IMG/VR virus record: IMGVR_UViG_3300025012_000196
Location: 1-38,110 of that record
DNA length: 38,110 nucleotides
DNA from: a virus
Lineage: Duplodnaviria > Caudoviricetes
Direction: 5' to 3' (one strand)
The notes beneath the pieces were generated by a model. It did not search any database. It had not been told where the DNA came from and was given only the letters and a program-made list of their open reading frames with translations. Shown one piece after another: positions 1 through 38,110 of the stretch (position 1 is its first letter; every line of letters starts with the position of its first letter). The position numbers and the translations under genes are program-made.

Positions 1-49
1 CAACAGGCAGTCTAGGCCAAGCAGGGTGTGCTTTATGCCTTTGACTATG

Positions 50-499
50 TTACGAAAGTATGAGGATAGGAAGTTCATTAATAAGTTCCTCACTGGTTGG
101 TATAACCCGCAAAGCATTCTGGCAAGCGTTCAACACTTCATAGCACTTCCGCCAGCAGCCATCGCGCCAATCACAATAAGCCAAACCTTCAGCCTGAAAT
201 GCTGGATCAGTTGAGTTGACATAGGAGCACGCTGAAAGAATTCCGTCGTACATTCTGAGCCTCGCGCCTTCATCCAAATGGCTCTGGACTGCGGATTGCA
301 GCATGGAGATGATTTCCTGCTCGGTCGGGATATGCGGCTCCGGCACAGGCGGCGCAACGAGCGTAATGCCCCCCCAGATATAGTCAGGATTGACTTCGTG
401 GATGTCTCGCACTTCCTGAGTCACTTCGATATATCCCTCAGACGGTTCATTGCTCCATCCGTTGGGTTTTCCTTCATTGTCTAACCCCATGAACCACAT
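50..499 (-). CDS. Putative tail fibre assembly/chaperone-like protein
   Basis: 149 aa ORF directly after the LamG gene. C-terminal 'VQSHLDEGAR..YDGILSACSY..F..EG...WRD.CW' pattern resembles phage fibre-associated proteins. Confidence 0.6.
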   Translation of the reverse strand: MWFMGLDNEGKPNGWSNEPSEGYIEVTQEVRDIHEVNPDYIWGGITLVAPPVPEPHIPTEQEIISMLQSAVQSHLDEGARLRMYDGILSACSYVNSTDPAFQAEGLAYCDWRDGCWRKCYEVLNACQNALRVIPTSEELINELPILILS

Positions 500-501
500 A
501 A

Positions 502-1170
502 TTAACTCCTTGTCAGCGGGTGCTTACCCATCATAATGCGTTTAATATCAGCCGAAGAAAGTACACAGTTATAAATTTGCAAATCATCCACAGTACTGGC
601 CATAGCGGCTTGACTTGTTAGGTTAGTGCCAACTACCATAGACGCTGTTGTGAGGATAGACGCAGATAACGAGTTGATAGCTACGTTCGGGGTTATTGGT
701 ACACCATTAACCAGCATTTTTACATCGTTAGCGTTACTTGTACCAGAGTAGGTAAACGCAAAATGTTGCCACGTACCAGACATTTGACCACCACGCACTA
801 ACAACCAGTTGCTGCCCCATGCGTTGATAAGAAATAGTTCAACCATCCCATTACCGTCAGCAGCACCAGAATTAGTAACCCACCATCCCTTTGGAGTCGG
901 GCTAGTCACCTTGCCGAAAAGATTTGCCCTGGCTGACGGTATTGTGCCTTTTAACCAAAAACAAATTGTAAAAGAGTTGGTTCGTTCAAAATTTAATACG
1001 GCTTGATCGCCATACTCAATTTTGTCGGTAAGGGCATTTACTAATAATCCACTACCAATAACCCCTTGCACAATATCCACACTGGTATTCGTGCCGACAA
1101 ATCCATTTTTAGAGTGGTCGTTATAATCCTGCCCAGTTGCCCAAAATTGTAAATTTGGATGCCCTATCAT
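502..1170 (-). CDS. LamG/concanavalin A-like lectin-domain protein (putative receptor binding)
   Basis: Motifs SFTICFW, WQHFAFTY, MLVNG, VDDLQIYNCVLS; ATGA overlap with the upstream gene. Confidence 0.85.
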   Translation of the reverse strand: MIGHPNLQFWATGQDYNDHSKNGFVGTNTSVDIVQGVIGSGLLVNALTDKIEYGDQAVLNFERTNSFTICFWLKGTIPSARANLFGKVTSPTPKGWWVTNSGAADGNGMVELFLINAWGSNWLLVRGGQMSGTWQHFAFTYSGTSNANDVKMLVNGVPITPNVAINSLSASILTTASMVVGTNLTSQAAMASTVDDLQIYNCVLSSADIKRIMMGKHPLTRS

Positions 1171-2432
1171 GCTTTCACGTCATAACGGGCGTCCATGGTT
1201 TCCCACTGCGCGCCATTCCATTCAAAAGTGAATACATCGAGCGTGTTCGCCCCACTATTCGGCAGAGCATCACCGGACGACATAAGACCGCCTGAACTGA
1301 CCACGTTGGCATCAGTACCTTTCAAGGTAACTACTCGTGCTGTCGCCCCTTGCAGGATGGCCACTACCTGACGATAGTTATTGGTAGATGAAGCAGGGCT
1401 AGCGAGAGTCATAGCGATGGCGGCGGTCCCTGTTGTTACTGTGGCGTATTCTCCACTTGCGCGATCAACGGTGAAATCTGCTGATTTAACGCCAAGGGTT
1501 TGAATTGCAGGGGCTACGGAGTAACTTAGCTTATTGTTGACATCATCATATGTGATAGTAATACCTGTGTGTGTTCCAGCGGCTATGGCTGCGGCAATGA
1601 CGTCCTGCGCCATTTCATCTGTGTATTGAGTCGGTAGAGCTATATCATTCACAGCCTCCGCCAGCTCTTGCAGAGTGTTAACAGTATCAGGCAGATTGCC
1701 TGTGCCGTCCATCGGGGTGAAGGTGATGTCTGAGCCTGTTAAAGTGATAGCACCAGCAACCTGACTAACACCATTGACGCTAGTGGTCAGTCCATCAGCT
1801 CCAGGATTACCATCTGCGCCAGGATCGCCTGGAATACCTTGAATTCCCTGTTCACCTACCAACGACAATAACCATTCAGCTTCAGTACCAACAAAACCAT
1901 TCAACTGTGCTATTTCAAAAGCTGAGTCACCCTCCGCGCCTTGTGGACCAGGGGGACCGGGAACCATTGAATCCGCGCCTGTAGGACCAATATCACCTTG
2001 CGGTCCAGCAGGACCCTGTTCTCCTGGTATTCCCTGGATGCCCTGAATACCTTGCTCTCCTTGAGCACCATCTGCGCCGGGGGGGCCTTGGGTACCTTGC
2101 AACCCAGTTAACCCCTGAATGCCCTGTTGTCCAGTCTCCCCCTTCGCTACAAACAGCGTCCAATCAGTCCCCTCTACCGGTTCAACGCCCAACGAGCCGG
2201 TTAACGATACCCATGTAGAGCCGCCAAAGGAAACCAGGTCATCTGCACTATAGTCGGTCAGACTGTTGTATGCCCCGCGGTACACAAGCGCCGCACCGGA
2301 AGGTCCGGTTTCTCCAGTTGCGCCAGTGGGGCCGTAGCCTTCATTGACTACAATCTGAATAAGGTCAGGCTCGTTAACAATTAGCTGCACATCGTTTTCG
2401 TCCTGAACAATTACGACAATATCTTCTTCCAT
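1167..2432 (-). CDS. Collagen-like fibre protein with CBM5/12-like segment
   Basis: Long Gly-X-Y run; [19 protein letters not shown] segment; [13 protein letters not shown] motif. Start moved to the ATG at 2432. Confidence 0.8.
1790..2145 (-). repeat. Gly-X-Y collagen repeat region (approximate bounds)
   Basis: [31 protein letters not shown]... in the translation. Confidence 0.85.
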
Positions 2433-2440
2433 TTTGTCAC

Positions 2441-2770
2441 CTAAGGAGTGATCTTGATTTTGCCCCACATCAACCGTGTCTTCTTGCCGGCAAGAGTCCG
2501 CATCACTTTGTAAACATAGGTAGCGCCTATCGTCAGTTCAGATGTGTCAGTATTTGCCAATGACATGATAACAGTGCCGTCTGCTGCGACCAGAGTTGCA
2601 AATGTAAAGGTTTTGGTTGCAGCTGCGGCAGAATAAGATGTCAAAATCTGGCCGGAAAACGTATCTGTTGTAATGGGGATGGGAGTCCCGTCACGACGGG
2701 TTAGTTGCAGCGCCCTCTCGAAATCAGACCCCTGCTTAATCTCAAGATCAAGTTTATTATTTGAGGACAT
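2441..2770 (-). CDS. Small virion protein, BppU-N-like fibre adaptor
   Basis: 109 aa; 'LEIKQGSDF...GTVIMSL..TDT..L.....YVY...RLMWGKI' pattern; GAGGT RBS. Confidence 0.6.
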   Translation of the reverse strand: MSSNNKLDLEIKQGSDFERALQLTRRDGTPIPITTDTFSGQILTSYSAAAATKTFTFATLVAADGTVIMSLANTDTSELTIGATYVYKVMRTLAGKKTRLMWGKIKITP

Positions 2771-2791
2771 TTGGTATACCTCTTGTGCTTG

Positions 2792-2888
2792 AAAAATAAA
2801 AAACCCGCGACACAGACACCTGTAAAAGGTGAAATGTCGCGGGTTTCCAGGGGCTCCCCAAGGGAGGCATCGCTAACCGCTGTTATAT
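2792..2888 (-). promoter_or_regulatory. Structured leader with intrinsic terminator, copy L1
   Basis: Minus strand reads ATAACAGCGGTT, a CTCCC-TT-GGGGAG hairpin, then stem AAACCCGCGACA...TGTCGCGGGTTT and a U-tract, ending 21 nt upstream of the 2770 ATG. Confidence 0.8.
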
Positions 2889-2895
2889 GTACGGG

Positions 2896-2924
2896 ATACT
2901 ACTGAAAAATAAGGGAACTATCAA
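2896..2924 (-). promoter_or_regulatory. Sigma70-like promoter feeding L1
   Basis: TTGATA-N17-TAGTAT on the minus strand. Confidence 0.7.
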
Positions 2925-2932
2925 GTATTTCT

Positions 2933-3130
2933 TTACAGTTCAATCCCAAGTGCCAATCGGAAAAATAACCATGCCGTCCCACTGACCACCGATATAAAGA
3001 ACATCCAGCGTAAAATCAGATCTTCACCGATGAATACCATGGCTGATAAGACCAAAATTCCAACCAGCCACCATACCCCCCCACCGTAAAATAACCACAT
3101 CCCAAGAACCAGAGAAATAACGATTGCCAT
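2933..3130 (-). CDS. Small hydrophobic membrane protein (start uncertain)
   Basis: About 65 aa with 2-3 hydrophobic stretches, immediately after the giant gene. Confidence 0.5.
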   Translation of the reverse strand: MAIVISLVLGMWLFYGGGVWWLVGILVLSAMVFIGEDLILRWMFFISVVSGTAWLFFRLALGIEL

Positions 3131-3146
3131 AGCCCATAGAAAGACT

Positions 3147-6100
3147 TTATCGAGCCCCGTTCTCTTTGGCCTGCTCCACAACGAGGCGCGTAATCCTATT
3201 CTTTTCAGTTTGGAGTTCGTCAAGTTTGGCTCTCTTTTCGTCGGGGCTCATGGTCCGGTCAAGTTGTGTGACTTTAACCTGTTTATTAATTTGGCTCAAC
3301 TGTTTTTGTGCCAGATGCATCTTGGGTTTCGACGCAAGTTTGGGCTGTTCCTTTTCGTTCAATTTATCGGCCCGGATATTTTCACCGGTCTGGCGCAAAT
3401 GATCGACGGTCTTAGCTGTCTTGTCCACTTCCTTGAGCAGTTCATAAAAGCTGGTCGTGAACTTGGTATTACGTGCCGGCCCATCCCCCTTGTAGAATGA
3501 TGACAATACCGGCCATTCTTCAGGCTTGGTAGTAGGCTGATTCGGGTAATCCATCAAGCGCCTGGTCATTAAGTCTGAAGCTCCCAGCACGTAGGTACCC
3601 AGAGTGCCAAAATAGCCTTTGACGGCATGATCAAGTCTGGATGGGCTGATATTGATACGTTTGCCGATCTCCTGCATGGTTGCGCTGGTATGGGCTCCGT
3701 GCTGTTCTCCAGGCAATAAACCGTCCGCCTGCGGCGAGACTATGGCACGATCTGTAAAGAAGTCTTTGTTGGCCCATTGCTGTGCAGGCTCGTTGATGAT
3801 CTGCGGCAAGCCAACTGCAAAGGTCTGTGTGAACATACTTGCCAAGCGCTGAGCAAATAACTTACCGTCATGCTGCTTTTCCATGGCCATCTCTGTTAAG
3901 CGTTCCGGGATCGTGCCAAATATCGCCCCTACCTCGAATGGCTTAGGCAGCCGGAAGTGTTTGCCGCCAACAAAGAAATGAAAGTATGTATCCTTGTCCC
4001 ATTCTTCCAGTTCCTGATACTTTGGATTATTCCGATTGTAGAGGTAAAGCAGGACAGCTGCAAAGGCGATTAATGCGCCTTTGAAAGTAAAGGCCCGAGG
4101 ATTCTCCAACATGCCCTTGCCGAGCCGCTGTAGGCCCTGGAGACGTGCACCAAAGAAAGGGACGGTCTGGGTCAGGAAGTTGATTGCCGCCCAATCACCA
4201 CGCATGGAAAAGTCCATAATGTCCTTGGCCTCGAAAGCACCTTGCAGATGACTACCGGTTTTATCCTTAACGTTCTTGTAAGTCTGCACCCGGGCAGCGT
4301 TCTCCATGGCGCCGCCGATCTCCTGCCAAAATTCCCACAGCTTCTTGGGACTGTCCAGAAGGGTGTTCTTGTCAATACCCTTGTTGCTCAACAGTTTTTC
4401 CACCATCAGCTTGGCGGCTGCAGGATCGTTCCCGTAAGCATAACCACCATGGAAGGCACCACCAGCCGCCATTAATTGCACCATATCCGGATCATCGCGG
4501 AAGGCCTTGACGGATCCTTTCAGAGAGGAAACCAGAGGCGTGAAATCGCCCCGGCTGATTGTCCAGGTATGCAGCGTGTCACGGACAAAGTTCCTGATCA
4601 TGAAGTCAGGGGCGGACGTAATTCCCATAGTCAGCAGCCGTTTGACGAAGCGCATGGCGGTCATGGCAGGTCCACCCCACACTTGATCATTGATCGAAGC
4701 CAGAGAGCGTAACAGCAGATCATCATGAATCTGGTAGTATTCCGGTTTGCCATTTCTGAGAACGTGGATAATGTCTTTGCCCTGCGGTTTGGCTGGATGG
4801 AAGAACGTGGTGAAGGCTTCCATATCCTCTGGATCAACAAAGGCATCCACCTCTTCTTGTGTCTCGCCAAAGTATTCATGCACCGCGTCCACCAGATCCT
4901 GGTTGTTGATCTTGACGGACTTCCACTCAAGCGGGGCTTTGGAGGCCGCGCCAATTGCTTCAGCCTTCTGTATGGAGAGCTCAGTTGAATGGTTCTTGAT
5001 TGAGGCGTCTACCAGATGCGTGAAGTTTCTGACGATGTTTTCAAAGATATCGCCCAAACGCTCGTCAGCACCCTTCAAGGTCTTGATACCGGAATTCTGA
5101 GAAGCAAGGCCTTTGGTTTTGAATGGACCTTTGGGTTTATCCTCCACAATGCGGTAGAACGGTACATACTCTTCATGGTCCCAGATCTTACGGGCATCGG
5201 GATTGATTACCCCGGACTCTTCTGCAAAATCCAAAACATGGCGCTTATATTGGACATACTCCCTACGGGCCACGGTCCACCGTGCCGAGTTGGCTGGAGT
5301 TTTGAGCCCTTTCAACAGATTAATTTCATCTTGGTCGAAGTATCGTTCTCGGCCTTCGTTCATCAGCTTTTGCGCACGTTCGCCAACCATCCACCCCAAG
5401 AACTGGTCAAGATCCTCGGCCACCGGTTTGAATATCTGTACCAGGCCCTTGCCCTGTACCGCGCTGCCACCGTCCTTCCATACCGGGTGACCGTGCTTGA
5501 GCATGGCCAGCATGACATCAGAAAGGGAGGTGGACATACGGGCGGCGATATAAGCGGAATCATCAGGGCTGGTAACACCGGCCATCTTGTCCAGATAGCG
5601 CAACGAGGCGTACTTGTCAAAGATGCCCTGCTCCAGTTCGCGCATGCGCGTTTCCTTGTGCGCCAGGTTGCCAAGGCTTTCCTTGATCCGCTCCAGCATG
5701 GTTTTATCTTTTGCACCGATCTTATCCAGCACAGCGTCAACGGCAGGATCGCCGGTGCGAGTGCGGCGCAGGGACATACGAATATCGGGATTATTGCCAT
5801 CGAATTGACCGTTGTTGCCGGTGGCGGATTTGATCTGGTTGGGCTCGAATACGGCGAAGTTCTTCTCAGGCGTCTCCCCATTGAGAGTTTCATAAACGAT
5901 CATGCCGTCATACCCGGCGGCTTTTATTGCGTCCGTCACGTCAAGGGTCTCAATGGCCTTCCACTCGCCTGCCAGTATCTTGCTTTCTAAATCAGCCTTT
6001 GCCTCTGTGGTGTAGGAGTCTGCAGGCAGCATCTCCACAATTGCCTTGACCGCTTCCGTATCTGATGGGTCAAAGAGTTTTCCGATTTTCAGGTAAACCG

Positions 6101-9100
6101 GCATGACATTGGGCTTGCCTTCCTTTTTTGGAACGTTGATATCAATGTGCCCGGGCAATCCGACGGTCCCAGCAAAATCAGAAGCAAATTCCGGTGAGGT
6201 TGAGAAGAACATAGGACCGTCGAAGATTCTCTTCCTGAACACGCTGAAATCTTCACCAGTACCATGGTAAACAACCAAAGGTTTACCTTTGCTGTCCACA
6301 ACCTTGCTGTCTCCAAACCACTTCTTAAACTCGTTGGTTTTAGTGATATCCTTGGCAACCATAAACCGCTCACCATCATACACAGTAGGATCAGTTGATT
6401 TCCCTCTCTCCACCCATCCCCGTGCTTTACCAATCAGCGCCTTGATATCGGCATCTGTCCATTTGAGGTTGAGCCCCATCTTGCGCATCCAATCTTTGAT
6501 CATGGCGATTACGCGCTTGATGAAACCAGGCTTTTCTCCTGACTCTGCCATTTCCGCCAGCTTTTCTTCGGCGGCAATCTTGCGGTCTTCAGGATCCTTT
6601 AGGTCCAGCCCGTAGCGATTGGCGATATCCTTGAGCCCCTTCTGTCCGTATACTGTGATTACCTGTTGCAGTATCGCGTCAAACTGCTTGCCGAGCAAAC
6701 CGCGTATACCATAGTGGCCTACGGTTTCATGCAGCAGGACCTCCATCGCTTCGTTGGCAGAATGCAGGTTGTCGGATATCAGATACACTTGGCCATCTTC
6801 AAACACGCCACGCACATGACCTTCTGCACCGATTGACTGTATCTGGTCGATGATACCAGCCGGCAGATCCTTCTCTGACTGCACTACCTTAATCGGCGGA
6901 GCGTTCTTCCAGGACTTCAAGAGAGGATCTACAGCGGCGTTGACTTTGGTTTGAGAAATTCCGTTCACAGGTCTATTGGCCTTCGAAAAGAAAGTGCCGG
7001 TAGCAGCCGGCATCAAGTTTTTTTCTGCCAAGCTCCCGTCTGTGGTTATCGCGTCCAGCACGCTCACGCCGTACATTTTGCCGAATGTCACCATATTTTT
7101 GACTACAGGCTCACTGGCATAACTCGGCTGGTCCGAGACAATAACCATAGCCGCTGCATTTGTTCTGCTCATCAGCCTCATGAGTAGATCATGGCTGTGT
7201 TCCGGCGCGTTTGACCTTAACGCCCCCATCTTGTCAAATGGAATTTCTACTGTGGCAACCAGTCTATTTTTATTGTCCAAAAGCAAAACACCGGTTTTGC
7301 CTTCGAACCCGATGGCTGCAAGCATTTTCCCAATCTGGTCAGGAGCCGTTATTCTCTCGGCACCTTGAGACGGTCTGAAATTGATTCTTTGGTCCAGGAT
7401 AGGAATGTCCGATGATTTGCCAGAAGCGGGTTTCCCTGTGTCGCCCGTGCTGGCCAGAAACTCACCGCCCTCTCCAATGACCATACTGCCGGCAACCTTG
7501 ATACTGGTCCCGCGCACAAGCTCATCAGATCTATCATTTACGGCATGATCAGCTGGCGAAAACGTAAGATCGCCGGTCGGGTGATTATGGGCAAACCATA
7601 TAGTCGCGGCGTTGGGTATATCTAGGACCGGCCCGATAAGATTCTGTGGGCTGGCAAGGCTTTCGTTTTTAGTCCCTAGCGAAACATTGACAAGCGAGAG
7701 TGGCTTCCCGTCCTTGTCCAGGACTAGAGCCATCAGGTGTTCTTTGGCTTCATTTGCGAGAGGTGAAAAGAAGGTTGCAGCGTCGAATGCGGTTTTTACT
7801 TGGTCAATTCCTGATGTGAATGTGCCGACCTTGGCGAGTCGGACATCTGCATTGATGTTACGAACATTGGGGGGGAGGGTGGAATTAGCGTACCATTCCA
7901 CTCCAGACTGTCCTCGATCAGCAGAAACCGTGACGGATCCGGATTGTTTTTCTGGTACGGGCTTGGCTGGTGTGAACAACGAGAGTTGGGCATTGCTGTT
8001 ATCCTCTACTTTGCCGGATATTACATGGCTGGAATCTAATATACCATATAGTTCACCAGCCTCAAACAATTTATTGCCATCCTTGACCTGCAGTGTGGAA
8101 AAGAACGTATCAAACTCTTTATCCAGTGCCTCACGTTCCTTGCCTTCAGGGAAAGGTCGAACATTGAACATCCGGTACCACGGCAAATTATTATCAGATC
8201 CATATGACAGGAAGTCACTGCGGTTGCCCAGCTCAGATACCTTGTCTTCAATGTAGGCAGAGAAAGCGCGAGATGCCATCTCATGTTCAACAGTCCAGTA
8301 ATCAGAGACACGCCCCTGGTCTATCTTGTAGCTCTCCATGCGGTAGCTGGTTGGTACCTTCTTGACTTTAACATCCTTATTAGCGGCTTCCTCCATCAGT
8401 TTGGTTCGTTTGGCAAAGTCTTTTACGTGAGCAACCAGCGCATCCATTGAGCCTCTGCGTTCGGCGTTGAAACCGCCGCGACCAGTAACCTCTTTATAGA
8501 GTTTGCTCAGTACCTCAATAGTGTCATTTGTCCAGCGGTTAGTTCCCATTGCTCCGCGTGAAGCTGCTTTTACGCCTGGTTTGCTGTCAATACCGTATCG
8601 CCATTCAACGGTGATATCTTCACCAGTAGTGAGTTTGGCTGCCAGTTCATCAAACCTGGATAGTTGTTCCGGAGTCGCGGCAGCCTTCTTGCTGCCATAC
8701 TCGCGGTTCTTTGCCATGTAGTCACGGATCTCGCGTAACTTGCCCTCCAGGCTGCGGGCTGCGGCCCCTACGAACTTCTCCGCCTTCTCCGTATCCTCCA
8801 CGTACTGCTCGGCCTTAAAGTACATGGTCTCAATCAATTGCTTGAAAGCGGTCCTTACCTCTTCGCGTACTCCTGAGTTGGCATATTTAAAGCCAGAACT
8901 GGCCATATCCTTGCCACCACCCTCGGCAGGGTAAACACGGTCTCCACGCTTGTTCTGTACCTTATCGGATTTGGCTTTACCATCCTGACGGGCAAAGTAA
9001 TTATCAAGAGCGTGAAACCATTCATGCGCCAAAGATCCGGCGCCACTCAGCTTGGTGAGATTGATAACGGCATAGGCTGGTTCATAATGTGCTTTGGCAC

Positions 9101-12100
9101 CTGACAGACCTTGCCCCCTGGCCCCGAATGCAAGCGCCAGTTCTCCATTCAGGCTGATTGCTTGCGCCGGAATATTGAGTATTTCGGCCAAATCAAGCAG
9201 GCCATCATAAGCATGGTTCATAACTTCTTGGCGCTCGACTTGATTATTCCAGTTGCCGAATTCCACAGCCCTGAAACCAAAAGCGTCTGTCAACATCTTT
9301 GCTGTGGCATCACTATCACGCCGGACGGCACCAGTCCTGAACACCTTTTCAGGCTTGGCAAGGATCTCTTCACCAAAGGTAGTGTTGGTCTCGATGATAT
9401 CTTGGGCATGCTCAGCCATATACTGCATGGCTTCATCTCTGCTGGTAAATCCATCCTTGATCGTGACGCGCTTACGATCGGTAACATTGCGGATGATCTT
9501 GAAATTGTCGCCATCAGGATTAACACGGTGCTTTACTCCGACAACGGCAACCGGCAGGATATCATCAGCCTCGGCCAGTGTTGCAAAGTTTGTGCGCACA
9601 AGAGCTCGGCCTGTTTCCGTATCAATGATATTCCATTGTCCGGTCTTGACGTTTTCCATAGCGATATAACGGCGGCGCCATGCAGGGATGTTTGACTTTG
9701 CCTTGGTAGATTTAGTACCGGTGGAGGTAGAGATATCCTTACGGGCTCCGCCTATCTTTTCACCGAAGTCATCAATCTTGGTTTTCTCGGATGTGGTTGA
9801 CGGGACGCTCGTCGCGGAGTTGAATAAATCCGGGGTACGATCAACAGTAAAGCTATCCAGCAGATCGCCGGTACTGGCAGCCTTACCACCGGTCTGAGGC
9901 TTTGTTCCAAACGTGGGGGGAGTGGCAAATAGCTTGTTTTGTTGTTCGCCTGAAGAGGATACTACTTCTGTGAGAGGTTTTGTTTCTCCGCTTGCCTGCG
10001 GTTCAGTTCGTTCTTGGATGCCACTGCTTTGAGTGCTTTGGTTCTCTGTGCCGGCGTCAGGCTCAACAGTGCTTGAGTTTGTAGAGGTGTCAATTTCATG
10101 GTTCTGATCTCCTTCAATGAACTGGTCGAAAAAGGAAAGAGCATTGGCTACAGCATCATCTGTAAATGCTTCATCAATAATATCACCCAAATCATCATCT
10201 GACAACTCTTTAACTTCCGCTTCTATGGGAAGTGATTCTTCCTCGATCCTAGCTATTTCTTCTGCAAGCTTCAACTCTCCCATGCGTTCGGCATCATCGG
10301 CATGTACTGGCAGTTCTCCGTTGATTGCAGATTTAAGCATCTGCGCGAATCCGTCAGCATTCACATTGCCATTAACGTCCATAGGCACCGGGTAACCTGC
10401 ATCAAACATCTGCTGTGCCATCTGGTCAATACCCACACCATTCTTGCCGGTCACGCGCAGGTATCGATTCCCTTTACCTTTGGCGCCACGAACCTCGTTT
10501 TTGTCTAGGGCGTTTATAATTGAGGCAAGGTTAATTCCCCCTTGCTTCTTGATATCGGTAAGGAGATTGCGAGGGGGCGCGGGTTTCTTTGGGAGTGCGC
10601 CGCCGGAGATTGTCCCACCACGGATATCTCCAGCAGCGTCACTATTCAGCACCTTTTGAGCATCGACAACACCTCCCTCTTTTACATCTTCGTCCCGCAA
10701 GTTGGGCATTTGCGCTTGCCCTTCGCTACCTTCTTGCTGCACTGTGGACACATCATCGGTAGTCACTCCTTGAGTGTTAAGATCTGGCGCCGCCATAACT
10801 GGCGGCACTGTAACCGCTTGTGCGCTTGGCACATTGGCTGGCTTGCCATATACCTGCTCTGCAAGTTTGATCGCGTATTGATCAACAGCCGCTTCCGGAT
10901 CGGTATATTGAGCCTGCACTGCTTCCAGATTACCCAGCTTTTCAACCTTGCCTTTTACGAAAGCCTGTTGGTCAGGGGTAAGGATGGTTCCAATCGTGTT
11001 TGGAACTGCAGCTTGTCCACCAGATTCTTGTATCTCACTATTAACGATCTGCGTTCCAGTCTGCTGGTCAGCGGGTTTTTGTCTACTGTCAAGAACTGCT
11101 CCCTCAACGTCTGCACTGACCGGCGCAATGATGATGTCTTTCTGGACTGCATCTTGTTTAGGTACGATTCCCTGAACATCTCTACCCTCCTGAGTGAGTG
11201 TATTAATTGTCTCTGTGATAGCGGCGTAATTATCCTTCATCCGCTGGGTAGCTTTCGGTTTCTCGGTACCATCCGGATTAAAGATAGACTTCTCCAGGTT
11301 GGCCTTGCGGACCATAAGCTTGGCAAGATCAGGTGAAGTAGATTCATTGTCCGGGACAGTTTCGTTAACCTTTTCGGTTAATGGTTTTGCTTCACTCAAA
11401 TCTGGAACAATTGGTTCAACAGGCTTATTTACTGATATTGGCTCCGTAACTGGCTCTGTTGTTGGTTGTTGTCCTTCCCCGGTTCCTGCCCCTACCCTGC
11501 TGCTGAAGACATCCCGGAAGGCGGGGTTGAGGCGTACCAACTCGCCGTCAGTGAAACCCTGCTGCTTCAATCCATCATAAAGGTTTGCAGCACGTTCCGG
11601 TGTATAACTGGCAGGGTCCGCATTGCGGAAGGCCGCGGAAATTTCTTCCTTGTTAAATCCAGATGCATCAGATGGCCTGGTAGAAGTCGAGAGGCCACGC
11701 TCTTTGGACATACTCGGTTGGTTGAATGCGTGCATCATGGCGAATAAAGCAGCCTGGCCAGCTGTCATGGCTATGTTTTTACCGGTAAGCTGTTGGACAG
11801 GATCGTATTCGGGGCTCACGCCAGTAACCTTATCAGTCATACCGACGGCAATGCCTTGGCCGGTCATGTAGGCAGTATCCGTGATAATCTGGCTGGAGAC
11901 GGTATTGGCGGCCTGGCTCAGTGTACCGACAACCGGAATCTTGGAAAGCCCCTGTGCAGCAAACGACTTTACCGGACCTGTGACGGCAGGCATGGCGGAA
12001 AAGATAGCGGCATCCACTGCTGCGCCTGGCAGTGCCCTAGCCGTGGCTTCCTGTTCGCTCATACCTGGATTCTGCATCAAAAGCTTATCGCGGCTCTCGG

Positions 12101-12812
12101 CAAAGTGAGCGGCGCCGGACAGTCCACCCATGGCCGGCATCACGCCACCGGACACCAGGAGCTTGCCGCCGAAATCTGCCAGACCCTCTCCGACCTCTCC
12201 TACGGTTGAGGCTATCGGGTTACGCTGTGCCTGTTCAGGTGACACTGCCAAAGGTGATCCAATATTCTGGCCAGTCTCCGGGTCAATGCCGGTTCGCATC
12301 CATTGCAGGGTATCAGCGGCGCTTTTGAGTGTTCCTATCACGGGAGTCTGGTTGGCTGGTGTCGGCAGACCAGGATCTCTTACCAGTGTGAGCCCACCTT
12401 GCACAGCCCGGGTCAAACCGCCTGCGGCAGAATAAACGGCACGTCCGGCAAAGCGCGGAATCTCCACGGCAGCGTTATCTGCGTTGATATCGTTCTGTGG
12501 GATGTAATCTGTTGGCGTCGGGATGATTCTGTTATCGGTTACAGGAAACGTACGATTGGGAACCGACGGGGCCTGGTTCAGTGCTTCGGTCAATGGTAAG
12601 TCTTGCTTAGGTACAGTGTTGACAGACTGCTGGATGGCGGCAGTTTCCTGTGAAGTCAGGGCACGCGCAGGACGTCCATTTTCTTTTGGGGCATTCTGCT
12701 GTTTATAAAGTGTGGCAAGTTCTTCCTGAAAGCCTTGCTCTTTAAGATATGAAGCTATCTCTTTAGGGCTGTAACCTTCACGGATCGCCCCCATGATATC
12801 AAATTGCGCCAT
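3147..12812 (-). CDS. Large polyvalent ejection protein (LPD5, LPD1, JAB/RadC, metallopeptidase, ART-PolyVal, LPD38)
   Basis: 3221 aa. DFGEKIGGARKD (LPD5-like); VEFGNW/LAFGARG/LAHEWFH (LPD1); HNHPTGDLTFSPAD (JAMM); LLHETVGH (zincin); FKKWFGDSKVVD..GKPLVVYHGT..GYDG..PNQIKSA (ART-PolyVal); RLPKPFEVG (LPD38). Confidence 0.9.
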   Translation of the reverse strand: MAQFDIMGAIREGYSPKEIASYLKEQGFQEELATLYKQQNAPKENGRPARALTSQETAAIQQSVNTVPKQDLPLTEALNQAPSVPNRTFPVTDNRIIPTPTDYIPQNDINADNAAVEIPRFAGRAVYSAAGGLTRAVQGGLTLVRDPGLPTPANQTPVIGTLKSAADTLQWMRTGIDPETGQNIGSPLAVSPEQAQRNPIASTVGEVGEGLADFGGKLLVSGGVMPAMGGLSGAAHFAESRDKLLMQNPGMSEQEATARALPGAAVDAAIFSAMPAVTGPVKSFAAQGLSKIPVVGTLSQAANTVSSQIITDTAYMTGQGIAVGMTDKVTGVSPEYDPVQQLTGKNIAMTAGQAALFAMMHAFNQPSMSKERGLSTSTRPSDASGFNKEEISAAFRNADPASYTPERAANLYDGLKQQGFTDGELVRLNPAFRDVFSSRVGAGTGEGQQPTTEPVTEPISVNKPVEPIVPDLSEAKPLTEKVNETVPDNESTSPDLAKLMVRKANLEKSIFNPDGTEKPKATQRMKDNYAAITETINTLTQEGRDVQGIVPKQDAVQKDIIIAPVSADVEGAVLDSRQKPADQQTGTQIVNSEIQESGGQAAVPNTIGTILTPDQQAFVKGKVEKLGNLEAVQAQYTDPEAAVDQYAIKLAEQVYGKPANVPSAQAVTVPPVMAAPDLNTQGVTTDDVSTVQQEGSEGQAQMPNLRDEDVKEGGVVDAQKVLNSDAAGDIRGGTISGGALPKKPAPPRNLLTDIKKQGGINLASIINALDKNEVRGAKGKGNRYLRVTGKNGVGIDQMAQQMFDAGYPVPMDVNGNVNADGFAQMLKSAINGELPVHADDAERMGELKLAEEIARIEEESLPIEAEVKELSDDDLGDIIDEAFTDDAVANALSFFDQFIEGDQNHEIDTSTNSSTVEPDAGTENQSTQSSGIQERTEPQASGETKPLTEVVSSSGEQQNKLFATPPTFGTKPQTGGKAASTGDLLDSFTVDRTPDLFNSATSVPSTTSEKTKIDDFGEKIGGARKDISTSTGTKSTKAKSNIPAWRRRYIAMENVKTGQWNIIDTETGRALVRTNFATLAEADDILPVAVVGVKHRVNPDGDNFKIIRNVTDRKRVTIKDGFTSRDEAMQYMAEHAQDIIETNTTFGEEILAKPEKVFRTGAVRRDSDATAKMLTDAFGFRAVEFGNWNNQVERQEVMNHAYDGLLDLAEILNIPAQAISLNGELALAFGARGQGLSGAKAHYEPAYAVINLTKLSGAGSLAHEWFHALDNYFARQDGKAKSDKVQNKRGDRVYPAEGGGKDMASSGFKYANSGVREEVRTAFKQLIETMYFKAEQYVEDTEKAEKFVGAAARSLEGKLREIRDYMAKNREYGSKKAAATPEQLSRFDELAAKLTTGEDITVEWRYGIDSKPGVKAASRGAMGTNRWTNDTIEVLSKLYKEVTGRGGFNAERRGSMDALVAHVKDFAKRTKLMEEAANKDVKVKKVPTSYRMESYKIDQGRVSDYWTVEHEMASRAFSAYIEDKVSELGNRSDFLSYGSDNNLPWYRMFNVRPFPEGKEREALDKEFDTFFSTLQVKDGNKLFEAGELYGILDSSHVISGKVEDNSNAQLSLFTPAKPVPEKQSGSVTVSADRGQSGVEWYANSTLPPNVRNINADVRLAKVGTFTSGIDQVKTAFDAATFFSPLANEAKEHLMALVLDKDGKPLSLVNVSLGTKNESLASPQNLIGPVLDIPNAATIWFAHNHPTGDLTFSPADHAVNDRSDELVRGTSIKVAGSMVIGEGGEFLASTGDTGKPASGKSSDIPILDQRINFRPSQGAERITAPDQIGKMLAAIGFEGKTGVLLLDNKNRLVATVEIPFDKMGALRSNAPEHSHDLLMRLMSRTNAAAMVIVSDQPSYASEPVVKNMVTFGKMYGVSVLDAITTDGSLAEKNLMPAATGTFFSKANRPVNGISQTKVNAAVDPLLKSWKNAPPIKVVQSEKDLPAGIIDQIQSIGAEGHVRGVFEDGQVYLISDNLHSANEAMEVLLHETVGHYGIRGLLGKQFDAILQQVITVYGQKGLKDIANRYGLDLKDPEDRKIAAEEKLAEMAESGEKPGFIKRVIAMIKDWMRKMGLNLKWTDADIKALIGKARGWVERGKSTDPTVYDGERFMVAKDITKTNEFKKWFGDSKVVDSKGKPLVVYHGTGEDFSVFRKRIFDGPMFFSTSPEFASDFAGTVGLPGHIDINVPKKEGKPNVMPVYLKIGKLFDPSDTEAVKAIVEMLPADSYTTEAKADLESKILAGEWKAIETLDVTDAIKAAGYDGMIVYETLNGETPEKNFAVFEPNQIKSATGNNGQFDGNNPDIRMSLRRTRTGDPAVDAVLDKIGAKDKTMLERIKESLGNLAHKETRMRELEQGIFDKYASLRYLDKMAGVTSPDDSAYIAARMSTSLSDVMLAMLKHGHPVWKDGGSAVQGKGLVQIFKPVAEDLDQFLGWMVGERAQKLMNEGRERYFDQDEINLLKGLKTPANSARWTVARREYVQYKRHVLDFAEESGVINPDARKIWDHEEYVPFYRIVEDKPKGPFKTKGLASQNSGIKTLKGADERLGDIFENIVRNFTHLVDASIKNHSTELSIQKAEAIGAASKAPLEWKSVKINNQDLVDAVHEYFGETQEEVDAFVDPEDMEAFTTFFHPAKPQGKDIIHVLRNGKPEYYQIHDDLLLRSLASINDQVWGGPAMTAMRFVKRLLTMGITSAPDFMIRNFVRDTLHTWTISRGDFTPLVSSLKGSVKAFRDDPDMVQLMAAGGAFHGGYAYGNDPAAAKLMVEKLLSNKGIDKNTLLDSPKKLWEFWQEIGGAMENAARVQTYKNVKDKTGSHLQGAFEAKDIMDFSMRGDWAAINFLTQTVPFFGARLQGLQRLGKGMLENPRAFTFKGALIAFAAVLLYLYNRNNPKYQELEEWDKDTYFHFFVGGKHFRLPKPFEVGAIFGTIPERLTEMAMEKQHDGKLFAQRLASMFTQTFAVGLPQIINEPAQQWANKDFFTDRAIVSPQADGLLPGEQHGAHTSATMQEIGKRINISPSRLDHAVKGYFGTLGTYVLGASDLMTRRLMDYPNQPTTKPEEWPVLSSFYKGDGPARNTKFTTSFYELLKEVDKTAKTVDHLRQTGENIRADKLNEKEQPKLASKPKMHLAQKQLSQINKQVKVTQLDRTMSPDEKRAKLDELQTEKNRITRLVVEQAKENGAR

Positions 12813-12836
12813 GTGTCTACCCCTATGGAAAGTAGT

Positions 12837-14393
12837 TTAGAAGGTCAGGCCGAAACGCTGTGAAAGGGGAGTATCTACTGCACCGACGCTGCCTCTGGTT
12901 GTGAAAGATGATAACGGGCGCTTGGGGACTTCAGTCGTCTTCTGAATACCTTCATCAGATTCTGCTTCTTCCGGTATACTTGACATCTGATCTACCAAAG
13001 ACTTTGCTTCATCCAACAGCTGTTTGTCAGTTTTGTAACCTTGTGATCCTGGCTTTAAAAATGACTCGTCTTGCGATTTTCTTGCACTCATAACGAGCTT
13101 AGTTATCAGAGCTTTCGGGCTTTCCTTGGACGTTTTCAGCATCTTATATGCTGTTTTTTTGTCTGGCGCGATGCCTCCGCTTACCATGTACTCAATCATT
13201 TTGGCTTCTGCTGGAAGTTTGTCGGACCCCTCCCCTTTTGAAGTCGGCTTCAAACCTCCAATACGCTTGCCCCTCTCGCCAGTGGTCTGGTCAAGGGCAT
13301 AGACGCCTTCCGCTGTCTCCACGGTAGTGTAGGTCTTCTTGCTATCAGGAAACATCTCATGTACCGACTTGGAGGTTTTCAGCAGATGATCAACAACAGC
13401 CGAAGGAGCTCCCAGCATGATTGCAGCGGCAGCGGTCCGTTTCCCTTCCGGCGTGCCTTTCAGCGCTTCGATCTGTTTTGAATAAGGCTCGGCAGCCTTG
13501 GCAATTCCCGCATCAGCAATGTGTTTGTCCCTGCGTGATGTCTCTTTAGCAACTTCACCCTGCAACCAGGCTACCTGTTGTTCGTAAGGAAGAGCTTGCA
13601 CCATCTTGTAGATGTTTTCAGAGTACGCAACCGCAGGGGAAATACCTGCATTCTCAGCCTGAGATAAGGCTGCCATCGTCGCACCTGCCCTGGTATAAAG
13701 CATCTTTGAGGTAACTGATTTTATCGGCACATCAGGATTGTTGGTACCATCACTGAACGGAACTTCCCTCACGGTACCGTCTTCATTCTGGGCCAGCATG
13801 TTGGGAATAATCTGAGTATCTTGGCCATCAGCGCGGACTACGCGAACAGAGCCTATCTCGCCCGTCATGGTGTATTTCTGCCCTGTCTTCGGATCTGTAT
13901 GCACGACACCCTTGCGCATGAGAGCCGCCTTGCCTGGACCTTCCAACAGCACATTACGCGCAGATGGCGGCAACTGATTAACCGGAATATCGTGATATCC
14001 GGCAGGTAGCTGGTCAACCATTGTAGCCGTGTGCGCCAGGTCTGTGGCTGTTTGTCTGGATGCTGCCAGTCCGGCAGGGTCCAGCGTGTTTGGTACAGAA
14101 GGATCAGAAGCCGTTTTCATGGTAATGAGATCACGAATAGCCTTATCAGTCTTTTCAATATCATCGGACTTGCGTTTCATCTCTCCGATCCGCAAACCAG
14201 CCTCTTCGTTTTGCAGACCTGCACTTGCCGCAGATCGCTGGTCATGTCTCTTTGCAATTTCAAGATGCTGATCCTGTACTGATTGCGCATGTTGCCGAGA
14301 GGCCAGATCTGATTCGGCTCTACGTTCGGCCCTGCGCTCACCGGTCAAAGCCAGGTAGCTGTCCAGCCCTTCTTTTACCCAATTTGTCGGCAT
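12837..14393 (-). CDS. Putative internal virion/ejection protein
   Basis: Helical charged protein directly upstream of the giant gene; GGGGAG RBS before the ATG at 14393. Confidence 0.6.
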   Translation of the reverse strand: MPTNWVKEGLDSYLALTGERRAERRAESDLASRQHAQSVQDQHLEIAKRHDQRSAASAGLQNEEAGLRIGEMKRKSDDIEKTDKAIRDLITMKTASDPSVPNTLDPAGLAASRQTATDLAHTATMVDQLPAGYHDIPVNQLPPSARNVLLEGPGKAALMRKGVVHTDPKTGQKYTMTGEIGSVRVVRADGQDTQIIPNMLAQNEDGTVREVPFSDGTNNPDVPIKSVTSKMLYTRAGATMAALSQAENAGISPAVAYSENIYKMVQALPYEQQVAWLQGEVAKETSRRDKHIADAGIAKAAEPYSKQIEALKGTPEGKRTAAAAIMLGAPSAVVDHLLKTSKSVHEMFPDSKKTYTTVETAEGVYALDQTTGERGKRIGGLKPTSKGEGSDKLPAEAKMIEYMVSGGIAPDKKTAYKMLKTSKESPKALITKLVMSARKSQDESFLKPGSQGYKTDKQLLDEAKSLVDQMSSIPEEAESDEGIQKTTEVPKRPLSSFTTRGSVGAVDTPLSQRFGLTF

Positions 14394-14403
14394 AGTCTCC
14401 CCC

Positions 14404-15060
14404 TTACCACCAATCAAACATTGAACCCAACGAGTAAACAGCCAGCCCACCAGCAGCCAGCCAACCGACAACAGGGACAACAGAGGACGCTCCCGCGGCT
14501 GTTAAACCACCAGCGGCTGCCCCTCCGGCAGCGGCTCCACCAGCAGCGCCGACCGCTCCCATCGTACCTGTTGCAGCAGTGCCGGCCAACAATCCCGTGT
14601 CAGCCAATAATGCACCAGTGCCAAGGCCAAGCTCTGTAGCAGCAGCCCCACCAACACCTAGTCCCGTTGCCGCACCAGCCCCAGCACTACCAGCGGCTGC
14701 ACCGGTAAGGCTTCCGGCGCCAGCGAGCAGTGAAGGTGCGGCAGCTGTAGTTGCCATAGTGCCGCCTGCAACAGTCGGCACCGCTCCGGCCATCATCCCT
14801 GCCCCTGCCCCGGTACCAACGCTTGCTGCTCCGCTCAGACCGGCAGAGGCTGTCAATCCGCCGATCGCGCCTGCAATCGGCTTTGCGACGGAAGCGCCTA
14901 TCCCGAGTGCGGTGCCGGTCCTTTGCTTATCAGCAATTCTCTCCGCTGCCGCCAGGTTCTTGTTGGCCATCTCGCGTTGGCTTTCCAGTTGTGCTGCGGA
15001 CATAAGCCCCGAAATAGCTGAACTCTGTAATGCTTGCCCTGTTCCGATGATACCGGCCAT
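14404..15060 (-). CDS. Gly/Ala-rich ejection/pilot protein
   Basis: Glycine-zipper-like hydrophobic C-terminus; GGAGG RBS. Confidence 0.65.
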   Translation of the reverse strand: MAGIIGTGQALQSSAISGLMSAAQLESQREMANKNLAAAERIADKQRTGTALGIGASVAKPIAGAIGGLTASAGLSGAASVGTGAGAGMMAGAVPTVAGGTMATTAAAPSLLAGAGSLTGAAAGSAGAGAATGLGVGGAAATELGLGTGALLADTGLLAGTAATGTMGAVGAAGGAAAGGAAAGGLTAAGASSVVPVVGWLAAGGLAVYSLGSMFDWW

Positions 15061-15072
15061 GACAGCCTCCTA

Positions 15073-15480
15073 TTACGTTGTTGATGAAACTGCGCGAGGC
15101 GTACCGGCGACAATGGATCTATCGCGGTCTGCCAGGTATTGTCGTGTCTGGTTCTGCGCCCCTACTGTAGCGGCTGTCTGTGCCAGGTCTGTGGCGGTAT
15201 TGGTCGCAGGGTCTACCGTCAGGCCGTATCGTGCCATGGTATTCTGAACCCCTGTCTTGGCCGTATCATATGCGGCTGTGACCTGATTGGTTGCCGCCGC
15301 TGTTTCCTGCCCTACAATACCGGGATTGCTGTATGTGGTCTGGTTGATCATCTCCTGCAACTTGGGATAATAGGTATTCTTCCAGTTATCATAGTTGCCA
15401 CGAAGGATAGCAGCGGTAGTGTTTGCTGCTGCATGATCGCCGCCAGACATGGTAAGTGGAATAAAAGTTTCTGTTTCCAT
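15073..15480 (-). CDS. Putative ejection protein
   Basis: 135 aa, Ala/Thr/Gln-rich, inside the ejection block; RBS present. Confidence 0.55.
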   Translation of the reverse strand: METETFIPLTMSGGDHAAANTTAAILRGNYDNWKNTYYPKLQEMINQTTYSNPGIVGQETAAATNQVTAAYDTAKTGVQNTMARYGLTVDPATNTATDLAQTAATVGAQNQTRQYLADRDRSIVAGTPRAVSSTT

Positions 15481-15491
15481 GATCTACCCCC

Positions 15492-16088
15492 CTACTTTTT
15501 CTTGCTGTCGTCATACAGATTCTTGGTCATGCCAAGGGCCATTCCACCAGCAGTACCTGCGGCTAACATGTTGGCGTCATATTCCGCCTGTCGATTTTTC
15601 TGGTCGTTATATGCCTCTGACACCGATTGGCTGGCCAGATTGCTTAACCCTAATTGTGCAGAGGTGTTTTTGCCCATGCCCATATCGACAACAGACTGAA
15701 AGCCTGCCATGCGTTGAGCATCAACCGCCTGCTTGCCTTTTACTTGGGCATCGGCCATCGGGTTGGCAACATTGGCAACGAGCCCGGGAGTTAAACCTTT
15801 ATTCGGATCAATAGCGGGAGTGCCGACTTTTTGGGCGGCATCAGCAGAGATCTGTCCGGCAACCAGCGCCTCGCGGTTCTTTGGATCACCGGTCACGTCT
15901 TTGATGTAATCCACTTCCACCGGGCGGATCGTGGCCATATAGTCGTTGTAGTTCTTCATGGCTATTTCAGCACTGGCCCGTTGAGCTTCGGTTTCGGGGA
16001 TCTCCGTGCTGCCTCCACCGCCTTTGAAACAGACGCTGCGCAGCTTTGTGCGTTCCATGAATGACCATGACTGAAATACGTTATACAT
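15492..16088 (-). CDS. P22 gp7-like ejection protein
   Basis: 21-aa leader followed by KGGGGS; C-terminal glycine-rich hydrophobic segment; follows the acyltransferase-like gene. Confidence 0.55.
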   Translation of the reverse strand: MYNVFQSWSFMERTKLRSVCFKGGGGSTEIPETEAQRASAEIAMKNYNDYMATIRPVEVDYIKDVTGDPKNREALVAGQISADAAQKVGTPAIDPNKGLTPGLVANVANPMADAQVKGKQAVDAQRMAGFQSVVDMGMGKNTSAQLGLSNLASQSVSEAYNDQKNRQAEYDANMLAAGTAGGMALGMTKNLYDDSKKK

Positions 16089-16485
16089 TTGCTACCCCCA
16101 TTCTACTTGGGCGATATCTGAATTTGTCTGGACGCTTGAACCGATGATGCCAACAGCTATCTATTTCACCAACTGTATCGCGTAGATATTTGACCAGACC
16201 GGGACGTGTACATTGGCCGGCATGATCTGCTACATAAACTATGTTGCCGCCTGTTGTGTCCTTGGGGCGATGACCGTTTTTGACTATCTCCAGATCCGCT
16301 TCATAAATCATCCACCATGTAGTGAAGCTAATAATGTTTCCTGAAGCATCACGAACCAGACGGTATTGATTTTCAAACATGGCATCGATCACGTCACGGC
16401 AGGTATCGTTATCCAGATTTCTGTACGTTCCTCCTGAATTGGAGAGGAAGGCCATTACCTCGATGTACAAATCTCTGTCGATCAT
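16081..16485 (-). CDS. HlyC/TAAT-like (GNAT-fold) acyltransferase
   Basis: AMFENQYRLV...ISFTTW...DTTGGNIVYVAD resembles the HlyC pattern (PAI..NQY.LL...PVAYCSW...DW.SGDR.WFID). Confidence 0.55.
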   Translation of the reverse strand: MIDRDLYIEVMAFLSNSGGTYRNLDNDTCRDVIDAMFENQYRLVRDASGNIISFTTWWMIYEADLEIVKNGHRPKDTTGGNIVYVADHAGQCTRPGLVKYLRDTVGEIDSCWHHRFKRPDKFRYRPSRMGVANV

Positions 16486-16499
16486 TTTCTATGCCCATG

Positions 16500-16590
16500 A
16501 AATAAAAAAAACCCGCACCATGTCCATTTCTGAACTTGATACGGGCGTTAAGGGAGCCCCGAAGGGACCGCACGGAACCGCTGTTATTTG
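16500..16590 (-). promoter_or_regulatory. Structured leader with intrinsic terminator, copy L2
   Basis: Identical ATAACAGCGGTT (16576-16587); GTCCC-TTCG-GGGC hairpin; stem GCCCGTATCA...TGGTGCGGGT followed by a T-run. Confidence 0.8.
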
Positions 16591-16599
16591 ATTGCGGGT

Positions 16600-16628
16600 A
16601 TTCTACATAATTAATGCCAATATTTAAA
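16600..16628 (-). promoter_or_regulatory. Sigma70-like promoter feeding L2
   Basis: TTTAAA-N17-TAGAAT on the minus strand. Confidence 0.55.
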
Positions 16629-16634
16629 GGGTTT

Positions 16635-17147
16635 TTACCAATCGATAAGATTAACCTCGTCTATAGTAGTAGCAGCCTCGATCTGTGCTTTTAAAGTTCT
16701 TGCCTTCTGGTGCAGTTCGTTCCCGTAGACCGCCATAGTGAGGGGCATGGCGATTATCTGTTCCGCATTAAGTGTAATGGTGCTGTTATCCTGGCATGTC
16801 CACTCAACAATAAAATCAGGATATGACTGTGCAGCCTGTACAGCTATTGAAATACGCCGCATGGCATTCACATCGGAGTCAAAACGCTTGCCGAGGTAAT
16901 CAAAGCCACTTAATTCTTGTTGGTCCCTGCGATGGTTGATATCTCTGATTTTGGCAGTTTTGATTTCGTCAAGGGTTGGCTCAGTTATAATGGTCACTGG
17001 TTCATTGTCAATAATGTGAGTGGCTTCTGGTGGACAGTTCAGATGGAACTCTTCTCCATCTTGGCATTGCAGTGATACATGGTCCGAGGGGCAATCTACT
17101 GAGCGGAGTATTTCGCCATCAGATATCCGATAGATCGTTATTTTCAT
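16635..17147 (-). CDS. DUF4376-like tail fibre assembly protein
   Basis: IKTAKIRDIN..RD...GF.Y.GKRFDSD...WTCQDN...L.AEQI; ATGA-coupled to the fibre gene. Confidence 0.75.
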   Translation of the reverse strand: MKITIYRISDGEILRSVDCPSDHVSLQCQDGEEFHLNCPPEATHIIDNEPVTIITEPTLDEIKTAKIRDINHRRDQQELSGFDYLGKRFDSDVNAMRRISIAVQAAQSYPDFIVEWTCQDNSTITLNAEQIIAMPLTMAVYGNELHQKARTLKAQIEAATTIDEVNLIDW

Positions 17148-19276
17148 CGTTTAACCCCTAAAACAACTAATGATCGTTGCGAAACAGATACTGTTTGGTA
17201 AGAAACCGATACTTGGAATGTATAAACTTTTGCCCCTGTCGAGGGTGTGTGTTTAACCATTGCTGATAAAACTATCGGCAACATGGTATAACCACTATCA
17301 GAATCGTATAGATATGTGGCAAACCCCCCAGTTGTTTCTTGTATTAATGTGGAACCTTCATAAAGGCGGACAGTGACAGTGCTGGAGGTGCTTGAAAAAC
17401 AGACCGCCTGCGCTCGCGCAAACAACATAACATCTCCGCCGCCAGCATCTAAAGTGACGGTTTGTACCGTTGTCCATCCTGCTCCTGGGTTTATCGCCCC
17501 AGATGTGTACGCGGCCGCAGGTACTGTGACTGCATTGCCCTTGATTTGTAGTGTATCTACCTGTGCATTCGCTATTTTCGCTGTGGTAATCTGAGCGTCA
17601 CCTATCTTGGCCGTAGTGATTGCGGCAGCGGCAATCTTGGCAGCATCAACAGCAAGGTTGGCGATCTTGGCATTGGTAATTGCAGCATCCACAATCTTCG
17701 CAGTAGTTATCGCAGCATCAACAATCTTTGCATTGGTGATTTGTCCGTCTGCAATCTTGGCGGTAACAATAGTGGCGTTTGCAATCTTAGCCGCATCGAC
17801 TGCAAGGTTTGCAATCTTGGCATTGGTAATTGTCCCGTCAATGATATGAGCCGTACCTATGGCCGCGTTGGATATGACGCCATCACCGGCCACAATTGCC
17901 CCGGCAGCGATCTTCCCGGCAGTAATTGCGTTTGCAGCAAGTTCACTTGAAGTGATGGAGTTGGCAGCTATTTCCGTAGCGGTAACAGCATCAGCGGCAA
18001 TCTTGCCAGCAGTCACGGCCCCTGTTGCAATCTTTGCGGCGACGATAGATCCTGCTGCTATCTCTGTTGCAGTTACGGCACCAGCATCGATCTTACCTGC
18101 TGTTACTGCGCCTGCTGCCAATTCTGAAGCTGTTATGGCCCCTGCTGCAATCTCGGTTGCAGTAACAGCATCGGCGGCAATCTTACCTGCGGTGATTGCG
18201 CCGGTTGCTATCTTTGCCGCCGTGATTGCTCCAGCGGCAATCTCAGCGGCGGTTACCGCTCCGGCTGCGAGTTTCCCGGTTACAATCGCCCCACTCGCAA
18301 TGCTGGCGGCAACAACTGCCCCTGCTGCTATCTTGGCCGTAGCTATCGCACCGTCAGTTATCTGAGTTGTGGTGATTTGGCCTGTGACTTTTGCAGCAGC
18401 TACAGCAGACAATTGCGCATCGGTCAACTGGCCGGTAATTTTAGTTGATGCTATGGCAGCAATCTGCGCGTCAGTTAGCTGCCCTGAAACCTTGCTGGCG
18501 GCGATTGCGGCCAATTGCGTATCGGTTAGCTGGCCAGTGATCTTGGATGCCGCCATGGCTTCAATCTGAGCGTTGGTGATAGTCCCGGATATGTCGGTGG
18601 TATTTACTACGTTGGCCCAAGCTCCCGCTTTATTCTTGTAGAGAATTCCGGTTGTGGTTAACAGCACCATCACATTCACCGGGTAGCCTGCATCGGGTAG
18701 CGTTGGCAATACAGCAACGGTCCTGATCGGAAAGTTGCCTGACGAAAACTGAGCATAGCCAAGCTGCCCCAGAAGGTTATCAAGCAGATATTCAGGGTCA
18801 TTGGCGGTGGCAGCGGATGCCATTGTCGAGAAAGGGCCGAGTTGCGGTACACTGTCGTTGCTGACATGCCTGATCCAGTAATTGTAGCTAACTGATTCAG
18901 AGAGCGCCGGGGGTAAATCTGCAAATAAATTTGCGTTTGTAGTACCCACTAACGATGCTGCGGAAACATCAGTCCCAAGAGATCTCCAAATTTCCGTATA
19001 GGCCAGATAAGAAAAAACTGGGGAATCCCATTCGATTATAATCTTGGCAAAACCGCCTGTAGCAATAACACCTACCGCTTGTGGCGGAGTATGTGTCTCT
19101 GTGCTGCCTCCACTGCTGATAGCGGAAGTGACCAATGAAGTCACGCTTTGATTGGTGACAAACCCACCGGACTTATTCATCAGATCGAACCAGGCCCGGA
19201 GTTTGTCAAAGGCCCCCCGCACCCTTGGGGATGCTTCGGAGGTTGCAAGCGATGGCAGATCGGGGAAGTTAGACAT
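17144..19276 (-). CDS. Tail fibre protein with 17-aa and 10-aa repeats
   Basis: FN3-like segment (YTEIWRS...YNYWIRHV), repeat shaft, and IKGNAVTVP-type C-terminal junction. Start at the ATG at 19276 with GAGG RBS. Confidence 0.8.
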   Translation of the reverse strand: MSNFPDLPSLATSEASPRVRGAFDKLRAWFDLMNKSGGFVTNQSVTSLVTSAISSGGSTETHTPPQAVGVIATGGFAKIIIEWDSPVFSYLAYTEIWRSLGTDVSAASLVGTTNANLFADLPPALSESVSYNYWIRHVSNDSVPQLGPFSTMASAATANDPEYLLDNLLGQLGYAQFSSGNFPIRTVAVLPTLPDAGYPVNVMVLLTTTGILYKNKAGAWANVVNTTDISGTITNAQIEAMAASKITGQLTDTQLAAIAASKVSGQLTDAQIAAIASTKITGQLTDAQLSAVAAAKVTGQITTTQITDGAIATAKIAAGAVVAASIASGAIVTGKLAAGAVTAAEIAAGAITAAKIATGAITAGKIAADAVTATEIAAGAITASELAAGAVTAGKIDAGAVTATEIAAGSIVAAKIATGAVTAGKIAADAVTATEIAANSITSSELAANAITAGKIAAGAIVAGDGVISNAAIGTAHIIDGTITNAKIANLAVDAAKIANATIVTAKIADGQITNAKIVDAAITTAKIVDAAITNAKIANLAVDAAKIAAAAITTAKIGDAQITTAKIANAQVDTLQIKGNAVTVPAAAYTSGAINPGAGWTTVQTVTLDAGGGDVMLFARAQAVCFSSTSSTVTVRLYEGSTLIQETTGGFATYLYDSDSGYTMLPIVLSAMVKHTPSTGAKVYTFQVSVSYQTVSVSQRSLVVLGVKR
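17580..18600 (-). repeat. Coding repeats IAAGA(V/I)TAx(K/E) (10 aa) and AASKITGQLTDAQxAAI (17 aa); approximate bounds
   Basis: Visible in the translation; synonymous divergence at DNA level. Confidence 0.85.
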
Positions 19277-20927
19277 TTGCCAATTCCTCGATACTGGTAG
19301 CAAGGTACACGGCAATTACGGTTGATGTACCGCTGATTTGTATTTCCCATCTCTCTGCCGGCAGTCCGGAAGGCAGCCGAAAGGGTTTACCTGAAGAGAT
19401 GGTATGCGTTGATTTCAACATGCCGTTGGCGTCAATGGTAAATCCCCTGGCGCCATAGATAGTGGTCAATACGGCAACATCATCAGCATCTACACCATAA
19501 CACTTGGAAAATATTTCCAATGTCAGGCTGTCATAATCATCTGCAACCACTTGGCAGAAAGAATATGATATCGGGCGCGGTTCATTGATCAACCTCGACT
19601 TCCAGGTTTTGGCCAGTCTGCCGGTACCCGTATTCCAGTTGGATAAAGCAGCGGCAGTGCATAGTATCAACTCCCCGGTTTTAGTGTCGCTGTAACCGGC
19701 ATTGGCCGTCGCACTGATTGGAGTGAAGTTGAGTGTAGCCGGATCAAAGATGAAAGCCCCTGTTGAATGGAAAGCTACATATTTGCCATCGTACTGATAG
19801 GCGTGGATCGTGGTTGGATTGCAGTATTTCAACCATTCTTCCTGGGTGAAAATTGCTTCGGTCACCAGCTTGACATCACCGGTACCGGCCAGGATCAAAC
19901 CACCGGGGGCAGCATAGATGCACGTATAACCCATGTCCACCATCGAGCGCTTGGCGACACAGGCAGATCCTTTCTCCAGACGTTCCATGGATGAGCCGGT
20001 AATCACGTAGGGCAGACCTTCCGTTGTGACCAACAAACTGTTGCCATATACACCCAGAGCGACAACATTATCCGCCATGGTCATGCGACTTGCCACTGGA
20101 TAGGCATGTGGCATGTAGGCGACAGAGAAATAAACATCCTTGCCTGTAAAAGCAGCGATAACTCCACCAGGCAGCATCACGGCTCCATGCAAAGTGGCAG
20201 GTGGGGCGGTCCACTCGACGGAGGGCAGGACACTGCCGAGAGCTGCAGCTGCAATGGTGTCTGAATAAGAGGTGGTTGCAACAGCGATTGTGGCTACCAG
20301 CTGAAAGGCTGTGGCCCCATCAGAGCCGGTATTGGTACGGTAGATACGCTTGTTGGTGATATTGTAATTGCCGCTTGGGACGGTCGGTAGGTCGGTCAGG
20401 TTGACGGATTCGCCGGGTGCTACTTCGATGATCGCCGTAGCCGTGGAAGGTGGACCTTCTTCACCGTACTTACTGACATAGGTCACGACATAGGCGCGGG
20501 ACTCAATCGAGGTCGCCACGGGAGGGTCAGGATCAGGCGTACCGGTCACCGTCGTTGTTGGATATGTGGCAGGAGCAGGAACACCCAACAAGTAGGCTGT
20601 GTTGTAATCATCGCTGGTGTAATAGACTGGCGCCCGGGTTGGACCGGTAGCATCGCTGAAGAAATAGACCCTGCCCCATTCGTCGGCAGATACAGGCCCC
20701 AAGAGCATATCGCCTGAAGCTGGATCATAGTACCAACCATGGACAGCATGGCGGAAGATGAATTTAGGGCTGCCGGTCAGGTTTGAGATTGCAACGGAGC
20801 TGTTCCAGGAACGCAGGGCACCACTTGACAAGAGACAATTCAGGGCCGTCTGAGCTCCGCCATCCGGAAGCCTGCTTGGATTGATCCGTGGGGCAATCCC
20901 TTGGAAGAGTTCAAATCGGCTCAGCAT
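19269..20927 (-). CDS. Tail tubular/nozzle (stabilisation) protein
   Basis: 552 aa; YVVTYVSKYGEEGPPS, RIYRT, VYFSVAYMPHAYP; positioned after the adaptors. Confidence 0.7.
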   Translation of the reverse strand: MLSRFELFQGIAPRINPSRLPDGGAQTALNCLLSSGALRSWNSSVAISNLTGSPKFIFRHAVHGWYYDPASGDMLLGPVSADEWGRVYFFSDATGPTRAPVYYTSDDYNTAYLLGVPAPATYPTTTVTGTPDPDPPVATSIESRAYVVTYVSKYGEEGPPSTATAIIEVAPGESVNLTDLPTVPSGNYNITNKRIYRTNTGSDGATAFQLVATIAVATTSYSDTIAAAALGSVLPSVEWTAPPATLHGAVMLPGGVIAAFTGKDVYFSVAYMPHAYPVASRMTMADNVVALGVYGNSLLVTTEGLPYVITGSSMERLEKGSACVAKRSMVDMGYTCIYAAPGGLILAGTGDVKLVTEAIFTQEEWLKYCNPTTIHAYQYDGKYVAFHSTGAFIFDPATLNFTPISATANAGYSDTKTGELILCTAAALSNWNTGTGRLAKTWKSRLINEPRPISYSFCQVVADDYDSLTLEIFSKCYGVDADDVAVLTTIYGARGFTIDANGMLKSTHTISSGKPFRLPSGLPAERWEIQISGTSTVIAVYLATSIEELANV

Positions 20928-20932
20928 GGATA

Positions 20933-21580
20933 TTACCTCTTGGCCTTGGCAGTGGTTGCGGCTTCTCCCTGGATCTTACCGCCCAACGCGGAAACAAACG
21001 CTTGGTAATGGCTTGTGGACCGGTTCATGTTGGCCGGGTTTTCGGCGTCCTTGGCATAGGCACGGTACAGAACGTAATCGAGAAGAGCGCCTTCATACAC
21101 ATCATCCAGTTGCATAGTGTCTGTCAGTGCAGTCAATGCGGTTGGTGTTGCGGCATAGACCAGTTCGACTTGTGTGGTCCCATCAGAGGGGGGATATACG
21201 TAAAATGTCTTTGGGTCGCGTGGATCTTCGAGATAGTAGCTGATGATCTTGGCTTGAACGTTGCCATGCCAATCAGGACAGATTGCATCCAGGGTTTCTT
21301 TATCGAAGATGAAGATAGCCTTGCCGGGAGTGGTGCCTGCTGCGCCCATGTTGCGGATAACATCGATCACCACCAGGCCGCCGGCTGGCAAAGTCTGTTT
21401 TGATCCTGCCGCCAGTGCAACGGATAGGTTTTTTACCAAGGCATTCGGCTTGAGAACAACAATCTCTTTTTGGGCCAGGTTCACCCAATGCAACATCTCT
21501 GCATCCAGGTAACGAATACCGGCTTCATCCAACAACAGGATCTTGGCCTTATCAGATATGTTCTTGCCGGTTATCGACAT
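20933..21580 (-). CDS. Head-tail adaptor (DUF6682-like)
   Basis: LLD....RY.DAEML.WVN.AQ; FYVYPP; ALLDYVLYRAYAKDAE. Confidence 0.75.
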   Translation of the reverse strand: MSITGKNISDKAKILLLDEAGIRYLDAEMLHWVNLAQKEIVVLKPNALVKNLSVALAAGSKQTLPAGGLVVIDVIRNMGAAGTTPGKAIFIFDKETLDAICPDWHGNVQAKIISYYLEDPRDPKTFYVYPPSDGTTQVELVYAATPTALTALTDTMQLDDVYEGALLDYVLYRAYAKDAENPANMNRSTSHYQAFVSALGGKIQGEAATTAKAKR

Positions 21581-21590
21581 GGTGTCACTC

Positions 21591-22193
21591 CTAGAATGAT
21601 CTGTGAGGCCTGCGTGTAGGCAAAGGTGCTGACCGGCTGGACATGACTTGACTGATGCCGTTTTCTATCTCGGCCGCAAATGTTGCATCGACAGCAATGG
21701 CATGGCCACCGATAGAGAATTTCAGTGCGGCATCGGATATAAGATGATCAAACATCCCATCCCAAGGAATATCGTCGTACATGGCTTCTATCTGTGCAGG
21801 GTATTGCCAACATTCCAATGTGATTTGGACATTCGTATCTGGTGTTGGATACAGGTAGAAGTTGAAACCGCGTATTTCGTAGGCGACTGGCGGACCGGTT
21901 AAATCGCTGTAAAGATGCCTGTCAGATGGGCGCAGTGTTTGCAGTTCGGTTTTATCGGACCTGGGCAGGCTGTCCAAGCCTCTAAAGTTGGCCGGCAGGC
22001 TTGAGCTTTGGTTACCGGCCATAATGGGGAACACCAGCACTCCCTTTACCATGTCCGATTTTTTGTCTGACAGCTTGCTGGCGATATACTCTACCGTCAG
22101 GTTGATTGCATCGACAATCGGCAAGGCTATCGGTTGTGGCGCCCCTCTTAGTTTGGGCAGTATCAGCCTGTCAAACATTTCCTGTACGGTCAT
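21591..22193 (-). CDS. Second adaptor-like protein
   Basis: LPANF...GPPVAY...FYLYPTPD pattern shared with adaptor folds. Confidence 0.55.
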   Translation of the reverse strand: MTVQEMFDRLILPKLRGAPQPIALPIVDAINLTVEYIASKLSDKKSDMVKGVLVFPIMAGNQSSSLPANFRGLDSLPRSDKTELQTLRPSDRHLYSDLTGPPVAYEIRGFNFYLYPTPDTNVQITLECWQYPAQIEAMYDDIPWDGMFDHLISDAALKFSIGGHAIAVDATFAAEIENGISQVMSSRSAPLPTRRPHRSF

Positions 22194-22217
22194 GGTGGCC
22201 TCTTGTTCAGCAGGTTG

Positions 22218-22718
22218 CTATGCTTCTTTGTTCTTCAAAAACTTTGACACCCGCTGCCAGGGTACCGGTTCGGCTTGCCCCTCGGAAAGAGCGGCGGCAA
22301 TCTCGGTAACCTTCTTTTCTTGGGCAACGAGTACTTCTATTAAAACGATCTGTTCCGCTGAGAAAAGCGCTTTAGGAGCATCTGGATCGACCTTCGGCTT
22401 TTCTTCTTCTATCGGCTGTGGAACATAGGGCTCGTAAAAATCACTTTTGAGTATCTGGTAGTAATGTCCCTGGTTGATGATTTCGCATACTTTATCGCCA
22501 AGTTCATTTGGCTTGAAAACGTACTGGATCCTGCCGATTGTCAGCACGGTATTACCTTCGCGCTGGATCAGGCATTTTACCCAGAAGTTGTCAGGTGACG
22601 GCTGTATCTTTGCTTTTTTCAACTGTTCCTGCTGAATGCAGAAAGAGCATAGCAGTCCTTCGTTATCATGGTTGTTACGGCATTTAGGACAGGTCTTTTG
22701 CTTGAATTGTGTGGCCAT
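22218..22718 (-). CDS. Hypothetical virion-region protein with N-terminal CxxC...CxxC
   Basis: 166 aa; AGGAG RBS. Confidence 0.6.
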   Translation of the reverse strand: MATQFKQKTCPKCRNNHDNEGLLCSFCIQQEQLKKAKIQPSPDNFWVKCLIQREGNTVLTIGRIQYVFKPNELGDKVCEIINQGHYYQILKSDFYEPYVPQPIEEEKPKVDPDAPKALFSAEQIVLIEVLVAQEKKVTEIAAALSEGQAEPVPWQRVSKFLKNKEA

Positions 22719-22744
22719 ATAGTTCTCCTGAACTGTTTATGACA

Positions 22745-22768
22745 AGGGGGCAGGTAAACCTACCCCCT
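22745..22768 (-). terminator. Hairpin after the decoration gene (weak terminator or mRNA stabiliser)
   Basis: AGGGGGTAGG-TTTA-CCTGCCCCCT; poor U-tract. Confidence 0.5.
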
Positions 22769-22776
22769 CATTGGGA

Positions 22777-23238
22777 TTAAATGGACGGTACGTAAGAAAC
22801 TACGCAACCGATGGTCCGGGCAGCTGCATGCTTGGTCGCAGCGGTTGTCTTGACCTCAATAGCCAGTACCTTGTCAGTGGCAGCCGCAGCTGTACCGAAC
22901 ATGATGGCAGTAGCTGGCACAGCCAGTGTTCCGCCAGCCTGACCCAGGGTGGTATCAGCGACAAAAATGGTATCCAGCGCTGTATCACCATCATCCATCA
23001 GGCCGACATCAAATGTCAGCGCTGGGCTGCCGTCTGCATCCAGATCGCCGCAGAACAGCTTCAAATCAACGACCTGGTGACCGGCGGGGATGACGCACAG
23101 ATTCAACAGATCACCATCGGTAAGTGCAGCAGCAGCAGCAGCAATGGCGACGGTGCAAAGGCGGGTGATGGCGTAGTGAGAGCTGGCGGTCAATACACTA
23201 ACTCCAGCGCCGAAACGATCAGAATTGGTGGTAGGCAT
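22777..23238 (-). CDS. Capsid decoration/cement-like protein
   Basis: 153 aa, beta-rich, immediately after the capsid gene; DLD...LTFDVG motif; AAGGAG RBS. Confidence 0.6.
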   Translation of the reverse strand: MPTTNSDRFGAGVSVLTASSHYAITRLCTVAIAAAAAALTDGDLLNLCVIPAGHQVVDLKLFCGDLDADGSPALTFDVGLMDDGDTALDTIFVADTTLGQAGGTLAVPATAIMFGTAAAATDKVLAIEVKTTAATKHAAARTIGCVVSYVPSI

Positions 23239-23279
23239 AATTCTTACTCCTTTCGAGTAATTGAAACTTTGGAAAGGTA

Positions 23280-23301
23280 CCGCCCCACGTAAGCAGAGCG
23301 G
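23280..23301 (-). terminator. Hairpin downstream of the major capsid gene
   Basis: CCGCTCTGC-TTAC-GTGGGGCGG; weak U-tract. Confidence 0.45.
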
Positions 23302-23328
23302 CCCGGGTTAAGTGAGAACAGCGCTGGT

Positions 23329-24450
23329 TTAGGCGTTCGGGTTGACGGCATAGGTGTCAAGAGCAACAACACCGTAATCAAGGCCGTTGAAGGTGACTTT
23401 CTTGCAACCCCAGATGCAGCTCGAAGAGATGATCAGGCGGTTGTTGTTGTCGGTCATCTTCTCAAACCAGTCGAAACGCATATCAGTGCCAGGGGAGCCG
23501 TAGGCCTCGGTCAAAGCCTGTGTACCAAGGAACAGTGCGCGAGCTGCCGACAGGTTGGTACCGGATCCATAGTCGCTGAAGCGGATGATATTCTCGTGCT
23601 TGTGCAGCACAACATTGTTGTGCATGCCAGCTCCGCCCAGAGCGATAGGAGACTTGTTACCCAAGCTTGTCGCCAGCGCCTTCTGGATATCCAGCCAACC
23701 ACCGGTACCTGCATCGGTACGCAGGCTGTATTCCTGCCAGTCGTGCATTACCAACACGTAACGCTTCTCGCCGTTGATCTTGATCGGCTGGATACGTGGT
23801 ACTTCCTGAGTGCCACCGCCCATAGTTCCGGCCATGGCAACCAGACGGTCAACCAGATTGAGCTTCATGGTCTCAGCCGAGGTGAGCGTAGCTTTGACGG
23901 CCAAGGATCCCCCAGCCAGACGGGGCAGCATGAGGTGGTCGGAGTCGGGTGCCGTTACGGAGTTGTTGGCGCGGCCAGTCCATCCGGTAGGATAGATGAA
24001 GCCGGTATTGACGCCACGGGCGCCGGACAGGTAGATGAAGCGGATTTCGTCCAGAAGACGCGCCCACCATTCCGCCATACGACGACGGCCAACATCGCGC
24101 ATTTTGTGCAGGCTGCGCTTGCGGGTCATGCGTCCGCCACCATCAACACCGCATCTCTGCTGGTCGATGTAAACGGCGTCCTGGTAGAACTCAAGGCCCT
24201 CTTCGGTACCTTCCTGGACGTTATCGCCTTCGATGGGCTGCTGTTTCAACTGCACAGACAGGTCAAAGGTGATCTGCTCTCCGGCGTCGTTCTCCAGTTC
24301 GGTTAAACGCTGGATGGGCAGGGTTGCGGGTTCGCCTTCTCCGACGAACCGCTGGTCGAAGTAGGACTCTTTCGGGGTATCTGCGGCAAGGGCGGCAGAC
24401 TGCCGTTTTACTGCCAGGGGGCTATTAACCCCAACAACTGTACGTCCCAT
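23329..24450 (-). CDS. Major capsid protein, N4-gp56/DUF4043 family
   Basis: IQRLTELENDAGEQITFDL, EGTEEGL.FYQD.V.IDQ.R, KKVTFNG.DYGV; strong AAGGAGG RBS. Confidence 0.9.
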   Translation of the reverse strand: MGRTVVGVNSPLAVKRQSAALAADTPKESYFDQRFVGEGEPATLPIQRLTELENDAGEQITFDLSVQLKQQPIEGDNVQEGTEEGLEFYQDAVYIDQQRCGVDGGGRMTRKRSLHKMRDVGRRRMAEWWARLLDEIRFIYLSGARGVNTGFIYPTGWTGRANNSVTAPDSDHLMLPRLAGGSLAVKATLTSAETMKLNLVDRLVAMAGTMGGGTQEVPRIQPIKINGEKRYVLVMHDWQEYSLRTDAGTGGWLDIQKALATSLGNKSPIALGGAGMHNNVVLHKHENIIRFSDYGSGTNLSAARALFLGTQALTEAYGSPGTDMRFDWFEKMTDNNNRLIISSSCIWGCKKVTFNGLDYGVVALDTYAVNPNA

Positions 24451-24530
24451 GGTGCTGTCCCTCCTTTAAGGGTGTTTTGGTCAGCACTCATGCGCTTGTT
24501 ATTGGGGGTGTTACTGATAAAACCCCTTGA

Positions 24531-24689
24531 TTATGTAAGTGCGGCCGGTTCCTTGGACAGCTTGACATCTATGTCCTTAGGTGCATCGATCTTCAGCCGT
24601 GCCTTTTTGCCGGTCTTGAATTGCAGGCGGATAACCATATCGCCTACCTGGAGAGTATCTCCTACAGCTATGTCTACGAACATGGCCAT
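24531..24689 (-). CDS. CsrA/RsmA-like small protein (52 aa, not in the ORF track)
   Basis: Hand translation: MAMFVDIAVGDTLQVGDMVIRLQFKTGKKARLKIDAPKDIDVKLSKEPAALT, matching the CsrA pattern VGE.L.IGD...G..VR.G..APK. Confidence 0.75.
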   Translation of the reverse strand: MAMFVDIAVGDTLQVGDMVIRLQFKTGKKARLKIDAPKDIDVKLSKEPAALT

Positions 24690-24693
24690 GGGT

Positions 24694-25680
24694 TTACACA
24701 CCGCTTACGTATGCTTTATAGTCCTCAGGGCTCAGCCGGGAGACAGCAGCTTCCAATGCTATTCCGCTCAGTTTGTCCAGATGAGAAAACTTATCCTGCC
24801 CGACATCGGCGGCATCGGCAGCTGGTACATCTCGCAACGTCTGATGCTCGGTCCCTGGTCGCTTTGCAGCTGGCTTTTTTGGGATAGTTTCTTTGCCATC
24901 AGCCGGGGCCTTACCTGCTTTTTGCAATGCCCTAGCTGCTTTGAATTCGGCAAAAGCTGCAGCTTCACTCAGGTTATGCTTGGCAAGGCAAAGGGTTTGG
25001 ATACCTGTGAGCTTTGCGTTTGCAGGATCATTTGCAACTTTGAGAAGTTCCTTGTTCAGTTTCTCCCACTCCGCAGGGTTCTTTGCCTGAGTATATTCAG
25101 GATTGGCCTTGAAGAAAGCCAACTGTTCCGCCTGCCACAATTGGGAGCCCATCTCTGCGTTTTGACTGGCGGCCTCCAGCTTGCGGGTCTCAGTCCTGAT
25201 TTCAGCGTCGATCTTCCGGCTGGCCTCGCGGTACTCTTTGGCGGATATCTCGCCGGCTTCCATCTTTTCTTCAAGGGCATCGAGCTCAGCCTGTTTGCTG
25301 GTCTCGACTTTATCAATCTCGGCCTGGAACGATGGGAGGATTTCGCCAGACAGTTTAGGAACGAAGGTGACAGCCGGCACATCTTCGATGTTGAATTCCT
25401 CGGCAGTCGTGACATCATCGGCAGATTGATCAGCATCTTGGTCGTCTGGTTTGTCGGATTCACCATCCTGATCATCAGCCTGTTGCTTGTCTTCAGCGCC
25501 ATCGGCCTTGCCTTCACCGTCGCCAGATCCACCATCTCCGTCATCATCATCGCCTTCATCGTCATCATCACCAGCGATGTCGTTCAGGATCTCTTCGTTT
25601 TCTTCATCTCCACCGGCCAGCACTTCGCGCTCGGTCGGGGAAAGCTTACTTAATTCTTCTTCTGTGTACTTACCACTCAT
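24694..25680 (-). CDS. Scaffolding protein
   Basis: Acidic N-terminus and coiled-coil, located between portal and capsid; AAGGAGG RBS. Confidence 0.75.
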   Translation of the reverse strand: MSGKYTEEELSKLSPTEREVLAGGDEENEEILNDIAGDDDDEGDDDDGDGGSGDGEGKADGAEDKQQADDQDGESDKPDDQDADQSADDVTTAEEFNIEDVPAVTFVPKLSGEILPSFQAEIDKVETSKQAELDALEEKMEAGEISAKEYREASRKIDAEIRTETRKLEAASQNAEMGSQLWQAEQLAFFKANPEYTQAKNPAEWEKLNKELLKVANDPANAKLTGIQTLCLAKHNLSEAAAFAEFKAARALQKAGKAPADGKETIPKKPAAKRPGTEHQTLRDVPAADAADVGQDKFSHLDKLSGIALEAAVSRLSPEDYKAYVSGV

Positions 25681-25695
25681 GCGGTGATCCTCCTT

Positions 25696-25944
25696 TTATA
25701 ATGTTATTTCATCGTCCTCAAAGGCCGAACCGGCGAAGATTGTCACTTTATCGCCATATTCTGTTTTAAATACAGTTGGCCTTTCTATTGCGCCTTCTGT
25801 GTTATCTTGGTGGTCGGCAATTTTTCTAAGTGTTTGCGCCACAAGGGGATACCAGAGGCCATCTCCGACAACCGAGTTTTCTATTGCAATGACAATTTTT
25901 CTTGTGTGCTGCGGGTATTCTTCGATAATCATTTGTTCGGGCAT
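25696..25944 (-). CDS. Hypothetical protein
   Basis: 82 aa with AAGGA RBS; fills the intergenic gap. Confidence 0.6.
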   Translation of the reverse strand: MPEQMIIEEYPQHTRKIVIAIENSVVGDGLWYPLVAQTLRKIADHQDNTEGAIERPTVFKTEYGDKVTIFAGSAFEDDEITL

Positions 25945-25962
25945 AGTTTTTGTCCTTTTACT

Positions 25963-28167
25963 TTATTGAACTCCCGCAGGTAGCGGTGGCGCGATGTTGT
26001 TGACGACCGGCACTGCGGTTACGTCAGAAAGTATCTGGTCAGCTGCCGTGGTAAGCTCCGGCGCCACAGCGGCGCTGCCAGCGATAGACATTGACTTGGA
26101 GAGAGCATCCAGCTTAACCAGCAATGCTTCCAATTCAGCCTTGTTGCCCTTGGCGATGGCTTCCTTAGCCTTACCTTCGATCAACGCAATATCAGCCAGA
26201 GCCTTCTTCTGCATCAGTTCCATTGCCTGCTGCTGCGCGGCCTGCGCCTGTTGTGCTTGCATCTGCTGTTGAGCCGCGGCATGTGCTTTCACTTCTGCTT
26301 CAGCCGGATCTTCTTCGGCATTCGGGTCACTCATGCCTGTGACTTCACGTAGTACGCGCACAAACTCGTCACGCATTGGTACATCAGACATCTCAAAGGC
26401 AATCGTCAACAGTTTGAGGCCAACTTCAGGCGGCAGCTTGGAGGCCATCTCCAACATCGAATCAAACATGGCCTGACGAACGGTCCCTCGGAAGTCCTGT
26501 TCGTCTACCACGAAATCAGCCTGTGACTCGGTAATGGGATTGAGCCCATCAGGGCCGTTCAACTCGACAAACTTCATATCGTTCTTGCGCTCTCCGGTCA
26601 GTCGCAGCTGCTTGGGCTGATCGTAAAACTGCTCGATCAACGACAGCCGACGTTCACCGGTTAGTTGAATAGCCAGGCGCAGATTGTCGAATAGGTCAGA
26701 GGTAGCGGTATAGCCTTGATTCTGGCGTGCCTCAATGGCTTTGCCGCTGATTGCATTGGTCTGGCGGCCAAGGTTTTCATCTGTGACGCCGCCTACCTCC
26801 TGGATGAAACGTGCATCCTGATCCATCAACTGGACATGGCCTTGGGCGAGTTGGGCTTGTGGCTGAATAGTCAGGTCGTAGCCTTTGTTCTTTTCAATCC
26901 ATCCGTCAGGCCTGGCGATTTCATCCATGGCCGTTTCAACATCATCAACAGCACCCTTGTCGGCAATAACCTGCTTGCTGTTCAACAGATACAAAGCTTT
27001 AGAGCGGCGCTTGTTCAGATCATCCTGTGGATCTCTCAGGCCGCGAACGATACCGTAAGGGGCATTATCCCTGCCACGTCGGTATCCCCAGATCGGGGTA
27101 AATGGGAAACGGTTATGCCAGTAAGGGGAAGGCCCGTCCTGGAGAATAATTCCGCCTTGGCCGGAGATACAAAGGATCATCAGCCGCATAGTCATCTTGA
27201 TGGCGTCAAAGGTTGTAGCCAGTTGGTTACTGACTGCCCATGCGTGAATCGGATCTGCTGGATTGAAGATGGCGCCGTGATAGGTTGCGTCCTGCTGGTG
27301 AATCACTTTTGTCTTTTCAGGTACGCGGTACCACCCCTCGCACAACAAAACCCGCTGGCGAGTGCCACAACCCATCAGGTCACCAGGTGAACCATGCAAC
27401 AGACTGGTAGCAGCCGGATCGTCGTAAAGATACGGATTGCCCATCTCCCGGTTGATCTGGTTGACGTTGATTACATTGTTTGCGGCAATCTTCAGATCTT
27501 CCTTGCGGTCAGGGAACATCAGCTCGGCTACGTCCAGGTCCACCCACTTCTCGCGGAACAGGAAGCGTGCATCCGACATGTCCGGGGCGATGGACAGCGG
27601 GTCATACCACATATTCCGCCATGACTCGTAACGGGTGAAGAGTGGTTCATCTTCAGGATCATTGCGAATGCCATCTTCCAGCCAGCCCAAACCGACAATG
27701 GCGCTGTCGGCAAAACCACGGGAACGCTCGAAGCCGTCCTTGTTAACGTCGGAAAGGTATTTAAGCAGTGAAGTCTTGGACTCGGCTGCCTTGCGACCTT
27801 CCGCCTTACGCGGCATGACGCGGAAATCAACGCGAGTACGCTTTTCGGTACCTGTCACCCATCGCAGGGTAATGGCTGTGAGATTGAATACTGATGCAGT
27901 CTGCCCCCTGCCCTCTACAATGGCCTTGTCTTCTTCGGACCACTGGAGACCATCGAAGTAATCCTGGTCCTTGGCCATCTCGTAGCGGTTCTCGGCTTGG
28001 CTGATACGAGCTTGCCGGCGCCACTCCAGAATCTTGTCCTTACGTTCCTGTACATCAGGGGAATCAAGCGAATCTTTCTTGACGCGACGGACATTTCCGG
28101 CTGAGCTATTCATAGCCCAACGATCTTTTTTGTTCTTCCGCTCTCGTTTTTCGATTGCCTGCGCCAT
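25963..28167 (-). CDS. Portal protein (P22-like)
   Basis: D.DYFDGLQW, PYGIVRGLRDPQDDLNKRRSK, SGKAIEARQ, Gln/Ala-rich barrel helix. Start placed at the ATG at 28167. Confidence 0.9.
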   Translation of the reverse strand: MAQAIEKRERKNKKDRWAMNSSAGNVRRVKKDSLDSPDVQERKDKILEWRRQARISQAENRYEMAKDQDYFDGLQWSEEDKAIVEGRGQTASVFNLTAITLRWVTGTEKRTRVDFRVMPRKAEGRKAAESKTSLLKYLSDVNKDGFERSRGFADSAIVGLGWLEDGIRNDPEDEPLFTRYESWRNMWYDPLSIAPDMSDARFLFREKWVDLDVAELMFPDRKEDLKIAANNVINVNQINREMGNPYLYDDPAATSLLHGSPGDLMGCGTRQRVLLCEGWYRVPEKTKVIHQQDATYHGAIFNPADPIHAWAVSNQLATTFDAIKMTMRLMILCISGQGGIILQDGPSPYWHNRFPFTPIWGYRRGRDNAPYGIVRGLRDPQDDLNKRRSKALYLLNSKQVIADKGAVDDVETAMDEIARPDGWIEKNKGYDLTIQPQAQLAQGHVQLMDQDARFIQEVGGVTDENLGRQTNAISGKAIEARQNQGYTATSDLFDNLRLAIQLTGERRLSLIEQFYDQPKQLRLTGERKNDMKFVELNGPDGLNPITESQADFVVDEQDFRGTVRQAMFDSMLEMASKLPPEVGLKLLTIAFEMSDVPMRDEFVRVLREVTGMSDPNAEEDPAEAEVKAHAAAQQQMQAQQAQAAQQQAMELMQKKALADIALIEGKAKEAIAKGNKAELEALLVKLDALSKSMSIAGSAAVAPELTTAADQILSDVTAVPVVNNIAPPLPAGVQ

Positions 28168-28183
28168 TTTAAACCCCAAACGT

Positions 28184-28279
28184 AAAAAGGCCCGGACAGT
28201 CTGAGAATCAATCTCAAACCATCCGGGCCAGCGTAGGAACCCTATTACAAGGGACTACAGGGTACCGTATATAAGATAA
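28184..28279 (-). promoter_or_regulatory. Structured leader with intrinsic terminator, copy L3
   Basis: ATATACGGTA; GTCCCT-TGTAAT-AGGG hairpin; stem GGCCCGGATGGTTTGAGA...TCTCAGACTGTCCGGGCC followed by TTTTT, upstream of portal. Confidence 0.75.
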
Positions 28280-28453
28280 TTACTTAAATTCTTTTGTTAA
28301 AACTATTTTACACACCTTCCCATTGTTGTAATTAAGTGCGACTTGGCCACAGCCATCTACTTCATCTTTGTCGAGGATATTGTGGCTTCTTAACAAGATT
28401 GTCAAATCTTTTTTTGCAGAATCAGATATTTGAAGCATGACTTGATGTTCCAT
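28280..28453 (-). CDS. 57-aa protein, YezD/DUF2292-like C-terminus (not in the ORF track)
   Basis: Hand translation: MEHQVMLQISDSAKKDLTILLRSHNILDKDEVDGCGQVALNYNNGKVCKIVLTKEFK; GGAG RBS. Confidence 0.6.
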   Translation of the reverse strand: MEHQVMLQISDSAKKDLTILLRSHNILDKDEVDGCGQVALNYNNGKVCKIVLTKEFK

Positions 28454-28483
28454 GGTAGTTGTCTCCCCCCTCCCCTTCTCCCC

Positions 28484-28975
28484 CTATTCCATCATTTCGC
28501 CGCTGATCTTCTGGCCGTCGACAACAGCATCGTACTCAGCTACCACCTTCTTTTCCTTCTGGAAGGGTTTCATCTTGACCAGGTCGTCCAGGCCATCGGC
28601 GATGTACTCACGAAGCTTGAACAGCGAAGTATTATCCAGGCTGACACCCAGGCTGATAGCCATGCGGAAGATGCCAAGTGCGATACCGAACTGCAGATCA
28701 TCTTCGGCTTTTTGCATCATTTTACCCACAACAAAGGATGGATAAATAGCGGCCATCTCGCTTTGATCAACTTCCCGCAGCATGTTGAAGGCCTCAATCA
28801 TTTTGCCCTGATCACGGCTCTCCGGCTCGTTGTACTTGTAGGCAGCCGGCAAGGGGATCAGTGCCGACGCCTTGGCAGCATGGTTGTTGATGATCATGGT
28901 CGGCTCGTTCTTCTCACCTGAGTAGGTATAGCGCCGCTCGAAGCTACCTTTGTTGAACATGCTGATTACGGTCAT
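28484..28975 (-). CDS. Hypothetical protein
   Basis: 163 aa, ATGA-coupled to the upstream gene. Confidence 0.65.
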   Translation of the reverse strand: MTVISMFNKGSFERRYTYSGEKNEPTMIINNHAAKASALIPLPAAYKYNEPESRDQGKMIEAFNMLREVDQSEMAAIYPSFVVGKMMQKAEDDLQFGIALGIFRMAISLGVSLDNTSLFKLREYIADGLDDLVKMKPFQKEKKVVAEYDAVVDGQKISGEMME

Positions 28976-29184
28976 AGTTGCGATGCCTCCCGGCGCAGAT
29001 TCCGGCGCTCTTTCTTGCTCAACCGGCCCTGTTTAGTGAGGTTACGGAGAGACCCGTCTGCCTGCTTTTGATAGACTGCTCCGACACCGTGCAGGATATC
29101 CTTGTGGTTCTTGTCAGCCCTGAGACTGAAACAAACCTTGTGGCGCTCTACTTCCTTACCGCCGATGTTCACTGTGATTTTCAT
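28972..29184 (-). CDS. Small basic hypothetical protein
   Basis: Start at the ATG at 29184 with AGGGGG RBS. Confidence 0.6.
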   Translation of the reverse strand: MKITVNIGGKEVERHKVCFSLRADKNHKDILHGVGAVYQKQADGSLRNLTKQGRLSKKERRNLRREASQL

Positions 29185-29185
29185 T

Positions 29186-29626
29186 CTATCCCCCTTGGTA
29201 TACCTGAACCATATCGCAACCATTGCCTGTGAATATATCGAACTCAGCGGCTTTATTGACGGCATCTCTTGCAGACATACCCATACTCATTGCAGTCCAG
29301 GCGAAGTCGCGTCCACTGCCAATGGCATAGAAATCATCTTCGATCAAAACAGGCTCCAATTTAAACTCGTAAAGGAAAGCTTTACCAGTATCTCGCTCAA
29401 CTGTGATTGCACGGAATGAATCCTCAACCTTTGGCTTCTTGTCTGCTGGCTGCCCGGCATCTATCCACTTGAGGAACATAACCTTGTCTTGCGTATCGCC
29501 TGAACATCCGGCAAGGGTACTACCTTCGCATAGGACGTGGATCTTTGTGCATTGCGTCGGGATACCGTTGTCATTAGCGAGACGATCCCCTGCCAGCATC
29601 ACGCCATCATAAGCTATTGTTGTCAT
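29186..29626 (-). CDS. HslV/proteasome-beta-like Ntn peptidase
   Basis: N-terminal M-TTIAY..LAGD, conserved K, AIGSG, D.FTG. Confidence 0.75.
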   Translation of the reverse strand: MTTIAYDGVMLAGDRLANDNGIPTQCTKIHVLCEGSTLAGCSGDTQDKVMFLKWIDAGQPADKKPKVEDSFRAITVERDTGKAFLYEFKLEPVLIEDDFYAIGSGRDFAWTAMSMGMSARDAVNKAAEFDIFTGNGCDMVQVYQGG

Positions 29627-29889
29627 CAGCTAACCACCTCATAAGCCTTATTGATCACCTCTGTCTTGCACATCTCCAGCACCCCGACAACCTCGGCAGC
29701 GGTCATGCCATCTTTGGCCCCGGCTTCGTCTGTGGCGTTCAGAATCTTGTCGGCCAGGCGTTCGATGCGGGAGCGAATTATTGCGTCGGCTTCTCCTGAT
29801 ACCAGATTGAACAGGGGCGGCCCTGGCTTTCTGTTGGGGTCAATCTCTCCCCATGGTATCGCCTTTCTGTCACAAAGATGCCCCATCAC
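29626..29889 (-). CDS. Hypothetical protein
   Basis: 87 aa; overlaps both neighbours; AEVVGVLEMCK motif. Confidence 0.6.
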   Translation of the reverse strand: MMGHLCDRKAIPWGEIDPNRKPGPPLFNLVSGEADAIIRSRIERLADKILNATDEAGAKDGMTAAEVVGVLEMCKTEVINKAYEVVS

Positions 29890-30155
29890 TCACCCCGCGC
29901 AATCGAAGCATTTGCCCACATCACGGACTGCTCTAAATTAGTCATAGCAAGTGACCGCTCCCGGCTATCGGGGCACAAGGCCTCAACCATGTACGCCAGT
30001 TCTTTCGCTTTGGCCCTGATCGCCTCATACTTCTCTGGCTGGCCTGGTTTCGGAGCGTGGTACATGAAGTTGTTTTCAATCCTGGGGGACTGCACTTTGC
30101 CTTCTGGCGGCACACACACATCACAGATTTCAAACTCGTTGTTGCAATCGCACAT
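29886..30155 (-). CDS. Acb2/Tad1-like helical hairpin protein
   Basis: NNFMYHAP...YEAIR..AKELA...CP.SRERSLAMTNLEQSVMWANASIAR. Confidence 0.7.
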   Translation of the reverse strand: MCDCNNEFEICDVCVPPEGKVQSPRIENNFMYHAPKPGQPEKYEAIRAKAKELAYMVEALCPDSRERSLAMTNLEQSVMWANASIARGE

Positions 30156-30469
30156 CAGTAATCCTCCAATTCGGATAATTCCAATACTGGCCTGCGCAAA
30201 CTTTCTGCATATGCTCGTTCAGCTTTGGCCCCTGGAGATTCCACCCAACAAGGCAGCATGACCAGTACATCAGCGCGGCGTACCATCAGCATGCAATGCT
30301 CCATATATTCATCATAGTGCCATCCATCAGGAAGGCTGGCAGGATTTAAACATCTGCTTGCACCAGCGGACACAACCACTTGCGAAGCATCTTGGAACTT
30401 CTGTACGAAATTGGGATCACTAGAAATTGCCCCGCTGATATACACTGTTTTCCCTGATACACTGGTCAT
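30155..30469 (-). CDS. DUF4406 / nucleoside 2-deoxyribosyltransferase-like protein
   Basis: VYISGAIS, LNPA, YM..C..M...AD....LP.W..S.GAKAE. Confidence 0.8.
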   Translation of the reverse strand: MTSVSGKTVYISGAISSDPNFVQKFQDASQVVVSAGASRCLNPASLPDGWHYDEYMEHCMLMVRRADVLVMLPCWVESPGAKAERAYAESLRRPVLELSELEDY

Positions 30470-30774
30470 TTAAACTCCTGAAATCCTTCCACCGGTCGCT
30501 GCTCAATAATCTTCATTTTGGTATCCAAGCAGGTATAAAGAGACAAGCCCATCATTTCTAGGGTGTCAGCCAATACCAGCACCATGTCAGCCGCTTCGAT
30601 ACCAGCCTTAACAGCATTTGCGGACGTTCGGTCTACCAGATAGTGAGTAATTGCCTCACCGAACTCCCCGTGTTCTTCACCCAACTTCCGCAAGCGACCG
30701 GGGATATCCCTGTCTGGCATACGAGCATCAGCCCATGTTTTGATTCGCTGTTGCAGACGGTCCAGTTCACTCAC
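30466..30774 (-). CDS. MazG-like nucleotide pyrophosphohydrolase
   Basis: KLGEEHGE...EAAD acidic motif; probable GTG start overlapping the upstream TGA. Confidence 0.7.
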   Translation of the reverse strand: MSELDRLQQRIKTWADARMPDRDIPGRLRKLGEEHGEFGEAITHYLVDRTSANAVKAGIEAADMVLVLADTLEMMGLSLYTCLDTKMKIIEQRPVEGFQEFK

Positions 30775-30926
30775 AGCAAAGTCTCCTGTTTTTCTTGGCG
30801 GTCCCTGGTGCCATATTCCCACGGTAAACCATCACAATAACGCTGAGCTTCCTCTTCTGAGCAGTTGCCACAAATGGTCATGATGGCCACACGCTCTTCT
30901 CGTGTCACAGCTTGGTCCTCGGTCAT
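30771..30926 (-). CDS. Small hypothetical protein (EERxAIM motif)
   Basis: ATGA-coupled start at 30926. Confidence 0.55.
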   Translation of the reverse strand: MTEDQAVTREERVAIMTICGNCSEEEAQRYCDGLPWEYGTRDRQEKQETLL

Positions 30927-31183
30927 GCCGAAACCACATGCTTGACCGTCTGTACATTGAAGCCACGGCCATCGCAGCGAGGACACCGATTATGGAACAC
31001 TTCCCGATAGGTGTTATCGGTATCCAGCTTGATGCAACGTGAAAGGATCCCTTTCGGAGTAGAGTCCGCGCAGATCATTCCAGGACCACAAGTACCGTTT
31101 GCAAACTCTGTGCTGTGTGGCCGCTTGTGCCTGCATGGTTCAGTTGCGCATCTGTGCGCTGCATCGCAGATCATCATGCTCAA
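30923..31183 (-). CDS. Cys-rich hypothetical protein
   Basis: Several Cys/His pairs; CPRCDGRG. Confidence 0.55.
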   Translation of the reverse strand: MSMMICDAAHRCATEPCRHKRPHSTEFANGTCGPGMICADSTPKGILSRCIKLDTDNTYREVFHNRCPRCDGRGFNVQTVKHVVSA

Positions 31184-31473
31184 TTTTCCCTCCCAGCTGC
31201 ATGCCTGACCTTCTGGCTTACAGTCCCGTTGACATAGAACCTTGCACGCTCTTTCCCCACCATCCGGATCACATCATCGTAATGGGTTTCTTCATGGCGG
31301 ATGATCGAGGCCAGTACTCCCTTGAGGTTTTCCCCCAGCTTACAGTCAAGCCATGTTATGCCCTTCTCGTCTGTCAATACCCGTAGCCGCTTCATCTGAC
31401 CTTTGGATAGGTTTGGGAAGAGATAGCGGATGATAGAGGCCTTCATTTCACCCATGGCGGCTTCGCGGGTCAT
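31180..31473 (-). CDS. Hypothetical protein
   Basis: ATGA overlaps on both sides. Confidence 0.55.
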   Translation of the reverse strand: MTREAAMGEMKASIIRYLFPNLSKGQMKRLRVLTDEKGITWLDCKLGENLKGVLASIIRHEETHYDDVIRMVGKERARFYVNGTVSQKVRHAAGREN

Positions 31474-31664
31474 GGTCTATCCATCAAAGCGCGGTAGTAT
31501 TTTCTTGTCTCCTTAATTTCAAGAGCCATGCTACTCCTGCGGTTACATAGATCCTGGCGGGGGAACGTGATGTTAAAATATCGTTCCGCCCCATCAACCA
31601 CGCGACGGAACTTGTATTGAATTAGTTGCCCTCCGCAAACAAATAACTTAACACTCCGCTTCAT
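31470..31664 (-). CDS. Hypothetical protein
   Basis: ATGA-coupled to the terL stop. Confidence 0.55.
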   Translation of the reverse strand: MKRSVKLFVCGGQLIQYKFRRVVDGAERYFNITFPRQDLCNRRSSMALEIKETRKYYRALMDRP

Positions 31665-33028
31665 ACCGCCATCCCTCCCGGCCGGTTACGACGACCATTA
31701 CTGCCACTGTTATTAGCCGCTGGCATTTCGTAAGTGACACACATAAGTCCAAATGAATCAGCGCCGTGGCTTGACCAATCATGTTCAGGTCCCATACCTA
31801 AACTGCGCACTTCATCGCGCTTTTCGTGATACCAGCCTAAAGCCAATAGACCGGGTTCACATGTAGGGGTAGTCTCTATGTCGGCATCTACAGGGGCGTT
31901 GAACCACATAAAGGGGAACAGCCTACGGCCTGCTTCAATTCTCGCCTTGGCTGCGCCTTTCCCTTGGTTTGGGACAACCGTTACGTCATAACCTGCATCT
32001 CTGAATGCCTTGGCGTAGGAAACATCGTAAACCTTGTCTTGAGAATCCCCATCATGTGGCAGCCATATCTGCGCCCGTCCAGGCCCGTACTTCCGCGTTC
32101 TAAGCCACTCCAGGTGTGTGGCGAACGGTTGACCGACAGCCTCATAATAATCAATCACGCGGATCTCTCGGCCCACGAACTGTGCAACCCACATTGTGAA
32201 TGCGTCCGCCTGGGCACCTGTCCCTCCAATATCGCAGAACACCCTCAAAGTGAGCAGAGGATCAGCCGCTACATTTCCAACCCGTTTGTCGAGTCTTGCT
32301 TGAGCAAGAGACTTTGCATAATACGCGCCTGCTATAGCGGAAACATAAGCGCCTTCCCAAATATGGTCATATTGGTCTTGTCGCTCCCTAAAATCGCGCT
32401 CACGGTCTCGCTCCAACTTCTCTGGAAACTTAGGATTGTCCCGCCAATTAAGCTCTACAACCTTGACAAGGGGGTCTTTGCTGGCACGAAAACGTGTTTC
32501 TACGGCTGAATTCTTGCGGCACGGATTCCAGGTTACCCATAGTTCGGCATTCCAGCCATCGCCTTCCTCTCGTAGTGTAGGGATCAGAATTGAAAAAGCG
32601 TCGTCAGTCACCGGCTCTGCTTCATCCACCCAACACAGCAAAATGCGGCCTTTTGATTTCACACTGGATATATTGCGGTCCAGGCCTGCAAAAGCAAAAT
32701 CGATACGGCCATCTTTGCTGCATATGTACTTTTCGCCGATCTCGTAATATGACTTCAAGAAAGATTCTTCCTCGATAGCTCTTTTTATCTCTTCCATAGA
32801 CGAATCATTGAGCGAGTTCATGAACTGACGGGCACATAGAAGAATGCCTGAAATGCCCTCCATTCCGTACATATACCCACGTACAGCCGCCATTTTGGCA
32901 AAGCTACGCGTCTTGGCCGATCCTCGGCCACCGTAAGCGCCACGCACGTCGGCAGGCCCGGAAAAAACCGGGATAAGCTTATGCGGGAGTTTTATCTGAG
33001 CGGCGCTAATCAAGGGGCACCAATTCAA
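31661..33028 (-). CDS. terL: Terminase large subunit (PBSX-like); start uncertain
   Basis: Walker A GGRGSAKT, Walker B CWVDEAE, TWNP, nuclease FCDIG and HDWSSHGADSFG. Confidence 0.93.
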   Translation of the reverse strand: MNWCPLISAAQIKLPHKLIPVFSGPADVRGAYGGRGSAKTRSFAKMAAVRGYMYGMEGISGILLCARQFMNSLNDSSMEEIKRAIEEESFLKSYYEIGEKYICSKDGRIDFAFAGLDRNISSVKSKGRILLCWVDEAEPVTDDAFSILIPTLREEGDGWNAELWVTWNPCRKNSAVETRFRASKDPLVKVVELNWRDNPKFPEKLERDRERDFRERQDQYDHIWEGAYVSAIAGAYYAKSLAQARLDKRVGNVAADPLLTLRVFCDIGGTGAQADAFTMWVAQFVGREIRVIDYYEAVGQPFATHLEWLRTRKYGPGRAQIWLPHDGDSQDKVYDVSYAKAFRDAGYDVTVVPNQGKGAAKARIEAGRRLFPFMWFNAPVDADIETTPTCEPGLLALGWYHEKRDEVRSLGMGPEHDWSSHGADSFGLMCVTYEMPAANNSGSNGRRNRPGGMAV

Positions 33029-33830
33029 TGCGATTTACTACCTGGATGGGATTGTCTTTACTGCCTGGGTCTTTCCACAGTTTGAGGTTACGGCCGGCCA
33101 GCTCAATAGCGCCTTTCGGGTCAGCAAACTTCACTTTTCTGACTATCCCGATGGCATGCCGATCACCACCCCTGCCATCGAACAGCTCGACGCTCTCAAT
33201 CTCGGTGATAGCCGCCGCCTCTTCTTCGGTCAGCTCATGGATCTGCTTTATTGTCCCATCTGGTTTATGGAGGGTGCGGCGGTCAAACATTGCGATAGCC
33301 GCGAGACGCTTCAAAACCTTATCGTCCGTCAGCCCATAACGCTCTTTGTGTTCCTCTGTGATCTGCTCGATACGCGCCTTAATTGAATCATTTTGCATCA
33401 TGCGGCCAGCCTTCACGTTAGCGTAATCATACGATAAATCAGGCCACACCCTAAGCGCGGCCCTTACAGCTACGTTGCAGCTCACATATTCCTGACAGAA
33501 CCGTTCTTCCTGAAGATCCAGCGAATTTTCTTTCTCCTTCTCTAGACTCTCCATCACCTCTTTGACGCTCTTGCCCTCATTGAGCAGGTCGGCTCCTGGT
33601 AGCTGGCAAAAGACTTTCTTGGCCGGTTTATCCTGCTTCTGTTTTATGCCCTCATTCTTGCGAGGTTTGCTTGTAGCTGGTTTTTTACCCTTGCCCCTTA
33701 TCTCGCTATGCCCTTTGCCTTTGCTTCCACCCACAGCAGCTTTTAGTGGCTCCTTTTTAACAGAAACGCCTGCCTTACCCTTTTTCTTGGGCTTGGCAGG
33801 CGTCTTTGCTTTGATTGTTTCTTTTGTCAT
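33006..33830 (-). CDS. terS: Terminase small subunit with Lys-rich N-terminal extension
   Basis: QEERFCQEY...AALR HTH; VLKRLAAIA; KVKF.D.KGAIEL. Start placed at the ATG downstream of the predicted promoter. Confidence 0.85.
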   Translation of the reverse strand: MTKETIKAKTPAKPKKKGKAGVSVKKEPLKAAVGGSKGKGHSEIRGKGKKPATSKPRKNEGIKQKQDKPAKKVFCQLPGADLLNEGKSVKEVMESLEKEKENSLDLQEERFCQEYVSCNVAVRAALRVWPDLSYDYANVKAGRMMQNDSIKARIEQITEEHKERYGLTDDKVLKRLAAIAMFDRRTLHKPDGTIKQIHELTEEEAAAITEIESVELFDGRGGDRHAIGIVRKVKFADPKGAIELAGRNLKLWKDPGSKDNPIQVVNRIELVPLD

Positions 33831-33862
33831 ATCGATTGATATTCCTGTGTCAGATGCGGCAG

Positions 33863-33891
33863 ATTTTATTAAGCCGGACAAAAAAAGTCAA
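33863..33891 (-). promoter_or_regulatory. Sigma70-like promoter of the packaging operon
   Basis: TTGACT-N17-TAAAAT. Confidence 0.75.
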
Positions 33892-33948
33892 CGCAAATTG
33901 GAGAATTAATCTCCTGTGGCAAAGAAATATTTTCCATGGCTGTCTTGA

Positions 33949-34353
33949 TCATGCGGCCTTCTTGCCTGCTACCGATAAATGAGGCCTATTGCTAGGTCCA
34001 AACTTACCTTCAAGAGAAGCAAGTATCTCGTCCAATTTACCTGAAGCATCCACGTGTTCCTGTGCTGTAAACTCCGGTATCTGCGCCGTGTTATATGCCG
34101 CTTTCAATTTTGGTTTAACCGGCATATCGGCAATCGACTTCCTGAGACTTGCCGGACGTTCTGGAAAAAACTCATTGTGGCCGTAATGATGCTTAACTCC
34201 GATCTCAACGTACTCGATCGGCAGGTCTGAGATCACATCGAAGTATTCCATAAGCCACTTCGATTCAAATTTACGAGGTTCATTCGACACGCAGTATTTC
34301 CCCGCCAGCCAGTAGATGACTGTGCAGAATCGTTTGAAATCTTCTTTTTTCAT
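33949..34353 (-). CDS. Replication-associated protein (helicase loader/inhibitor-like)
   Basis: ATGA-coupled to the initiator gene; 'YFD.ISDLP...FFP' pattern. Confidence 0.5.
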   Translation of the reverse strand: MKKEDFKRFCTVIYWLAGKYCVSNEPRKFESKWLMEYFDVISDLPIEYVEIGVKHHYGHNEFFPERPASLRKSIADMPVKPKLKAAYNTAQIPEFTAQEHVDASGKLDEILASLEGKFGPSNRPHLSVAGKKAA

Positions 34354-35117
34354 ACCTCGACCCCCATCTGTTTACACGCATCGTAAATGGCTTCCCTGTT
34401 GGCAGTCATTACATCCTCTGCTGATTTTCTGGATGGAGGCTGTTTTGGCTTTGGGACTCTGTTAAACCACTTCAAAATCACTGGATAACAATCGATGGGC
34501 GGGTTGCTTAACCGATAATGGGCAATGCATGTTTCCCTCTCAACTTCAAAATCAGCATGAGGGTAAAGCACCCTGATGCGATCCTCGTGTTGATTGAAGC
34601 AGTCAGAATAAACTTCCTCAGTTCGAGTCGTGTCCCCTGTTGTTGTAGGTTTTTCAATTCTATTTCCCTTCCCTTCCTTAGATTCATTCACTTCTACATC
34701 TACATCTACATCTACATCCTCAGGCGACTGGTCGTCGAATGGTCGGGGAGCGGTCGTCGAATGGTCCCCGAATGGTCGTCGAATGGTCCCCGAATTCAAG
34801 AGCGGATATTTTGTGTTTGGCTTATCAATTTTTTGATGATGCCAGCCCGTAACATGCCAGTATTGTTTACCTTCTGCTTCGTACAAAACCAACAGCCCAT
34901 TTTTAATTAATTCGTCAACCATCGCAGAAATTTTATTTACGTGGAAATCATCAGAGGGAAAAATCTCCATTTTTAAGGTCTTAAATGAGGCTGGATGATT
35001 TCCGCGGTCGTCACTAAAATTCCATAATCCGACGAACAGTAGTCGAGCGATCGGAGAGCATTCGGCGATTTGTTCGTTTGTCCAAAATTCAGGTTTAATT
35101 GTTCTGATTCTTGCCAT
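34350..35117 (-). CDS. Phage replication initiator protein
   Basis: MARIRTIKPEFW...ARLLFVGLWNFSDD.G N-terminal domain; internal iteron repeats. Confidence 0.8.
   Translation of the reverse strand: MARIRTIKPEFWTNEQIAECSPIARLLFVGLWNFSDDRGNHPASFKTLKMEIFPSDDFHVNKISAMVDELIKNGLLVLYEAEGKQYWHVTGWHHQKIDKPNTKYPLLNSGTIRRPFGDHSTTAPRPFDDQSPEDVDVDVDVEVNESKEGKGNRIEKPTTTGDTTRTEEVYSDCFNQHEDRIRVLYPHADFEVERETCIAHYRLSNPPIDCYPVILKWFNRVPKPKQPPSRKSAEDVMTANREAIYDACKQMGVEV
34693..34795. repeat. Probable origin iterons: six 11-bp units plus (TCTACA)4
   Basis: GGTCGTCGAAT x3, GGTCCCCGAAT x2 and one degenerate unit at 34730-34795; TCTACA x4 at 34693-34716. Confidence 0.75.
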
Positions 35118-35139
35118 ATTACTCCCTCACTAAAATCAA

Positions 35140-35313
35140 TTATAAAGGTTTCATCTCCTGTAACTTGAGCGAGTCCACTATCCGCGCCTCAATAATTTCC
35201 AGAACATATCGGCTCATGTAGATATCATTCATTGTTGCCCTGCCGGACTTCTCTATTTTACGGATCAAGTCGGCCTGATAATCTGCGGCGTCCTGTAGTG
35301 TTGTTATCTTCAT
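35140..35313 (-). CDS. 57-aa hypothetical protein (not in the ORF track)
   Basis: MKITTLQDAADYQADLIRKIEKSGR...; ATGA-coupled to the upstream gene; fills the gap. Confidence 0.6.
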   Translation of the reverse strand: MKITTLQDAADYQADLIRKIEKSGRATMNDIYMSRYVLEIIEARIVDSLKLQEMKPL

Positions 35314-35705
35314 GATTCTTTTATCTCTATTCCATGGACGTGCTTAACTAAATGTTTTTTTAATCTGTAAGTGGGGCATTTACGTGTAATGTCGCTTTTC
35401 ACATCTTCGATTATCAAATAACCAGCTTCCTGATATGTGAAGTCTGCAATATATCGAACAGAAGGCTTCTTTTTTCCGTCCAGCACAACAGACGGCACTA
35501 TTTCAAACGGCACTTGCCGCTTGAGATCGCTAATATGTCCGGCGTTTACCAATATTTTTAATTGATTCCACCGTGCTAACTCGCGCTTAGAATCGAATGT
35601 GATTCCGTCAACTATAACCTTATGGTTTCCATATTTAGGCTTATGTGGTGTAGCCGCTGGCATCCTGCTTGTAAGTTTTTGGTATTCTTCCTCTGTCATT
35701 CGCAT
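35310..35705 (-). CDS. DUF1064 PD-(D/E)XK nuclease-like protein
   Basis: KYGN.K..VDGITFDSK.E, YIADF.Y, IEDVK. Confidence 0.85.
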   Translation of the reverse strand: MRMTEEEYQKLTSRMPAATPHKPKYGNHKVIVDGITFDSKRELARWNQLKILVNAGHISDLKRQVPFEIVPSVVLDGKKKPSVRYIADFTYQEAGYLIIEDVKSDITRKCPTYRLKKHLVKHVHGIEIKES

Positions 35706-35959
35706 TCACAAGCCTCGCCCATAAAACCATGAGGAAAATCACTTGCAATTCTTGCGTCGATCCTGGCAGGAGCAGCAGATAGAAACTGTTTATTGATTTG
35801 CTCAAGTTCTAGTGCGGCACGCTCAATCTGCGGCGGGATTGAGCTGGCACCGTATAAGTAATTCCTGTACGTTTGATAAGGAATCCCCATACACAGCGCC
35901 ATACTCGGGGCGTCAAATTTTATGCGGTCCTGGATCTGCTTAAGTTCGATGTTTGTCAT
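35696..35959 (-). CDS. HTH (XRE/Cro-like) protein
   Basis: MALCMGIPYQTYRNYLYG..SIP helix-turn-helix pattern; GAGG RBS. Confidence 0.65.
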   Translation of the reverse strand: MTNIELKQIQDRIKFDAPSMALCMGIPYQTYRNYLYGASSIPPQIERAALELEQINKQFLSAAPARIDARIASDFPHGFMGEACECE

Positions 35960-36009
35960 ATTGATGCCTCGGCACAATTTTGGTGTTCTTTTTATTATTT
36001 TGTGCTGGT

Positions 36010-36168
36010 TTAAATTCGATACATCCTATCCAGCGGACTTTTGACCGCGTTTTTCTTCTGCATGACATGGGTATTATCCAGGAGGATTTCTTTTTTGCTT
36101 CTGCTTTTCGTGATTTCATTATCAAACGGTTTTATGGGATAAACATTAGATTTATATGCGGTATTCAT
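36010..36168 (-). CDS. 52-aa hypothetical protein (not in the ORF track)
   Basis: MNTAYKSNVYPIKPFDNE...; strong AAGGAGG RBS. Confidence 0.55.
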   Translation of the reverse strand: MNTAYKSNVYPIKPFDNEITKSRSKKEILLDNTHVMQKKNAVKSPLDRMYRI

Positions 36169-36202
36169 TGTTTCCTCCTTTCAGGATATACAGCTAAAAC
36201 GG

Positions 36203-36222
36203 GTTGATAATCATTGTTAGGC
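36203..36222 (+). other. Candidate cassette entry site (attI/attG-like) ending in GTTAGGC
   Basis: Perfect GTTRRRY at 36216-36222, 6/7 complementary to the R'' box CCCTAAC of the next attC; no attC hairpin upstream. Confidence 0.45.
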
Positions 36223-36283
36223 CGCTCTGCAACAGAGTCGGCAAATTATTTTTACTCTATGCATATTTTTCTTTGATTTCCGC

Positions 36284-36311
36284 TTGACAAGTATCAAATA
36301 AGTGGTATACT
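36284..36311 (+). promoter_or_regulatory. Strong sigma70 promoter with extended -10
   Basis: TTGACA-N16-TATACT with TG at -15/-14; GTATCAA direct repeats at 36291 and 36314. Confidence 0.85.
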
Positions 36312-36350
36312 CGGTATCAAGAGTTAAGTAAAACAACAAAGGAGCCAGCC

Positions 36351-36686
36351 ATGACAACGATAATCACCAAAACTTTGAAAGACGGTCGCAGCCTCGAAAT
36401 CAAAAAAACCGGCAAAGAAATCGGCGAAGTGGCGGTACACGTTGACGGCGAATACATGCTGACCGGCCATGCTACCCAGGCTATCGTTAAGGGCCGCCCC
36501 GAAATCACCCACGTAATCAACGGCAAAATCGCCCTGACCAAAACCGAAGCCGAAGCAATCAGCAACGCTTATGCCCCCGAACTGGCTGCAATGATCTCCA
36601 AGGGCCGCAAGTCGGATGTCAAAGAAGCCGAATACCGCAAAAACTACAACCGCATTGCCAACGCTGGCCACGATACGGCCAAATAA
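36351..36686 (+). CDS. Hypothetical protein, 111 aa (candidate anti-defence)
   Basis: AAGGAG RBS; first gene after the strong promoter. Confidence 0.8.
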   Translation: MTTIITKTLKDGRSLEIKKTGKEIGEVAVHVDGEYMLTGHATQAIVKGRPEITHVINGKIALTKTEAEAISNAYAPELAAMISKGRKSDVKEAEYRKNYNRIANAGHDTAK

Positions 36687-36708
36687 AAAACCAAACAGGA
36701 GCCGCGCC

Positions 36709-36906
36709 ATGAAAAAAATCACCCTCGAAAACAGTTTCCACGACACCGAATGCACCGTATTGTCAGACGTTGATGAAGCAAGCGAATACTGGGAAAACCT
36801 CAACATAGCGGCCATGTCGGGCGACCAAAAGGCCGTCAACCAGAAACGCCGCATACATGCCAAACTGTGCGGGTCATCTGACTGTACGTGCGGCACGGTG
36901 CGATAA
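36709..36906 (+). CDS. Hypothetical protein, 65 aa, C-terminal LCGxxDCxCG (candidate anti-defence)
   Basis: AGGAG RBS before the ATG at 36709. Confidence 0.75.
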   Translation: MKKITLENSFHDTECTVLSDVDEASEYWENLNIAAMSGDQKAVNQKRRIHAKLCGSSDCTCGTVR

Positions 36907-37061
36907 TGCGAGGCGGACACAGAGAGGGAGCCGGGCGAAAGCCCGGTAAACCCATGACCATGTTTTACATCCGGGTGCCGGTGGACCTCAAAGAACAGCT
37001 TGCCAAAATCGACCCTGAAAAAATACGCATAGAGTTGTCAAAGATCGTCGCCCCTGAATAA
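36906..37061 (+). CDS. 51-aa ribbon-helix-helix-like DNA-binding protein (not in the ORF track)
   Basis: MRGGHREGAGRKPGKPMTMFYIRVPVDLKEQL...; TAATG coupling to the upstream gene. Confidence 0.7.
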   Translation: MRGGHREGAGRKPGKPMTMFYIRVPVDLKEQLAKIDPEKIRIELSKIVAPE

Positions 37062-37073
37062 GGGGCTTTTTTT
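37050..37073 (+). terminator. Intrinsic terminator of the plus-strand operon
   Basis: GCCCCT-GAATA-AGGGGC followed by T7. Confidence 0.85.
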
Positions 37074-37098
37074 GTGCTAACTGGCGGGCGATTCGCTG

Positions 37099-37158
37099 CC
37101 CTAACCAGTCGCGGCACACGGTCTGCGCTTCGCTTGCCGGTGCGCTTTGTCGTTATAA
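37099..37158 (+). mobile_element. attC site 1 (60 bp)
   Basis: R'' CCCTAAC, 5-nt spacer, L'' GCG[G]CAC[A]CGG pairing with CCGGTGCGC (two extrahelical bases), R' GTTATAA. Confidence 0.75.
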
Positions 37159-37890
37159 TCTGAATCCCGCTAAAATCCTAAATGCCGTTGCCGCCAGGTA
37201 TGGATCTTGTCCGTTTCCAATGGCTTTAAGTCTGTCCATTTGGGCGGCCACTGCATGAGGATCTCGTTTGACTCTGCTGTAATCATCTTGTTCAAGCATC
37301 GAGCCGATTGCTCCTGTATGTTGCCGTCTGCGTGGTTCTTCCTCACAAGCGACGAAATACGGAGAAAAGTCCATGCTTTCCAGCATTGCGCCGTCGGCCT
37401 TAAAAGCGACAATCCAGATTCTCGCGCCTTCACATATTGAACCCGCGGCTGATGCCCCCATAACTCCGTAGCGTCCCACATACCCCATTCGGGCAAGGTC
37501 TGCAATGACTCGTACCCCCCCCCTAGAAGTGAGCATTGGTGAGTTTTCCACGAAAACGACTCTAGGCAAAACCTCGCCAATGATTCTGTCCATTTCTTTC
37601 CAAAGCCCTGACCGTTCTCCCTCGATGCCTGCCCCATGTCCGGCAACGCTAATGTCTTGACAGGGAAAGCCCCCCGAAACCACATCAACAATGCCTCTCC
37701 AAGGTCTTCCGTCAAAAGTGCAAACGTCATCCCAGATAGGGAACGGGTCGAGAATGCCATCATTCTGTCGCTGGACAAGTACGCTTGCGGCGTAAGGTTC
37801 TCGCTCGACGGCGCAAACTGTTCTCCATCCAAGCAATGTCCCTGCGAGTATTCCGCCACCAGCGCCTGCGAAAAGAGCCAACTCATTCAC
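37153..37890 (-). CDS. C5 cytosine DNA methyltransferase, alpha chain
   Basis: Motifs I (LFAGAGG), IV (GGFPCQD), VI (VENS) and X (RLKAIGNG); motif VIII atypical (EGARIW); motif IX absent. GTG start after GGAGG. Confidence 0.85.
   Translation of the reverse strand: MNELALFAGAGGGILAGTLLGWRTVCAVEREPYAASVLVQRQNDGILDPFPIWDDVCTFDGRPWRGIVDVVSGGFPCQDISVAGHGAGIEGERSGLWKEMDRIIGEVLPRVVFVENSPMLTSRGGVRVIADLARMGYVGRYGVMGASAAGSICEGARIWIVAFKADGAMLESMDFSPYFVACEEEPRRRQHTGAIGSMLEQDDYSRVKRDPHAVAAQMDRLKAIGNGQDPYLAATAFRILAGFRL
37170..37886 (-). CDS. Nested alternative-frame beta chain of the methyltransferase
   Basis: 238 aa fully open in a second frame; motif IX-like EILMQWPPKWT; ATG 8 nt after the same GGAGG. 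Confidence 0.7.
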   Translation of the reverse strand: MSWLFSQALVAEYSQGHCLDGEQFAPSSENLTPQAYLSSDRMMAFSTRSLSGMTFALLTEDLGEALLMWFRGAFPVKTLALPDMGQASRENGQGFGKKWTESLARFCLESFSWKTHQCSLLGGGYESLQTLPEWGMWDATELWGHQPRVQYVKARESGLSLLRPTAQCWKAWTFLRISSLVRKNHADGNIQEQSARCLNKMITAESNEILMQWPPKWTDLKPLETDKIHTWRQRHLGF

Positions 37891-37932
37891 ACTACCTCCG
37901 AACCCTATGGCTTGCGCCAAGCGGGAAAATAT

Positions 37933-37991
37933 TTCTAACCAAACATTCAAGCGGGCCGGTGAAGCCCGCCGCTTAATTCAAGCCGTTATCA
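37933..37991 (+). mobile_element. attC site 2 (59 bp)
   Basis: TTCTAAC-CAAAC-ATT[C]AAGCGG...CCGCTTAAT-TCAAGCC-GTTATCA. The L boxes match the classical aadA-type attC boxes ATTCAAGC/GCTTAAT. Confidence 0.88.
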
Positions 37992-38110
37992 CTACTCCAC
38001 TTTGGCAGCGACAACCCAGAACCCGCCATAATACCCGTTGTGTTCGTTGTGGTTTGCCATCGTGAAAGCCCCCTTACTGGTCGTCACTACCAGAAATTGC
38101 ACCTCGTGGC
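37992..38110 (-). CDS. 3' end of a phage-type hypothetical protein (NGYYGG motif), truncated by the window
   Basis: ...HEVQFLVVTTSKGAFTMANHNEHNGYYGGFWVVAAKVE*; the stop abuts the attC2 R' box. Confidence 0.65.
   Translation of the reverse strand, partial: HEVQFLVVTTSKGAFTMANHNEHNGYYGGFWVVAAKVE

Follow-up and report, generated by a model that had tools for sequence, protein, structure and literature searches.

A probable phage-resident integron with an internally deleted integrase gene and cassette genes that face its attI site

Integrons are usually treated as bacterial devices, and the attC clusters of phages as rare captures. As described in PMC5027507, recombination of attC sites uses the bottom strand, and expression from Pc needs the correct cassette orientation. 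Two arrangements of intI and attC are known (PMC4889954, PMC13323075). For phages, the text of Qi et al. 2023 (PMC9892861) reports three complete integrons, one In0 and 17 CALINs in 10,705 phages, so integron parts and CALINs in phages are known already. According to the same text, the three complete integrons are host-type (Vibrio, class 1 and Shewanella), TJE1 and PH101 have a typical structure, divergent attCs occur in one phage, and IntI1 was active on five of the six phage attCs tested. The TJE1 array, re-examined here, is canonical, in agreement with Qi et al. No phage-specific IntI clade, phage attI or systematic gene inversion is reported in the text of PMC9892861, and the annotation file of that study could hold inverted cases. 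A literature search, with most subscription journals outside its scope, found no account of phage IntI clades with inverted cassettes; an editorial (PMC10556736) contains the words 'phage integrons'.

Here we describe an IntI clade that is associated with phages, a defined attI site in phages and an expression logic that is reversed, centred on an array in a virus record (linear, 38,110 bases; the whole stretch is referred to as the window). The array is similar to canonical integrons in its IntI family (TIGR02249 is matched above the cut-off in relatives), the position of intI opposite the attC top strand, the attI next to the intI start, the box anatomy of attC, the G|TT crossover and the complementarity of cassette ends. 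It is unlike them in that the phage cassette genes face attI and are unreadable from Pc, in that the setting is a phage early operon and intI is deleted in the window, and in the L'-R' spacer, which is 7–8 nt long in 27/30 sites of the clade versus 47/165 elsewhere. With the inverted-integrase integrons of the Treponema type, as presented in PMC4889954, it shares the location of intI and cassette genes on one strand. In the Treponema type intI is flipped relative to attC, whereas here the cassette genes are the flipped element, and intI (minus strand) and the attC top strand (plus) are related to each other as usual. The likeness to the phage attC clusters in the text of Qi et al. (PMC9892861) extends to the methyltransferase cargo.

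The phage genome, the entry site and the integrase remnant

The window, which is ~64% complete (CheckV), encodes a tailed phage on the minus strand, with portal, capsid, terminases, replication initiator and resolvase. At the right end, where the record is cut, the array lies upstream of the replication genes; since no terminal repeat was found in the 38,110-base record, it is not continued by the window's left end. A 53,205-bp contig with the same proteins is on record, and a second, intact intI may lie beyond position 38110. An exact search of viral records with the right end of the contig gave no matches, and neither did Rfam at the gathering threshold. Contig L362, whose terminase region is 99.6% identical to that of the window, does not have the array in common with it, and its IntI is of a different lineage. 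MAG labels, which are a weak guide for phage contigs, point to a likely host in the Desulfobacterota.

The 52-aa open reading frame at 36010–36168 (minus strand) is a remnant of intI, in which IntI residues 1–31 are fused in frame to the last ~20 residues (residues 1–31 and 326–343 in the alignment to protein P0002). The deletion of 879 bp (293 codons) lies in frame at 36072–36074, and the ribosome-binding site (RBS) and start are retained. Among 31 candidates, 29 longer proteins matched the remnant; PF13495 is present in 29/29, the length is 342–349 aa in 25/29, and the named proteins (n = 3) are all called integron integrase. Both intI halves are present in a contig of run X5, 879 bp apart, and the gap between the corresponding halves of the intact gene in L445 is the same. 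The residues deleted include the tyrosine just before THVM, in the motif TTMIYTHV, which we take to be the catalytic tyrosine of the integrase. Contigs of runs X1 and X3 span the deletion without differences, and there are records of the 52-aa protein from 11 contigs, perhaps from few samples, so the deletion is not an artefact of a single assembly. In L532 and L603 the intI deletions have endpoints that differ from those of the window and from each other, and the C-terminal tail is kept in all three; L532 and L603 lost intI independently. Twelve clade contigs have no internal intI deletion, two of which are cut by contig ends. No profile detected the remnant in profile searches, and TIGR02249 had no matches in G000. 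Intact integron integrase genes, a feature of a complete integron, are found in the relatives and not in the window. The window, with two attC sites within 4 kb on one strand and no intI visible to profiles, would likely be called a CALIN by a standard pipeline, yet the remnant and an attI adjoin the sites.

This attI occupies 36169–36222 (plus strand), beside the 5' end of intI, with the crossover at G36216|T36217. The first-pass annotation had noted a GTTRRRY motif at 36216, which indeed reads GTTAGGC, and had stated that there was no intI next to the entry site; the start of the internally deleted intI is in fact 50 nt away from the crossover. The conserved GATAATCATT precedes G|TT. Across 11 loci with this IntI, G|TT is found 50–52 nt from the intI start codon, and identity to the window is 73% over the 45 nt on the left side of G|TT and 26% over the 45 nt on its right side. 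Contigs of runs X5 and X8 diverge from the window sequence after 36219. Because the deleted intI lies beside 36216 and conservation stops at G|TT in the 11 loci, we assign 36216 as its attI. A GATATAC box 31 nt upstream of G|TT, exact in 4/11 relatives, may be an accessory IntI site, by analogy with the direct repeats carried by attI1 (PMC8946536). A search with the attI pattern returned only two contigs, both already known. An attG-type secondary site at 36216 was superseded by attI and dropped; also rejected were a LexA box in attI, with just one half-site conserved, and the ORF 36217–36357 as a genuine gene (TTG start, without a family match).

The attC sites and the cassettes

Both attC sites have the order R'', 5-nt spacer, 8-nt L'', centre, 7-nt L', 6- or 7-nt spacer and R'. 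In attC1 (37099–37158) these are R'' at 37099–37105, L'' at 37111–37118, L' at 37139–37145 and R' at 37152–37158, with the crossover at G37152|T; in attC2 (37933–37991) R'' is at 37933–37939, L'' at 37945–37952 and L' at 37971–37977, followed by a 7-nt spacer and R' at 37985–37991. The left arm of attC1 contains three bulged bases with a spacing of 3 bp. The L boxes of attC2 are identical to those of attC aadA7 as listed in Table S3 of PMC9892861. A home-built covariance model, trained solely on 28 attC sites from bacterial genome contigs, gave exactly two matches in the whole window, attC1 (50.7 bits, E = 1.5e-9) and attC2 (20.0 bits, E = 0.036), both on the plus strand. The pattern for the training sites was derived from the attC2 family and attC2 is thus favoured by construction, so the fair test is the match of attC1 alone. 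A structural scan of 35900–38110 found two sites scoring at least 20, while shuffles gave two such sites in 0/300 cases and one in 4/300. The first, strict attC scanner did not detect attC1. The predicted share of the recombinogenic fold is 0.0018 for attC2, where it is not the minimum-energy fold, versus 0.15 for attC1, whose folding is no better than that of shuffles (z = −0.26); in minimum-energy folding the two strands could not be told apart, and the attC2 folds obtained were non-recombinogenic. In summary, both attC sites are real, boxed with extrahelical bases as in a complete integron, and their top strand is plus. The sequence, covariance model and structural scan are here in agreement with the first-pass annotation, which had proposed both the boxed sites and the plus top strand and had suggested a covariance-model check.

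Cassette 1 (36216–37151, 936 bp, plus strand) is a self-contained unit that is co-oriented with attC. It comprises a putative sigma-70-like promoter (36284–36311; 11/12 consensus positions, extended −10), a 111-aa ORF (36351–36686), a 65-aa ORF without an assigned family (36709–36906), a 51-aa basic ORF without a Pfam match (36906–37061), possibly encoding a small autoregulator, and an intrinsic terminator-like hairpin with a T run (37050–37073), all on the plus strand. The homolog of the 111-aa ORF in the phage contig L001 (84% aa identity) is found in the same promoter-terminator-attC unit. The cassette-1 proteins gave no family in PHROG, Pfam and NCBIfam and no usable match in the ESM Atlas. 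As a promoter-genes-terminator unit that opposes the phage direction, cassette 1 is similar to phage morons; unlike them, it is bounded by attI and attC ends, i.e. packaged as an integron cassette.

Cassette 2 (37152–37984, 833 bp) is composed of attC2 and an inverted C5-cytosine DNA methyltransferase gene (245 aa; 37153–37890, minus strand; PF00145, 2.6e-22; RBS 37895–37899). Cassette 3 starts at 37985 and is cut by the contig end at 38110; this fragment contains the 3' end of a DUF7448-like gene, also on the minus strand and inverted relative to attC (phrog_2650, 3.3e-5; PF24240, 5.2e-4, below the cut-off). As the first-pass annotation had observed, both genes end at an R' box: the TAA stop of the methyltransferase gene lies inside R', and the stop of the DUF7448-like gene, at 37992, is directly beside it. 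The general description of the genes as inverted relative to attC is correct for cassettes 2 and 3 and does not apply to cassette 1, with its three plus-strand ORFs, promoter and terminator. The proposal of anti-defence cargo fits just the methyltransferase, by its family, while the Acb2/Tad1 gene (29886–30155) is located outside the array. In contrast to promoterless genes co-oriented with attC and read from Pc, two of the three cassettes are inverted, and cassette 1 has its own promoter.

Cassette ends, gene orientation and the integrase clade

End pairing was analysed in 34 cassettes from 12 arrays, leaving out intervals with an undetected or degenerate site and two L532 rows. R'' is complementary to the left end of its own cassette at 7/7 positions in 25/34 and at 6/7 or more in 34/34, versus 0/34 for a 7/7 match with the R' of the next cassette; permutation gave a mean of 3.1 and a maximum of 11 in 20,000. 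In the window the pairing is 6/7 for both cassettes, as originally described, versus 25/32 perfect in the relatives; these imperfect ends fit decay, in a comparison that rests on two cases. End pairing demonstrates cassette units, not polarity, and the polarity is derived from the bulges, attI and the shared cassettes.

Whole cassettes recur between phages. L442 and L443 have one in common from G|TT to G|TT (688 bp, 85%), including the attC on the 5' side of the gene, and their neighbouring cassettes differ. In a 22-kb contig of run X6, the methyltransferase unit corresponding to 37165–37944 lies behind a different attC, and the left end of the cassette is perfectly complementary to R''. L001 and the window have the cassette-1 gene, the terminator and the attC1 arms in common, and homology stops after G|TTA; the centre of the L001 attC differs from that of attC1 but the stem is kept. 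A duplicate of 379 bp in L603, one end of which is at G|TTA, may be an assembly artefact. The relatives of the methyltransferase (n = 80) have best segments of 48–77% identity that cover mostly the gene core and are no test of the cassette ends. The attC1 body is near-identical in L530 (96%) and L617 (94%), with other cargo, and the attC2 body recurs in L527, where similarity continues ~20 nt past G|TT. The recurrence of attC bodies with other cargo on both sides is not explained by simple attI × attC insertion. The comparison of related phages that had been proposed at the outset shows breaks at G|TT, both at attI (11 loci) and in L442/L443; together with the end pairing and the recurring whole cassettes, these breakpoints support the earlier suggestion that attC-type recombination shuffles phage early genes.

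Upstream of the clade intI genes, attC is opposite intI in 30 cases and on the intI strand in four. Genes are inverted in 28/29 clade intervals (23/24 without L533, a duplicate of L446), so that they run with intI and against attC, while beside 83 other IntIs 113/148 intervals are canonical; the orientation calls were made with a home-made, crude ORF picker. When the same attC pattern was compared, among the matches listed, using one site per locus with enough flank (80 loci each with full flanks), the site's own gene was inverted in 41/62 viral versus 5/59 genome loci. Inversion is not universal in phages, as illustrated by TJE1, and one gene family is canonical in TJE1 and inverted in L529.

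The full-length relatives of the remnant score 376–399 bits against TIGR02249, above the cut-off of 265 bits in 6/6 tested, and form a single branch of 18 rows (SH-aLRT 100) in a quick tree of 135 rows. The distinct long contigs of this clade are in phage context in 9/9 cases (terminase, portal, endolysin, CII or primase genes, or IMG/VR records), and their backbones differ and include Mu-like and lambdoid ones. CII-like genes are located upstream in L525, L447, L530 and L001. Two contigs, L447 and L531, contain an intact intI and attI, yet have one and zero detected attC sites, respectively. IntIs of other branches are present on other phage contigs (L442/L443 and L039/L044). Contig L617, from a Geobacter MAG, has the same layout and an IntI with 51% identity to P0002, and was left out of the tree. 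Among annotated GenBank phages, the best P0002 matches were seven records, all below 60% identity.

Origin and proposed working of the array

Considered together, the sequences make it highly probable that the locus is a phage-resident integron in which cassettes 2 and 3 face attI and intI, with cassettes likely acquired by IntI at G|TT and the integrase now needed in trans. The first-pass annotation had envisaged reliance on a host or distant integrase by design; the array instead is tied to an attI and an intI of its own, the latter now deleted, and dependence on an outside integrase is a derived state of this genome. Without IntI from the host or from a co-infecting phage, the array is probably frozen.

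A very improbable alternative is the accidental capture of part of a host chromosomal integron, which would now be decaying, with the gene inversion incidental. Such captures in Vibrio phages are described in the text of Qi et al. (PMC9892861), intI is broken here, and attC2 has the same L boxes as a bacterial attC. This reading is largely refuted by the phage context of all nine long contigs of the IntI clade, the phage-type cargo (methyltransferases, DUF5131) and the bacterial arrays, which are canonical by the same method; in addition, among the 80 genome matches listed, the only full-length one at 70% identity or more is L533, a Mu-like phage contig. It is quite unlikely that the attC hairpins are mere homology patches or RNA hairpins, exchanged by homologous or illegitimate recombination of the phage and not by IntI. 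IntI is absent here, the same attC bodies are found with different cargo on both sides, and attC1-like pieces are abundant in the runs with this phage (bin depth 207 and 1032 versus ~18 and 7). Homologous exchange inside attC, however, would not explain why attI conservation ends precisely at G|TT in 11 loci, and it leaves the intact IntIs beside attI unaccounted for. Homologous exchange may be a second route in genomes without intI.

It is also unlikely that the 52-aa remnant was selected as a putative inhibitor, whose SPLD tail would block the docking pocket of an incoming IntI and lock the array. The deletion is in frame, the RBS, start and SPLD helix are kept, the tail is retained by all three deleted intIs seen, and, as reported in bioRxiv 10.64898/2026.03.10.710562, peptides that mimic the SPLD helix destabilise IntI synapses. 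However, chance alone would leave a third of deletions in frame, and in L532 and L603 the intI tail adjoins the following gene or overlaps its start; the translation signals of that gene likely explain why the 3' tail survives. Finally, a mis-assigned top strand, with cassettes that are canonical on the minus strand, has a minimal probability. End pairing alone cannot distinguish the polarities and some phage arrays (TJE1) are canonical, but this reading is refuted by the bulged bases on the left arm of the plus strand, the restriction of the bacterial covariance model to plus-strand matches, the attI crossover on the plus strand beside intI, and the cassettes of L442/L443, X6 and L001, in which each gene is accompanied by the attC on its 5' side.

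In a phage-resident integron of this kind, the flipping of the cassette genes means that array, intI and replication genes are all read in the direction of the phage. The array would be transcribed from its far end by an early promoter of the phage, as suggested by the CII-like genes upstream in relatives, and an array read in this manner would need no Pc. IntI would be produced during lytic growth, when single-stranded DNA from replication would allow the attC bottom strands to fold; cassettes would be excised as circles and inserted at attI, either in the phage they came from or in another one infecting the same cell. In contrast to the bacterial integron, newly gained cassettes would lie at the greatest distance from the promoter. 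An integrase without its own control would presumably be costly and hence repeatedly lost; as stated in a review (PMC8946536), integrases without LexA control are often truncated. More generally, and with somewhat better than even confidence, we propose that temperate phages run their own integrons, with dedicated IntI lineages and an attI of their own in the early lytic operon that reshuffle shared accessory genes (methyltransferases, small early proteins, morons) in each replication cycle, and that genomes without an integrase, such as the one studied here, are serviced by co-infecting phages.

A phage 'CALIN' can thus be an integron minus its integrase, in a form that is missed by profile searches. 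On comparison of these sequences, phages likely use the integron system to swap accessory genes. If true, part of phage mosaicism would have a site-specific mechanism, and phages would be a candidate source of integron cassettes; two long-standing questions also become testable: early-region mosaicism at gene boundaries and the origin of integron cassettes.

Integrase genes and attC sites in related contigs

A second lineage of phage IntI, at 39% to P0002 (a full-length relative of the deleted integrase of the window), was found in three of the compared contigs, L362 (3–653), L442 (1215–2231) and L443 (5669–6670). The attI sites of this lineage are similar and its cassettes are inverted, and the terminase region of L362 is 99.6% identical to that of the window. 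An 11-bp identity is present just inside the first cassette, between window positions 36223–36239 and L442 positions ∼1140–1160, and it lies at an equal offset from the G|TT crossover point in both sequences despite their different cargo.

The intI gene has been deleted independently in L532 (1672–1758) and L603 (2127–2315), with the C-terminal tail alone retained, and L603 also contains an apparently duplicated cassette of 379 bp. L617, a contig in a Geobacter MAG, carries intI, attI, an inverted first cassette and a second attC cluster (943–2444 and 5033–6440); this second cluster is located downstream of intI and includes two attC1-like sites. In L613 (KX853513.1, Rctr41k; 4680–8813), co-oriented genes lie downstream of an IntI-like gene that is annotated as xerD; long attC-like sites accompany them, and one of these sites has an ambiguous polarity. 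The layout of L613 is possibly the opposite one, with intI first and the genes in canonical orientation.

Gene-less hairpin units and cassette-adjoining genes

Short hairpin units without genes occupy the interval from G|TT to the following R'' box in L447 (∼9911), L526 (∼8328) and L527 (∼5573). In all three contigs a common motif comes after these units, and L447 and L526 additionally contain a copy of the motif in opposite polarity. In the phage contig L001, three or four ORFs adjoin the cassettes (4834–7577, minus strand), and these resemble a Cas7/Cas5-type (type IV-like) module.

Genes and right end of the window

Two minus-strand genes of the window are also described here. An Acb2/Tad1-family anti-defence gene (PF24729; 29886–30155) is positioned outside the cassette array, among small genes between the terminase and portal genes, and positions 3147–12812 encode a polyvalent protein of 3,221 aa with ART-PolyVal, RadC-like JAB, LPD1 and LPD38 domains.

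At the right end, the contigs from sequencing runs X1 and X3 that match window positions 37860–38110 both extend 378 bases beyond the window and then end, and a third attC site would be expected at about that point. A 238-aa open frame (37170–37886, minus strand), with weak PHROG matches, covers nearly the whole methyltransferase gene, with its start offset by 4 nt. Dual coding by the methyltransferase gene and this overlapping frame is possible.
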